From Longimicrobiales bacterium (lineage in GTDB: Bacteria > Gemmatimonadota > Gemmatimonadetes > Longimicrobiales > Gaopeijiaceae): DNA of 64,000 nucleotides. The notes below the pieces were generated by a model, which saw nothing but the letters and a program-made list of their open reading frames with translations, was not told the origin of the DNA and did not search any database. The DNA lies in NCBI GenBank assembly GCA_965248195.1, contig CBDFIQ010000002.1:800001-864000 (forward strand). The letters are read 5' to 3'. This document shows, one piece after another, positions 1 to 64,000 of this stretch; within the stretch, counting starts at the first letter, position 1, and the number at the start of each line of letters is the position of its first letter. Made by a program: the position numbers and the translations under genes.

Positions 1-969
1 GTGCTCGACAAGGCGACGCTGCGACTTGGAGACGGCGGCGAGGTGAACTTCGAAAAGTCGCTGATCTTCCTCACCAGCAACCTCGGGGCAAGGGACATGG
101 TGTCCGAGCTCCAGCCGGGGTTGGGCTTCGAGACGGAGGTGAGGCGCCCCGGGGCCGAGCTCTCCGCGCACCTGGAGCGTGTCGGCCTGAGGGCGGTCCA
201 GCGTCACTTCTCTCCGGAGTTCGTCAACCGCATCGATGCCGTCATTACCTATCGTCCGTTGGGGAACGAATCTCTGGTGGCGATCCTCGAACAACACGTG
301 GTCGATCTACAACGTCATGTCCTGAACCGACTCGGCAGCCGATCGTTCGACATCGAGGTGGCTCCAGCGGCCAGATTCTTCATGCTCGAAAAAGGGACGA
401 GCATGGAGTACGGAGCGAGGGAATTGAGGAGGATTATCCACCTCCATTTGACGCAGCCGCTGGCTGCCATGGTCGCGAACGGTGAGGTCACGCCCGGGGC
501 GCGGGTCACGGTAGACCTCCACGAAGACGGAACCCATCTGACGCTCCTCGCCGTCGGGGGGGCGCCGCTGCTCGCGACCCCTCCGGCGACCGTGCTCGCG
601 ATCGACGACAACGAGGCGGTGCTGGGTTGGCTGAGCCGGGTTCTCAGCGATGAGGGCCATCGGGTTTTGCTCGGCTCCTCGGTCGAGGATGCGCTGCGCC
701 AGATCGAGGAGGAGGTGCCCGATATGCTGGTGCTGGACCAAATCCTGCCGGACGGTGACGGTGTAGAACTCGCGGTGAGGCTTCTCAAGAAATACCCGGA
801 CGCACGAGCCGTGGTCATGAGTGGAACGGCACTGGATGAAGAGGACGCACTTCTCTGTCAGCGGTATGATATTCCGTTCCTCCAAAAGCCGTTCGTTGCG
901 GAGGAGCTCCTCAGCGCACTCGAGGCGATTTCGTTGAGCCTTGGATCCATTCGCACCGCGGCCGGCTGA
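1..969 (+). CDS. ClpA/ClpB-type AAA+ ATPase C-terminal part fused to a C-terminal response-regulator receiver (REC) domain; 5' partial
   Basis: Clp second-AAA motifs IFLTSNLG, FSPEFVNRID and YGARELRR. REC motifs follow: IDDN, LVLDQILPDGDG, VMSG, QKPF. Confidence 0.8.
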   Translation: MLDKATLRLGDGGEVNFEKSLIFLTSNLGARDMVSELQPGLGFETEVRRPGAELSAHLERVGLRAVQRHFSPEFVNRIDAVITYRPLGNESLVAILEQHVVDLQRHVLNRLGSRSFDIEVAPAARFFMLEKGTSMEYGARELRRIIHLHLTQPLAAMVANGEVTPGARVTVDLHEDGTHLTLLAVGGAPLLATPPATVLAIDDNEAVLGWLSRVLSDEGHRVLLGSSVEDALRQIEEEVPDMLVLDQILPDGDGVELAVRLLKKYPDARAVVMSGTALDEEDALLCQRYDIPFLQKPFVAEELLSALEAISLSLGSIRTAAG

Positions 970-1023
970 CCGCCCCCGCCGCTCTTACCGCCTCGCCCTC
1001 TGCATCTGCGACGAGCACGAATC

Positions 1024-1452
1024 GTGACTCCCGACGACTTCGCCGAGCGCTTCAATCGGTTGCGCTCCTCTGAGGACCGCTATCGATACCTCATCCAGCT
1101 TGGTCGAAAGCTGGAGCCCTACCCGGAAGAATTCAGGAATCAGGAGCACTTGGTTCCAGGATGCCTGAGTCGGGTCTGGCTCGTCACCGTCGAAGGCTCC
1201 GATCCCTCCGAAGTCGCATTTCGTGCGGACAGCGACGCGCACATCGTCAAGGGACTCATCGCGGTTCTTCTCATGCTGTACTCGGGTAAGACAGCGGAGG
1301 CAATCCTTTCGACCGACGTGGAAGGGCTCTTCGAACGGCTGGACCTGGGCCAGCATCTCTCGGTCAATCGAAGGAACGGCTTTTACTCAATGACCTTGAA
1401 AATGCGAGAACATGCGGCCCAAAAGGTGGCCGTCCTGAAAGAGGGCGAATGA
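1024..1452 (+). CDS. sufE: SufE family Fe-S cluster sulfur-acceptor protein
   Basis: VPGCLSRVW, ADSDAHIVKGL and LSVNRRNG motifs. Confidence 0.9.
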   Translation: MTPDDFAERFNRLRSSEDRYRYLIQLGRKLEPYPEEFRNQEHLVPGCLSRVWLVTVEGSDPSEVAFRADSDAHIVKGLIAVLLMLYSGKTAEAILSTDVEGLFERLDLGQHLSVNRRNGFYSMTLKMREHAAQKVAVLKEGE

Positions 1453-1484
1453 GTGTGAGAGCGATGTGATGAAGCGATGAAGCG

Positions 1485-2426
1485 ATGAAGTCATGGATGA
1501 TGTTTGCGGCCGCTATTCCGCTAACCGTCGCCTCGTGTGGTGGGGGTGATTCCGGAGGGAGCGCCATCAGCGTCCGGGTCGAGCGGCCGGCATTCGACGC
1601 CGACCGTGCCTTTCGGGATCTCGAGAGGCAGGTGGCTTTCGGGCCCCGTATACCGGGGTCGGCGGGCCATGCCCGGCAGTTGGAGTGGTTGGAGACCGAA
1701 TTGCGAGCCCTCGCCGATACGGTATTCCTCGACCCGTTCGAGCACGTGACCGGGGAGGGCCACGAGCTCGACCTGACCAACGTGATCGCGCGGTTCGGTC
1801 CCGCTGATGGCTCACGACTGCTCCTCCTCACCCACTGGGACACGCGGCCCAGGGCAGACCAGAGTTCCGAGGCAGCCGACCGGGACAAGCCGGTCCCTGG
1901 TGCCAATGACGGCGCTTCGGGCACAGCGATTTTCCTGGAGTTTGCCCGAATGTTCAACGAGCAACCTCCGCCAGGCGGCGTGGAGCTTCTCTTCACCGAC
2001 GGCGAGGACTATGGACCGTCCACGGACGACATGTTCCTGGGCGCCCGGCATTATGTAGCGGGAATCGGGAGCGAGAACCCGCCGGCGTATGGAATCCTCC
2101 TCGACATGGTTGGAGATGCCGATCCCAGCTTTCCCATCGAGGCCTACTCCATGGAGGGTGCGGGCCAGGTGGTCCAGCGCGTTTGGAGTATTGCGGCCGA
2201 TCTGGGATACCGCCGTTTCTTTCCCATGGACCAGACCTCCAGGGTGATCGACGAACACATTGAGTTTATCGACGCGGGCATTCCCGTGGCCGATATCATC
2301 GACTTCGACTACGGTCGGGGAAATGGCTTCTGGCACACGCTCCAGGACCTTCCGGAGAACACCAGTGCCCGAACCCTTCTCATGGTCGGGGACGTCGTGG
2401 CGGAGGTGGTGTACCGGAACCGGTGA
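1485..2426 (+). CDS. M28-family zinc peptidase / glutaminyl-peptide cyclotransferase-like lipoprotein
   Basis: Lipobox-like VASC; HWDTRP, GANDGASG, DGEDYG, LLDMVG and WHT motifs. Confidence 0.8.
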   Translation: MKSWMMFAAAIPLTVASCGGGDSGGSAISVRVERPAFDADRAFRDLERQVAFGPRIPGSAGHARQLEWLETELRALADTVFLDPFEHVTGEGHELDLTNVIARFGPADGSRLLLLTHWDTRPRADQSSEAADRDKPVPGANDGASGTAIFLEFARMFNEQPPPGGVELLFTDGEDYGPSTDDMFLGARHYVAGIGSENPPAYGILLDMVGDADPSFPIEAYSMEGAGQVVQRVWSIAADLGYRRFFPMDQTSRVIDEHIEFIDAGIPVADIIDFDYGRGNGFWHTLQDLPENTSARTLLMVGDVVAEVVYRNR

Positions 2427-2535
2427 ACCGGATCAGGCCGGGAGCCCTTGAAATCTTCCGGTGCCGCGACCATGATCGGACGAGTTGTTTTCCACCCCTC
2501 TCTGCAGTGACCACGTTATCAAGACGAGCAGTGCC

Positions 2536-3753
2536 ATGACCCAGGCCAGCGCATCGAAGACCGAGTTCTATCTCACCGAGGCCGACCGGTTCAGTGCCTA
2601 CAACTACAAACCTCTCCCGGTCGTGTTGGAGCGTGGAGAGGGCGAGTGGGTTTGGGACGTGGACGGGAATCGATATCTCGACATGCTCTCCGCCTATTCG
2701 GCTCTGAATCAGGGACACCGTCATCCGGCCATCATGGCGGCGGCCGAAGAGCAGATGGCCAGGCTGACGTTGACCTCGCGGGCGTTTCACAACGACCAGA
2801 TGGGACCCTTCGTGCGCGAGCTCTGTGAGGCCACTGGGTACGAAAAAGCCCTTCCGATGAACACGGGTGCCGAGGCCGTAGAGACGGCGATCAAGGCGGT
2901 CCGGAAATGGGGTTACAAGGTGAAGGGCGTGCCGGAGGGCAAAGCCGAGATCATCGTCTGTGAAAACAACTTCCACGGGCGGACGACGACCATCGTCGGC
3001 TTCTCGTCCGAGGAGCAGTACCGCGACGGATTCGGCCCGTTCACACCCGGCTTCGTGCTGGTCCCCTACGGTGATGCCGATGCGTTCGAGGCGGCCATCA
3101 CAGAGAACACGGTCGGGTTCCTGGTCGAGCCTCTCCAGGGCGAAGGAGGTGTGGTCGTGCCGGCGGATGGATACCTGCGCCGGACCGCCGAGATCTGCCG
3201 GGAGCGTCGCATCGCGTTCATGGGGGACGAGATACAGACGGGGCTCGGAAGGACCGGGCGACTCTTTTGTTGTGAGTGGGAGGATGTCCGGCCGGACGTG
3301 CTCATCGTGGGCAAGGCGTTGGGCGGTGGGGTCTACCCGGTCTCGGCGGCCGTAGCCGACGCCGAGATCATGGACGTTTTCCAGCCAGGTGACCACGGCT
3401 CCACGTTCGGCGGAAATCCGCTAGGGGCGGCCGTCGGCCGTGCTTCACTTCGCGTCATCCTCGATGAGAAGCTTTCAGAACGTTCCGACGAGCTCGGCAC
3501 GTGGTTCATGGGGCGGCTCCGCGACATCGGCTCTCCTCACGTGGAGGAGGTTCGCGGGCGCGGCCTCATGATCGGCGTCGTGATCAAGGAGTCCTCGGGC
3601 ACCGCGAGGCCCTTCTGCGAAGCGCTTCAGCGGAAGGGGATTCTCGCCAAGGAGACGCACCACCAGGTCATACGTTTTGCGCCTCCTCTCACGATCGATC
3701 GGGCGACGCTCGAGGATGCGCTCATGGACATCGAGGTGGTGTTACGGGGCTGA
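2536..3753 (+). CDS. rocD: Ornithine--oxo-acid aminotransferase
   Basis: Class III PLP aminotransferase: DMLSAYSALNQGH, MNTGAEAVE, DEIQTGLGRTG, GKALGGG. ATG at 2536 chosen as start. Confidence 0.9.
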   Translation: MTQASASKTEFYLTEADRFSAYNYKPLPVVLERGEGEWVWDVDGNRYLDMLSAYSALNQGHRHPAIMAAAEEQMARLTLTSRAFHNDQMGPFVRELCEATGYEKALPMNTGAEAVETAIKAVRKWGYKVKGVPEGKAEIIVCENNFHGRTTTIVGFSSEEQYRDGFGPFTPGFVLVPYGDADAFEAAITENTVGFLVEPLQGEGGVVVPADGYLRRTAEICRERRIAFMGDEIQTGLGRTGRLFCCEWEDVRPDVLIVGKALGGGVYPVSAAVADAEIMDVFQPGDHGSTFGGNPLGAAVGRASLRVILDEKLSERSDELGTWFMGRLRDIGSPHVEEVRGRGLMIGVVIKESSGTARPFCEALQRKGILAKETHHQVIRFAPPLTIDRATLEDALMDIEVVLRG

Positions 3754-3766
3754 TTCCACGGTTCCG

Positions 3767-5422
3767 ATGAGCGATCCGACTGCGCTGGGGGAGCCTGGCA
3801 TGGGTCCGACGACAGGGCGGATACCGGGCTTGCTCGCGCCCGTTTCGGGGCGGATACCGGGTTTCCTCGTTCCCCTCATCGTGGCGGTGGGCCTCGGCTT
3901 GGTCGGGATCTTGGTCTGGGTAGCCGTGCCGCCCGGCGTGTGGCACGACGACGGCGCATACTTGCTTCTCGGCAAGTCCCTCGCCGATGGCGAGGGACTC
4001 CGATACTCGCAGGTTCCCGGGTCTCTGCCCGGCGCGAAGTTCCCACCCCTGTACCCCGTTTTCCTCGCCCTGCTATGGCGGGTCGCACCCGAGGCGGTGG
4101 GGCAGGGGACCCTCGCATCTCTTTTCAACGTGCTGTTCGTCGCAACGAGTGGGGGGCTGTTCGTGGCCTATGTGCGTTCGCTGAACTTCTCATGGCGTAG
4201 CTCGGTCGTTACGGCGGTCCTGATCTGGTTGCTTCCGGATCTATGGCGACTGGCTCTGGTGCCTCTTTCCGAGCCACTTTTCCTGGTCACTCTGGTTGCG
4301 GCGCTCTGGACCGGCTCTCGCCTGGAGGCCCAGCCCACATGGCGTCGATTCGCCGCATTCTCGGCTGCGTTCGCGGTCGCGTACCACACCCGAACCATAG
4401 GGCTCGCCATCGGACTCGCCGTGCCGTTGGCCCTGCTGATGCGGGGCCGGATGGTGTGGGCCTTACGGAGTGTCGCCGGCGCCGTGCTGATCATCGCGCC
4501 GTGGATGTTCTGGTCGAGCCGGGCCGCGGCGGCGATTCCCGCTCCCCTCCGGGACACGCTCGGTCCGTATGCCGGCTGGCTCGCCGGCCAGGCTGGTGGG
4601 GAAGGCGAATACTTCGGCGTCATGGCCGCGCGCGCTTTCACGCTGGCGAGCCAAATCGTTGGACTCTTTTTTCCAGGCGCCGACGGGTGGTACGCCGTAT
4701 TGGCCGGGATGCTTGCCAGCGGGGTGCTCATCGCCGGGGTGCGCCGGCTATCCGTCCAGACGTGGACGCCGATTTTCACGGCCGCTCTCCTCACGGGGAT
4801 GCTCTGGCTGTGGCCCTATCAGGAAATCCGCCTGACGATGCCGCTCATTCCCGTCCTCGGGATGGTCTTGGTGTCCGGCTTCCGGCCTGAGGCGGAGCGG
4901 TTTACTCATGGAATCCTTGCCGATGGCACGCGACCGGATCCCCGGAGGCTCCTGGTCGGGGCGATGGGCCTTGTTTGGATCCTCGCGCTGGGTTCGGCGA
5001 GCGTGATCGCCCTCGGAGGCGGGCGTCATGTGGAGCCCCTCCGGGTGCGGGAACTCATGCTTGCCCGGGCAGTGCCGGCCGTATATGAACGCGTCCCGCC
5101 GAACGGGGTGGTGGGAGCCCCCGAGCTGTGGGCAGGGCTGGCCCTTCACACCGGCCGCCGCGTGTCACCCAGTGCCCGTTTTCGGCCGGCGGGGGACGGC
5201 CCCATCTGGGGTAGTCCACGGGAGCAGTTCGCGGTCTGGGCCGCTTCCGGAATCGAGTACGTCGTGTTGGAGAACGCCGGACTGGTGCATCAAGAGGCGC
5301 TGGACGAACTGGATGTGAGCTGCCCCGGTGCGGTCCAGCTTCAGGCGTCCTGGGCCGGAGGCATGCTGGTCCGGTTGAACTGGGACGACGCATGCAGGGA
5401 CCTCGTCTTGCCGGAATCCTAG
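3767..5422 (+). CDS. Multi-pass membrane protein, GT-C (ArnT/PMT-like) glycosyltransferase-like
   Basis: HDDGAY and FPPLYP motifs after the first TM helix, LSEPLF, many TM segments. Confidence 0.6.
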   Translation: MSDPTALGEPGMGPTTGRIPGLLAPVSGRIPGFLVPLIVAVGLGLVGILVWVAVPPGVWHDDGAYLLLGKSLADGEGLRYSQVPGSLPGAKFPPLYPVFLALLWRVAPEAVGQGTLASLFNVLFVATSGGLFVAYVRSLNFSWRSSVVTAVLIWLLPDLWRLALVPLSEPLFLVTLVAALWTGSRLEAQPTWRRFAAFSAAFAVAYHTRTIGLAIGLAVPLALLMRGRMVWALRSVAGAVLIIAPWMFWSSRAAAAIPAPLRDTLGPYAGWLAGQAGGEGEYFGVMAARAFTLASQIVGLFFPGADGWYAVLAGMLASGVLIAGVRRLSVQTWTPIFTAALLTGMLWLWPYQEIRLTMPLIPVLGMVLVSGFRPEAERFTHGILADGTRPDPRRLLVGAMGLVWILALGSASVIALGGGRHVEPLRVRELMLARAVPAVYERVPPNGVVGAPELWAGLALHTGRRVSPSARFRPAGDGPIWGSPREQFAVWAASGIEYVVLENAGLVHQEALDELDVSCPGAVQLQASWAGGMLVRLNWDDACRDLVLPES

Positions 5423-5465
5423 CGTTCCGCTTTGCCTACGCTCGATCGCGGGTTTTCGCTGGGGA

Positions 5466-5744
5466 TTACCACTTGATCTGGCCCTGCTGCGAGGTGTCGA
5501 CCTGCTCCCCCTCTCCGTCACCCAGCAATACGGTCTCGATCTGACCGTACAGAAACTCCCGCGCCTTTTTGTCACGAGGGTCGAGCCCGTAATGGTTGAT
5601 CAGAAGCGTCTGATGCTGTAGCCACTCCGCCCAGCAGTCGGAGCAGATCTGCTCCTGGATGCTCTTCCCCAACTCTGTTCGGAAGGGCGCCTTGTCCAGC
5701 TTCGGCTTATCAGGCCCACACCGCCTGCACTCGATCTTTTCCAC
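5466..5744 (-). CDS. Fe(II)-trafficking / oxidative damage protection protein (YggX family)
   Basis: CRRC, LGKSIQEQICSDCWAEWLQHQTLLINHYGL. GTG start at 5744 inferred. Confidence 0.8.
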   Translation of the reverse strand: MEKIECRRCGPDKPKLDKAPFRTELGKSIQEQICSDCWAEWLQHQTLLINHYGLDPRDKKAREFLYGQIETVLLGDGEGEQVDTSQQGQIKW

Positions 5745-6039
5745 TTCGGGTTCTCGACTCTCCAGGTTCAGCGCCCCAACCGGAACGAACCCGGGCGAGC
5801 CTACGGATGTCTTGAATCGGGAACCGGGACTACCCTCGCACAGGGGCGGGGATCCCACCCGAGGTGATCCGGTGTCGAACCAATCACATGAGAAATGCGC
5901 CGGAACGGCCGATCCAAGGTGGCCCGCCTCCGTCCCATCGGCGAGCGGACGTAGACGACATTTTCCGATTCGATTAATTTTTTCGCCTTAGGGCGAATCG
6001 GTGGTCCGCCTTCACAATCGAACGCGATACCAACTCAGA

Positions 6040-6420
6040 ATGTTGACCAAGAAGCAGCTCCAACACCTCGAGGGTCGTCTCATGGACGAGCGGGCAAGAG
6101 CGCTCAAGGCGTTGGGGCTCTTCGACAGGATTGCCAAGCTCGACCGGGAGACGATGGACTCCGATCTATCCGCCTACACAGACCACATGGCGGATCAGGG
6201 GACCGAGGCGATGGAGCGTGAAAAGGCTGCCCTCTTCGCGACCAAGGAGGGACGCTATATCTATCGCCTCGAGGAGGCGCTGCGCCGTATGTACGATGAC
6301 TCGAAGACGTTCGGCAACTGCCACACGTGTGGCTCCGCACTCGGGTACGAGCGTCTCGACGCGCTCCCACATGCGCGTTATTGCATCGACTGCAAGCGCA
6401 AAGAAGAGGACGTGGCCTAG
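6040..6420 (+). CDS. TraR/DksA C4-type zinc finger protein
   Basis: Coiled coil with HMADQG tip, FGNCHTC and RLDALPHARYCIDC. Confidence 0.85.
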   Translation: MLTKKQLQHLEGRLMDERARALKALGLFDRIAKLDRETMDSDLSAYTDHMADQGTEAMEREKAALFATKEGRYIYRLEEALRRMYDDSKTFGNCHTCGSALGYERLDALPHARYCIDCKRKEEDVA

Positions 6421-6438
6421 AGGGCTCGCGTTGCTTCC

Positions 6439-7563
6439 TTAGAGGACCTCCAAAAACCGGTCCGCCAACGTCTCCGATTGCCAGCGCCTCACGCCCGCGA
6501 CCCCCGCGAGTTCTTCCACAGAACGCGGATGAATACGGGCGATTTCCAAGATCGCGGTGTTCGACATCAGAACCCCACGGTCGATGCCCAGAGCCTCCGC
6601 CACGTGGTTTCGAATAGACTTGAGGCGGTTGGCGATTTCCTCCACCTCAGGTTGAGGGCGGCGTGGGCCGGCCCGACCACGCGGATAACCCACCAGTTCG
6701 GAATCGTCGAGCCGGTCGGTCTGCTCGAGCCGGTCGAGTAGCTCCTTGCCCGACCGACCCGCGAGCTGGGGCGAAAAGCCGCGTATGCGCCCGAGTGCGG
6801 AAACGTCCAGCGGCCGCTCACGTACGACCTCCAGGAGCGCCGGATCTCCCGCCACCCGAAATGGGGCGCGATCCCGGGCGCGGGCGACCTCGTCTCTCCA
6901 GAACCAAGCCTCACGGAGAAGGGCCACCTGGCGGAGCTCGAGGTCTCGTACGCCCTTGACCTTGGTGACGGGATCGACATCGCCGTCGGCGTTCCATCGT
7001 AGCGCCTCCATGAGCGTGGATTCCTCTTCTGCCCAGGACCTTCTCCCGACCGCCTCCAACCGCTCGGTAAGGAGGTCGGCCAACTCGTGTAGATGCCGGG
7101 TGTCCGAGGCAGCGTAGTCCAGCATCTCGTCTGGAAGAGGACGCCTCGCCCAGTCCGCACGTTGGTATTTCTTGGACACGTGGACATCGAGGTACTTTTC
7201 CAGGAGCGCGGCGAGCCCCAGAGACGGCTCTCCCAGGAGGGCTGCCGCGGTCTGCGTGTCGAAAAGCTTCACGGGGTGTAGATCCAAGTCCCGGTCCAGG
7301 AGCCGAAGATCGTAATCGCCGCCGTGAAGAAGGACCGTAACAGTCGGGCTTTCCAGAGGGCCCCGCAGCACGGGCGACGGGTCGACGGCAAGCGTGTCGA
7401 CGACGAAATTCTGGTCGCTGCTGCTCACCTGAAGCAGGCAGACGCGATCCGAGTAACGGTGAAAGCCAGCCGCTTCGAGGTCCACAGCCACCCGGGATTC
7501 TCCCGTCAGGCCCTCGCCCAACTCCTGGAGGGAGCCCGCGTCTGAGATCAGTTGGATGGTCAT
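6439..7563 (-). CDS. rnd: Ribonuclease D (DEDD 3'-5' exonuclease with HRDC domains)
   Basis: VAVDLE, LLHGGDYD, FDTQ, DWARRPL, YAASD; C-terminal HRDC-like region. Start at MTIQLISD. Confidence 0.85.
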   Translation of the reverse strand: MTIQLISDAGSLQELGEGLTGESRVAVDLEAAGFHRYSDRVCLLQVSSSDQNFVVDTLAVDPSPVLRGPLESPTVTVLLHGGDYDLRLLDRDLDLHPVKLFDTQTAAALLGEPSLGLAALLEKYLDVHVSKKYQRADWARRPLPDEMLDYAASDTRHLHELADLLTERLEAVGRRSWAEEESTLMEALRWNADGDVDPVTKVKGVRDLELRQVALLREAWFWRDEVARARDRAPFRVAGDPALLEVVRERPLDVSALGRIRGFSPQLAGRSGKELLDRLEQTDRLDDSELVGYPRGRAGPRRPQPEVEEIANRLKSIRNHVAEALGIDRGVLMSNTAILEIARIHPRSVEELAGVAGVRRWQSETLADRFLEVL

Positions 7564-7696
7564 GATGCCGGGAGCTTCGGTCCGCGGGACCCCGGGCGCA
7601 AGCGATTCATGATTGGGTCCGTGGCAGAGCCTTGCTCTACAGATCGCCCAGGGGCAGCTTCCACCAGCCTCCTCCGTGTCTAGCCGCCTTGGACTC

Positions 7697-8476
7697 ATGA
7701 AACTCACATTCCTCGGGACAGGAACCTCTTTCGGCGTGCCGGTGGTCGGGTGCGACTGCGACGTCTGCACCTCAGGGGACGCCCGGGACAAGCGGACGCG
7801 GCACGGTGCGTTGCTCGAGCTGGACGGGGGGACGGTGCTGGTCGATACGCCCCCCGAGCTCCGCCTCCAGTTGCTTGCCGCCGGTGTCAGCAACGTCGAT
7901 GCGGTGTGGTATACGCACGCCCATGCAGACCACGTACATGGCATTGACGATCTCCGCGCCTTCACGGCTCGGCAACGACGTGATATCCCTGCTTACGTTC
8001 CACAGGAATACGACGATCTCTTTCGAACGCGGTTCTCGTATATTTTCGACGACGATTTTCAGCCCCCCGAGGGAACGACCAAGCCTCGCGTTCGCCTCAA
8101 CTCTTTCGCGCCCGAGGAGTCCACCATGATAGTTGGTCACCGCTTCGATCCGGTGGTGGTGCCCCACGGGCCGATCTCCGTTTACGGCTTTCGAGTCGGG
8201 CCCCTCGGCTACGTCACCGACGCGAAGGAACTACCGAAACCCGCATTGGAGACGCTGAAGGGTGTGAGCGTTCTGGTACTCAATGCGTTGTGGTTCGGCC
8301 GGCCGCATCCGACTCATTTCAACGTAGAGGAAGCCGTGGAGGCGGCGAGAACCGTGGGTGCGGAGCGCACCTACCTCGTCCACCTGACCCATCGAGTGGG
8401 GCACCAAGAATTGGCGGATAAGCTCCCCAAAAATGTGGCCCCGGCCTACGACGGTTTGTGTATCGAGATCTCATGA
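7697..8476 (+). CDS. Metallo-beta-lactamase fold hydrolase (PhnP-like)
   Basis: FLGTGTSFGVPVVGCDCDVC and THAHADHVHG motifs. Confidence 0.85.
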   Translation: MKLTFLGTGTSFGVPVVGCDCDVCTSGDARDKRTRHGALLELDGGTVLVDTPPELRLQLLAAGVSNVDAVWYTHAHADHVHGIDDLRAFTARQRRDIPAYVPQEYDDLFRTRFSYIFDDDFQPPEGTTKPRVRLNSFAPEESTMIVGHRFDPVVVPHGPISVYGFRVGPLGYVTDAKELPKPALETLKGVSVLVLNALWFGRPHPTHFNVEEAVEAARTVGAERTYLVHLTHRVGHQELADKLPKNVAPAYDGLCIEIS

Positions 8477-9873
8477 CCCCCGTCACAATCGACTTCTCAA
8501 ACATGGTGATGGAACGCCTTGGCGCGGGTGGTATCGATCCGGATCGACTCGGAGGGGACCTAGCGGATCGCTTCCGTGCGGCCCATGAGCAGGTCGAGGC
8601 CTCCCGGCGTTCCGGCGAGATGGGATTCTTTGAGCTTCCGTATGCCTCGGATGAGTTGGGCCGCGCGCAACAGCTCGCGGATCGCCTGGAGGGGCGTTTC
8701 GAGAATCTTGTCATCATCGGGATCGGGGGGTCCGCGTTGGGCGCTCGCACGCTGCGAGATGCACTGCTAGGCCCCTTGTGGAACGAGCGGTCGAATGAGG
8801 AGCGGGAGGGCAGGCCTCGGATGTACATCCTCGACAACGTGGACCCGAGTGCCGTCTTGGACGCCGTAGAGCATCTCGACCTTCGCCGCACGCTGTTCAA
8901 CGTTGTCAGCAAGTCGGGATCCACCGCCGAGACCATGGCGCTTTACCTGGTGATCGAGGGGCTGCTGATCGAGGAGGTTGGGATCGAGGGTGCGGGGGAC
9001 CACTTCGTGTTCACCACCGATCCAGAGAACGGAGCCCTGCGGTCGATCGCGGAGGCCGAGGGAATCGAGAGTCTGCCGATTCCGGGAAACGTCGGAGGCC
9101 GCTTTTCGGTGCTTTCGCCGGTGGGTCTCTTTCCCGCCGCTCTCGCCGGCCTAGATGCCGCGGGGCTTCTCGCTGGGGCCGCGCTGGCCGACGAGTATTG
9201 CCGGACCCCGATGCTGCGGGAGAACCCGGCTGGGCTCATGGCTACCTTGCTTCATACGGTTCACTGCGAATCGGGGGCCTCGATCCATGTGATGATGCCC
9301 TACTCGGAGCACCTTCGCTCCTTCTCGTTCTGGTTTCAACAACTCTGGGCCGAGTCTCTCGGAAAGGCTCACGATCGCTCGGGCAAGATCGTCCACACGG
9401 GACCGACGCCGCTGCCGGCGGTGGGCGTCACGGATCAGCATGCCCAAGTACAGCTGTTCATCGAGGGGCCTCTGGACAAAGTCGTCATCTTCCTTGCGCT
9501 CACCGGGGTGCGGCGAGACGTGAAGATCGGAACGCATCGCGCCTCGATGCCTTCCGTCGGCTATCTCGGAGGACACACGGTGGGTCAGTTGATGGATGCC
9601 GAACGCCAGGCGACCACGGAGGCGTTGCGCCGGAGCGGCCGGGCGAACATGACCTTCGAGATCGATCGCCTCGACGCGTCGACGCTCGGAGAGCTCTTCA
9701 TGCTCATGTCGGTAGCTACGGTTTACGCCGGCGCGTTGTACGATGTGAACCCACTCGATCAACCGGGTGTCGAGCTGGGCAAGCAACTCACCTATGGACT
9801 GATGGGTCGGGACGGGTACGATCCGCCGGAGCGATCGGACCCAGACGGCCGCTGGCGGCTCGGACGGGGGTAG
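8473..9873 (+). CDS. pgi: Glucose-6-phosphate isomerase
   Basis: GIGGSALG, SKSGST, VGGRFSV, QQLWAESLGK, DQPGVELGK. Confidence 0.93.
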   Translation: MTPVTIDFSNMVMERLGAGGIDPDRLGGDLADRFRAAHEQVEASRRSGEMGFFELPYASDELGRAQQLADRLEGRFENLVIIGIGGSALGARTLRDALLGPLWNERSNEEREGRPRMYILDNVDPSAVLDAVEHLDLRRTLFNVVSKSGSTAETMALYLVIEGLLIEEVGIEGAGDHFVFTTDPENGALRSIAEAEGIESLPIPGNVGGRFSVLSPVGLFPAALAGLDAAGLLAGAALADEYCRTPMLRENPAGLMATLLHTVHCESGASIHVMMPYSEHLRSFSFWFQQLWAESLGKAHDRSGKIVHTGPTPLPAVGVTDQHAQVQLFIEGPLDKVVIFLALTGVRRDVKIGTHRASMPSVGYLGGHTVGQLMDAERQATTEALRRSGRANMTFEIDRLDASTLGELFMLMSVATVYAGALYDVNPLDQPGVELGKQLTYGLMGRDGYDPPERSDPDGRWRLGRG

Positions 9874-9961
9874 GCTCCCATCCGACCCCCCTCGGCGGTA
9901 TGTTTCGGATGGCGGCGGGTGCCTTGCCCCGCTTCCAGACGCTGCGGAAGGAGCTCATATC

Positions 9962-10390
9962 ATGCGTAATCAAGAGGACCCCCCGTACATCGTCGTCGAG
10001 CGGGATAGCGGTGGGAGTTTCGGATCGTTCTGCCTCGGCGCGTTGGTCGGGGCCGGGCTGGCTCTGCTCTTCGCACCCCAAACCGGTGAAGAGACACAGG
10101 AGGAGATACGGGCACGTGCCCAGAAGCTCCGCGCTGCCGCCGAGGAGCGCATGCGTGAGGCCCAACTGACCCTAGAGGATCGGTTCGAGAACGTTCGCGA
10201 GGGCGTGGAGTCCCGCGTTGAGTTGGTGCGCGACGCCGTGGAATCGGGACGTGCGGCGGCCGAGGTGGCTCGTACGGATCTCGAAGCCAAACTCGAGCGC
10301 TCAAAGGCCGCCGCCAAGGCGGGGATCGCTGCGGCGCGGGAGTCGGCTGTAGACGGGAAGTCGTCCCAGGAGGAAGACGTCGGCGAATAG
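9962..10390 (+). CDS. YtxH domain-containing protein
   Basis: GALVGAGLALLFAPQTGEETQ followed by a helical charged region. Confidence 0.8.
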   Translation: MRNQEDPPYIVVERDSGGSFGSFCLGALVGAGLALLFAPQTGEETQEEIRARAQKLRAAAEERMREAQLTLEDRFENVREGVESRVELVRDAVESGRAAAEVARTDLEAKLERSKAAAKAGIAAARESAVDGKSSQEEDVGE

Positions 10391-10409
10391 TGACCGAGTC
10401 GGCCCGCTC

Positions 10410-11333
10410 GTGAGCGCCGGCCCTGGAGCGTCCCCTCTCAGTTCACGTCGTGCCCGCCTCAGGGATTTCTGGTCCCTCGTGTACCAGAAGTCCACCGAGG
10501 ACAACATTTTCTTCATGGCGGGGGCGATCAGTTACAACCTCCTGATTGCCGTCGTACCTCTTTTCCTCTTGGCGGTTGGCCTGTGGGGTTACGTCCTTCG
10601 TGCCCGGTACGGCGAGCCCTCCGAAGCCATTGTCGGCTTGCTGGAGAACTACATTCCGGCGATGGGAGGCGACATCGACCTCCTCGCCGAGATCGAGTCG
10701 GGGATCAACGGGCTGGTGGCCAGCCGCGCCGGATACTCGATCGTTGGATCCCTCCTGTTCATTTGGCTCTCGACCAGACTCGTGAGTACGCTCCGAATCG
10801 CCTTACGCGAGGTGTTCGACATCGAGGGCGACCGTGGTGTGCTTCGAGGTAAGATCTTCGACCTACAGGTGGTTGTGCTCGGGGGCGTGCTGCTGCTCTT
10901 GAACGTGGTCATCACGGTCGTCCTCCAGTCGTTAGGCGGCTGGGGCACCGAGCTATTGGGCATTCCGGAGGACTTTCTCGGATCCACCCAGCGGGCGCTG
11001 GCCACGCTGCTCGCGTTCACGTCGACCTGGGCGTTGTTCGCACTCATTTATTTGTACGTTCCCGCACGGAGGATCAGTTGGCGCACGGCATGGGTGGCTG
11101 CGACGGTCATGGCGGTATCGTACGAGTTGATGAAATGGGGATTCGGGTGGTACGTCACGTCCGTAGCCGATTACCGCTCCGCATACGGGAATCTCGCCAC
11201 CATAGTCGTGCTCTTGTTCTGGATCTATTACGGGTCGGTAGTGTTTGTCCTCAGCGGAGAAATTGCCCAGGTTTACACCATGCGAAAAGCGCGAAGGGTG
11301 CAGAGTCGGCCTGCCTTTGGGGGCTCGGCGTAA
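10410..11333 (+). CDS. YihY/BrkB family inner membrane protein
   Basis: MAGAISYN, YRSAYG and LLFWIYY motifs; about 6 TM helices. Confidence 0.85.
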   Translation: MSAGPGASPLSSRRARLRDFWSLVYQKSTEDNIFFMAGAISYNLLIAVVPLFLLAVGLWGYVLRARYGEPSEAIVGLLENYIPAMGGDIDLLAEIESGINGLVASRAGYSIVGSLLFIWLSTRLVSTLRIALREVFDIEGDRGVLRGKIFDLQVVVLGGVLLLLNVVITVVLQSLGGWGTELLGIPEDFLGSTQRALATLLAFTSTWALFALIYLYVPARRISWRTAWVAATVMAVSYELMKWGFGWYVTSVADYRSAYGNLATIVVLLFWIYYGSVVFVLSGEIAQVYTMRKARRVQSRPAFGGSA

Positions 11334-11346
11334 AGCTGGAAAACTG

Positions 11347-11826
11347 TTGAGCGACCAGAGTGGTAGCGGCGAGAACGGCCGCAAGGTGGTGGGGCGGAAT
11401 CGGAAAGCTCGGCACGAATATGAGATCCTGGATACTCATGAGGCTGGAATCGTGCTCAAGGGACCTGAGGTGAAGTCGCTTCGGGCGGGGCATTTGGCCT
11501 TCCGCGATGCCTTCGCCCGTGTGGAGAACGGAGAGGCCTGGCTCTACAACCTCCACATTTCGCCCTATGAACAGGCGAACCGGGCCAACCAGGACCCTGA
11601 TCGTGCACGGAAGCTACTCCTGCATCGCGAGGAGATTCGCCGTTTGGTGAGAAAGACCGAAGAGAAGGGACTCACCCTGATCCCCCTCGAGATCTATTTC
11701 CGGAAGGGGAACGCGAAGGTGCTTCTTGGGGTGGCGAGGGGACGCCGTCTGTACGACAAGCGCCAAAAGCTGAAGAAGCAGACTCAGGATAGGGAGGCCA
11801 AGCGCGCCATGAGCAAGCACCGATGA
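11347..11826 (+). CDS. smpB: SsrA-binding protein
   Basis: NRKARHEY, EAGIVLKGPEVKSLR, RKLLLH, YDKR. Start position approximate. Confidence 0.95.
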   Translation: MSDQSGSGENGRKVVGRNRKARHEYEILDTHEAGIVLKGPEVKSLRAGHLAFRDAFARVENGEAWLYNLHISPYEQANRANQDPDRARKLLLHREEIRRLVRKTEEKGLTLIPLEIYFRKGNAKVLLGVARGRRLYDKRQKLKKQTQDREAKRAMSKHR

Positions 11827-13208
11827 TCAGGTTATCGAGCGTTCTCGGCATCCTGGCCTCGTCGGCGATGGTCCTCGGCGGGCCCGCTCGCGGTTCCGCT
11901 CAAACGGAGAATTTCCTCGTCGTACGCGGCCCGGATGACTCTTCTCTCTCGTTGACCATCAGACGGTCTCGCGGATACGCGACCGTGCCTCATGAGGCTC
12001 TGCGTCAGCTGGGTTGGGCGGTCGAGGTGGATGCACCACGGCTCCGTGCCCAGCTCGGTGCCGGCGGGCCTGTCGTGGAGTTTTCGTTGGACAACCCGCT
12101 CTTCCACTGGGACGACGAGCTGCTCCAACTAGTGAGCGCGCCGTTTTCGGGTGACGGTTCCATTCAGATTCCACTCCAGTTCGTGGTCGACTTCCTTCCG
12201 GCTTGGGCGAGCGAGGCGTATGCGTTCTCGCCGGGCGAGAGAACACTCGAAGTCCTCGATGCATCCCTATGGCCCCAAGGCGGGACCGATCGGTCGGCGC
12301 AGAGAGAGCGCAAAGGAATCCCGTCCCGAAGCCGTGTCGCCAACCCGGACGACACGCGTAGGGACGACCGCCTCCGGGACCGAACGCTCGGGGGTGACCC
12401 CTCCAGAGATGAACCCGCTTCAACGGAAGATCCGTCCGCACCGGCGTCACAGCAGAATTTGGAAGAAGCACAGAACGCTGAAAAACGCGTAATCGTGATC
12501 GATCCGGGCCACGGGGGTAATGACCCGGGCACGACGGGCAGTGGTGGCCGCCGCGAAAAGGACATCGCGCTGGCCATCGGGCGTTATTTGGAGAGGGAAT
12601 TGAGGGGGGATGACGACCTCGAGGTATACCTGACCCGCGACCGGGATGTGCTCGTTCCGCTCTGGGAGAGGGGTCCACAGGCCACGCTCCTGAAGGGAGC
12701 GCGCTTCGGCATCTTCATATCCCTTCACGTGAACTCTTCCCCGAGTCCCGCGATACGCGGGTTCGAGACGTATTATCTGGACCTGGCTCGCACCGAGCAC
12801 GAGGAAAGGGTGGCGGCGCTCGAGAACGCTCCCCTCCAACTCGAGACGGAGTTGGGCGGTGGTGAGGTGGAAGTTGTGGATGTGACTTCGATCCTGAGGG
12901 GGCTCCAAAACGACGAGTACCAGCGTTGGTCGTCCACTCTCGCCGAGGGGATCCAAGCGGAGCTGGAGGACGTGCACCCCAGCCCAAACCGCGGTGTAAA
13001 ACAGGGACCGTTCGCGGTGATTACCAACGCGCTCATGCCGGCGGTATTGGTGGAGGTCGGATTCATCACCAACCGTGAGGAAGAACGCGTCCTTTCCCGC
13101 GTGGAGTTTCAGCGCGGCGTCGCCGCGGCTCTCGCGCAGGCGATCCGGGATTTCTTCTTACGGTACCCCCCGGGGCAGGGGGTGGCGGCTCAGGGCTCCC
13201 CACGGTGA
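11823..13208 (+). CDS. N-acetylmuramoyl-L-alanine amidase (Amidase_3), secreted
   Basis: Signal peptide; IDPGHGG, EKD, ISLHVN, PAVLVEVGF. Confidence 0.9.
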   Translation: MIRLSSVLGILASSAMVLGGPARGSAQTENFLVVRGPDDSSLSLTIRRSRGYATVPHEALRQLGWAVEVDAPRLRAQLGAGGPVVEFSLDNPLFHWDDELLQLVSAPFSGDGSIQIPLQFVVDFLPAWASEAYAFSPGERTLEVLDASLWPQGGTDRSAQRERKGIPSRSRVANPDDTRRDDRLRDRTLGGDPSRDEPASTEDPSAPASQQNLEEAQNAEKRVIVIDPGHGGNDPGTTGSGGRREKDIALAIGRYLERELRGDDDLEVYLTRDRDVLVPLWERGPQATLLKGARFGIFISLHVNSSPSPAIRGFETYYLDLARTEHEERVAALENAPLQLETELGGGEVEVVDVTSILRGLQNDEYQRWSSTLAEGIQAELEDVHPSPNRGVKQGPFAVITNALMPAVLVEVGFITNREEERVLSRVEFQRGVAAALAQAIRDFFLRYPPGQGVAAQGSPR

Positions 13209-14602
13209 GAACCTCGATGCACGTCGTCGCCCTTGCGGCGGTGGGATCGGGAGTATTTGCGGGTTGCCTCTTCAACAACACGCTCTATAACGCGGGGAGT
13301 TTGTACCAAGAGGCGGAGAACTTGCGCTTGGCTGATCAGGACTCCGCATCTACAGACCTTTACCGCGAGGTCGTCGCCAAGGCCACCAAGGAGTACGAGG
13401 CCGACGAGGATAGTGGATGGGCCGATGATGCCCTCCTCCTCATTGCCAAGGCCCAGCTTCGCTTGGGAGCCACTTCGGAAGCAACTCGTGCCGTAGAGCG
13501 GGCACTCGAAATCAGTACCAGTCCCCACGTGAGAGCGCAGGCCGCCCTGTACCGCGGTGCCCTTGCTGTGGCGGTTGGAGAGACGGTCCGAGGGCTTGCG
13601 CTTCTCGACGGTGCGCTCGAGAGCATCGATGACCCGAGCCACCGAGCGGAGGGCCATCTCTGGCGGGCTCGTGCAATGTTCGAGCGGGGGATGGTGGAGC
13701 AGGGATGGCGCGATCTGGACCGCGCGAGAGCGGTCCATGACGGCCACGCGGTGCCAGTCGGCCTCGAGCGGGTGGCGTGGGGATTCGCTCTGCCGGATCT
13801 AACCCGTATCCATCAGGGCATCCAGGCGCTGATCTTCACGAGTCGGGCCCAAGCATACGGCGACTCCATCGGTTCGCTGGTTCGACGGTTCGCGGAGCGA
13901 TGGGGCCCGGGAAGTGCCGTGATCCTCTTGGACAACGCCGAAGACGCCCATTGGTCCCGAGATGAGCGGGACCGCTTGTTGATGACACGCGCCTGGCTCG
14001 CCTACGAGGCGGGCGATCTGACCCGCGCCAGGAAGGACGCGCGTTTGGTCGGGTCGGGCGTGGGGGAGCAGGCCTCAGGCGCAAGGGTGACGCTGGCGAG
14101 GTGGCGCCTGGCCGAGGCGGAGCGGGTGGACGACTTCCGGTCGCTCCGGTCCATTCTTTTCCCGGCGGTGTCGTCCAAAGAGGCCCAAAACATACTGAAC
14201 GCGATCCGCCGGGTGGAGCTCCTCACGAAGTATGGACACGAGGGTGAGCCCATCGCGCTGATCGGCGCTGCGGAGATCTCCCGAGACCTGCTGGTCGCTC
14301 CACGGCTTTCTGCGGCGCTCTTTCTGGCCTATCTGGCAGCGGCGCCCGATGCTCCGTGGTCGGGGAAGGCGCTCCTCGCGGCCAGGGACCTGACGACCGA
14401 ACGGGCTCAGCGGGAGTGGCTGAACGAGCGGCTCGATGCTATCCCCGGGGATGCTTATGTGCGCTACGCTCGCAAGGGTCATTTCGGACCTGAATTAGGG
14501 GAGCTGGAGGCCCAGCTTCAGAGGACGCTCGACCCACTCATAGAGCGGGTCGATGAGGAGCTGGCGGCCCGGCGGCAACTCGCGGGCGTGCCGAAAGAGT
14601 GA
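13205..14602 (+). CDS. TPR-like lipoprotein of unknown function
   Basis: Lipobox FAGC, helical repeat pattern, coupled to neighbouring genes. Confidence 0.6.
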   Translation: MRTSMHVVALAAVGSGVFAGCLFNNTLYNAGSLYQEAENLRLADQDSASTDLYREVVAKATKEYEADEDSGWADDALLLIAKAQLRLGATSEATRAVERALEISTSPHVRAQAALYRGALAVAVGETVRGLALLDGALESIDDPSHRAEGHLWRARAMFERGMVEQGWRDLDRARAVHDGHAVPVGLERVAWGFALPDLTRIHQGIQALIFTSRAQAYGDSIGSLVRRFAERWGPGSAVILLDNAEDAHWSRDERDRLLMTRAWLAYEAGDLTRARKDARLVGSGVGEQASGARVTLARWRLAEAERVDDFRSLRSILFPAVSSKEAQNILNAIRRVELLTKYGHEGEPIALIGAAEISRDLLVAPRLSAALFLAYLAAAPDAPWSGKALLAARDLTTERAQREWLNERLDAIPGDAYVRYARKGHFGPELGELEAQLQRTLDPLIERVDEELAARRQLAGVPKE

Positions 14603-15573
14603 CAGTGATCGAATCGACAATGCGACTGAGCCAGACCCTGTTCGGAGCGACCTTTCACAACCCTGTCCTTCTGGCCGCCGGAACCTGCGGATTCGGCGAG
14701 GAACTCGAGGATGCTCTCGATCTCTCGTCCCTGGGCGGCATCGTGACGAAGTCGGTGACTCTGGAGCCTCGGGTGGGTAATCCGGCACCGCGCCTCGTGG
14801 AGTCCGGAAACGCCATGCTGAACTCGGTCGGTCTGGCGAACCCCGGCTTGGAACGCGTGTGCTCGGAGAGGCTCCCCTGGATAAGAGAGCACCTCTCAGG
14901 TATCCAGGTGTTCGTGAGCGTGGCCGGCCACACACCGGACGAGTATTGGCGCATCGTAGAGGAACTGGAGTCGGTCGGCGGTTTCCTGGGGTACGAGCTG
15001 AACCTTTCCTGTCCCAACGACACTCGCCTCGGTGGGCTTCCCTTCGCCCTGGATCCCGAGGCTCTCCGGGGCGTCGTCGAGGGTGCCAAGAGGCTGACCG
15101 ATCGGCCGCTTCTGGTGAAGCTCGCTCCAAACGTTCCGGACATCGGGCCCGTTGCCGAAGCAGCGAAGGAGGCGGGTGCGGACGGACTCACCCTCGTGAA
15201 CACGATGCCGGGCTTGGTCATCGACATCGAGTCGCGCAGCCCCGCCCTCGGCGCAGGCTCGGGCGGCTTGTCCGGACCGGCGTTGCGGGCCGTAGGCGTG
15301 CACGCCGTACATCGGGCCCGGGCGTGCACGTCCATTCCTCTCCTCGGAGTTGGTGGAATCACGGAGGTCGGGGATGCGCTTCAGTATCTTTTGGCGGGCG
15401 CCTCTCTTGTTCAGGTCGGTACCGCCACCTTCGCTGATCCGAGGACCGCGCAGAGGGTAGGAAAGGGGATCGCCAGGTACGGGGAGAAGATGGGACTCGA
15501 GAACATTCAGGACTTGATCGGAGCGTACCGTGGAGCGGATCGCCCCTTGAGCGTCTCTGGAGGGCCAGGCTGA
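14599..15573 (+). CDS. pyrD: Dihydroorotate dehydrogenase (family 1 catalytic subunit)
   Basis: MLNSVGLANPG, ELNLSCPN, VKLAPN, GGLSG. Confidence 0.92.
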   Translation: MTVIESTMRLSQTLFGATFHNPVLLAAGTCGFGEELEDALDLSSLGGIVTKSVTLEPRVGNPAPRLVESGNAMLNSVGLANPGLERVCSERLPWIREHLSGIQVFVSVAGHTPDEYWRIVEELESVGGFLGYELNLSCPNDTRLGGLPFALDPEALRGVVEGAKRLTDRPLLVKLAPNVPDIGPVAEAAKEAGADGLTLVNTMPGLVIDIESRSPALGAGSGGLSGPALRAVGVHAVHRARACTSIPLLGVGGITEVGDALQYLLAGASLVQVGTATFADPRTAQRVGKGIARYGEKMGLENIQDLIGAYRGADRPLSVSGGPG

Positions 15574-15574
15574 C

Positions 15575-16282
15575 ATGGCTCGGGTGATCGTCGCACTCGA
15601 CGTTCCGAGGCTGGACGAGGCCATGGGCCTAGTGGATTCCCTCGGCGAAGGGACCGATTTCTATAAGGTCGGACTCGAGCTCTTCACCCGAGAGGGCCCG
15701 TCTGTGGTCCAAGCGCTCGCGAGCAGGGACAAGCGTATCTTCCTCGACCTCAAGCTGCACGATATTCCCAATACCGTGGCGCGGGCGGTTGGCCGTGCCC
15801 GCGAGCTCGAGGTCGATTTCTTGACCCTGCATGCGACGGGGGGACGCCCCATGATGGAGGCGGCGGCCGAGGCAGCCGGAGACGACCTTACGCTTCTTGG
15901 CGTCACGGTGCTGACGTCGATGACGGCGTCCGACCTGGAAGACTCCTGGGGCCGTGAGGTGGACTCGCTCGAGGAGGAGGTCGTGCGCCTGGCCCGGTTG
16001 GCGCGGGCGTCCGGGGTTGGAGGCGTGGTGGCGTCCGTACGAGAGGCGGCTCCGATCAAGGACGTCTTGGGATCCGATCTCGTGGTGGTCACGCCGGGGA
16101 TTCGCCTCGCTGGGGACGATGTGCACGACCAGGCCCGTGTCTCCACGCCAGCCGAGGCGGTGGCGGCCGGCGCCGACTACCTGGTGATTGGGCGTTCCGT
16201 AACGGAGGCGTCGGATCCGGCGCAGGCGCTCCAGAGGGTCTGCGAAGAGGCGTCCGGTCCCAGCGCGGTTCCGACGGCATGA
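15575..16282 (+). CDS. pyrF: Orotidine-5'-phosphate decarboxylase
   Basis: IVALD, FLDLKLHDIPNTV, TPGIR, VIGRS. Confidence 0.95.
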   Translation: MARVIVALDVPRLDEAMGLVDSLGEGTDFYKVGLELFTREGPSVVQALASRDKRIFLDLKLHDIPNTVARAVGRARELEVDFLTLHATGGRPMMEAAAEAAGDDLTLLGVTVLTSMTASDLEDSWGREVDSLEEEVVRLARLARASGVGGVVASVREAAPIKDVLGSDLVVVTPGIRLAGDDVHDQARVSTPAEAVAAGADYLVIGRSVTEASDPAQALQRVCEEASGPSAVPTA

Positions 16283-16731
16283 GAGTGGGGCGAAGGCTGG
16301 TCCTGGGGATGGTCGCCGTTGCTGTCGGGGTCGGCGTGCCCGCCGCCTGCATCGGACAGGATCTCGAACAGGCTGCCGCCGCATTTGCGGCGCAGTGGTC
16401 CGCCGGCGACCTGTCTAGGCTCCAGAACCGATTCTCCCAAAACGGAGTGCGCATTCAATGGGAGGCGCGACCTCTCGGTGCCCTCTCTCCGCAGCGCGCG
16501 GGAGCCTCCATCCGGGAGTACCTGGAAAACCGTGAGGCCGCGTCGGCGCGTGTGTCGCGGACGGGGGAGGTGGGTGGTGAGCCCCCGCGGGGATTTGCCG
16601 AAATCCGGTGGGAGTCGAGGATCCGGGGGATGTCCGAGATGGTCACCCGCACCGTATTCGTGGCCTTCGTTTACGAGGATGGCGCTTGGCGGGTGGCCGA
16701 GCTCCGGGTTCTTCCGCAGACGCGGCTTTGA
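16279..16731 (+). CDS. Secreted hypothetical protein (NTF2-like fold plausible)
   Basis: Signal peptide; ATGA overlap with pyrF. Confidence 0.55.
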   Translation: MRVGRRLVLGMVAVAVGVGVPAACIGQDLEQAAAAFAAQWSAGDLSRLQNRFSQNGVRIQWEARPLGALSPQRAGASIREYLENREAASARVSRTGEVGGEPPRGFAEIRWESRIRGMSEMVTRTVFVAFVYEDGAWRVAELRVLPQTRL

Positions 16732-16782
16732 CGTCGTCCCATCCGATCTGGTGGCGGGACGAGGAGCCCGGGCCAGACCACG

Positions 16783-16825
16783 CCCAATCTGACCAACGCT
16801 GACCCAATCTGACCAACGCTGACCC
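16783..16825. repeat. Tandem 20-bp direct repeat CCCAATCTGACCAACGCTGA x2 upstream of cysS
   Basis: Exact copies at 16783-16802 and 16803-16822. Confidence 0.9.
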
Positions 16826-16835
16826 TCGTGACCCC

Positions 16836-18287
16836 ATGTCCCTGAAACTCTACGACACCCTGACCCGCTCGGTGAGGGATTTCGAGCCGGCCGATCCGCC
16901 CAGGGTCCGGCTCTACGCCTGCGGCCCCACCGTTTACGACCACGCACACATCGGCAACTACCGGGCCTTTCTGGTCTACGATCTGCTCCACCGCTACCTG
17001 CGGTGGTCCGGCTACGACGTGGACTTCGTCATGAACCTCACGGATGTGGACGACAAGACCATCGATCGGGCGTCCGAAGCGGGAAAGGACGTGCGGGAGT
17101 ACACGGCTCCGTTCACCGAGGACATCCTGGCGGACGCGCGAGCCCTCGGGATCCTTCCGGCTCGTAGCTATCCACTTGCCACCCGGTACGTGCCCCAGAT
17201 GGTGTCGTGGGTCGAGCGACTGGAGGAGAAGGGACTCGCCTATGCAGCGGAGGATGGGTGCGTCTATTTCTCGATCGGTGCGTTTCCCGCCTATGGCCGC
17301 CTCAAGGGCCTGGACCCCGAAGCCACACGCCCGGGTGCCCGCGTGAAGGACGACGAGTACGAGAAGGAAAACGTCCGCGACTTCGCGCTCTGGAAGGCGG
17401 CCAAGCCCACGGACGAGGCGGTGGGCGCCGCCTGGGATTCGCCGTGGGGGAGAGGACGGCCCGGCTGGCATTTGGAGTGCTCGGTCATGAGCATCGCCGA
17501 GCTCGGAGAGACGCTGGACATCCATATGGGCGGCGAAGACCTCGTCTTTCCCCATCACGAAAATGAGATCGCCCAGTCCGAGGGGGTCACCGGTAAGACC
17601 TTCGTGCGCCATTGGGTACACGTAAAGCATCTGGTGGTCGAGGGCGAGAAGATGTCCAAGTCGCTCGGGAACACCATTACCGTTCACCAACTGCTCGAGG
17701 AGGGGCTGGGGCCGGCCGCTATCCGTCATCAGCTGCTCGGCGCCCAGTACCGGCGGGAACTGAACTTCACACGCGACGGCCTCGCGGCTTCCGCCGCGGC
17801 TGTCCAGCGGCTTCTGGACTTCGAGGCGCGCTTGGCCGAGGCAGTCGGGGTGGACGGAGTGGACGTGAAGGATGGAGCCGGCGAGGGACGGCTGACCCGT
17901 CTGGCCGGTGAAGCCATGGGTACGTTTCGTGCCGCGCTCGAAGACGACCTCAACTCAGCCGAGGCCCTCGCCGCCTTGTTCGTCTTCGTGAATCGCGTGA
18001 ACGGCGAGTTGGATGCCGCTGCAGACGTCGCCGAGTCCGAGTTGGAGGCTGCGCGAGGGGCGCTCGCCTCGATGGATGAGGTGATGGGGCTTCTTAGCGT
18101 GGCACGTGAGGACCTCGAGGTGGATGACGACTTCGCGTCCGAGATCGTGTCACTCATCGCCGAGCGCACAGCCGCTCGGGAGGGCAGGGACTTCGCGCGT
18201 GCGGATGCCATCCGGGACGAGCTGGGCGAACGCGGCATCGTGCTCGAGGATTCCGCAGACGGCACGCGCTGGAAGCGGATGAGGTGA
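16836..18287 (+). CDS. cysS: Cysteine--tRNA ligase
   Basis: CGPTVY, HIGN, GRPGWHLEC, HHENE, KMSKS. Confidence 0.97.
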   Translation: MSLKLYDTLTRSVRDFEPADPPRVRLYACGPTVYDHAHIGNYRAFLVYDLLHRYLRWSGYDVDFVMNLTDVDDKTIDRASEAGKDVREYTAPFTEDILADARALGILPARSYPLATRYVPQMVSWVERLEEKGLAYAAEDGCVYFSIGAFPAYGRLKGLDPEATRPGARVKDDEYEKENVRDFALWKAAKPTDEAVGAAWDSPWGRGRPGWHLECSVMSIAELGETLDIHMGGEDLVFPHHENEIAQSEGVTGKTFVRHWVHVKHLVVEGEKMSKSLGNTITVHQLLEEGLGPAAIRHQLLGAQYRRELNFTRDGLAASAAAVQRLLDFEARLAEAVGVDGVDVKDGAGEGRLTRLAGEAMGTFRAALEDDLNSAEALAALFVFVNRVNGELDAAADVAESELEAARGALASMDEVMGLLSVAREDLEVDDDFASEIVSLIAERTAAREGRDFARADAIRDELGERGIVLEDSADGTRWKRMR

Positions 18288-18427
18288 CGTGATAGACCAG
18301 ACGAGTCCCTAGGCGAGAGGGCTTCCGCTTGCGCCTCCCGGTCCGCTCTCGGATGTTTGGCCCCACAACGCGATCCCGTCTCAGCTTGGGCTCTCGCCTC
18401 TTTCCGACCTAGACAGGAGGAAACCAA

Positions 18428-18826
18428 ATGCACAGGTACGCCGTGTCAGCCGTTGCGCTGGCGATGCTCTCCGTGGCCCTGGTGGCACAGACACCGCCGG
18501 TCATCGGCGATCGGTCCTCGCCTTTACGCCCGCTCCGGGGCGAGGACAACGTGGGAATCAGCAACGCCGTCCTTCGTGATCAGCCTGAGGTTCGCGCCCT
18601 GCGAGTCGTCGTGGAACCCGGCGGCACACGCGTGATCCATGCGCACGAGGGGGTCCAGTTTCATTTGTTCGTTCCAATCTCAGGCCCTATGGAGCTAAAC
18701 CTGGACGGAGGACAGTCCGTGGATGTGCAACCGTGGCACCCCTACTTCCTCGAGGAAGGCACCCGACACGGGTTCCACAACAGCGGCACCAGAGCGGTGG
18801 AGGTCATGGAGATCTTTGTCAGGTGA
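18428..18826 (+). CDS. Secreted cupin-domain protein
   Basis: SD AGGAGG, signal peptide, HAH and HGFHN cupin motifs. Confidence 0.7.
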   Translation: MHRYAVSAVALAMLSVALVAQTPPVIGDRSSPLRPLRGEDNVGISNAVLRDQPEVRALRVVVEPGGTRVIHAHEGVQFHLFVPISGPMELNLDGGQSVDVQPWHPYFLEEGTRHGFHNSGTRAVEVMEIFVR

Positions 18827-18922
18827 GGAGATCACGCCTCGACGCACCCCTGGGAGAGTCGCTGCACCATCGAGCGTGGCGAAGCCGTATTGGAGGCACC
18901 AAGTGAGCGGACGGGCACGCGG

Positions 18923-20380
18923 ATGAACCGCCGCAAGGCCGTGCGCACGATGGGAGCCGCGGCCCTCGGTCTCGCGGCCGTGGCCCGGGATGGCGGTGCT
19001 GTGAGCAGGGCGGGACAAGAGGCCGGCGAAATCCTCATCCGGGGCGGGCGCGTCGTCAACGCGGACGCAAGCCGACTCGCCGACGTGCGCATTCTCGGGG
19101 ACACCATCGCCGAGATCGGGCCTGATCTCGCTCCCGGCTCCGGCGCCAGGATCATCGACGCGACAGGCCGGCTCGTCATCCCCGGCGGCGTTGATCCCCA
19201 CGCCCACCTGCAGGGATCCTTCGTCGACGATCTGACCAGCGGCACCGCTGCGGCGGTGGCAGGAGGTATCACGGCTGTCGGTACGTTCGCCAATCCACGC
19301 GAAGGCGAGAACGCCGTGGAAGCGCTGGATCGCTCCCTGGCAGAAGTTGCCGAGCACGCCATCGGCGACGTGTTCTTCCACGCCCGCACCTGGCCCCCGA
19401 CCCCCGAGCTCGCAGCGATGATGCCGGAGCTCGCGGCTCGTGGGCAGCCGAGCCACAAGGTCTTCATGGTCGCTCGGGACTTCGGCGCCCATCGGGCTGC
19501 GTTCATCGAGGTTCTGGAGGCTGCGCGGGACGCCGGCGTCGTCACGCTCATGCACTGTGAGGACGCGGCGATCCTGCAGGCGGCGCTTGGGCGACTGCGC
19601 GCCGAAGGGCGGACCTCACTCGAGCACTATGCCGAGAGCCGACCGGTGCTCGCCGAGGTGGCTGCGACGCAAGACGCTGTGGTGCTCTGTGAGCTGACCG
19701 GCGCACCCATGCACTTGGTTCACCTCTCGTGCGAGCGCGCACTCGACGCGGCCCGTAACGCTCACGCGGTGGGGCTTCCCCTCACGATCGAGACCCGCCC
19801 GCTCTACCTTTACTTCACCGACGAGGCGCTCCTGCGTGCGGACGGGCCGCTGTACGTGGGTCAGCCGCCGCTACGCCCGCAGAGCGACGTCCAAGCGATG
19901 TGGCGCGGCCTGGCGGACGGACGGATCACGTTCCTCGCGACGGATCACGCACCGTGGACGCGCGAGCAAAAAATGGACCCCGCGCTAGACGTAGGGCGGG
20001 TCCGCCCGGGCGTGAGCGACCTGCGCTTCATGCTGCCCGTTCTCTACTCCGAGGGGGTCCGCAAAGGGCGCATCTCCGAGGAACGTTTCGTCGAGGTCGT
20101 GTCCACTGGCGCCGCGCGCACGTTCGGCCTCTACCCCGAGCGCGGCGTCGTGCGCGAGGGCTCGCTAGCCGACCTCGTGGTCTTCGATCCACAGCTGGAG
20201 CGTACCGTGAGCGCCGCCGACGACCCCTCCCGCTCGGACTACACGCCGTTCGAGGGCTGGACCGTCACCGGGTGGCCGGTGACCACGATCCGACGGGGCG
20301 AGGTGGTCTACGAGGACGGCCGGGTTACGGGACAACCCGGGTCTGGACGGCCAGCGGAGAGGCGGCCCCGAAGCGCCTAG
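18923..20380 (+). CDS. Cyclic amidohydrolase (dihydropyrimidinase/allantoinase-like) with Tat-like leader
   Basis: PGGVDPHAH, HCED, HLVHLS, ATDHAP; N-terminus MNRRKAVR plus hydrophobic stretch. Confidence 0.8.
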   Translation: MNRRKAVRTMGAAALGLAAVARDGGAVSRAGQEAGEILIRGGRVVNADASRLADVRILGDTIAEIGPDLAPGSGARIIDATGRLVIPGGVDPHAHLQGSFVDDLTSGTAAAVAGGITAVGTFANPREGENAVEALDRSLAEVAEHAIGDVFFHARTWPPTPELAAMMPELAARGQPSHKVFMVARDFGAHRAAFIEVLEAARDAGVVTLMHCEDAAILQAALGRLRAEGRTSLEHYAESRPVLAEVAATQDAVVLCELTGAPMHLVHLSCERALDAARNAHAVGLPLTIETRPLYLYFTDEALLRADGPLYVGQPPLRPQSDVQAMWRGLADGRITFLATDHAPWTREQKMDPALDVGRVRPGVSDLRFMLPVLYSEGVRKGRISEERFVEVVSTGAARTFGLYPERGVVREGSLADLVVFDPQLERTVSAADDPSRSDYTPFEGWTVTGWPVTTIRRGEVVYEDGRVTGQPGSGRPAERRPRSA

Positions 20381-20422
20381 GGGCGGGTGGCCGCCTGTTC
20401 CATCCGTCAGCGCAGGACCGGC

Positions 20423-21367
20423 TCAACCCTCCGGCCAGTCGATCGAGCCACGCGCCTTCAATTCGAGTGGAAGAAGGGCAGAGTAGAAGAAGGTGTGAAC
20501 CGGTACCTGGACCCCCGCTTCGACGGCCTGCCGAACGACCGCCCCCGAGAGCGCGTCGAGCTCCGTTCGGACGCCGTCCCGAAAATCCCGTTGTAGAGAG
20601 CTCGTGCCGTCGGCGGGAAGTCCATCGATGAATTGGAGCGTCTGCTCTACGCTCTCAGGAGGGAGCCCGACTCCCTTGGCCTTCGCCAGGTCGAAGACCT
20701 CCTCCACCGCCCTCACGAGCAGGGACCTCGGTTGGGGGAGGCTTCGAAACACACCGATCGGTGCCTGGGTGATCGAGCCGAGGCCACTCAGCGGGGCGAA
20801 GAAGAGGAACTTCCGCCACAACGCCACACCGATTTCGTCGGCGATCTCGACCGTGAGCCCGTGCGCCTTGTCCAGCGCCTCGGCCACCGACTCGATCGGC
20901 ACTGATCCGCCCCCTGGACGCTCCCCGATCGTGAGGTTCGGGTCGATGCCTGCGTGGCGGATCACGCCGGGTCCCTCGACGAAGCTGATGATGCGGCAAG
21001 TACCTCCCAAGACACGCGAGGGAGACACGAACGTGGACAGGACGTCGGCCGCCTCCACCCCGTTTTGTAGCCCGAACACGACGGTGTCCGCACCGACGAG
21101 TGGCTCCACGACGTCGGCGAGGGAAGCGAGCTGCCACGACTTTGTCGCCACCACGACGACGTCGACTTCACCCACATCCGAAGCACTCCCGACGGCGGGC
21201 ACATCGACACGTGCGTCCCCGAGAGGGCTGTGGAGGAGGAGGCCCTTGGAGTTGATCGCCTCGAGATGGGCTCCTCTAGCGAGCAGGGTGACGTCCAGCC
21301 CGGCTTCGGCCCATCGGGCTCCGAAGTATCCGCCGACGCCGCCCGCGCCGATTACAGCGACCTTCAA
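20423..21367 (-). CDS. panE: 2-dehydropantoate 2-reductase
   Basis: GAGGVGG, LQNG, LWRKF, SSLQRD, ELD. Confidence 0.88.
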   Translation of the reverse strand: MKVAVIGAGGVGGYFGARWAEAGLDVTLLARGAHLEAINSKGLLLHSPLGDARVDVPAVGSASDVGEVDVVVVATKSWQLASLADVVEPLVGADTVVFGLQNGVEAADVLSTFVSPSRVLGGTCRIISFVEGPGVIRHAGIDPNLTIGERPGGGSVPIESVAEALDKAHGLTVEIADEIGVALWRKFLFFAPLSGLGSITQAPIGVFRSLPQPRSLLVRAVEEVFDLAKAKGVGLPPESVEQTLQFIDGLPADGTSSLQRDFRDGVRTELDALSGAVVRQAVEAGVQVPVHTFFYSALLPLELKARGSIDWPEG

Positions 21368-21643
21368 TGTTCCTCACTCTCGTCCATGCGACTCGGGTCG
21401 AAGTTTTGACGGGTCGGTGAGAACGTGACGGGTAGGACGAAAGCGGTCAACACGATGTTGTCCACCACGTCCGATGCCCGGCCTCCACCCAGAATCCCGA
21501 TGTAGGGCTCACGATCTGCCGTTCTTTCCTTGCCCTTATGTTGACCGCTTCGGTCCTGCGCCTCACGTTATACCCACCCCTCGGAGGGCTCTTTGAAAAG
21601 ACTGCCGGTCAGTGGGGTGGATCCCGCTGGAATGGAGGTTGAA

Positions 21644-22762
21644 ATGAGCAATCGTATGGCAGTGGTTGGTCGAGGCCATCAGGTGATGTCGCGTTACTCC
21701 GCTCTGCTTCTGGCCGTTCTCTGTGCAACCGCAGCCCACGGAGTCGTCTCGACAGCGGCGGCTCAGGCTCGAGCCTCCGACGCCGGAAAGTGGGAAGTCC
21801 TCAGGACCCCCGACGGCCATCCGGACCTCCAGGGAAACTGGACGAACATGACGCTCACTCCGTTTGAGCGGGAAGAGGGTAGGGGTCCGGTGTTCACGTG
21901 GGCGGAAGTAGAGGAGCTGGAGCAGCCATCAGGAGATTGCCCCGCTAACCCAGGGACCGTCGAGTGCGGAAGGGAGGACAACCAAGGGGATGAGTCTCTG
22001 AGTAATGAGCGTCGACTGAGTGGCGCGGAGTACAGCGAGGTCTATTGGGATCGGGGCTCGCGGGTAGCCATCGTCGATGGCGAGCCCAGAACCTCTCTGG
22101 TCACCCATCCGGCGAATGGGCGCCGTCCGGCCCTCACGCCGGAGGGCGAGCGGTGGGTCCAGGAGTCCCGGGACTTCAGGGACCAATTCGGCCTATACGA
22201 CCACCCGGAGCTGAGGCCACTCGGCGAGCGCTGCATCATCAACAGTTCCACTTCCAACCCTGCCGGACCCCCCATGGTCCCCAAGACCTCCTACAACGGC
22301 AACTTCACAATCGTACAGACGGCCGATCACGTGGTGATCATGGTGGAGATGATCCATGACGCGCGGATTATCCGGATCGGATCAGGCCCGCGGCTGCCCA
22401 CGCACATTCGCCCGTGGTTCGGCGACTCTTGGGCTCGGTGGGAAGGTGACGCACTCGTGGTCGAGACCACGAACATCAATCCACAACAGACTCTCGCGGG
22501 AGTCCCTCCCTCGGAGCACATGAGGGTGACCGAGCGCTTCACTCGGGTCGACGAAGAGACGATCCTTTACGAGTTCACCGTCGAGGATCCGACGATGTAC
22601 ACCCAAGCTTGGGGAGGAGAGATCCCGCTGAAGAAGTTCGACGACATGCTCTACGAGTACGCCTGCCACGAGGGCAACTACAGTATGGCCGGCGTGCTGA
22701 GCGGCGCGCGTTATGAGGAGAGAATGGAAGCGCAGGGAGCGAGTGACTCTAGGCGTGATTGA
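21644..22762 (+). CDS. Secreted protein of unknown function (paralog of 36804-37895)
   Basis: SD GGAGG, signal peptide, DGHPDLQGNWTN, ERC and YEYACHEGNY motifs. Confidence 0.8.
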   Translation: MSNRMAVVGRGHQVMSRYSALLLAVLCATAAHGVVSTAAAQARASDAGKWEVLRTPDGHPDLQGNWTNMTLTPFEREEGRGPVFTWAEVEELEQPSGDCPANPGTVECGREDNQGDESLSNERRLSGAEYSEVYWDRGSRVAIVDGEPRTSLVTHPANGRRPALTPEGERWVQESRDFRDQFGLYDHPELRPLGERCIINSSTSNPAGPPMVPKTSYNGNFTIVQTADHVVIMVEMIHDARIIRIGSGPRLPTHIRPWFGDSWARWEGDALVVETTNINPQQTLAGVPPSEHMRVTERFTRVDEETILYEFTVEDPTMYTQAWGGEIPLKKFDDMLYEYACHEGNYSMAGVLSGARYEERMEAQGASDSRRD

Positions 22763-22811
22763 GAGCCCTACTTCAAAGAGCCCATGGGGTTCAGGGGGGC
22801 GCCGGGTCCAC

Positions 22812-22851
22812 TATCGCGACTTCCCCCCGTTTATCGCGACTTCCCCCCGTT
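22812..22851. repeat. Tandem 20-bp duplication TATCGCGACTTCCCCCCGTT x2 covering the stop codon of the M28 gene
   Basis: Exact copies at 22812-22831 and 22832-22851. Confidence 0.9.
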
Positions 22852-23793
22852 CTGCGCGTGAGCGAGAACCTCCACGACGCGGGAGACGCCCATGACGACC
22901 CGTGCCAATCGGTCGTAGTCGATCCGGTCCGGCGTGTCCTGAGGCGTGTGGTAGTGGGGGTACCGGAAGGGCGCGGTATCGGTGATCATGACGCCCGGGT
23001 ATCCCTCCCGCCAAAACGACCACTGGTCGGACCAGCCGATCCCGGGGATCCACGCCGGGGCGGCTAAGCCTTCCGAAGGAAACTCCGTCGACTCACGGAA
23101 CGCGCGAATGGCTCGGCGGGTCAGGCCGCGTGACCCCAGGTTCCCGACGAACCCGACGAAGTTGCCCGTGTCCGGATAGAAGAAGCTGAACGGGAACGGG
23201 TATTTCTGGCTTCCCGGTTCGTCCGCATAGAACCCGATGGTCTCCAGGGAGAGCATCGCTACAACGTTCTCGTCACGCTCCCTGCACCTTCTTGCATACA
23301 CGCGACTCCCCATCACGTCGGTTTGGAAGAAGGGAGGCTCTTCGTTCACGAAGGCTACGAGCCGGACCGTCCGGTCCATGGTCCGTGTGGGCAGCAGCCG
23401 GGCCAGTTCAAGGACGGCGGCCACTCCGGTCGTGTTGTCGTTGGCCCCGGCACAACCGGGCACGGTGTCGTAGTGTGCGCCAACGATCACAATATCACCG
23501 GGTGAGGCGGTCCCGGAGATCTCCACCTCGATATAGCGGACTGTCAGGGGAGGCTCGAGACGGACGTCGTAGGTCTGCTCGGCGACCTGGTATATGGATC
23601 CGTTGAACGCGCGGCGGATGTATTCCTCGGCTCGCGCCAGGGCATCCGGCGTGATCACGTTTCGCTCGCCGATGTCGCCTGCGAGAGCCTGGACATGGGA
23701 TTCGAGCCGGCCTCGCAGCTCGGTCTCGTCGTCGGTCAGTTCCGGTAGGGGGCCGTGAAAGGACCGGCCCGGCATGCCGAACATCCAACTCAT
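22831..23793 (-). CDS. M28-family zinc aminopeptidase
   Basis: GAHYD, GANDN, NEEPP, SDQ, YHTPQD. Confidence 0.85.
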   Translation of the reverse strand: MSWMFGMPGRSFHGPLPELTDDETELRGRLESHVQALAGDIGERNVITPDALARAEEYIRRAFNGSIYQVAEQTYDVRLEPPLTVRYIEVEISGTASPGDIVIVGAHYDTVPGCAGANDNTTGVAAVLELARLLPTRTMDRTVRLVAFVNEEPPFFQTDVMGSRVYARRCRERDENVVAMLSLETIGFYADEPGSQKYPFPFSFFYPDTGNFVGFVGNLGSRGLTRRAIRAFRESTEFPSEGLAAPAWIPGIGWSDQWSFWREGYPGVMITDTAPFRYPHYHTPQDTPDRIDYDRLARVVMGVSRVVEVLAHAQNGGKSR

Positions 23794-23826
23794 CCTCGGG
23801 TTGCTCGCCTGCCCTGGGCGCCGAGA

Positions 23827-24876
23827 CTAGCCGAGGCCCAGTTGCCCGTAACAAACCGTTCCCGGCACTTCGCCCGACTGCCACCAGATCACGTGCACCG
23901 TGCCCGACCCGTCCGTGACGACCTCAGTTTGCTGCATGAACTGGATGCCGCTCTGAGCCTGGAATTGGGCGAGGGTCTCCACCTCCTGGGTCCCGACGCG
24001 AAGTACCGTCATCTCAGACCGGGTCTGGATCGCTACGATGGGCTCGCCGTTCTCGGTCAGATCGAGAGTCGCGATATCCCGCGCCCCGCCGAAGCCGATC
24101 GTGAAATCCGTCACCGACATAAGGTCCTGAAATTCGAACGCGCCCACCGCCCCCTTCGCGTAGCGAATTACACCACCCCCCGATGCGTCCACGGCCAAGT
24201 ATACGAGATGCAACGTGCTTCCATCCGGGTCGACCTCCATGTCCGGAAATCGACCGATCTCGGAGCGGCCTCCCAGTGGTTCAATGGTGGAAACGGTCCA
24301 GGTATTCGGCCCTCCCCGGGTAGCAATCTTACCAACGCCGGCAACGTCGTCGAAGAATGCGGCGTGGATTCCGTCAGGTGTGTAGACAATGGCGGTGCCG
24401 CCCGCGTAGTCGAAGCTCCCTGGCGCGGCCAACTCGATGTCCCAGCTCGATCCGTCCCATCTTCCGTAGTTGAGTCCCCGGCCTGAGAATCCGCTGGGAT
24501 CATAGGTTGCGGTATGCAGCGTGCCATCGGGACCGATGACTCCCGTGTTGTACCATCCGTCGTGCCCGACATTCGCCATCGGCTGCAGCGTAAAGCGGCT
24601 GCCCGAACGGACCGCGAGTACCTGGTCCTCCCGGTCGTGGTCGTGATAGAGGATGCGCGGCTGGCCGTCGTCCGCGAGGAGGATGTCAATCGGACCGTAG
24701 AAGTACCCGTTGGCGATGAGCTCGCTCTGGCCGGGAGAGGACGCGCCGGCGGAAAGGCTGGCGTAGCGCACCCATCCGCTCGTGGCTTCGCTCATGAACG
24801 TCGCGTGGACTGTGCCGTCAGGTCCCACGGCGATAGCAGGCTTCGTACCCGCGCTGAAGCGTGTGAACCGCCACCC
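23827..24876 (-). pseudogene. Beta-propeller-like extracellular protein, 5'-truncated by IS256
   Basis: Repeated xPDGxxHxx blade motifs; reading frame runs into the IS end with no native start or signal peptide. Confidence 0.6.
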
Positions 24877-26252
24877 GGTAGTGTCCCTAGATTTGTGTAA
24901 AAGCGGATAAGCTGGACAGGAGGGAAAGAAAAACGGAAGCTCCTCTGTTGTTGTTCACTGTCACATGAACCCGGGAGTCCGGGTCTGCAGAGCAGGCTCG
25001 GAACCGGAGAGGAGCTTCCGATGCAAGAGATTGTGGAGATCGGTCGGGCCACGCAAGACGAGCTACGCGATGATTTGCGCGAGCTGTTTCAAGGCGCGAT
25101 CCGGCTGACGCTCGAGATGGTGCTGGAAGAGGAGCTGAAGGCCATGGTAGGTGCACGCCGCTTCGAGCGGGTGGGAAGCCGGAAGGACCATAGGAACGGC
25201 ACATACCTGAGGCGGCTGCTGACGAGCCTGGGGCAGATCGAGGTCGCCATGCCCCGGAGCCGGGACAACGGTTCGCCGGCCGACGTGATCGGCCGCTACC
25301 AGCGCAGGAGCCCCGAGCTCGACGAGATGATGGTCGAGGCGTATGTGAGCGGCGTGTCACAGCGCAAGATGGGCGACGTCACCGAGGCGCTGATGGGCGA
25401 GCGTGTTGGGCGCTCGACGGTGAGTCGTGTGGCAAAACGGCTCGACGAGGCCGTGGAAGGGCTGCGCCGTGCGCCGATCGAGGGGCCTCACCCCTATCTG
25501 TACCTGGACGCCACGTTCTTGGACGCCCGCTGGGCCCGCAAAGTCGAGAACGTGAGTGCGCTCGTGGCGTATGCAGTGGGCCCTGAGGGTCACCGACGGC
25601 TCCTGGCCGTCACGCTGGGCGCTGAGGAGTCGCAGCAGAGCTGGTCGGAGCTCCTCGAGCAACTCCAGGACCGCGGCCTCGGCGGTGTCGAGCTCGTGAT
25701 CGCCGATGAGCACGCAGGCCTGGCAGCTGCGGTCCGCCGCTTCCTGCCCGAGGCACGCCGTCAGAGGTGTACGGTCCATCTGCAGCGTAATGTGGGGGCG
25801 AGGGTCCCCCACCGCCTACGCAAGCGCATGGCGCGTGAGGTCTCGGTGATCTTCCAGACATCCGGACTCGCCGAGGCGAAGAAGCTCCTGGGCGAGTTCG
25901 GCGCACGCTGGAAGAAGGAGCTGCCCGAGGCCGTGGAGGTCCTGGAGCGGGGCTTCGGGGCAGCGACGCAGTTCTACGCGTTCCCCGAGGCGCACTGGCC
26001 CCGGCTGCGTACCACCAACAGCCTCGAGCGGCTGCACGGCGAGATCAAACGCAGGATCAAGGCCGCCGGCGCCTTCCCGGACCGGGCCAGCGCCCTCAGG
26101 CTCATCACGGCCGTCGCACTCAGGACCACACACGTCTGGGGCGACCGGCGTTACCTCGACCTCTCACTCCTCCAGAAACAGGAGGTCGCCCAAGCAGCCT
26201 AGCCGAAGGCGAGGAGCTTCCTCCGCTTTTACACACAAATCGGGACTTGACC
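24877..26252 (+). mobile_element. IS256-family insertion sequence, copy 1 (1376 bp, no target duplication)
   Basis: Imperfect IRs GGTAGTGTCCCTAGATTTGTGTAAAAGCGGA and TCCGCTTTTACACACAAATCGGGACTTGACC; near-identical to 62176-63551. Confidence 0.93.
25021..26202 (+). CDS. IS256-family (Mutator-like) transposase
   Basis: RNG, YLYLDA, IADEH, QRCTVH, TTNSLER motifs. Confidence 0.95.
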   Translation: MQEIVEIGRATQDELRDDLRELFQGAIRLTLEMVLEEELKAMVGARRFERVGSRKDHRNGTYLRRLLTSLGQIEVAMPRSRDNGSPADVIGRYQRRSPELDEMMVEAYVSGVSQRKMGDVTEALMGERVGRSTVSRVAKRLDEAVEGLRRAPIEGPHPYLYLDATFLDARWARKVENVSALVAYAVGPEGHRRLLAVTLGAEESQQSWSELLEQLQDRGLGGVELVIADEHAGLAAAVRRFLPEARRQRCTVHLQRNVGARVPHRLRKRMAREVSVIFQTSGLAEAKKLLGEFGARWKKELPEAVEVLERGFGAATQFYAFPEAHWPRLRTTNSLERLHGEIKRRIKAAGAFPDRASALRLITAVALRTTHVWGDRRYLDLSLLQKQEVAQAA

Positions 26253-26254
26253 CG

Positions 26255-26956
26255 GAAATCGGTGATGGCTGCACATCCGCCCCACCTCCAACATCGTGGG
26301 CGAATGAAGTGGATGGAGGCCGTGGGATTCTGGCAGCACTCGCCGTTGGATATCGCCGAGGACATCTGAGGATCGAGGGAGAGTATTTCTATCAAACCAC
26401 GAGCTATGATGATTACTCCCCGACGCGTATTGGCGACGAGGAGACACTGACCAAGGCCGACCAAGAACTCGAAATCGCAGATGGTGGAGTCGACGACCTG
26501 TTAGCGCACAACTTTTTCGGCAATCTGTATTATGACTTCGCTCCCAACTCACGGATAACACCCTATGTGGGGGTCGGCGCAGGTGTTGCACGAGTGTCGC
26601 TCGATTATTTCAGTCGATGGAAGCGGAATGACGATCCCGACCAAATCACGACATTTCGTGACCCTGTCCTGAAGGCCAGGATTGCCGGCACGACAACCAT
26701 CGGTATGGCCAAGTTGTCGGACACGTTGCTTGCCTACCAAGCTGTCGCAGGTGTGGATTATCAAGTCAGCGAACGAATCACCATGGGGTTCAAGGTGCGA
26801 TGGGTTAATTTCGGCGAATTCGAGGATGGAGCGGAGTGGGATCAACTCCGCAGTCACGAGTCCACCGTTGGCCGTGACTTTCGAGTTCGATATGTCGCGA
26901 CAACGGATGACATTTCGTTTTGGGGGATTAGTTTCAACACGAAGTATCAGTTTTGA
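26255..26956 (+). pseudogene. Outer-membrane beta-barrel protein, 5'-truncated by IS256
   Basis: Amphipathic strands (TPYVGVGAG, AYQAVAGVDY), C-terminal YQF; frame is open back to the IS end; lower GC than flanks. Confidence 0.7.
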
Positions 26957-27492
26957 AATGGCACGCTCACGCACTTTTGGCGAAAATTCGCTCGCTCTTC
27001 ACCTGATGACTCCCATGCTCTCAAGAATAGAATCTCCGGGAAATCTGGGGCCTGTTGGCTGTGTAAGACGTGTCACAAGAACACTCGCACGTTTGGTAAG
27101 CCGCTCTAGGCTGCCAATCAGCCGATAGTGTGAGGAGGAGGCTCACGGTGTCGCTCATCACTTCCGAGCGCACCGTGAGTTCTCCCTGAGCCTGTCCCGC
27201 CTCGGTGACGTGGATCGAAACGCCCACCGTGTCTCCGAGTTCTGAAACCAAGGCCGGTCCCATGCAATCCAACACGAGATTGGCTAGGGACCCCCACCCC
27301 CCGTTCGCTCCCACCACAAAGCATATCTCGAAGATCCTCCCGCCGCCTCCACTGCCGCAAAGAATTCGAACCGCCGTCCGGGCCCTGGTGGCCGGGCGGC
27401 GGTTCGAGGAGGGCATTGGCGATTGCTCTCTGCTTTAAGTTCTAAGAATCCGAGCGTTGAGCAGACTACTCAGCACCACCGCATAGAAATCA

Positions 27493-27530
27493 GAGAGCCC
27501 GACGCGGAAGTGAATCCGCGCCGGGCTCTC
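27493..27530. terminator. GC-rich hairpin, possible terminator
   Basis: GAGAGCCCG-A-CGCGGA / TCCGCG-C-CGGGCTCTC inverted repeat. Confidence 0.45.
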
Positions 27531-27987
27531 CGGAACCGCTGCTGTGCCTGCCCTTCAGACAGGCTGAACAGCGCACCTGATGGTTAACACAATGGTGCCA
27601 GCTGATGGTTAACAGATTGGGTTACGTCCTGTGTTGCCGTGGGTGTCGAAAATGACGAAGAGTTCTTCGTCAAACCACCCGAGGGTAGTGGGTCCGAAGT
27701 AGACCTGCCACAGCGCGGGACCGATGGGTTCGAGGCCGACGAACTCGTTGCCCAGCGCCTAGCTGATGTTGATCCAACGCGATCCTCCGACTCGATCAGC
27801 CAAATACGCGAAGCGCGGGTCGGGCGCCACGTGCGCGGTGTCCGTTCCGGCACCCCGAGCCCAGGTTGCCCTTCGACGGCACCTTGACAGCGTTGTAGCG
27901 CAGCGGCCAGGCGCCCTGGCGGCGGTGTCCTCGTTTCAGCGGCCTGCCGGCCAGCACGACACCACTGCCAGCGACGTACCGGCTTGG

Positions 27988-28611
27988 TCAACGCCTCCGT
28001 GCCACATACTCGCGCCACCGGGCCCTCAGCATGTACGCATGGACGATCTCGAACGGTCTGAAGAGGCGCTCGACGTGCATGGGCAGCAGCTGTGGCACCA
28101 GCGGCTCGGGGGGACCCACGGCCTGTTGCGACACACGGTCGAGATTGATGAGCGTGAGACGAAGAGGCGGGGCCGACTCGTCTCCCGACGAGTCCACGAC
28201 AGCGTGCAGCCACGCGCCTGGAGCGGTGACCTCGACCAGGCAATCCATCAAGCGTTCTCGTTCGTGGGGGCCCAGGCGGTCCATGACGTCCCATGCCAGC
28301 ACGACGTCGTAGGCACATGGGCCCGGCGGCAGCTCTGTGAGCGCCGACGCAAGAGCTTCACCGTGTGGCGGCGATGGGGTGAGGCCGGCGAACCGGATCT
28401 GCCGTGAGAACTGTCCGAGGACTTCCAAGTGCGAGTTCCCCGCGTGGTCCGCCAAATCCAGGATCGAATAGCCTCTGTCCCCGCCCAGCGCCTCGAAGAG
28501 CGCCAAGAGTCCCGGTGAGATCCACTCCACGGGTGCTTGCGTCGCGCCCACGTGCTCCTCGGCCGTGGAGTGGCTCGAGGGACGTTGCCGGAGCCGCTCG
28601 AGCCAGGACAC
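27988..28611 (-). CDS. Class I SAM-methyltransferase-like protein with degenerate motif I
   Basis: ILDLADHAG and YDVVLAWDVMD; directly downstream of the bactofilin gene. Confidence 0.55.
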   Translation of the reverse strand: MSWLERLRQRPSSHSTAEEHVGATQAPVEWISPGLLALFEALGGDRGYSILDLADHAGNSHLEVLGQFSRQIRFAGLTPSPPHGEALASALTELPPGPCAYDVVLAWDVMDRLGPHERERLMDCLVEVTAPGAWLHAVVDSSGDESAPPLRLTLINLDRVSQQAVGPPEPLVPQLLPMHVERLFRPFEIVHAYMLRARWREYVARRR

Positions 28612-28623
28612 CTAGTAGCCCAC

Positions 28624-29241
28624 CTAGGCTCCGGCCCGGCCCACCCCGCTGGACTCGCTCTTGCCCTGCGTCGGACGGCCCGAGCTCGGAGACCAGGGTT
28701 TCGACCGGCGGGACGCTCCTGCGGAGCCGGAAGAAGTCGGGCGTGGCTTCGTGTCCAACGGGGCCGGCGACTCGGCCTTCGCGTCGACCGCAGGAGCGTC
28801 GGTCGCGGCCGTGTGGCCGGTCTCGGCATCGGCATCCCTCGCTCTCATGTCGACGAGGCCAACGAAGGTGGCACCGTCCTCGATGACCACTCGTGGAGCC
28901 GTGAGGTCTCCTTGTACGTGAGCCGATCCACGTAGAACGATCTGCTCCAGTGCGTTGAGATCGCCCTCGACCTTGCCCTCGATCATGATGACTCTGCCGG
29001 TGATTTTCGCCTTCACGTGCCCTTCGGCTCCCACTCCGACCGCGTGCTGATCCAGTGTTACCGATCCGTCCACCTGGCCTTGGATCAAGATGCCTTCGCT
29101 TCCCGTCACATCCCCGCGGATGACGATGGTCGGGCCGATTGTGGCCGGAGCTCGGGAGGCAGTCGTCGGCGCGACCACTGTTACCTTGGGCACGCTTTCG
29201 GCTGCAGGCGGCGCCCCCTGTCCCTCGCCTCTCTTCCACAT
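28624..29241 (-). CDS. Bactofilin (polymer-forming cytoskeletal protein)
   Basis: IGPTIVIRGDVTG...VIEDGATFVG beta-helix pattern; start MWKRGE. Confidence 0.88.
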   Translation of the reverse strand: MWKRGEGQGAPPAAESVPKVTVVAPTTASRAPATIGPTIVIRGDVTGSEGILIQGQVDGSVTLDQHAVGVGAEGHVKAKITGRVIMIEGKVEGDLNALEQIVLRGSAHVQGDLTAPRVVIEDGATFVGLVDMRARDADAETGHTAATDAPAVDAKAESPAPLDTKPRPTSSGSAGASRRSKPWSPSSGRPTQGKSESSGVGRAGA

Positions 29242-29663
29242 GTGTGCCCCCTGTTGTTGCGACCTCTGCGTACACGCCCAGTGGAAATTTAGCGCCCTCC
29301 GATTGCACTGTACAGTACGATCTCTCGCATCATCCAACCACCGCTGCAGGTCCACGTCTGGCCAGTCCTTGGAATCCATACCTCGTTGGCACGCGCATCA
29401 CGGTCTCCCGTAGTATCATCGGTGTCGAAGCCCTCTGGCGTGTGGGGTGATCCTTTGGTCGGGACGCCCCAACCTACCACGTCTCGGAGGGCTCCTTCGT
29501 TTGCCTCTTGCTCCAAAGCTTCCCGTGCCTTTTCCTCGCGCCTTCGGCGCTCGGGGCCCACGGCTCCCTCGGCTACGGGAGTGTCAAATTCTCGACCGTT
29601 GCTTTTTTACAAGATCAAACCGTTGGTGAGAGCCGATCGCGAATCTCCCCCCCTTAGCTTCCT

Positions 29664-30040
29664 TCACCCAGTAGGCTTGCCCAACATGTCGTGGATCTGC
29701 CTGTCGACCCACGAATCAATCTCGCAAACGATCCGGCTTGTGGTCGCCATGAGTCGCTCTGGGAGCGGCATTTGGTGTAACCCGAGACTCACGTACTCCA
29801 ATGACTTGGAGCCGTAGAGCGGATTGAGGAGACTGAGCACCTCCTCATCCTCAGGTCTGAGTTCAGCGACGCCGGGGGGCAGCACTTTTCGCGCGGCAAT
29901 CTTGCACTTGTCGAGCTTGTGGCGGAACTTGTTCTTGAGCCGATCTTCGGAGATCCCGTCAACGATCAGCACGGCTTTGAGGGCGAGCTCGATCGCGTGA
30001 CCCGCTAAGTAACAGGCGAAGTAATCCCCCGTGTCATCAG
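29664..30040 (-). pseudogene. HEPN-like domain fragment
   Basis: YLAGHAIELALKA...RHKLDK pattern; the upstream part of the ORF does not look protein-like. Confidence 0.45.
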
Positions 30041-30379
30041 AGCGAGCGAAGCTCCTGCTTTGGCAGCCCGTGGATGTTGACGATGTGGCAGTGATGGACG
30101 AGGCGGTCACGGCCTGGCCCTCGCGTGGGGAGGGCTCTGGAGCCTTGCGCCGCTCACACCTCCGGAACTCCCCCGACTGGCCGTCGTAGGGCTCGATGTG
30201 AGATCGGTAGCGTTCGCGTTTCAGTTTCGCTTTGCCGGGGAGTAGATGGCACACGCTGGCGGCGGTTACTATTATCACCGAATGCCCCTCGGGATTGTGC
30301 GTGATGGTGACTTATTGGTGACTCAGTATCACGTTGGGGACGCAGTAGCACAGTCTAAGTGACTGTGTAGTAATAATTT

Positions 30380-30452
30380 GCTGGCGTAGCTCAACTGGTA
30401 GAGCAGCTGCCTTGTAAGCAGCAGGTTAACGGTTCGAGTCCGTTCGCCAGCT
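30380..30452 (+). tRNA. tRNA-Thr(TGT)
   Basis: Full cloverleaf: GCTGGCG/CGCCAGC acceptor stem, CTTGTAA anticodon loop, TTCGAGT T-loop; CCA not encoded. Confidence 0.95.
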
Positions 30453-30573
30453 TTGGTTTAAGTGAATGTCATACTCACAGCGGACGGTCAGGAGAGGGTT
30501 GTCCGTGACCGCCTCATTGGAGAAGGCGGTTCTGTGTCCTAGTCCCCTCCAACGCGCCGCGACCACGCTTACT

Positions 30574-31945
30574 CTAGAAGCCGTCCGTGAGGTCGTGGAT
30601 GACCGCCGCAAGAGCGGGGTCGATGCCCGGCTCCATCGCTTTCTGCAGCAGGCCTTTCCGGACGTTCAATTCCTTCGTGATGGCGCCGACATGGCGGCCC
30701 ATGGCCAGGAATTGACCGACGAGGCGCGGCCGGCCTTTCAGCGCCCCTCCTAAAGTCCAGGCGAGAAGCTTAGGCACGGGAAACGCATCGTAGGGCGAGA
30801 CCCGGTGCTCGAAGGTGTCCGCCATGCGGCTCCTGTACTCTGGTATCTCATTCACGTGAGAGAACACGAGACAGTCGAGGTCGGTGGGTGGAGCAGCCGC
30901 TCCTTGGTCCCGCCCAAAGAAGTGATAAGGGAGTCCGGCAACATCGCACGCGCGCCACCACTGGATGAGCGCCTGGTCGTCGTCCAGCGCGATCGCCACG
31001 GCAAGGCTGCGGGCTTGGAGCAGCGCTTCGGTGATGCCGTCCCCGATGAGCCAGTCTTTATGGTGGCCGGCATCGCCGACCAGGACCCAGCCGGGACCCG
31101 TCGCGGTCCGGAAGAAATGACGCTCGCTGATCGTCCCGCGGACGCGCCCGTCAAGCTGAGTTCCATCAATCAATGGGCCGGTAACCGGGTCCGATGCAAG
31201 GTCGGCCCGTAGCGCGGCTTCCGGGTCCTCCCGCCATGACGCGACCCGGTCAAGTGGCGGGGCACTTGAGATGAGGAGCTGGTCATTGTCCGTTTGAAAG
31301 ATGAGCCGGGTGTTGCCATCAGTGTTCGCCACATACATGCCGAACGGGTAAGCCGAGTCCGTCCTCCAGAAGGTCGGCGCCTCCCAGTAACCCCAGTAGG
31401 CCGCTCTAGGAGCGTCCCACGTGAGGTATTCCTCGGCCTCGACGAGACCCGCGATGGTCGAGTGCCGTCCATCGGCACCCACGACCAGTCGTGCGCGAAA
31501 AGTGTACTCCTGCCTGTTGTTCTCGGCCCTTACTCCGACAACACGCCCGTCCTCTTCCAGAAGCGCATTGGCGCGGGTCCGATCCCGCAACTCCGCTCCA
31601 GCGGCGACCGCCGCGTCCTGCAGAAGACCGTCCAGCCGATAGCGCCGCGGACAGTATTCGGCCCGTCCGTCGGCAAACTGCAAGTCGACGTGGGCGTTGT
31701 TCTTGCGGAGCCTGGACCAGGTGGGTTGCTGGCGATCCCTCGCGTACTGCGGTACCAACGCCCAGCTCATCGAGAACGTCGATACCAGGCGGATGAATGG
31801 TGTGGGTCGAGATGACCTGGTCGCTCGGCAGCGGGTCCTTGTCCAGCAGGAGCACGGAAGCGCCTGCGCGGCTCAGCAGTGTCGCGAGTGACACACCAGC
31901 ACATCGCGCACCGACGATTACGACATCATATTCCGCAGCACTCAT
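30574..31945 (-). pseudogene. FAD-dependent oxidoreductase (geranylgeranyl reductase/monooxygenase-like), frameshifted near 31715
   Basis: N-terminal VGARCAG in one frame; VGADG and LVGDAG in another. Confidence 0.8.
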
Positions 31946-32068
31946 CCGTCCTCTTCTCCTGGGGGGTTACGTCGTGGGACCACTCTGGACAACCGACATC
32001 ACGGCCCAACTGCGTGTCGGTAGGCCGCCCCTCGTAGGCCCGAGCGTCCTCGTGGCTTAGAGGGCCAT

Positions 32069-32257
32069 CTAGCCTTGTCCGACCCGCAGCGCGATCCACA
32101 ACAGGCCGTCCCCGATTAGAGCCGTTACGATCCCGGCATAAGCCCATCTAATCTGACCGGTCATGAACGAGCCGGGCAGGATGTTGATCCCCTGCAGAAT
32201 CCAGACAGCCCCGGTGACGAGGAGAAGAACTGAGACGACTATCAGTGTGATTCTCAT
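32069..32257 (-). CDS. Small two-TM membrane protein
   Basis: GAVWILQG...GSFM...W pattern, 62 aa. Confidence 0.65.
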   Translation of the reverse strand: MRITLIVVSVLLLVTGAVWILQGINILPGSFMTGQIRWAYAGIVTALIGDGLLWIALRVGQG

Positions 32258-32311
32258 GTCTTCCAGCGCGCAGACTTGCTCACTTTGTTTCTTGGAGTCC
32301 TAGCTTACTAG

Positions 32312-33122
32312 GGCCTGTTAACACTATCTGAGGGCTTCGACGATGAGCGCGAAGTGGATGAAGGCGGTAAACATCACGTCGAGCTTGTCAAAGCGGGAGA
32401 AGATTCTTCTGAAGCCTTTGAGTCGCCGAAATAACCGCTCTATTTCGTTACGACGGCGATACATGACTCGGTCATACTGCCACGGGTTAACACGGCCCTG
32501 CTTGGGTGGCACGACCGGCGTAAACCCCAGCTCCAACACCAATTGCCGTGTTTCGCCCCCCTCGTACGCCCGGTCCATGATCATGGACACTGTGGAATGT
32601 ACCGGCTTCAACGTGCGTAGCAGTTCCCGTCCTTCCGGCGCGTCGTGCTTGTGGCCTGGCGATAGCGAGAAGGTTATCGCGGTTCGAGCATCTGCGGCAA
32701 CCATATGAATCTTGGTGGTCCAGCCTCCACGCGACTTGCCGATGGCCTGCGGGCCGTTTTTTTTAGAGCGCCGGTGCCATCAGGGTGCACCTTGACGATG
32801 GTACTGTCGATCGACAGAGCTTGGATCTTGATCCGGATAATTTGCTCGTCTTGCAGGGCCGCAAAGACACGATCCAGCACACCTGCCCTGGCCCAGCGAT
32901 TCATTCGGGTGTAGATCGTATGCCAGTTACCGAAACGCGGAGGCAACCCCCGCCATTTGCAGCCGTGTTCGGCCACATACAGGATCGCGTTAAGCACTTC
33001 GAGATTGGAGATGCTCACATTGCCGCGCTGATGCGGAAAGCAAGCCTCTATCCGACGATATTGGGACTCTGTGATTTTCATAGCCCCAATATACTACAAA
33101 TTGCCCTTAGTGTTAACAGACC
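32312..33122 (-). mobile_element. IS5-family insertion sequence with two-ORF transposase (33081-32674 and a second frame ending at 32324)
   Basis: IRs GGCCTGTTAACACTA and TAGTGTTAACAGACC flanked by CTAG on both sides; GCKWRGLP, SIDST, DRAY, YRRRNEIER; A8 slippery run at 32757-32764. Confidence 0.92.
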
Positions 33123-33300
33123 CTAGTACCCAATCACGCAGAGACGTCTCCCAAGATCGGGCCTGCCATCCTCTGATTAGGGATGCGCCTAACGTCTCTG
33201 CGATTCTGATCTTATAAGGCGAAAGGCTGACCTCACTCGAGCGTGGCGTTACGCTGATCTTGCTCAAAGGCCTGCGGCACCCAACCCAAGGAGGCCAGCC

Positions 33301-34338
33301 ATGTTTGTCGCAGGAATCGATGCTCACGCAACGTATTCGGTGATCGCCATCGTGAGCAACACAGGTCAGCTCGTTGCCGGACCCATCCGGATCAAGAACA
33401 CGCAAGAGGATCGGCTCAATGATCTACTGGAGCAGTATCAGCCCCTGGAGGTGGTCGTCGAGACGAGTCCGGCCTGGCCGTGGCTCTTCGATCGACTCCA
33501 AGAGCGGGGGATCGACTTCGTGCTCGCTCACGCCAAGCGGCTCCGAGTCATCGCCGAGTCCAACTACAAGAGTGACGACATCGACGCCGAGTTGTTGGCG
33601 CGTATGCGACTCGCGGGCCTCATCCCCGAGGTCCATCCGAAGTGCGTCGAGCAGCGGGAGCAGGCGGTACTGCTACGCAACCGGGCACGACTCGTACGCG
33701 AACGCACACGCATGGTGAACCGCATCCATGCCCAGATCCACAACGTCGGGCTTCATCTGGAGCGTGGGCGTCTGCTCACCCAGGATGGACGCCAGTGGGT
33801 GCATGACGTGGCGTGGCCGCTGCTCGGAGCCGAGCGGCGTCTGTTCATCGACATGCAGTGGGAACTCATCGATCAACTCGTACCGATGATCAAAACCCTC
33901 GATCGCAGAGTGGAACACGTAGGCCGCAAGGTCCCCGCTGTAGCTCTGCTCGAGACCATCCCGGGCGTCGGTTCCTATCGGGCATTGCTCATCGCCACCG
34001 AGACGTTGCCCATCAAACGATTTCGTACACCGGGGCACCTGGTCAGCTACGCCGGTCTAGCCCCTCGCTCCTCACAGTCAGGGCTCCGGCCCATCCGCCA
34101 CGGATCGATCCCCGCCGGGGCCAACCGTTGGCTGAGGGGCACCTTCGTCCGGACCGTCGTGAGCCACGTCACTCACGCGCCCGACAGCTGGCTATCACAG
34201 TCGTACGAACTGATCAGGCAACGGCTCGGGTGGCAGGTCGCTCGGGTCGCTACCGCTCGGCGCCTCGCTCGTGCTGTGCACGCGATGCTCCGTACGGGTG
34301 AGGTCTGGCACGATGAACCCGTGGCTCGATCAAACTGA
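33301..34338 (+). CDS. IS110-family DEDD recombinase/transposase
   Basis: GIDAH, VVET, KSDDIDA, IPGVG, SYAGLAP, SQSG; SD AGGAGG. Confidence 0.95.
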   Translation: MFVAGIDAHATYSVIAIVSNTGQLVAGPIRIKNTQEDRLNDLLEQYQPLEVVVETSPAWPWLFDRLQERGIDFVLAHAKRLRVIAESNYKSDDIDAELLARMRLAGLIPEVHPKCVEQREQAVLLRNRARLVRERTRMVNRIHAQIHNVGLHLERGRLLTQDGRQWVHDVAWPLLGAERRLFIDMQWELIDQLVPMIKTLDRRVEHVGRKVPAVALLETIPGVGSYRALLIATETLPIKRFRTPGHLVSYAGLAPRSSQSGLRPIRHGSIPAGANRWLRGTFVRTVVSHVTHAPDSWLSQSYELIRQRLGWQVARVATARRLARAVHAMLRTGEVWHDEPVARSN

Positions 34339-34370
34339 GATGACACACGATGATGGACCGTACCACGACA

Positions 34371-34530
34371 GGGGTGAGCTCCGCGCGCAGCATGTCGCAC
34401 GACGACCCTCAGATTCTGATTGAGCCCCCCGCTCGCATAGCAGATCTTCGGACATCCCCGCGCTGGGATGAAACCTGAATAGATGCCTGAGTTCCTCGTG
34501 AGAGGAGACTCACCCAAGATCGGACGCGAC
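34371..34530 (+). ncRNA. Putative bridge RNA / seekRNA of the IS1111-type element; boundaries approximate
   Basis: Two stem-loops whose internal loops match the target flanks and the circle junction (see findings). Confidence 0.7.
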
Positions 34531-34805
34531 GTTGGTACTGAAGGATGAAAAACGGAAGATGATCACGCAGGCCTTGAGCTACAGACCAGTGGACCGAGCC
34601 ACCCCTCCGGGACCCCGGACGGGTAAGGGAGGGCTACGCCCTGTTGACTCCCTTCACCTTATAGATGTTGCGCGTCAATGTGCCGACCAGAAGCGAAGCG
34701 CGCGAACAGCTTTCGCTTTCAAGTCTTCTCGGTACCGCTTCTCCTGGGACCATCTGGTGCTTCCAGAGGGCCAATAGATCCGGCCCTCTTCGTCCATCTG
34801 ATCTA

Positions 34806-34925
34806 TCACGGATGGAAGGTAAGCCCAGTGCCTACCACCATGGCTACACCCAGAATTAGGTAGCCGACTACGACCATCGTGATGCCACCAAGAACCATTC
34901 CAGTCACCAGCTTCTTCGTGTCCAT
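34806..34925 (-). pseudogene. 39-aa hydrophobic ORF (MDTKKLVTGMVLVGITMVVVGYLILG...), probably a truncated membrane protein gene
   Basis: SD GGAGG and ATG at 34925; not in the supplied ORF track. Confidence 0.4.
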
Positions 34926-35102
34926 TCTGGCCTCCGTTCAGGAGTTGATCAGACTACGACTGCATGCCCCCCTGTCGAACGCTGCACCAAGTCTTCGACC
35001 CAGTTTGAAAGGAGGGTTCGGAACCCCCGCCCTCTCTGCCAACGTACGTGAGACACGGAGCACGCAAAGAATTAGAGTAGGGCGAAGGCAGAGAAAACGA
35101 AC

Positions 35103-35552
35103 ATGTTGGGACTGCGAGAGAGAATGGAAGAGAATGGTAGTGCCCCTGGAATCGGGGAGGCCAAGCGAAGCGCGGCAGCTCCTGCGGACCCGGAGGTAGT
35201 AGATAGGCCGCTACGCCGGCGGTTCAGTCCATCGTACAAGCTGCGGATCGTCGAAGAAGCGGACCGGTGCACCGAGCCCGGCGAGGTGGGTCAGCTCCTG
35301 CGGCGCGAGGGCCTGTACTCGTCGCACCTGACGACGTGGCGCAAGGCGGCGCATAGCGGGTCGCTGAAGGCCCTGTCGAAGAAACGCGGCCGCAAGCCGG
35401 AGCGGAATCCGCTGGATGAGAAGGTACGCAAGCTGGAGCGGCAAAACGCACGGCTCGAGAATGAGCTCAGGAAGGCACACCTGATCATCGACGTGCAGGG
35501 AAAAGTTGCGGGGCTGCTGGGGATAAGCCTCGACGACGGGACGAACTCTTGA
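35103..35552 (+). CDS. IS3-family OrfA (HTH plus coiled coil)
   Basis: RRRFSPSYKLRIV, LLRREGLYSSHLTTWR. Confidence 0.88.
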   Translation: MLGLRERMEENGSAPGIGEAKRSAAAPADPEVVDRPLRRRFSPSYKLRIVEEADRCTEPGEVGQLLRREGLYSSHLTTWRKAAHSGSLKALSKKRGRKPERNPLDEKVRKLERQNARLENELRKAHLIIDVQGKVAGLLGISLDDGTNS

Positions 35553-36556
35553 AGGCGGCCGATGAGCTGGCTAAGCACGTCGGTGTAAAACCGGCGTGCG
35601 CGGCTCTCGAGGTCTCCCGATCGACGTTCTACCGTCGTCGAGGCCCATCGACCGGGCAACGGCAGCCCCGCCCGACGCCCGCCCGGGCATTGAGCGAGAC
35701 GGAACGAGGCGAGGTCTTCGACACGCTGTGTTCGGAGCGGTTCGTGGACCGCTCACCCGCCGAGGTGGTGGCCACGCTGCTCGACGAAGAGGTCTACCTG
35801 TGCAGCGAACGCACGATGTATCGTGTTCTGGCCTCCGAGGTGCCGGTTCAGGAACGCCGGGCGCAGCGCACCCATCCCGAGTACAAGAAGCCCGAGTTGA
35901 TGGCCACGGCGCCGAACCAGGTGTGGTCCTGGGATATCACGCGGCTACTCGGGCCGAAGAAGTGGAGCTATTACTACCTCTACGTCATCATGGACATCTA
36001 CAGCCGCTACGTCGTGGGCTGGATGGTGGCGGACCGGGAGAACTCGGCCCTGGCCGGCCGGTTGATCCAGCAGAGCTGCCTGAAGCATGGCGTCCAGCCC
36101 CGGGTCCTGACCCTGCACTCGGATCGGGGAGCTCCAATGACGAGCCAATGCACCGCTCAACTTCTCGCTGACCTCGGCGTGACTCGCTCGTTGAGCCGGC
36201 CTCAGGTGTCGGATGACAACCCGTTTTCCGAGGCTCAGTTCAAAACCTTGAAGTACCATCCCTCGTTTCCCGGGCGGTTCGGGGATCAGGGCCAGGCCAA
36301 GACGTTGTGTCGATCGTTCTTCCGCTGGTACAATGCCGAGCACCGCCATGGCGGTATCTCGATGCTAACCCCCGAGCAGGTCCACTTCGGGAACGCCGAT
36401 CAGGTCATTGCCGGCAGGAAATCCGTGCTCCGCGAAGCATGGGCCGCTCATCCCGAACGCTTCGTCACAGGTGTGCCGAAGCCCAAACCGCTCCCGGAGG
36501 CCGTCTACATCAATCCTCCCATCCCTTCCCTCACCACACAGGATATTGCTCTCTAA
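35549..36556 (+). CDS. IS3-family OrfB DDE transposase
   Basis: WSWDIT, LHSDRG, NPFSEAQFKTLK; TTGA overlap with OrfA. Confidence 0.92.
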   Translation: MKAADELAKHVGVKPACAALEVSRSTFYRRRGPSTGQRQPRPTPARALSETERGEVFDTLCSERFVDRSPAEVVATLLDEEVYLCSERTMYRVLASEVPVQERRAQRTHPEYKKPELMATAPNQVWSWDITRLLGPKKWSYYYLYVIMDIYSRYVVGWMVADRENSALAGRLIQQSCLKHGVQPRVLTLHSDRGAPMTSQCTAQLLADLGVTRSLSRPQVSDDNPFSEAQFKTLKYHPSFPGRFGDQGQAKTLCRSFFRWYNAEHRHGGISMLTPEQVHFGNADQVIAGRKSVLREAWAAHPERFVTGVPKPKPLPEAVYINPPIPSLTTQDIAL

Positions 36557-36803
36557 TTAATCCCGTAGAGTGTCCCATTGTCGTTGACAGGTTCCGCCGG
36601 ACGCAACCATTTGTTGGACGCCCCTCACACTAAACGATGAGGGCTCTCTGTCTCACCCCGAACGTTGGGGTGGCCGTTACTGTGGGTCCGTACTCTTGGG
36701 TTGCCCACTTCGGTCCTGCCCTTCACATTATCCTGACCCGTCAGAGGGCTGTTTGAAAAGAGTGCCGGTCAGAGTCGTGAATCCCGCTGGATTGGAGGGT
36801 GAA

Positions 36804-37895
36804 ATGAGCAAGGGTATGGCGATGGTGGATCAAGGTCATGAAGTGGTGTCGCGTCGCTCCGTCCTGATTTTCGCTTTTCTCTGCGTAACCGCCGCGCCGG
36901 GCGTCGTCTCGACCGCTGCGGCCCAGAACAGAGCTTCCAACGCCGGCCAGTGGGAAGTCCCCAGAACACCCGACGGCCATCCGGATCTTCAGGGGAACTG
37001 GACGAACCAGTCCATCACTCCCATCCAACGTCGAGAGGACCAGGAGGGTCCGGTCTACACGCCGGAAGAGGTCGCTGAGATAGAACAGGGTTATGTGGAC
37101 CGCACCGTCACTGGTGCCCAGCCGAGCGACCCGGATCGTCCGCCACCGCCACCCAAGGAGACCATTTCGGCCGCGGACTCGTACAACAACGTCTATTTCG
37201 AGAGGGGTAACCGGGTGGCGATCGTCTACGGAGAACCCAGAACCTCGCACATCACGTTTCCGTCCAACGGCCGGCTTCCCGCGCTTTCGCCAGAGGGCGA
37301 GAGGCGGCGCCAGGAGCGCCGGGATGGCAGGAGCAACTTCGGCCAATACGACCACCCGGAACTGAGACCATTGGCCGAACGCTGCCTCACTTCATACGGT
37401 TCTCCGGCCGGCCCCCCCATGCTCCCCAACGGCGGTTACAACAGCAACTACACGATCGTTCAAACCCCCGATCACATCATGATCATGACGGAGATGGTCC
37501 ACGACACTCGGATTATCCGCATGGGCGACGGCCCGCGGCTGCCTCCACACATACGTCCGTGGATGGGAGACTCGTGGGGCCACTGGGAGGGTGATGTGCT
37601 CGTGGTCGAGACCAGCAACATCCATCCCCTACAGCCGTATTCCTCGCCAGACATGAAGGTGATCGAGCGGTTCAGCCGCATGAACGAGGAGGCTCTCCTC
37701 TACGAGTTCACGGTCGAAGATCCGTCGACCTACACCGAGTCATGGGGAGGACAGATCCCGATGACGGCGATGCACGACAGGCTCTACGAGTACGCCTGTC
37801 ACGAGGGCAATTACGCGCTCTCGGCCGTTTTGAGCGGTGCGCGTTATCAGGAGAGGATGGAAGCGCAGGGGACGAGCAATTCTAGGGGTAATTGA
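36804..37895 (+). CDS. Secreted protein of unknown function (paralog of 21644-22762)
   Basis: Same DGHPDLQGNWTN, ERC and YEYACHEGNY motifs; similar upstream DNA. Confidence 0.8.
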   Translation: MSKGMAMVDQGHEVVSRRSVLIFAFLCVTAAPGVVSTAAAQNRASNAGQWEVPRTPDGHPDLQGNWTNQSITPIQRREDQEGPVYTPEEVAEIEQGYVDRTVTGAQPSDPDRPPPPPKETISAADSYNNVYFERGNRVAIVYGEPRTSHITFPSNGRLPALSPEGERRRQERRDGRSNFGQYDHPELRPLAERCLTSYGSPAGPPMLPNGGYNSNYTIVQTPDHIMIMTEMVHDTRIIRMGDGPRLPPHIRPWMGDSWGHWEGDVLVVETSNIHPLQPYSSPDMKVIERFSRMNEEALLYEFTVEDPSTYTESWGGQIPMTAMHDRLYEYACHEGNYALSAVLSGARYQERMEAQGTSNSRGN

Positions 37896-38093
37896 GGGCG
37901 GCTCTAGTCCCCTTCTTGGTCGTCTAGTTCGTGACCATCGCCGTAATTCGGGTAGGTGTTTGAATCCGCCTACCGCCCGAGGCGATTCAGCTTGTGCCTA
38001 GCCTGACGGCACCCTAGAGTAACCGTCGCCCCCAGGAACCGAGGCCTCCCCCCCAGCCTCGAGAAAGTTCATGCCAGAGGAAGGAGCTCCGTC

Positions 38094-38708
38094 ATGGCCG
38101 ACCAAGATCTTCCGGGCGAGGTGATCCTCGACACTCCCTCGGGCGCCTCCGTTCAAAAGGTGGGATTCGCTTCCGCAGCGTCACGGCGAATTGGCTCTGG
38201 CGTCAGAGGACTCGCGAACCTTGTGAAGCTCGAGGTGGTCGTGACGACCGTCTGCTTCTTTATCCCATTCATCGTGTGGTATGGCGATGACTGGAACCTG
38301 CGCGAGCACATCAGCGGCTACTACGCCATGGAGAAGGCCCAGTACTTCTATTTCCCGCTGACTGTGGCCGCGATGCTATTTGTCGTCAACGGTGTCGTGA
38401 GGGAGAAGCACTGGTACAACATCGGGCTAGGCTTGGCGTTGGCCGGTGTCGTCTTGTTCAATCACGTCGACCACTTCCTAATCCACAACTTCAGCGCAGG
38501 GGCGTTCTTTCTTGGAAACGCCCTTGTCTTCGTGATCTTCACGCCAAAGAAGGAGCTTTGGTTCAAGGTCTTTCTGTCGTCCATGATGATCGTGGGGCTG
38601 GCGGGCCATTTTCTGTTTGGCTGGTACTCGTTGTTCGTTGCGGAGACCCTGTCTCTGTGGGTCATCGCGATTCACTTCATTCTCGAAGCGAAGGGCCTCA
38701 TCAAGTGA
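38094..38708 (+). CDS. Integral membrane protein of unknown function
   Basis: SD AGGAG, several TM helices, HISGYY and HN motifs. Confidence 0.65.
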   Translation: MADQDLPGEVILDTPSGASVQKVGFASAASRRIGSGVRGLANLVKLEVVVTTVCFFIPFIVWYGDDWNLREHISGYYAMEKAQYFYFPLTVAAMLFVVNGVVREKHWYNIGLGLALAGVVLFNHVDHFLIHNFSAGAFFLGNALVFVIFTPKKELWFKVFLSSMMIVGLAGHFLFGWYSLFVAETLSLWVIAIHFILEAKGLIK

Positions 38709-38927
38709 ACCCATGCTCGCCGACGTCCCTCGTTTTCCTTGCACCCTGCCCAACCGGCGAGCATCTTGTGCGCTGGCTTCGAATCGGGTGCGGTTCACGC
38801 CATCCTCTAGGCGGCGGGCCTACGAGCAGTACGGAACAGCGAGTGGCGAGGTGTGTCTGTTTCACCACCCAGGGAGGGCAGCATGCACTCTTCATGGTCC
38901 AGGGGACCGCATTGTTTTAGTCGTGAA

Positions 38928-39851
38928 GTGACTCCTCGTCGGCGCCGGTTGGGCGCGGTGGCTCTGGCCACGGCGGTTATGGTGGGCGGCCTCACGGGCG
39001 AGGTCATGGGTCAAGAGCGAGCGCCGATCCAGGTGCTCCGGGCGGAGTACGGTGACCCGGTTCTGCGCAGCATCATCGATCTGCACGCCCACTCGGGGCC
39101 GGACGTTCGCGAGCGGGCGATCACCGACTTTGACGCGGCACGCGTCGCGAAGCGAGCGGGGATGCGTGCCATCGTGCTGAAGCACCACGTTTCGGAGTCG
39201 GCTCACCGGGCGCAGATGGTGATGCACGAAGTACCGGGTATCGACGTCTTTGGCGGTATCATCCTGAACCTCGCCGTCGGCGGGATCAATCCCCATGCCG
39301 TTCGGACGATGCTGGGGATGGAAGGCAACCGTGGAAGGGTCGTGTGGCTGCCCACCTGGGATGCGGAAGCCGACGCGAGCCGCCAGAGAGAAAACCGGCC
39401 GGCTGTGCCGATCATGAGGGACGGCGAGCTCGTCCCGGAGCTCGCGGAGATCTTCAGGCTTGTCGCAGACAACGATTTGGTGCTGGCCACCGGACACATC
39501 TCGCCGGATGAGATCCTCGAGGTCCTTCCGGCCGCCCGCCAGGCAGGGGTGCGCCGCATGCTGGTGACGCACGCGCGCTCGAGCATCGAGGATATGAAGC
39601 AGATGGTCGAGGAAGGGGCGATTCTGGAGTGCATCTACAGTGATATCACCGTGTGCGCCTCGAGGATCAAGGCCGTCGGGGCAGAGCACTGGGTGTTGGC
39701 TACCGATCTCGGCCAGCCTGGACGCCCGGGCCACGCCGACGGCTTCAAGACGCTCATCATGCGCATGCGGGACGAGGGCATCACCCAGGACCAGCTGGAC
39801 ATGATGGTGCGGACGACGCCGGCCCGGCTCCTAGGGTTGGAGCCCTGGTAG
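38928..39851 (+). CDS. Secreted amidohydrolase-fold metalloprotein (DUF6282-like)
   Basis: IDLHAHSGPD, VLKHH, VWLPT, ATGH, ATDLGQ; start approximate. Confidence 0.7.
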   Translation: MTPRRRRLGAVALATAVMVGGLTGEVMGQERAPIQVLRAEYGDPVLRSIIDLHAHSGPDVRERAITDFDAARVAKRAGMRAIVLKHHVSESAHRAQMVMHEVPGIDVFGGIILNLAVGGINPHAVRTMLGMEGNRGRVVWLPTWDAEADASRQRENRPAVPIMRDGELVPELAEIFRLVADNDLVLATGHISPDEILEVLPAARQAGVRRMLVTHARSSIEDMKQMVEEGAILECIYSDITVCASRIKAVGAEHWVLATDLGQPGRPGHADGFKTLIMRMRDEGITQDQLDMMVRTTPARLLGLEPW

Positions 39852-39879
39852 ACGTCCGAGCTCGGTCAGGCGCTGCCGC

Positions 39880-41463
39880 TCATGGTTTCTCGAGACGGGG
39901 CGTGTTCGGGGGTGGACGTCGGTGGCGCGTCGCCTGCTCGAACGCGTAGCCAAGGCCGAACAGCATCTCCTCGGTGAAGGGCCTGCCCAAGAACTCGAGC
40001 CCCACCGGCAGCTCGTCCGTCGTGAACCCCGCCGGGACTGTAAGCGCTGGGAATCCGACGGCAGGACTCAGACTCCGATTGCTGCCCCGGCCGTAGTCGT
40101 CCGCGGGGTCCGGATTCGTCTCGACGTCGGGAGCGATCAGCGTCGGCTGGTGATCGAAGGTCGCGTAGGCGATCGCGTCGAGTGACTCGTCGGCCATGGC
40201 CTTGAGAACGGCCCGCCGTAACTTCTCCCGCTTGTGGATGACCTCCAAGTAACCCAGGTCATCCGTCGATCTCCCGACCAGCCCCATCATGCTGCGCGCC
40301 CGCCAGGGCGTCACGACACCGAGGAGCAAGATCTCACTGAGCGTGGTGACCGGGGCGTTCCCGAGCTCGGCTAGATAGTCGTTCATCGCGCGCTCGGTCT
40401 CGAAGTTGTTCCCGATACCCCGCACGGTTTCCAACTCCGGAATGACCAACGGATCGACGACTTCTGCGCCGAGGGATGCCATGTCCTGGATCGCTTGATC
40501 GATGACGGCCCTCACCTTCTCGTAGTCGTCGGACGAGGGGTCGGTCCCCGAGTCCATCGGCTCACGCAGGATGCCGATACGCGCACCGCGGAGTCGGTCG
40601 GCATCGAGAGAGGCGGTGTAGGTCTCCGGAACTCGTCCCACGGAGTACGCTGTGATCGGGTCCTCCGGGTCATAACCCACCATGACGTCCAAGAGGATGG
40701 CCGCGTCGGTCACCGTACGCGTCATCGGGCCCATGGTGTCCTGGCTCGGATTCGCCGGCATCATGCCGCGCCGGCTCACGAGCTGCAGCGTCGGCCGTAG
40801 TCCGGCGAGGCTGTGCACGGCCGCCGGGCCCCGCACCGATCCACCTGTGTCCTCACCGATCCCGATCATCCCGAAGTTCGCCGCGATCCCCACTGCCGTG
40901 CCGCCCGAAGAGCCACTCGGGTTCCGGTCGGGGTCGTACGCGTTCCGGATCACACCGAACGCCGAGCCCACGTATCGGGACGCGAACTCGCCCATATTCG
41001 TCTTGGCCAGGATGATGGCGCCCGCCTCCTTCAGCCTGGTCACGATGGTTGCGTCTCGGGACGGGATGAAGTCCCGGAAGAGCGCCGAGCCGTACGTGGT
41101 CGGCATGTCACTCGTCTCCACCTGGTCCTTCAGGAGAACGGGTATGCAGTGCAGCGGTCCCACCATCCCGTCGGAGCGCATGGCCCCATCCAGCGCGTCG
41201 GCCTCGTCCAGCGCACGCTCGTTGAGGTGCTGGATGGCGTTGAGCCGCGGGCCCGTCTTGTCGTATGCGTCGATCCGGTCGACGTATGCCTGCACCAAGG
41301 ACCGACAGGTGAGTCGTCCGCTCTCCATCGCGGCATGAGCGTCCTCGATCGTGGCCTCGAGCAGCTCGAAGTCCTGAGCCCTCAGCGAGCCCGCGATGGC
41401 CAGGAGGAGAGCGACGGCGAACAGCCGGAAGGACAGGATGGGTGGTACGCGCTCTAGACGCAT
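39880..41463 (-). CDS. Amidase signature family protein, secreted
   Basis: LKD, PSGSSGG, GEDTGGSVRGPA. Confidence 0.9.
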   Translation of the reverse strand: MRLERVPPILSFRLFAVALLLAIAGSLRAQDFELLEATIEDAHAAMESGRLTCRSLVQAYVDRIDAYDKTGPRLNAIQHLNERALDEADALDGAMRSDGMVGPLHCIPVLLKDQVETSDMPTTYGSALFRDFIPSRDATIVTRLKEAGAIILAKTNMGEFASRYVGSAFGVIRNAYDPDRNPSGSSGGTAVGIAANFGMIGIGEDTGGSVRGPAAVHSLAGLRPTLQLVSRRGMMPANPSQDTMGPMTRTVTDAAILLDVMVGYDPEDPITAYSVGRVPETYTASLDADRLRGARIGILREPMDSGTDPSSDDYEKVRAVIDQAIQDMASLGAEVVDPLVIPELETVRGIGNNFETERAMNDYLAELGNAPVTTLSEILLLGVVTPWRARSMMGLVGRSTDDLGYLEVIHKREKLRRAVLKAMADESLDAIAYATFDHQPTLIAPDVETNPDPADDYGRGSNRSLSPAVGFPALTVPAGFTTDELPVGLEFLGRPFTEEMLFGLGYAFEQATRHRRPPPNTPRLEKP

Positions 41464-41706
41464 GAGCACCTCATGTGCGACTCAGTCGCTTCTGATCGGA
41501 CCGTTCGTGTCCCGGAATACGCCGGGGGTGAACGTGGTCGTGGCGGACATGGTGGGCAAGATGCGTCCTGGGCGTGTGAGGCGGCAAGGGTCTCCCACGC
41601 TCTCAGGGGATCCGCGAAGTGGGAGGAGAGATATCCAGGCTACCTTGCAGAACCACGTCACACGCTCAGAATGGCGCTCGGCGGGGGCCGTTTCGGCCGC
41701 CATGGG

Positions 41707-42894
41707 TCAGCGAGGAGCGTCCTCGGGTGTGGTAGGCGCCACCACGAAGACACCATTCCTTCCTCTGTGTTTGGCATTGTACATGGCGCCGTCAGCCGTC
41801 GCTACCAGTGCCTCGAGGGATTCGCACTCCGCACGCATTTGAGCCACACCGAAGCTCGCCGTGAACTTGACGTCCCCCCCCTCGAGATGGATGACGGACT
41901 GCTCCATCTGCTCTCGCAAACGTTCCGCGAGCTCATAGGCGTTCTGGGCGTTCGTGTGTGGCAGGAGAATGGCGAACTCCTCACCGCCTACGCGCCCCGC
42001 GACATCCGAATCCCTACATGTTTTGGCCACGATCCGGGACAGGTTCTTGAGCACTTCGTCCCCGACTGCATGACCGTGGGCGTCGTTGATGTTCTTGAAC
42101 TGGTCGATATCGAACAGGATGGCGGCCAGATCCTGTCCGTACCTGCGCGCGAGCTTGAAGGGGGTCTCACATAAGTCATAGAAGGAGCGGCGGTTGTTCA
42201 TGCCGGTCAGAAAGTCGGTGCGGGCCAGCGTCTCAGCTTTATCCTTGGCCGTTTGCAGTTCGTATGACAACGAGTGGGCGCGCTGGACGAAATGGTTCGT
42301 GATCCTCAACGAATGGAAGGCAGAGATCAGGAAGAGTACGACCACGAGCGCCATCAATCGCTCTTGCAGGCTGTCTTGGAGCGCGAAGTCCAGCGTCGCT
42401 GGAAGCACCAGTGCGAGTATGGTGAACATGACCGCCCGCAGGTGGATCGAATAGACAGCCACCGCCGCGCTCGCCATCCCGATCAGAAAAAAGAAGATCA
42501 TCGCCCGGTAGGCGAAGGCTTCCGGCAGCAGCAGCCACCCGCCTACGCCCCAGCAAAAGCCTGCCGCCACGAAGCTGAAAGTGAAGAAACGCTCCCAGAC
42601 CCTCGTGGTGAGAGAGCTCCGTCGTTTTTTGAAAGCGACGACCAGGGCCATCCGAAAGAGCGCTATCGATGCGATGACCATGACCCAAGCGATTGCCAAG
42701 CCATGGTTTGCTACTTGCCATATCCCTATGGAAAGGGCCGTCGCGGCCATAGGACTTGCGATGATCGCCAGAGGCGCTTGCGCGAAGACGAGCTTGAGTT
42801 GCTCGTCTCGCATGGTGTCGTCTTCTTGCTTCGCCTCGTCTTCTTCAGCCATACCTGGCTTTTCCTCCGTAAATCCCGACTTTCTTCCCGCCAT
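41707..42894 (-). CDS. Membrane-bound diguanylate cyclase (GGDEF)
   Basis: TM N-terminus; DIDQFKNIND, RDSD I-site, GGEEF. Confidence 0.9.
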   Translation of the reverse strand: MAGRKSGFTEEKPGMAEEDEAKQEDDTMRDEQLKLVFAQAPLAIIASPMAATALSIGIWQVANHGLAIAWVMVIASIALFRMALVVAFKKRRSSLTTRVWERFFTFSFVAAGFCWGVGGWLLLPEAFAYRAMIFFFLIGMASAAVAVYSIHLRAVMFTILALVLPATLDFALQDSLQERLMALVVVLFLISAFHSLRITNHFVQRAHSLSYELQTAKDKAETLARTDFLTGMNNRRSFYDLCETPFKLARRYGQDLAAILFDIDQFKNINDAHGHAVGDEVLKNLSRIVAKTCRDSDVAGRVGGEEFAILLPHTNAQNAYELAERLREQMEQSVIHLEGGDVKFTASFGVAQMRAECESLEALVATADGAMYNAKHRGRNGVFVVAPTTPEDAPR

Positions 42895-43099
42895 GGGGTG
42901 CCATCCTACTACTTAAAAGCATAGCCCCCGGCCTTCGAATCATGCAAAGGATTCTTCTTTCGCTTGCTCCGAGGTCGATCACACCAGCGAGAACAAGTGC
43001 TCGTAGCGGCGTTCCGCCCCCTGGCCGCCCCCTTGCATACGTGGACCGATATGGCCTGATTTGGAGACGTTCCAACGACATCAGAAGGGAGGGAAAATC

Positions 43100-44233
43100 C
43101 TGAGAATCGTGGTATTGGGCGGTGGCCGCGTCGGCAGCGCGATCGTGCGTGACCTCGCCGCTGACGACGGTTTTTCCGTGCTTGGGGTCGACCTCGATCC
43201 CGTGCGGGTCGAGCGGATGACCGAGTTCGGTGCGGAGGGCATGGTCGCGGATCTCTCCGAGCTCGGCAACGTGTCCAAGGCGATCGCCGACGCCGACCTC
43301 GTCGTCGGCGCGGTGCCTGGATTCATGGGATATCGGACCGTGGAGCGCGTGCTTCAAGAAGGAAAGCCGATGGTCGACATCTCATTTTTCCCCGAGGATG
43401 CGTTCGGACTCGACCGGCCCGCGAGGGAGGCCGGGGTATGCTGCCTCGTCGACTGCGGGATCGCGCCCGGGTTGAGCAACCTCATCCTCGGGCGCATGGA
43501 GGAGCACCTCGACGAGACGACCTCGTTCCATTGCCTCGTCGGCGGCCTTCCGGTCGAGCGTACGTGGCCGTGGGAGTACAAGGCGCCCTTTTCGCCGGGT
43601 GACGTGATCGAGGAGTACGTCCGCCCCGCCCGCCTGCGCCGGGACGGTGTGGAGATCACCCTGCCGGCTCTCTCCGAAGTCGAGTTGGTGGACTTCCCCG
43701 GACTCGGCTCGTTGGAGGCCTTCAACACGGACGGCCTACGCTCCCTGCTGCGTACCTGCAAGGCTCCGGACATGGTCGAGAAGACCATGCGTTATCCCGG
43801 TCACGCGGTACGGATGCGAATCCTGCGGGAGGCGGGTTTTTTCTCCACGGAGGAGGTCCAAGCTGCCTCCGGCGTCGTGCGCCCCCGAGACGTGACCGAG
43901 GCGCTCCTGTTCAGCGCGTGGCGATTCGAGGAGGGTGAGCCGGACCTGACGGTCATGCGAATCGTGGTAGAGGGCACGCAGAACGGGGGGGCCGTCCGCC
44001 ACACCTACAACCTGCTCGACTACTACAACCCGGACACCGAAACCTCATCGATGGCCCGCACAACCGGCTTTACGTGCACGGCGATGGTGAACCTGGTCGC
44101 CGGGGGGCTCTGGGACGAGCCGGGCCTGGCGCCGCCCGAGGTCGTGGGGCGAAACGCCGACTGCTTCGACGCGGTGCTCAAACATCTCGAGGACCGGAAC
44201 GTCCACATTTTTCAGCGGGTCGAGGGCATATAG
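43100..44233 (+). CDS. Saccharopine dehydrogenase family oxidoreductase
   Basis: VLGGGRVG, DCGIAPG, TMRYPGH, SSMARTTG; start uncertain (CTG 43100 or TTG 43061). Confidence 0.82.
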   Translation: MRIVVLGGGRVGSAIVRDLAADDGFSVLGVDLDPVRVERMTEFGAEGMVADLSELGNVSKAIADADLVVGAVPGFMGYRTVERVLQEGKPMVDISFFPEDAFGLDRPAREAGVCCLVDCGIAPGLSNLILGRMEEHLDETTSFHCLVGGLPVERTWPWEYKAPFSPGDVIEEYVRPARLRRDGVEITLPALSEVELVDFPGLGSLEAFNTDGLRSLLRTCKAPDMVEKTMRYPGHAVRMRILREAGFFSTEEVQAASGVVRPRDVTEALLFSAWRFEEGEPDLTVMRIVVEGTQNGGAVRHTYNLLDYYNPDTETSSMARTTGFTCTAMVNLVAGGLWDEPGLAPPEVVGRNADCFDAVLKHLEDRNVHIFQRVEGI

Positions 44234-44971
44234 TTACTGATCCGGACACGCCCACGTCACGTAACGCACGGCCCCCTCAGGTTCTGTGCAGGTCCCGATA
44301 TCCCGGCGTCCATGACGGGATCCGATACCGATCTCCATAAAGTCCTCCCGGCACAACTCCGGCCCGGGCCTGGCGCACTGCGCAATCTCCCAGGGTCCGG
44401 CGCTGAACCACCCTTTTCTGGCCTCCATGGGTATACACTCGAAGGCGACTTGGACGGTTTCGCGCCGGCCGTGCAGAAGCCTGAAGTCTCCCTCCGTGGG
44501 ATCCATGTTCGAGTCCCATTCACCGATCGGGGTCTCCACGAACTCCCGGAGTGCGTCGCCAGCGTCGACCGGGATCCCCAGGTCATCACCCGGAAGGGGA
44601 ATCCTCCAGTGCCCGGAGCTGACCGATATGTGGGCAGCCAGCATCACCTGAATCTGAACACGAAATTCCAACTCGATGAAGACCCGCTGCGATCCCCTGG
44701 AGACATACGCGGCTGGCAGCTCTGATACGGGCGAGCTGATCCGCACGGCATCATCCGTCCAGGGGAGCAAAACGGGACGTGTGAGGGACAGGCCGGAGGG
44801 GCGGGACTCCTCGTCTTCGCGCTGGATCTCCTCGAAGTTACACCCGAGTGTGGAGATGGTCGGCGCCGCGAGACCGACTGCGGTCAGGCGGCGCAGGAAA
44901 ACACGACGGTTGTACCGCTCGGTCAAAGCCTGCCTCCATGGGTGGATTCGATGGATCGCGGTCTCGCCCAA
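44234..44971 (-). CDS. Hypothetical protein, possible Tat lipoprotein
   Basis: NRRVFL twin-arginine motif followed by LGC lipobox; Cys-rich C-terminus. Confidence 0.5.
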   Translation of the reverse strand: MGETAIHRIHPWRQALTERYNRRVFLRRLTAVGLAAPTISTLGCNFEEIQREDEESRPSGLSLTRPVLLPWTDDAVRISSPVSELPAAYVSRGSQRVFIELEFRVQIQVMLAAHISVSSGHWRIPLPGDDLGIPVDAGDALREFVETPIGEWDSNMDPTEGDFRLLHGRRETVQVAFECIPMEARKGWFSAGPWEIAQCARPGPELCREDFMEIGIGSRHGRRDIGTCTEPEGAVRYVTWACPDQ

Positions 44972-45216
44972 CGCACAGAAAGCTGAAGGAGTACAGTGGG
45001 CCGGGCCACAGCAGCCTTCTCGGACTCAGGCAAGTTCTCGCACTATGCCCATAGCGGCCGTCGGGGGCAAGCCGTGGGCGGCGCTCCCGATTCGCTTGGC
45101 CGTCGGCCGTGTAATCGCCAGCGGTGAGGGAACGCACTATACTTCCGCTCGCATGCAAAAAGCGGTTCCAGCTCATACTCATATGCCCCTGCCTCCTCAT
45201 ACTGCCCCTGCCTGGC

Positions 45217-47298
45217 ATGCCTACGAACCCTAATCCGCTGCTTCGCGATTACGACCGTATTCCCTTTGGCGAAATCGAGGCCGCCCACGTCGTCCCTGGG
45301 GTGCGGAAAATTCTGAAGGACGCCCGGGCGGAGATCGAGGACCTGGTGGCCGTTGAGTCCACACCGACCTATGCCGACACGATCGGTCGGCTCGACTCCG
45401 CGCTCGAGCTGGTGAAGGAACGGAGCGTTCCGGTCACCCACCTGTTGTCTGTGGCGGAGACACCGGAGTTGCGCAAGGCGTTCAATGAGGTTCTGCCTGA
45501 GATCACGGAGTTCTGGACCCGGGTCACACTGAACGAGGGGTTGTGGAATCGAATCAAGGCCCTTTCCGAGACCGATGAGGCGGGGGCCCTGCCCCCGATC
45601 GAAAAACGGCATCTGGACACGACCTTGAGGGATTTCCGGCGGGCGGGAGCCGACCTCTCGACCGCCGACAAGGAGAAGCTGAGTGCCATCCGGCTCGAGA
45701 TCTCCAGCCTGGAGCACAAATTTTCCGAGAACGTGATCGACGCGACCAACAACTTTTCTCTCCTGATCGAGGACGGGGGACGTCTGGAGGGCGTTCCGGA
45801 GCCAGATCGGGAGGAGGCCCGGCGCAAGGCGGCGAACCAGGGACGAGAGGGCTGGCTTCTCACCCTCGACTACCCCTCCGTCGAGCCGATCATCAAACAC
45901 GCCCAGGATCGTGAACTTCGCCGGGAATTGTATACGGCCTTCGTCGGACGCTGCCGGGACGGTGAATTTACCAACACCGACATCATGGCCCGGCTGCTCC
46001 ATCTCCGGGGAGAGTTGGCGGAGGTGCTCGGATACTCCGACTTCGCCGATTACCGTCTCGAAGACCATATGGCCAAGACCGGCGAGCGGGCCTACGCCTT
46101 CGTCGAGGATATGACACAGAGGACGCGGCCGTACTGGGAACGCGATTTGTCCGAGTTACGGGAGCATGCCGCTGGGCTGGGCCTTCGCGAGGTAGAGCCA
46201 TGGGACGCGGCCTTCGTGAGTGAGAGTCTTAGACGGGCGAGGTTCGACATCGACGATGAAGTCATCCGTCCGTACTACCCGCTCGATCGCGTTCTAGATG
46301 GAGTGTTCGAGGTGGCGCGGAGGGTATTCGGCCTGGTCGTGCGGGAGCAGAGGATCCCCGAAGTCTGGCACCCGGACGTTCACTACTATGAGTTGTGTCG
46401 TGAAGACGACGGCAGGCTCCTGGGATTCTTCTACGCCGACTGGCATCCGCGTTCCGACAAGAGGCAAGGGGCCTGGATGAACGACCTGAGGACAGGTGGA
46501 CCGCGCGACGGGGGGTTCGAGCCACACGTCGGGATCATCGCAGGAAACTTGTCGCCGCCCAAAGGGGATGTCCCGTCCCTCCTGACGCACACCGAGGTGG
46601 AGACCATTTTCCACGAGTTCGGACATCTCCTTCATCACTTGACCTCCACCGTCCCGATCGCTCCAATGGCTGGCATCAACGTCGCGTGGGATTTTGTCGA
46701 GCTCCCCTCGCAGATCATGCAAAATTGGACTTGGGAACCGGAGGCCCTTTCGCTCTTTTCCGGGCACTATGAAACCGGTGAGCCGCTGCCCAAGGACCTC
46801 TATGAGAGGCTCCGGAGCGCACGCGCGTTCATGGGTGGTTGGAAGCAGATGCGGCAGCTCTCCCTAGCGCACGTCGATCTCCGGCTCCACCGTGATCCGC
46901 CCGATGAAGTGACGGGGAATCTGATGCCTTATGAGGATCTCATGCCTTATATAGAGGGGCTGTTCAAGGAGTATGTGCCGTCGGCCGAGTTCGCCCGGAT
47001 GCACTCCACGACCTCGTTTACGCACCTGTCTTCCGGGGAATATGCCGCGGCCTACTACTCGTATTCGTGGTCTGAAGTACTCGATGCCGATGCTTTCGGA
47101 CGGTTTCGCCGCGAAGGGATCTTCAATCGGGAGATCGGAGACGCGTATCTCGATGCCATCCTCACGAGGGGCGACAGCGATGAACCCGAGAACCTTTTTC
47201 GTGAATTCATGGGACGAGATCCGGATCTCCAGCCCTTGCTGGATCGTAATTTTGGGCCGCCTCTGGGGGGCCCGTCATCGGCCTCGAACACGCCTTGA
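45217..47298 (+). CDS. prlC: M3-family oligopeptidase A
   Basis: NPLL N-terminus, KRQGAWM, FHEFGH, DFVELPSQ, YYSYSWS. Confidence 0.88.
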   Translation: MPTNPNPLLRDYDRIPFGEIEAAHVVPGVRKILKDARAEIEDLVAVESTPTYADTIGRLDSALELVKERSVPVTHLLSVAETPELRKAFNEVLPEITEFWTRVTLNEGLWNRIKALSETDEAGALPPIEKRHLDTTLRDFRRAGADLSTADKEKLSAIRLEISSLEHKFSENVIDATNNFSLLIEDGGRLEGVPEPDREEARRKAANQGREGWLLTLDYPSVEPIIKHAQDRELRRELYTAFVGRCRDGEFTNTDIMARLLHLRGELAEVLGYSDFADYRLEDHMAKTGERAYAFVEDMTQRTRPYWERDLSELREHAAGLGLREVEPWDAAFVSESLRRARFDIDDEVIRPYYPLDRVLDGVFEVARRVFGLVVREQRIPEVWHPDVHYYELCREDDGRLLGFFYADWHPRSDKRQGAWMNDLRTGGPRDGGFEPHVGIIAGNLSPPKGDVPSLLTHTEVETIFHEFGHLLHHLTSTVPIAPMAGINVAWDFVELPSQIMQNWTWEPEALSLFSGHYETGEPLPKDLYERLRSARAFMGGWKQMRQLSLAHVDLRLHRDPPDEVTGNLMPYEDLMPYIEGLFKEYVPSAEFARMHSTTSFTHLSSGEYAAAYYSYSWSEVLDADAFGRFRREGIFNREIGDAYLDAILTRGDSDEPENLFREFMGRDPDLQPLLDRNFGPPLGGPSSASNTP

Positions 47299-47449
47299 AA
47301 GGCTCCAACTCGGGACTTGATGCGGCTTTGGGCAGCCGTTAGCTTATCATGCTTACTTGGAAACACTTGGAAAACGGCCGTCTGCTGGGCGGCTTGCTGT
47401 GTTCCGGGGAGGGTAGGTCACGGGGTGGTATTGCCCCGGATCGATGGCC

Positions 47450-47531
47450 GGTGGGGTACCGAAGCGGTCAAACGGGGCAGACTGTAAATCTGCTGGCTTA
47501 GCCTTCGTAGGTTCGAATCCTACCCCCACCA
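47450..47531 (+). tRNA. tRNA-Tyr(GTA)
   Basis: GGTGGGG/CCCCACC stem, CTGTAAA loop, long variable arm. Confidence 0.95.
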
Positions 47532-47551
47532 TTGGATGGCACAAAGGCTTT

Positions 47552-47625
47552 GCGGGAGTAGCTCAGTTGGCTAGAGCATCAGCCTTCCAAGCTGAGGGTC
47601 GCGGGTTCGAGTCCCGTCTCCCGCT
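47552..47625 (+). tRNA. tRNA-Gly(TCC)
   Basis: GCGGGAG/CTCCCGC stem, CTTCCAA loop. Confidence 0.95.
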
Positions 47626-47638
47626 CTAGAAAGGCGGC

Positions 47639-47710
47639 GCTCCGATAGCTCAGTGGTAGAGCGCCTCCTTGGTAAGGAGGAGGTCCCGGGTTCAAGTCCC
47701 GGTCGGAGCT
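47639..47710 (+). tRNA. tRNA-Thr(GGT)
   Basis: GCTCCGA/TCGGAGC stem, TTGGTAA loop. Confidence 0.95.
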
Positions 47711-47774
47711 CTGAGAGGAAGTAGAGGGGATCGGCAGCTAAGGAAGCGATTTCCAACACGGTGAGGAAGGAGCG

Positions 47775-48965
47775 ATGGGCAAAGCGAAATTTGATCGAAC
47801 GAAGCCACACGTAAACGTGGGAACGATCGGACACGTGGACCACGGGAAGACGACGCTGACGTCGGCGATCACAGCGACGCAAGCGAAGAAGTACGGAGGG
47901 GACGCGATTTCGTTCGACAACATCGATAAGGCGCCTGAGGAGCGGGAACGCGGGATCACGATTGCGACGGCTCACGTGGAGTACGAGACGGAGAACCGTC
48001 ACTACGCGCACGTGGACTGCCCGGGCCACGCGGACTACGTGAAGAACATGATCACGGGCGCGGCACAGATGGACGGAGCGATCCTGGTGGTGAGCGCAGC
48101 GGACGGCCCGATGCCTCAGACGCGGGAGCACATTTTGCTGGCACGGCAGGTGAACGTGCCGCACGTGGTCGTGTTCCTGAACAAGGTGGACATGGTGGAC
48201 GACGAGGAGTTGTTGGAGCTGGTGGAGTTGGAGGTACGGGAGTTGTTGAGCGAGTACGACTTCCCGGGCGACGACACGCCGGTGATCAAGGGGAGCGCGC
48301 TGAAAGCGATGGAAGCGGAGGGCGAGGGTGAGGACGTGGATTGCATCCAGGAGCTGATGGAAGCGATCGACAGCTTCATCCCGGAGCCGGAGCGGGACGT
48401 GGACAAGCCGTTCCTGATGCCCGTGGAGGACGTGTTTTCGATCACGGGTCGGGGGACGGTGGCGACGGGACGGATCGAGCGCGGGATCGTGAAGCAGGGA
48501 GAGGAAGTAGAGCTGGTGGGGATGGGAGCGGACCGCAAGACGGTGGTGACGGGAGTGGAGATGTTCCGGAAGCTGTTGGACGAGGGGCGGGCGGGGGACA
48601 ACGCGGGACTGTTGCTGAGAGGAGTGGGGAAGGACGAGATCGAGCGGGGCCAGGTACTGGCGAAGCCGGGCTCGATCGAGCCACACACGAAGTTCAAGGG
48701 CGAGGTGTACGTGTTGACGAAAGAAGAGGGAGGGCGCCACACGCCGTTTTTCGACGGGTACCGCCCACAGTTCTACTTTCGGACGACGGACGTGACGGGA
48801 GCGGCGAAGCTTCCGGAGGGAGTGGAGATGGTGATGCCGGGCGACAACGTGCAGATGGAAGTGGAGCTGATCACGCCGATTGCGATGGACAACCAGCTAC
48901 GCTTCGCTATCCGTGAGGGCGGACGTACGGTGGGCTCGGGCGTGGTGACGGCGATTGTTGAATGA
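47775..48965 (+). CDS. tuf: Elongation factor Tu
   Basis: [17 protein letters not shown]. Confidence 0.99.
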
Positions 48966-49028
48966 GGCGGCTTCGATTTCACTCTCTTCCTCCGCTACAC
49001 CGTGTCCGGGCGTAAGTGAGAGGAAGAG

Positions 49029-49181
49029 ATGGCGAGAGAAAAGATCACCCTGGGCTGCTCCGAGTGCGAGGAGCGGAACTACAACCAGACGAAGAATAAA
49101 CGGCTGCACCCGGAGCGGGTCGAGTACAGGAAGTACTGCCGACGCTGTAGGCGGCACACGATGCATAAAGAGACCAAGTAG
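49029..49181 (+). CDS. rpmG: 50S ribosomal protein L33 (Zn-binding form)
   Basis: [18 protein letters not shown]...[16 protein letters not shown], read directly; not in the ORF track. Confidence 0.93.
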
Positions 49182-49192
49182 CGGATGGGTGG

Positions 49193-49405
49193 ATGGCGAT
49201 AGGATCGAAAATCGCGGCGACACGCGACTTCATCGAGGAGTGTTGGGAAGAGCTCTCCAAGGTGACGTGGCCGGATCAAGAGCAGCTCAGGAGCGCGACA
49301 CTGGTCGTGATCCTGTTCGTGTTCCTGATTTCCGCGGTCATCTGGATCATGGACGTTGCGTCCCGAACGATCATCGGCTTCATCATGGGAATCTTTGGGG
49401 CGTGA
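49193..49405 (+). CDS. secE: Preprotein translocase subunit SecE
   Basis: ELSKVTWP plus one TM helix; lies before nusG. Confidence 0.93.
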   Translation: MAIGSKIAATRDFIEECWEELSKVTWPDQEQLRSATLVVILFVFLISAVIWIMDVASRTIIGFIMGIFGA

Positions 49406-49427
49406 GCGACCAGGTAGGGTGACGATC

Positions 49428-49973
49428 ATGGCCGAATCCACATGGTATGCGGTTCAGACCTATTCCGGGCATGAGAACAAAGTCCAGAAGCTGATTCAGC
49501 GGCGTATAGAGGAACAGCAAGGCTCTGAGGACGAGAAGGAAATCCGTGATGTCGTGGTCCCCACACAGGACGTGGTCGAGATTCGAAACGGCAAGCGCGT
49601 TACCGTAACCCGACGGCTTTATCCGGGATACGTGCTCGTGGACATTGACCTGAATGAAAGGACCATGCACACCGTCAACAACATTCAGGGTGTGATCAAG
49701 TTCGTGGGCAGCGGGAAAGCTCCGCAGCCCCTGCATGAGGAAGAGATCAACAAGATTCTCGGAATCGAGATTGAGAGAGACGACGACGAGACTCACGAAG
49801 AGATCCCGTTCCACGTCGGGCAGGTGGTGGAGGTGACTCAGGGTCCCTTCAGCGATTTCTCGGGGACTATCAAGGAAGTCTATCCGGAAAAGGGCAAGGT
49901 AAAGGTCGAGGTGTCGCTCTTCGGCCGGCCGACCTCGGTCGAATTGGACTACACACAGCTCAAGGGATTTTAG
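49428..49973 (+). CDS. nusG: Transcription termination/antitermination factor NusG
   Basis: WYAVQTYSGHE, YPGY, KOW domain. Confidence 0.96.
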   Translation: MAESTWYAVQTYSGHENKVQKLIQRRIEEQQGSEDEKEIRDVVVPTQDVVEIRNGKRVTVTRRLYPGYVLVDIDLNERTMHTVNNIQGVIKFVGSGKAPQPLHEEEINKILGIEIERDDDETHEEIPFHVGQVVEVTQGPFSDFSGTIKEVYPEKGKVKVEVSLFGRPTSVELDYTQLKGF

Positions 49974-50021
49974 GATTCCCTAGGCTGTTAGGTTTCTATG
50001 GGCAAGGTCCCAGGTTAGAGA

Positions 50022-50444
50022 ATGGCGAAGAAAATCATCGGTTTCATCAAGCTTCATGTGACCGGCGGGCAGGCCAACCCGGCTCCGCCGGTCGGTCCCG
50101 CGCTGGGTCAGCAGGGCGTGAACATCATGGAGTTCTGCACGCAGTTCAACGCCAAGACCCAGCAACAGACCGGGGTCACGATTCCGGTCGAGATCACGGT
50201 CTATGCCGATCGCTCCTTTTCCTTCATCACGAAGACGCCGCCGGCGTCGTTCCTGATCAAGAAGGCCGCGGGTGTGCAGAAGGCCTCCGGGGAGCCGAAT
50301 CGTGAGAAAGTTGGAACGGTGACGCGTGTACAACTCGAGGAGATCGCCAGCATCAAGATGGAGGATCTCAATACGAGCGACATGGATGCCGCAGTCCGCA
50401 TGCTGTCTGGCAGCGCGCGGTCGATGGGCATCGAGGTGGTTTAG
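50022..50444 (+). CDS. rplK: 50S ribosomal protein L11
   Basis: [13 protein letters not shown]. Confidence 0.97.
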
Positions 50445-50516
50445 GGGCAACAGTCCGCCGAACCACCCGCTGAGAGCCGCCAGGGGTGGGAGGACGAAAC
50501 AAGTCGGTTCTAAATT

Positions 50517-51218
50517 ATGCCCAAACACGGCAAGAAATTCCGCGAGGCCCAGGCCAAGGTGCCGCCAGGCGTCCATTTCAAGCCCGATGAGGCGGTTCAG
50601 ATGGTCAAGGACCTCGCTTCGGCGAAGTTCGACGAGACGGTCGAAATGGCCACCTGCCTGAACGTCGATCCGCGCAAAGCCGATCAGATCGTAAGGGGCA
50701 CCGTCGTGCTGCCGCACGGCACCGGCAAAACGACACTTGTTTTGGTCATCGCCCAAGGCGAAAAGGAGACCGAGGCTTCGGAGGCCGGGGCGGACTTTGT
50801 GGGCACCGAATACCTGGAAAAAATCCAGGAGGGATGGCTGGACTTCGACGTGTGCGTGGCCACTCCCGACCTCATGGGAAAGGTTGGACCGCTGGGAAGA
50901 ATCCTCGGCCCTCGGGGCTTGATGCCGACGCCGAAGGGCGGGACCGTCACCTTCGATGTCGGTCGTGCCGTAAGAGAGATCAAGGCAGGAAAGATCGAAT
51001 ACCGAGTGGACAAGACCGGGAACGTACACGTGCCGCTGGGCCGCGTTTCTTTTTCTCCGGAACAGCTAGGCGAAAATCTGGGGGCGATCATGGATTCGAT
51101 CGTCCGGGCCAAGCCCTCTGCATCCAAAGGCACGTATGTGAAAAGTGTCACTCTTTCCAGCACGATGGGCCCCGGTGTTGCCATCGATCCGAACTTGTTT
51201 CGCCGGATCTCCGCATGA
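50517..51218 (+). CDS. rplA: 50S ribosomal protein L1
   Basis: [21 protein letters not shown]. Confidence 0.97.
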
Positions 51219-52015
51219 ACCGCGCTGAAAAGCAGACCTTCGTCGACGACTTTCGCGAAAAGGTTCGAGCAGCTCCGGTGCTTTACTTGACTGATTTTTC
51301 CGGGCTCGACGTGAAGTCCATGACTCTTCTCCGCCAGCGGCTCAAGGACTCCGGGACCGAGTATCTGGTGGTGAAGAATCGGCTGGTCAAGCTCGCTGTC
51401 GCTGACCTGGATCTACCGGACATCTCTGAGGCGTTGCTTGGCCCGACCGGTGTCGTGCTGGGTTACGAGGGGATTGTCGAGCCCGCGAAGGCGGTTAGCG
51501 ATTTTGCCAAGGAACACGACGATAAGCCGGTTTTCAAACTTGGCATTCTCGACAACCAGATCGTCGCCGCCGTCGAGATCCAGCGGCTTGCCAAGCTTCC
51601 GCCCCGCGAACAACTCCTCGCGGAGTTGGCTGGAGCGCTGGAAGCGCCGATGGCCGCTTTGGTGAGTGCCCTCGAGGGTAAGGTCCAGGAGATGTCGGGG
51701 CTCCTGGAGGCCTTGAGGGAACAGAAGGAAAGTGAAGGGCCGGAGCCGCCTAAGGCTGAGGCAGAGGCAGAGGCGCCCCAGGGTGAAGTTGAGGTGGAGG
51801 CCGAGGCTGAGGCCTCGCCTACCGACGCTGACGCCGAACCACCTGACGCTGAGAATGGTGAAGTTGAGGTGGAGGCCGAGGCTGAGGCCTCGCCTACCGA
51901 CGCTGACGCCGAACCACCTGACGCTGAGAATGGTGAAGTTGAGGTGGAGGCCGAGGCTGAGGCCTCGCCTACCGACGCTGACGCCGAACCACCTGACGCT
52001 GAGAATGAGAACTAG
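51215..52015 (+). CDS. rplJ: 50S ribosomal protein L10 with long acidic C-terminal extension
   Basis: [24 protein letters not shown] overlap with rplA. Confidence 0.93.
51782..52006 (+). repeat. Perfect in-frame 75-bp tandem repeat x3 ([25 protein letters not shown])
   Basis: Units start at 51782, 51857 and 51932. Confidence 0.95.
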
Positions 52016-52072
52016 GAATCCATAGTCCCACCCCGGCCCCAGGCTGGGTGAACCCAGGAGGAAGCCACCATT

Positions 52073-52450
52073 ATGGCTACCAACCAAGAAAAGCTTCTCG
52101 AAACCATCGGCGACATGACCGTTCTCGAACTCTCTGAGTTCGTAGACGCGTTCAAGGACAAGTTCAACGTGACGGCTGCGGCGCCGGTGGCGGTGGCCGG
52201 TGGCGCCGTCGCGCCTGGCGGCGAGACCGACGTAGAAAAGGACGAGTTCGACGTCGTTCTCGAGGGAATTGGCGACAAGAAGATCCAGGTGATCAAGGTG
52301 GTCCGAGAGGTCACGAGCCTGGGTCTCAAAGAGGCGAAGGATTTGGTCGATGGTGCTCCGAGCACGGTCAGGGAGGCCATCAGCAAGGACGAGGCCGAGC
52401 AGGTCAAGGCCAAGCTGGAGGAGCAGGGCGCGACGGTAGCCCTGAAATAA
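52073..52450 (+). CDS. rplL: 50S ribosomal protein L7/L12
   Basis: [19 protein letters not shown]. Confidence 0.97.
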
Positions 52451-52656
52451 CCGGCCCGTCCCTGTGACTCTCACTCTCGGTTTGTCCGAGAGATCTCGTA
52501 TCGGACTCGCTGGATCGCGACGCCGCCGACAGGGGCTCACCCCGTGTGGGCCTGTGTTGGCGCCTTCGTATTTGACGGTGGTCCGTTCCCGTTGTCGTCC
52601 ACCACACGCTTGTTCGGCCTCCCCCTCGGGGCGTGGGCCGGAAAAGGGGAGCACCC

Positions 52657-55600
52657 TTGGATATTAGGAAAGATGCCCGTCCGGTAGTGAGCTTTGCCAA
52701 GCTCGAGTCGGTGATGCCGATGCCCAACCTTCTAGACGTCCAGCTCAGGTCTTTCGAGAAGCTCGTCGAGCAGGACGTCGACCCGAAGGAACAGTGGGAC
52801 TTTGGCCTGGATCGCGTTTTCGCGGAAATTTTTCCGATCTCCGACGTCAACGAGAACTTCACCCTGGAATACGTAGCGGCCGCCCTAGGGGAGCCGAAGT
52901 ACTCGGTCGAGGAGTGCATCGAACGTGACATGACCTATGCGGCGCCCCTGAAGGCGACTTTACGGTTGGTCGTGTGGGAGCGCCCCGAAGAGGAGGGCGA
53001 GGGGGAGAAGCGTCCGGGAGATATCATCGAGAAAGAGGTCTACCTCGGTGATCTGCCGCTTCTCACCGAGTTGGGCACGTTCATCATCAACGGTGCCGAG
53101 CGCGTCGTGGTGAGTCAATTGCATCGTTCTCCAGGCGTGGTTTTCGAGGAGAACATCCACCCGAACGGCTCCAAGCTTCACAGTGCCCGGATCATTCCCT
53201 TCAGGGGGTCGTGGGTCGAGTTCAGCATCGACATCAACAACATCTGCTACGTCCATATCGACAAGAAGAAGAAGTTCCCGGCAACGGCCCTCCTGAGGGC
53301 CTTCGGTTCCGGAACGGATGCGGACATCTATCAGCTCTTCTTCACGACGAAGACGGTCGATCCGATGGTCGCCGATAAGCAGGGCAACAAGGAGATCCTC
53401 GGAAACGTTCTGGCGGAAGAGATCGTGGACCGCGCGACGGGCGAGGTGTTGGTCGAGGAATCCACGGAGGTCGATGAGGACGTAGCCGAGCTCCTGGAAC
53501 GGGCTGGCCGGAAGAAGGTCAAGGTCTACACCAGCGGGCAGGAGACGGGACGAGACAGTCCGATCATCAAGAACACCTTGCGGAAGGATCCCACCGAAAG
53601 TGAAGAAGACGCGCTCTCCGCCATCTACTCGCTGCTGAGGCCAGGTGACGCGCCCAACATGGAGACCGCGAGGGCCGCGATCGAGCACGTGTTCTTCAAT
53701 CCGAAACGGTACGATCTCGGCCGCGTAGGCCGCTACAAGATCAACAAACGGCTGGGTTTGAAGGTTCCGGCGCATCAGGCGGTTCTTACCAAGGAAGACT
53801 TCATCGAGATCCTCCGCTACCTCATCGAGTTGAGCGAGGGGCGTGGCTCTACGGACGACATCGATCACCTCGGAAACCGCCGTGTCCGCACAGTGGGCGA
53901 ACTCATCGCCAACCAGTTCTCGGTCGGGTTGTCCCGGATGGCCCGTTTGGTCAAGGAGCGCATGTCCATCAACACGGACCCCGAGAGGATCAATATCGAC
54001 GACCTTGTGAACGCCCGCACGGTGTCCGCCGTCATCCAGGCTTTCTTTGGCTCGTCCCAGCTCAGCCAGTTCATGGACCAGACGAACCCGCTGGCCGAGA
54101 TGACGCACAAGCGACGTCTTTCCGCCCTGGGTCCCGGTGGGCTGACACGGGAACGTGCCGGGTTCGAGGTGAGGGACGTACACTACTCCCACTACGGGCG
54201 GATGTGTCCGATCGAGACGCCGGAGGGCCCGAACATCGGCCTCATCACGTCCCTCACGACGTACAGCCGAATCAACGAGCTCGGTTTCGTCGAGACGCCT
54301 TACCGGCGGGTGGTCAACAAGAAAGTCACGAGCAAGATCGATTGGCTTTCGGCTAACGAAGAGGAGGAGGTCCGGATCGCTCAGGCCAATGCTCCTTTGG
54401 ATGCCAAGGGGAACTTCGTCAACGAGCTCGTTTTGTGTCGGGAGCGGGGTGATTTCCCGCAGCTCAAGCCGGACGTCATCGACTACATGGACGTGGCGCC
54501 GGACCAGCTCGTATCGGTGGCTGCGGCGTTGATCCCATTTCTCGAACATGATGACGCCAACCGCGCGCTCATGGGCTCGAACATGCAGCGGCAGGCGGTA
54601 CCACTCCTGTTCCCCGATGCCCCGCTGGTGGGGACCGGCCTCGAGTTCAAGGTCGCCCGGGACTCGGGTGCCATCATCACGGCGCGCCGGGGTGGAAAGA
54701 TCGTCCGAGTGACGGCCGATGAGGTCGTCGTCGATACCGGACTGGTTACGGCCGGCGGGACCGAGCAACCCCTCGCGAAATTGGCTCAGTACGATCGTTA
54801 TCGGCTGAAGAAGTTCTGGCGGACCAATCAGGACACGGCGATCAACCAGAGGCCTTTGGTGTCCGACGGCCAGGAGATCAATCCGGGCGACATCATCGCG
54901 GATGGGCCTTCCACGGACAACGGTGAGCTCGCCCTTGGCCGAAACGTGCTTGTCGCGTTCATGCCGTGGTACGGCTACAACTACGAAGACGCGATCGTCA
55001 TCAGCGAAAAACTCGTGAAAGAGGACGTGTTCGCCTCCATCCATATTCAGGAGCTCGAGCTTCACGTGCGGGACACCAAGCGTGGTATGGAAGAGATCAC
55101 GCGTGAGATCCCGAACGTGGCGGAGGAGAGCCTGGTCGACCTGGACGAGCGTGGGATTGTGCGGGAGGGTGCTCGCCTTACGAGCGGTGACATCCTGGTC
55201 GGTAAGATCACGCCAAAAGGCGAGACCGAACTCTCCCCCGAGGAGAAGCTGCTCACGGCCATCTTCGGCGAGAAAGCCAAGGACGTGAAGGATTCCTCGT
55301 TGCGGGTCCCCCCCGGAATGAGCGGCACCGTCATCGACGTGAAGATCTTCTCGCGCCGCATCGACGATCCCCTTCTCGAGAAGGAGCACGGCGCACGCAT
55401 CGGAGAGCTCCGGAAACTGGAGCGCGACGAGATCCACCGTGTCACGGCGGCCAGGGACGAGGAGCTACGGGGAACTTTGCATCTCAATACGGTGGCGTTG
55501 GCCCTCAAGAAAGGGACGGTGGATCCCTTCCTCGATGAAGGCACGAAGCTCACTCAGGATTCGCTCGCCGATCTGGATTTCTCACAGCTCGATCTCGACA

Positions 55601-56862
55601 CGCTGAAGGTGAAGAGCAAGGACGCGAGCGTGAAAATCCGCAGGTTGGTGGATGAGGCCCAGCGGCGCATCGAACGCGTAAAGCGGAAGACCGAAGACCA
55701 GATCGACAAGGTGTTCCAGCCCGACGAGCTTCCCCCCGGTGTGGTCCAGCTTGCGAAAGTCTACATCGCCGAGAAACGGAAGATCTCCGTGGGCGACAAG
55801 ATGGCCGGCCGGCACGGGAACAAGGGAATCATCGCTCGGATCGCGCCCGAGGAGGACATGCCGTTCCTCCCGGATGGAACCCCCGTCGAAATCGTACTGA
55901 ATCCGCTGGGCGTGCCCTCTCGAATGAATGTGGGACAGGTTCTCGAGACCCATCTCGGGTGGGCGGGACGAGTACTGGGCTTCGAAGCGAAGACCCCGGT
56001 GTTCCACGGCGGCTCCGAAAACGAGGTCGGTCTTCTTCTCAAGCTGGCTGGCCTTCGTTGGGCGCATCAGTGCCTCGACATCAAAGCCGAGATGCCCCCA
56101 CTCGATGCGGATTCGACGACCCTGCTGATCGACCTGGCGCACGATCTGCCGCAGCGAGAGGTAAGGCCTGCTGGGAACGGAAGAGGGAACGGCAGTGACC
56201 CGCGGAGGGTGGGGATCGGACGTACGGTCGACGCCTACCTGGGGCTCGAGCTCTCGAAAGCCCAGGCGGCCTTTTTCGACAGCTTGAAGAATTATCTGGT
56301 CGAGGCGGGGAAGGAACTGGCCAAACGGCGGGAGATCCCCTTCGCCGAGGCTTTCCCTGCCATCGCTCATCTCTCGCGGAAGAGGAAGCTGCACGAGGGC
56401 TTGGACGCTGCTTCGCTGGAGATCATGGACGCAGCGAGAATCCTACCCAACGGCAAGGTCATGCTCCGTGACGGACGCAGTGGCCGTCAGTTCGACTTCC
56501 CCGTCACGGTGGGCGTCATCTATATGCTGAAGCTCAGTCATCTGGTGGACGACAAGATCCACGCTCGGAGCATCGGCCCCTACTCCCTGGTGACGCAGCA
56601 GCCCCTTGCCGGGAAGGCACAGTTCGGCGGTCAGCGCTTCGGGGAGATGGAGGTGTGGGCGCTGGAGGCGTACGGGGCCGCGCACACGCTACAGGAGATT
56701 CTCACGGTGAAGTCGGACGACGTCGTAGGCCGCTCGAAGGTATACGAGGCCATCGTGAAGGGAGACAACCTACCGCAACCCGGAATACCGGAGTCATTCA
56801 ACGTGCTTGTTAAAGAGCTTCAGGCGCTCGGCTTGAGCGTCACGCTCGGGCGGGAGGAATAG
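52657..56862 (+). CDS. rpoB: DNA-directed RNA polymerase subunit beta
   Basis: [33 protein letters not shown] start after SD GGGGAG. Confidence 0.99.
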
Positions 56863-56866
56863 ATCC

Positions 56867-59800
56867 ATGATTGATTTCCCGAGAACGAGAGAGCAAAGCC
56901 CCGCGGACTTCGATTTCATTCAGATCAAGATCGCCTCCCCGGAAGAGATCCGCTCGTGGTCCTTCGGCGAGGTGACGAAGCCCGAAACGATCAACTACCG
57001 CTCCTTCAAACCCGAGCGGGACGGGCTGTTCTGCGAGCGTATCTTCGGTCCGGTCAAGGATTGGGAGTGCCACTGCGGAAAGTTCAAGCGGATTCGGTTC
57101 CGCGGGCATGTCTGTGACCGCTGCGGCGTCGAGGTCACCCTGTCCAAGGTTCGCCGGGAGCGAATGGGCCACATCGAGCTGGCCGTGCCCGTCTGCCATA
57201 TCTGGTTCTTCAAGACGCTCCCCAGCCAGTTGGGATACCTGGTGGGTATGACGCTCCGGGATCTGGAGAAGGTCATCTATTATGCGTCCTACGTGGTGAC
57301 GCATCCGGGTAAGCAGGACCTGGAGTTCCTCGATCTGCTCGATGAGGATGAGTACTACGATCTCCGCGTGAAATCGCGCGAGGAGGGCGACGAGAGGTTC
57401 AAGGCCGAAATCGGCGCGGAAGCGGTTCGCACGCTCCTCAAAATGCTCGACAGCCCGGAGAGGCGGATCAACGACCGCAACTCGGATGGCAAAGGACTCG
57501 GCCGGCTGGCCAAGTGGTTGAGGATCGAGATCGCGACGGAGACCTCGCAGCACCGCAAGAAGAAGAAGCTCAAGAGACTGAAAGTCGTCGACGCGCTCCG
57601 GAACTCAGGCGGCACAAAGGATGAACGGAATAGTCCCGAGTGGATGATCATGGACGTGGTTCCCGTGATTCCGCCGGACCTCCGGCCTCTCGTGCCCCTC
57701 GATGGAGGTCGGTTCGCTACTTCCGACTTGAATGATCTCTACCGAAGGGTGATCAACCGGAACAACCGCCTCAAGAAGCTCATCGACATGCGCGCGCCGG
57801 AGGTCATCCTTCGGAACGAGAAGCGGATGCTCCAGGAGGCCGTAGACGCGTTGTTCGATAATGGGCGGCGGTCGAAGGCCATCCGCGGTCGTGGTAAGCG
57901 CCCACTCAAGTCGTTGTCCGACATGCTCAAAGGGAAGCAGGGGCGCTTTCGCCAGAATCTGCTCGGGAAGCGCGTCGACTACTCCGGCCGCTCAGTCATC
58001 GTGGTGGGTCCCGAGCTCAAGCTACACCAGTGTGGCCTTCCCAAGGCGATGGCCGTGGAGCTCTTCAAGCCCTTCATCATCCATGAGCTGGAGAAGCGGG
58101 GAGAGGCTGAGACCGTCAAGCGGGCGAAGAAGATCGTCGAACGGGACGATCCGAAGGTCTATGAGGTCCTCGAGGACATCATCAAGGATCACCCGGTTCT
58201 ACTGAACCGGGCACCCACGCTCCATCGTTTGGGAATTCAGGCCTTTGAGCCTGTCCTGGTGGAAGGGAAGGCGATCCGCATTCACCCGCTCGTTTGTGCG
58301 GCCTTCAACGCCGACTTCGACGGAGACCAGATGGCGGTCCACGTGCCGCTTTCGTTCGAGGCGCAGTTGGAGGCGCGGGTGCTGATGCTCTCGAGCAACA
58401 ATATTCTTCTCCCCTCCAACGGGCGGCCCGTCGCGGCTCCGTCGCAGGACATGGTGGTCGGTGGGTACTACCTGACCAAGCCTTCCCTGGAGATCTCCGA
58501 TCTCGAGGACGTGGCGTACAACAGCAAGGCGCCCAAGAACGAACGAGCCAGCGCTGAGGAGGCCTTGAACAAGGTTTACGACGGAGCGCCCCGCTTCTCG
58601 GCTTTCGGAGAGGTGGAGATGGGCATGGAAGACGGGCGCCTGGCTTTCGGAAGCCCGTGTTGGTACTGGGTTTCCGAGCACTCCGACGAGGACGGGGAGG
58701 TCGCTGGCAAGTGGCTGCGCAGTACCGCGGGTCGCGTGCTCTTCAACTCCATCATTCCCGAGGAGTTGGGGTTCCTCAATCGAACCTTCGGAAAGAAGGA
58801 GTTGGGCGACCTCATCTTCGATTGCTTCACGACGGTCGGGCTGTCCAGAACGACCGAATTCCTCGACCACCTCAAGGACTTCGGTTTCCGCTACGCGACG
58901 ATCGGCGGGGTCAGCGTGGGCATCGCGGACCTGGAGGTGCCGGGAGAGAAGTTGGAGATCATCCACGAAGCCAGCGAGCAGGTCACGCGGTTCCAAAAGG
59001 CCTACGCCAGCGGGTACATCTCCAACGGGGAGCGCTACAACAAGGTCATCGACACGTGGACCCACGCGAATAACGATGTGGCGGATGCGATGGTCAACCG
59101 TCTGGCCCGTTCTCAAGAAGGGTTCAACCCCGTCTACATGATGATGACGTCGGGTGCCCGAGGAAATCGCGACCAGATGCGGCAGCTCGCGGGAATGCGC
59201 GGATTGATGGCGAAGCCGCAAAAGAAGCTGACCGGGGGCATTGGAGAGATCATCGAGAGCCCGATCAAGTCGAATTTCCGTGAGGGCCTCAGTGTGGTCG
59301 AGTACTTCATCTCGACGCATGGGGCAAGAAAGGGTCTCGCCGACACGGCTCTCAAGACCGCCGACGCGGGCTACCTCACGCGGCGGTTGGTTGACGTGGC
59401 TCAGGACGTCACGATTATGGAGGACGACTGCGGGACCATCCTCGGTCTCGAGATGGTGGCGCTCAAAGAGGGCGAGGACATCATCGAGCCGCTTCCCGAC
59501 AGAATCGTGGGTAACGTTGCGCTCGAAGACGTCTACGATCCGATCGATGGGGAGCTACTGGTCGCGGCGGGGCAGCTCATCGAGGAAGACGCGGCCGAGG
59601 CGATCGAGGCCGCGGGCCTCCAAGTCGTCAAGATGCGGTCCGTCCTCACATGTGAGTCGAAGCGAGGACTTTGCCGGATGTGCTACGGTCGTAATCTGGC
59701 GACGATGCAGGTGGTCGATATCGGGGAGGCCGTGGGCATTCTGGCCGCTCAATCCATCGGTGAACCGGGTACGCAGCTGACGCTTCGGACCTTCCACATC

Positions 59801-61165
59801 GGAGGCACCGCAGCACGAATCGCGGCCCAGACGCAGCGCCGGTCGAAGATCGACGGCGTGGTGAGTCTGGACAGGGTGACCACGGTCAAGACGCCCGCCG
59901 ATGATCAGGTCGTTACGTCTCGCGAGGGCCAGATCGTTCTCAAGACGGCGGAAGGCTTGGTGCGTAGTCGCCTCAGTGTGCCGTATGGCGCCACTCTGGT
60001 GGTCGCAGAAGGGCAAACCATCGACCCCGGTGATGAGTTGTTCCATTGGGACCCCTACTCGGAGCCGATCGTGGCGGACGCAGGCGGCGTCCTGAAATTC
60101 GTCGATATCCTCGACGATCAGACGATGCGTGAGGAGTTGGACGAGTCTACGGGCCGTCGCCAGATGACGATCATTGAAGATTGGGACAAGAAGCTCCATC
60201 CGACGATTCAGATTCGGAAGAAGACCAAGAAGGCAGAGAAGCTTCGCGAGTTCATCATACCTGTGGGAGCCCAGCTCACCATTCACGACGGTGACGAGGT
60301 CGCCCCTGGTGACACGATCGCCAAGATCAGCCGGGAGGTTTACAAGACCCGGGACATCACGGGTGGGTTGCCTCGCGTGGCCGAGCTGTTCGAGGCTCGC
60401 CGGCCGAAGGATCCCGCGGTCATCACGGAGATCGACGGTGAAGTCAGCTTCGGCGACATCAAGCGGGGCAAGCGCGAGGTTCTGGTTACGCCTGACACGG
60501 GCGAGGAGGACGAGCGCGCCTACCCGGTGCCGGTCGTCAAACACATGCGGGTGCACGAAGGTGACCGCGTGCGTGCGGGTGATCGACTCTCGGAGGGACC
60601 GATCAATCCGCACGACATTCTGAAGATTCGGGGCCCGAGAGCCGTCCAGGAATATCTCCTCAACGAGATTCAGGAGGTTTATCGACTCCAAGGTGTGAAG
60701 ATCAACGACAAGCACATCGGCGTGATCGTGCGCCAGATGCTTCAGAAGGTGCGGATCACGGATCCTGGAGAGACGGTCCTTCTGGAGGGGGAAAACGTCG
60801 ACCGCGTGGAATTCCGAGAACTCAACCATAGAGCGATCCAGGGTACGCTGAAACCAGCCCGCTCCGAGCCGCTCCTCCTTGGAATCACGAAGGCCAGCCT
60901 GACGACCGAGTCGTTCATCTCGGCTGCGTCCTTCCAGGAGACCACGAGGGTGCTTACGGACGCGGCGGTGCGCGGGGCCAGGGACGACCTGAAGGGGCTC
61001 AAGGAGAACATCATCATCGGGCACCTGATTCCGGCTGGAACCGGAGTACACCGGTATCAGGGTGTGGAGTTCATGGTGGAGAAGTCGTTCTACGAAGAGG
61101 AGATCCTTCCGCTGGCCGACCCCGAAGAGCTGGTTGCGGGGCTGGAGGAAGCTGCTGCGGACTGA
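56867..61165 (+). CDS. rpoC: DNA-directed RNA polymerase subunit beta'
   Basis: NADFDGD, Zn-finger cysteines, [12 protein letters not shown]. Confidence 0.99.
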
Positions 61166-61173
61166 GTGGTGGT

Positions 61174-61425
61174 GAGCGGCGTCACGGTCCCTCCGCGCCG
61201 GCGCTCCGCTTTGCGTTCGCTCCACGGCTGCGCCGCGTACCGCGGCTTGCCGCGGATCGTCGCTGCGGGACCGTGACGACGCTCGCCTCAATCATGTTGG
61301 GGGGGAGGGCCTTGGCGCGAGGCTACCGCGAGGCTACTTGGGGGGGCGCGTAGCGGATCGGCGCTGCGCTCCTTGGCTTCGCCGTGGAGCGTCGCTGCGG
61401 GTGGGTGACGGGGCGCACCTCAATC
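61174..61425. repeat. Palindromic GC-rich intergenic element (REP/MITE-like)
   Basis: 18-bp IR at 61174-61191 and 61267-61284 (1 mismatch), plus a diverged second unit. Confidence 0.6.
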
Positions 61426-62175
61426 GTTGCGGTAAGGATAGGCATTTCGGCCCGCTCACTGCACCACGCGTGTAGGGGTCAACCTGTCGGTTGTGGTGCC
61501 GTCGCCGAGCCAGCCGAAAGAGTTGAGTCCCCAGCAGTAGGCGTCGCCCGCGGCCGTGACACCGCACGTGTGGTCGTTCCCCGCGCTCACCGAGGCGAAA
61601 CTCAGTCCGCCGGAGACGAGCGTGGGGGTCGATCTCTTGATCGTGGTGCCATCGCCGAGCTGGCCGTCAGAGTTGTCTCCCCAGCAGTAGGCGTCGCCCG
61701 CGGCCGTGACCCCGCACGTGTATTGGTCCCCCGCGCTGAGCGAGGCGAAGCTGAGTCCGCCGGAGACCAGCGTTGGGGTCGGTCGGTTGGTCTCGGTGCC
61801 GTCGCCGAGCTGGCCGTCACCGTTCCATCCCCAGCAGTAGGCGTCGCCCGCGGCCGTGACCCCGCATATGTGGTCGCCCCCCCCGCCGAGCGAGGCGAAG
61901 CTGAGGCCGCTGGAGACGAGCGCGGGGATCAGTCTCTGGGTCGTGGTGCCGTCGCCGAGCTGGCCGAAACTGTTGTCTCCCCAGCAGTAGGTGTCGCCCG
62001 CGGCCGTGACCCCGCACGTGTGAAACTTCCCCAGGCCGAGCGACGCGAAGCTGAGGCCGCCGGAGACGAGCGTGGGGGTCAGTCTCTGGGTCGTAGTGCC
62101 GTCGCCGAGCTGGCCGGCAAGATTGTCTCCCCAGCAGTAGGTGTCGCCCGTGGTCGTGACCCCGCAGGCGCGCAC

Positions 62176-63551
62176 GGTCAAGTCCCGATTTGTGTGTAAA
62201 AGCGGAGGAAGCTCCTCGCCTTCGGCTAGGCTGCTTGGGCGACCTCCTGTTTCTGGAGGAGTGAGAGGTCGAGGTAACGCCGGTCGCCCCAGACGTGTGT
62301 GGTCCTGAGTGCGACGGCCGTGATGAGCCTGAGGGCGCTGGCCCGGTCCGGGAAGGCGCCGGCGGCCTTGATCCTGCGTTTGATCTCGCCGTGCAGCCGC
62401 TCGAGGCTGTTGGTGGTACGCAGCCGGGGCCAGTGCGCCTCGGGGAACGCGTAGAACTGCGTCGCTGCCCCGAAGCCCCGCTCCAGGACCTCCACGGCCT
62501 CGGGCAGCTCCTTCTTCCAGCGTGCGCCGAACTCGCCCAGGAGCTTCTTCGCCTCGGCGAGTCCGGATGTCTGGAAGATCACCGAGACCTCACGCGCCAC
62601 GCGCTTGCGTAGGCGGTGGGGGACCCTCGCCCCCACATTACGCTGCAGATGGACCGTACACCTCTGACGGCGTGCCTCGGGCAGGAAGCGGCGGACCGCA
62701 GCTGCCAGGCCTGCGTGCTCATCGGCGATCACGAGCTCGACACCGCCGAGGCCGCGGTCCTGGAGTTGCTCGAGGAGCTCCGACCAGCTCCGCTGCGACT
62801 CCTCAGCGCCCAGCGTGACGGCCAGGAGCCGTCGGTGACCCTCAGGGCCCACTGCATACGCCACGAGCGCACTCACGTTCTCGACTTTGCGGGCCCAGCG
62901 GGCGTCCAAGAACGTGGCGTCCAGGTACAGATAGGGGTGAGGCCCCTCGATCGGCGCACGGCGCAGCCCTTCCACGGCCTCGTCGAGCCGTTTTGCCACA
63001 CGACTCACCGTCGAGCGCCCAACACGCTCGCCCATCAGCGCCTCGGTGACGTCGCCCATCTTGCGCTGTGACACGCCGCTCACATACGCCTCGACCATCA
63101 TCTCGTCGAGCTCGGGGCTCCTGCGCTGGTAGCGGCCGATCACGTCGGCCGGCGAACCGTTGTCCCGGCTCCGGGGCATGGCGACCTCGATCTGCCCCAG
63201 GCTCGTCAGCAGCCGCCTCAGGTATGTGCCGTTCCTATGGTCCTTCCGGCTTCCCACCCGCTCGAAGCGGCGTGCACCTACCATGGCCTTCAGCTCCTCT
63301 TCCAGCACCATCTCGAGCGTCAGCCGGATCGCGCCTTGAAACAGCTCGCGCAAATCATCGCGTAGCTCGTCTTGCGTGGCCCGACCGATCTCCACAATCT
63401 CTTGCATCGGAAGCTCCTCTCCGGTTCCGAGCCTGCTCTGCAGACCCGGACTCCCGGGTTCATGTGACAGTGAACAACAACAGAGGAGCTTCCGTTTTTC
63501 TTTCCCTCCTGTCCAGCTTATCCGCTTTTACACAAATCTAGGGACACTACC
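62176..63551 (-). mobile_element. IS256-family insertion sequence, copy 2 (1376 bp) with 9-bp TSD GGCGCGCAC
   Basis: TSD at 62167-62175 and 63552-63560; same IRs as copy 1. Confidence 0.96.
62226..63407 (-). CDS. IS256-family transposase
   Basis: Differs from 25021-26202 at two visible residues (Q/R, M/V). Confidence 0.95.
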   Translation of the reverse strand: MQEIVEIGRATQDELRDDLRELFQGAIRLTLEMVLEEELKAMVGARRFERVGSRKDHRNGTYLRRLLTSLGQIEVAMPRSRDNGSPADVIGRYQRRSPELDEMMVEAYVSGVSQRKMGDVTEALMGERVGRSTVSRVAKRLDEAVEGLRRAPIEGPHPYLYLDATFLDARWARKVENVSALVAYAVGPEGHRRLLAVTLGAEESQRSWSELLEQLQDRGLGGVELVIADEHAGLAAAVRRFLPEARRQRCTVHLQRNVGARVPHRLRKRVAREVSVIFQTSGLAEAKKLLGEFGARWKKELPEAVEVLERGFGAATQFYAFPEAHWPRLRTTNSLERLHGEIKRRIKAAGAFPDRASALRLITAVALRTTHVWGDRRYLDLSLLQKQEVAQAA

Positions 63552-64000
63552 GGCGCGCACCTGCCACACATTCACCGAGGCGAAGCCGAGCCCGCCGGAG
63601 ACGAGCGTGGGGATCAGTCTCTGGGTCGTGGTACCGTCGCCGAGCTGGCCGTCAAAGTTGGTTCCCCAGCAATAGGCGTCGCCCGCGGCCGTGAGCCCGC
63701 ACGCGTTGGAGTGACCCGCGCTCACCGAGGCGAAGCTGAGTCCACCGGACACGAGCCTTGGGGTGTGTCTCTGGATCGTGGTGCCGTCGCCGAGTCGGCC
63801 GCTATTGTTGTCCCCCCAGCAGTAGGCGTCGCCCGCCGCCGTGATACTGCACGTGTGGGTTATCCCCGCGCTCACCGAGGCGAACGTCAAGACGATGTCA
63901 AATCCGGAACTGGTGGCGGCGGTGAGGGCGCCCGACGTGGCTTGGAGCGTATAGCTGCTGCCGGGCGCATCGATGCTCAGGTCGGAAAACGTGGCGATCC

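Follow-up and report, generated by a model that had tools for sequence, protein, structure and literature searches.

An IS1111-type element in the attC sites of a Gemmatimonadota genome, with a TG core and a probable bridge/seek RNA

The element and its transposase

The window that we analyzed (64,000 nucleotides of a Longimicrobiales genome) contains a gene for a transposase or recombinase of 345 amino acids at 33301..34338 on the + strand. (All of the features described below are also on the + strand.) The protein matches PF01548 (residues 4-146; 3.2e-16) and PF02371 (residues 215-298; 2.5e-15) from Pfam, and it matches the NCBIfam model for "IS110 family RNA-guided transposase" (NF033542) with 195.1 bits, where the cut-off is 140. 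A first-pass annotation of this DNA had described an intact IS110/IS1111 element, and these matches and the full-length open reading frame bear this out. The annotation had also reported DEDD and SG catalytic motifs, which correspond to D7, E54, D92, and D95 and to S260-G261. A single-sequence search of the PDB, with E up to 0.01, gave no match, and IS621 was reached by profile only: a profile of 16 homologues matches the transposase structures of ISCro4 (9t56; 1.6e-14) and IS621 (8wt6; 2.1e-13). In this alignment, the motif residues correspond to IS621 chain positions 13, 62, 104, 107, and 243-244. With an offset of two residues, these are D11, E60, D102, D105, and S241-G242, which are the catalytic residues of IS621 in the excerpted text of PMC11208158. 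Except for D7, which is kept in at least 90% of the homologues, the catalytic residues are invariant across all 16. (L033 and L051 were left out of the protein alignment because of stop codons in their matched frames.)

The element proper spans 33209..34665, or 1457 bp without its core dinucleotide. It has the layout of IS1111 elements, with a non-coding stretch of 327 nt 3' of the stop codon (34339-34665) versus 92 nt 5' of the start codon (33209-33300). Near its ends lie sub-terminal inverted repeats, TATAAGGCGAAAGG at 33213..33226 and CCCTTCACCTTATA at 34650..34663, which pair over 14 bp with 2 mismatches. In the homologue L037, the repeat is 11 bp and perfect. Excerpts of earlier reports give lengths of 11-13 bp (PMC11187229) or 7-17 bp (PMC11208160) for the sub-terminal repeats of IS1111 elements. 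Beyond the repeats, our element extends by 4 bp at its left end and 2 bp at its right end, which together with the 2-bp core makes 8. (Which side the core is assigned to is a matter of convention.) In the excerpted PMC11187229, the left terminal extension is 7 (or 6) bp and the right one is 3 bp, for a total of 9-10.

The target is an attC site, and the genome contains many copies

The element targets integron attC sites, specifically their left arm, and the copy in the window occupies an isolated attC half-site. The left remnant (33187..33206) begins with an R''-type core, GCCTAAC (33187-93), which is followed by the left target flank ...GCGATTC. The right remnant (34668..34705; TTGCGCGTCAATGTGCC...GCGCGCGA) lacks the R' half (...GTTAGA) of a full attC site. 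Its homology to the flanks of other copies ends at 34705, while the other copies continue to GTTAGR. (We called attC sites from their core motifs and nested inverted repeats: the sites in this genome have R'' and R' cores along with GCGATT/AATCGC and TGCTGC/GCAGCA.) Neither the attC nature of the target nor the many further copies in the genome had been mentioned in the first-pass annotation. The window copy adjoins other insertion sequences.

In total, the genome has 14 insertions or remnants of this element, most of them inside cassette arrays. A covariance model of the RNA that is described below (R1) finds 10 full copies and one cut copy. In all seven of the full copies that we compared, the length between the TGs is 1457 bp, the junctions are identical, and the element sits at one position and in one orientation within attC. 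Nine right ends adjoin attC. The flanks themselves vary, starting at 33198 on the left and at 34668 on the right. With point variation, the left flank is found beside all seven full copies and also in uninterrupted attC sites. Most of the well-matched attC sites in this genome are occupied: only two empty sites carry a perfect match to the 14-mer GATTC-TG-CTGCGCG, and 10 more have one mismatch.

Could the window copy be an inert relic that is no longer mobile, so that its matches to the site record an ancestral target? The copy has a private patch of 9 substitutions (33873-33915), a wobble in its pairing with the right flank (see below), and other insertion sequences as neighbors. Also, an integron integrase near one of the arrays is truncated (TIGR02249; 237 bits, covering profile positions 124-303 only). 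But the open reading frame is full-length, and the only effect of the patch on the protein is L193I. The RNA gene is the same as in five of the six other full copies (the remaining one differs at 34384). Furthermore, the full copies differ from the window copy at just 9-12 nt, and identities of 99.2-99.4% among seven copies suggest that the family has recently been active here. Overall, we consider a relic unlikely.

The core dinucleotide is TG

The core of the element is TG, at 33207..33208 in the left junction and 34666..34667 in the right junction. GATTC-TG-CTGCGCG is the sequence of empty sites, whether in this genome or in contigs from outside it. Three outside contigs depart from the window exactly after 33208 and rejoin it at 34675/34677; the letters that bridge the gap are of the CTGCGCGA type. 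Given the uninterrupted attC sites and these breakpoints, TG is all that the empty site and both junctions have in common. It follows that the element is 33209-34665 and that the predicted circle junction is ...TTATAGA-TG-ATCTTATAA....

The first-pass annotation had proposed the same element and RNA with a 3-bp core, GAT. In that version, the target is GCGATTCT-GAT-GTTGCGCG, the corresponding empty site is GATTCTGATGCTGCG, and the circle is CCTTATA-GAT-CTTATAAGG. GAT does occur at both junctions (33208-10 and 34664-66), and with a GAT core, GATTCTGAT and the reverse complement of CGCGCAGCAT (34384-93) would tile the target without a gap. Also, the spacer from TTGACT to TATAAG (discussed below) would be 19 nt instead of 22. 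Nevertheless, the 13 uninterrupted attC sites of this genome all lack TCTGATG. They have TC-TG-CTG or close variants instead, and most of them read ...GATTC-TG-CTGCGCG.... The perfect and near-perfect 14-mers of the genome lack the AT, and the outside contigs join 33208 straight to CTGCGCG-type sequence. The reconstructed target is absent from both the uninterrupted attC sites and the three outside contigs. Finally, homologues with other ends (GG-TG-AC) have no 3-bp repeat, yet they retain the TG. The repeated GAT is explained by the element ending in ...GA and starting with AT..., on either side of TG. We therefore regard a GAT core as highly improbable. For the circle, the annotation gave the junction as ATAGATCTTATA, while the TG core predicts ATAGA-TG-ATCTTATA. 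The annotation had listed a different circle junction among the outcomes that would refute it, and on that measure this detail fails. No circle of either form was observed in four runs, all of which consist of assembled contigs, which drop rare forms.

With TG as the core, its second position is an invariant G across the clade. Two classes of homologues (L032 and L038/39) do not have the same first core base at both junctions: the left has a donor-like T and the right has another base. These mismatches may be a record of which strand was exchanged first and of how the mismatch was resolved in IS1111-type elements.

A conserved two-loop RNA lies downstream of the transposase gene

The bridge/seek RNA gene (34371..34523; 153 nt) lies 3' of the transposase gene, where the first-pass annotation had placed it. 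It comprises a target loop (34371-34430) and a donor loop (about 34441-34523). From 16 homologues, RNAalifold gives a consensus of 29 pairs with two loops. Across the alignment, 97.2% of cells are paired and 9 pairs have changed on both sides. None of 500 shuffles scored as high, and slid controls were 31-50% paired. The stems that the first-pass annotation had named (GGGG/CCCC, GCTC/GAGC, the hairpin GTCG..CGAC, and a second hairpin) are all in the consensus, with support from covariation, and every motif is at the position that had been given for it.

The covariance model R1 gave 36 matches, of which 17 are training rows, and located the RNA 3' of the gene in 35 of 40 related loci. With strict filters and 19 candidates scored per genome, a sample of 150 further genomes from the phylum gave no R1 match. 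A scan of 32500-35500 against Rfam (E up to 1) also gave no match. Either Rfam has no family for the bridge/seek RNA or this RNA is too distant from its families. Folded as a single sequence, 34365-34545 does not outperform its shuffles (z = -0.38). Two RNA libraries have contigs that span the element, but these give neither RNA ends nor strand, and carry-over of DNA is possible, so the coverage does not demonstrate transcription.

The target guides change with the insertion site

Within the target loop, the right target guide is CGCGCAGCA (34384..34392), which is the complement of the top strand of TG+CTGCGCG. (The window's own right flank is TG+TTGCGCG, so it pairs with the guide with one G:T wobble.) The left target guide (34412..34420) is GATTC+TG (34412-18), and the AT that follows (34419-20) matches the first two bases of the element, similar to a handshake. 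Together, these nine letters (GATTCTGAT) are identical to 33202-10. The guides are arranged with the complement of the top strand 5' of the complement of the bottom strand, which is the order reported for IS1111 seekRNAs in the excerpted text of PMC11187229.

The matches in the window could have arisen by chance. GATTCTGAT has 2 matches in the window, with 0.51 expected, and in shuffles, CGCGCAGCA had at least 2 matches in 29 of 100, so the window match alone is not beyond chance. The case therefore rests on the comparison of homologues. We used 14 target classes from Gemmatimonadota homologues with 50-92% protein identity. (The classes were picked by eye, and related sequences are not independent.) In the anchored comparison, the right guide matches its own flank at an average of 5.86 of 7 positions, versus 2.51 of 7 for the flanks of other classes. 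The corresponding values for the left guide are 4.93 and 2.36 of 7. For both guides, none of 100,000 permutations was as high, and in an alignment-free test based on the longest match, none of 20,000 was. In one class, L045, the right guide has 0 of 7 matches to its own right flank. L035 and L037 use the same attC arm as the window element but 3 bp further on, and both guides are shifted accordingly. The AT or AC beside the left guide tracks the AT or AC of the element in 17 of 22 elements, with L019-L022 and L024 as the exceptions. This covariation with the insertion sites, which is the check that the first-pass annotation had asked for, supports its view that the target guides are real.

That the protein itself chooses the site, by reading either the inverted repeats or, in the manner of integron integrases, a folded attC hairpin, with the RNA-like matches as by-products, deserves next to no weight: the usual target is an imperfect palindrome (GCGATT/AATCGC, TGCTGC/GCAGCA) and the long sub-terminal repeats of IS1111 elements are possibly read by protein (excerpted PMC11187229), but the window's half-site is unable to form the attC hairpin, homologues with nearly the same ends are in unrelated sites that are not attC with loop letters that change with the site, and, as a weak test, folding the top strand of a full attC site as DNA by minimum free energy yielded a structure other than the canonical R''/R' hairpin (z = -1.10).

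The donor loop and the predicted circle junction

The probable left donor guide is ATAGA+TG, followed by a C that matches the base with which the consensus right target flank begins (34479..34486). The first-pass annotation had named two donor guides, ATAGAT (34479-84) and AAGATC (34516-21). The former is partly supported, with two exceptions to its tracking of the last base of the right end. In the homologues, the base just before TG changes in step with the final base of the right end (A, G, or C), except in L044. Further in, the left donor guides of L036 and L038 have one mismatch each. The latter is not secured. AAGATCG (34516..34522) could be a right donor guide (it is the complement of TG+ATCTT with a G:T wobble), or it could pair with 34442-45 as the 3' strand of a helix closing the donor loop. 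All 16 homologues keep its GATC, including those with ACC in place of ATC at the left end. In the RNAalifold consensus, this GATC and the one upstream form a closing helix, GAUC/GAUC.

The first-pass annotation had also suggested that circularization forms a promoter at the junction. This promoter is not secured. TTGACT, which is -35-like, is at 34644..34649, 16 nt from the right end, and in 20 of 22 elements, TTGACN at the same distance matches TTGACA at 5 or more of 6 positions. The computed TG junction has no -10 element at the usual 16-18 nt, and the best -10-like hexamer is 22 nt downstream. In a scan of the linear element, we found no promoter-like and no terminator-like sites.

A model for insertion

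We think it very likely that 33209-34665, together with one TG core, is an intact IS1111-type element of the IS110 family that encodes a bridge/seek-RNA-guided recombinase. Our analysis directly supports the family, the boundaries, the TG core, the conserved RNA fold, and the covariation of the target guides with the flanks. The covariation of the left donor guide with the ends of the element is supported in part. By analogy to publications on IS621, ISEc11, and ISKpn4, we infer that the RNA is produced, that the protein binds it, and that it guides strand exchange by way of a circular intermediate.

In this model, a DEDD/Ser recombinase would be guided by the ~153-nt RNA from 34371-34523. The two strands of the target guide would jointly define a target of about 14 bp (GATTC-TG-CTGCGCG) within the left arm of the genome's attC sites. 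The second loop would use AUAGA-UG, which matches the right end plus the core, to hold the junction of the circular donor. Recombination at TG would then insert the circle in one orientation. The window's half-site, with its one wobble, is consistent with the recognition of a short duplex and not of a folded attC site.

Relationship to known elements

Other IS1111 elements are also found in attC sites. (The references for this group are reportedly Tetu & Holmes 2008 and Post & Hall 2009.) We compared our element to the IS1111-attC group (ISKpn4, ISPst6, ISPa25, and ISPa21) as described in the excerpted text of Siddiquee et al. 2024 (PMC11187229). Both have the IS1111 layout, with a short 5' end, a long 3' non-coding region, and sub-terminal repeats. 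Each keeps to one position and one orientation in the attC sites of gene cassettes. Both have a guide RNA 3' of the transposase gene, in which the top-strand match precedes the bottom-strand match, and a long RNA form of ~150 nt. They differ in the bases outside the repeats, which are 4 + 2 plus TG here versus 7 (or 6) + 3 in that group. The transposases of ISKpn4, ISPst6, and ISPa25 are 46-86% identical to each other (PMC11187229, in excerpt), whereas ours is far from plasmid-borne proteins: among 516 matches in plasmid records, all are distant, and the best has 34% identity. Elements of the ISKpn4/ISPst6/ISPa25 group are, we assume, included in this plasmid collection. The relatives that we found are all in assemblies labelled as Gemmatimonadota, plus one labelled as Deltaproteobacteria. 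Because the identity to plasmid-borne relatives is at most 34%, the transposase clade may be a lineage separate from ISKpn4/ISPst6, as judged from the search of plasmid records only.

The element also resembles IS621, as far as the excerpts of Durrant et al. 2024 (PMC11208160) and Hiraizumi et al. 2024 (PMC11208158) describe it. Both have a DEDD + Ser recombinase, a two-loop RNA in which each loop reads the left bottom strand and the right top strand with overlap at the core dinucleotide, a target of ~14 bp, and short handshake-like extra matches to the partner DNA beside the guides. Unlike IS621, our element has its RNA at the 3' end rather than the 5' end, the order of its target guides is reversed, its core is TG rather than CT, and it has long sub-terminal repeats. 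Elements of the ISPa11 / ISPpu9 type of IS1111 similarly combine a repeated palindromic host target with a 3' guide RNA, but they target REP instead of an attC arm (PMC11187229; see also PMC12288879).

This element is a well-supported new example of a principle that is not new, as the mechanism has been known since 2024 and is unchanged by our finding. In the literature that we searched, as represented by partial texts, we found no description of a Gemmatimonadota clade that targets attC. We tentatively suggest, from sequence comparison, a broader possibility: a TG-core IS1111 clade, which so far is almost limited to Gemmatimonadota, may have reached attC independently of ISKpn4/ISPst6/ISPa25 and may have been naturally retargeted at least 14 times by its two guide strands alone, with core mismatches that might record the order of strand exchange.

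With near-constant ends and scaffold, 14 targets, and guides that can be read directly, the clade offers a clean computed case of the natural reprogramming of a bridge/seek RNA. It should be useful material for working out the rules that govern guides in IS1111-type recombinases, a group that has received less study than IS621. The clade also places RNA-guided insertion sequences, in heavy numbers, across a chromosomal integron outside of the Proteobacteria. One of the natural retargetings (the window type versus L035/L037) is a 3-bp shift in register within the same attC arm.

The element is inserted in attC sites and has a TG core

The genome that contains the window (two contigs, 4.86 Mb) has 7 full copies of the element, 4 fragments, and 3 copies into which other DNA has been inserted. 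The homology between these copies spans about 33187 to 34705, past the element ends in the first-pass annotation, because the flanks themselves form a repeat family. The left flanks begin with GCCTAAC and the full right flanks extend to GTTAGR, and their sequence differs from copy to copy. These repeats are integron attC sites: each shows inverse core sites along with inverted repeats that are nested (GCGATT/AATCGC and TGCTGC/GCAGCA), they are arranged in arrays on contig C1, and a truncated integron integrase is 5 kb from one array. The integrase remnant is a 180-aa ORF on the minus strand (locus L059:1513-2052, which is G000 C1:1112709-1113248, where G000 is the window's genome). It matches only positions 124-303 of TIGR02249, scores 237 bits (cut-off 265), and adjoins an IS256-family transposase gene. 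(An aldo-keto reductase gene occupies the place expected for its N-terminus.) Within one array, the full copies are spaced by about 2.55 kb. There are also nested insertions: in three copies (G000 C1:489583-492492, 499829-502918, and 1101002-1103427), the element is divided in two by 0.9-1.6 kb of unrelated sequence.

We then compared the junctions to empty sites. The 13 uninterrupted attC sites from the same genome read ...GCGATTC-TG-CTGCGCG... or near variants, and only TG is common to them and to the junctions (GATTC-TG-ATCTTATAAGG and CCTTATAGA-TG-CTGCGCG). The element is therefore 33209-34665 plus one TG, and it is 1457 bp long in all 7 full copies. A GAT core had been proposed, and GAT does occur at both junctions, but it arises from ...GA-TG-AT...; the core is TG. 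The target and the circle junction that had been reconstructed around GAT are both off, as none of the 13 empty sites contains TCTGATG and the shared letters are TG only. Three public contigs depart from the window at 33208 and rejoin it at 34675 or 34677, with CTGCGCGA, CTTCGCGGCT, or CGACGCGGCT between. These are empty sites elsewhere and independently support the element's boundaries. Overall, the original observation is real and its main interpretation is right, once the core and junction are corrected and the target is recognized as an arm of attC.

We also used 40 loci with relatives of the transposase (50-92% protein identity in the loci used). Nearly all are labelled as Gemmatimonadota or Longimicrobiales, and one as Deltaproteobacteria. 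Both junctions could be placed in the window copy and in 21 of these loci, which gives 22 elements; the remaining 19 loci lack an end or are fragmentary or rearranged. TG is found at both junctions in 19 of the 22 elements, and the right end is invariably 16 nt past TTGNNN. The remaining elements have TG on the left, with CG (L032) or AG (L038 and L039) on the right. In these three, the first core base is unequal between the junctions, and the right target guide reads CG. Also, the left flank of L038 is the reverse complement of the right flank of L039, so either this site is palindromic or two copies have recombined.

The target guides covary with the insertion sites

In the element's putative bridge RNA (34371-34523), the target loop has a right guide in its 5' strand (34384-34392) and a left guide in its 3' strand (34412-34420). 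We picked 14 target classes by eye, took one element from each, and anchored the guides on conserved stems. The 3' strand matches the left flank of its own element at 4.93 of 7 positions, versus 2.36 of 7 for other classes. Similarly, the reverse complement of the 5' strand matches its own right flank at 5.86 of 7, versus 2.51 of 7. Summed over the 14 classes, both guides give 151 matches, as compared to a permutation mean of 74.1. For each guide and for the sum, none of 100,000 permutations reached the observed value, which is the covariation that the first-pass annotation had suggested looking for. An alignment-free test of the longest match across the whole non-coding region gave 0/20,000.

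A caveat is that these permutations overstate independence because the target classes are related by descent. The targets of the window copy, L023, and L027 are similar, and this counts against the test rather than in its favor. One element does not fit: the right target guide of L045 agrees with its right flank at 0/7 positions. (Its reverse complement instead resembles the left flank, where TTCCGTG is repeated in a short tandem array.)

The clearest single case of guides that follow the target is L035/L037. These have the same attC arm as their target but lie 3 bp further along it (TTCTGC-TG-CGCGACCA), and the two guides are altered to match. As a natural series of retargeted elements, the family is moderately interesting.

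In L046, the flank past the right end and TG (2535-2974) is the remainder of another copy's RNA gene, which begins just 3' of the TG in its left target guide. With a covariance model, this remainder scores 95 bits as a second, incomplete RNA (2823-2974), which suggests that recombination took place in guide-encoding DNA itself, at a half-matching pseudo-target.

According to Siddiquee et al. (PMC11187229), the complement of the top strand lies 5' in the seekRNAs of IS1111 members. The window element has this same order, which is the opposite of the order in IS621.

The putative bridge RNA has a conserved fold

We aligned sixteen 3' regions and folded them with RNAalifold. This recovered the first loop that had been read from the window by eye, with its GGGG/CCCC and GCUC/GAGC stems and inner GUCG/CGAC hairpin. 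The second domain has a GAUC/GAUC closure around a variable hairpin, a single-stranded stretch, and a UGAGUC/GACUCG hairpin. Across the consensus pairs, 97.2% of cells are paired (31-50% in slid controls), and 9 pairs changed on both sides (26 such cells; none of 500 shuffles was as high). Helices 1 and 4 are invariant across the alignment, so they are uninformative about covariation. Folded as a single sequence, the window RNA was no better than shuffles.

The RNA core is 146-165 nt among homologs and 153 nt in the window, similar in length to the "long seekRNA" reported for ISEc11 (about 150 nt; PMC11187229). A covariance model (R1), built from 17 sequences, finds 10 full RNAs and 1 cut RNA in the window's genome. 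Among the related loci it has 36 matches in 35 of 40 loci, and 17 of the 36 are training rows; the five loci with no match carry only 5' gene fragments. In a sample of 150 further genomes from the phylum, R1 had no match under strict filters, and an Rfam scan of the region had no match either.

The donor loop and a possible junction promoter

The probable left donor guide (34479-34486) reads AUAGA-UG, which is the element's right end plus the core, and then a C that matches the first base of the consensus right target flank. The base before UG tracks the last base of the right end (A, G, or C), except in L044; in L036 and L038 there is a single mismatch farther inside. AAGATC (34516-34521) had been proposed as the guide for the right junction. 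It agrees with the left end of the window element, but its GATC is invariant (16/16), even with left ends of ACC, and RNAalifold pairs it with an upstream GATC (34442-45). In L038, the adjacent bases pair as well (GATCATG/CATGATC). From the alignment, AAGATC could be a short right donor guide, a closing helix, or both at once. (In IS621 too, reading extends only about 2 bp past the core; PMC11208160.)

On the 3' target strand, the core is followed by AT or AC, and in 17 of 22 elements (all but L019-L022 and L024) these are also the two bases with which the element begins. A similar arrangement is described for the handshake guides of IS621 (PMC11208158). The second base past the core (34420) is T in this genome's copies, in agreement with the element's AT, and C in the closest relatives (L019-L022 and L024) and in outside contigs.

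A simple scan of the linear element found no sigma-70-like promoter and no intrinsic terminator. TTGACT near the right end had been suggested as part of a promoter formed by circularization. At 16 nt from the right end, TTGACN is indeed conserved (5 of 6 or better in 20/22 elements), but the spacing does not support a promoter. When the junction is computed around TG, a single strong -10-like hexamer results (TATAAG or TATAAA, 5 of 6), 22 nt downstream, and the hexamer at 19 nt (TCTTAT or CCTTAT) matches at 3-4 of 6 and lacks the A at position 2. The examples of ISEc11 and IS621 (PMC11187229 and PMC11208160) still make a junction promoter plausible by analogy. Immediately 5' of TTGACN is a GC-rich hairpin (34629-34643; AGGGC-TAC-GCCCT), and by eye, an equivalent recurs in homologs with altered letters.

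The transposase belongs to the IS110 family

The sole long ORF of the element region (33301-34338, plus strand) encodes 345 amino acids and has both IS110-family domains (PF01548, 3.2e-16; PF02371, 2.5e-15). It scores 195 bits against NCBI's model "IS110 family RNA-guided transposase" (cut-off 140). As a single sequence, it had no match in the PDB. A profile from an alignment of 16 homologs matches the transposases of ISCro4 (PDB:9t56, 1.6e-14) and IS621 (PDB:8wt6, 2.1e-13). The composite active site of IS621 comprises D11, E60, D102, D105, S241, and G242 (Hiraizumi et al., PMC11208158). In the profile alignment (chain index offset of 2), D7, E54, D92, D95, and S260-G261 of the window protein align with the active-site residues, which bears out the earlier report of DEDD and SG motifs.

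The element has most of the tested features that define the IS110 family, the IS1111 group, and their guide RNAs, and it probably works like the seekRNA and bridge-RNA systems described in 2024. It also behaves like the IS1111-attC group, to whose lineage it may or may not belong. The best plasmid-borne relative of the transposase is 34% identical. In the literature searched, no paper described elements of this kind from Gemmatimonadota.

The window copy and its surroundings

The window copy's ORF is intact, and its RNA gene has the same sequence as in 5 of the 6 other full copies. To its right, the likeness to attC ends at 34705 and the R' half is absent, so this copy occupies a half-site. 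The first base 3' of the core is T here and C in the 6 other full copies; the guide expects C, which accounts for the G:T wobble noted earlier in the right target match. At 33873-33915, the window copy has 9 private substitutions in 43 bp, which change the protein only by L193I, while the 6 other full copies and outside contigs have other letters. This patch looks like a short gene conversion from a diverged functional relative.

On the right, two overlapping ORFs of 149 and 335 amino acids (35103-36556, plus strand) look by eye like an IS3-type orfA/orfB pair, which places the attC half-site within a cluster of insertion sequences. On the left, two overlapping ORFs of 126 and 135 amino acids (32324-33130, minus strand) appear by eye to be a putative IS5/IS427-type transposase. 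This putative element ends 57 bp from the attC remnant, and the genome has 13 further occurrences of its terminal 27-31 nt (33100-33130).
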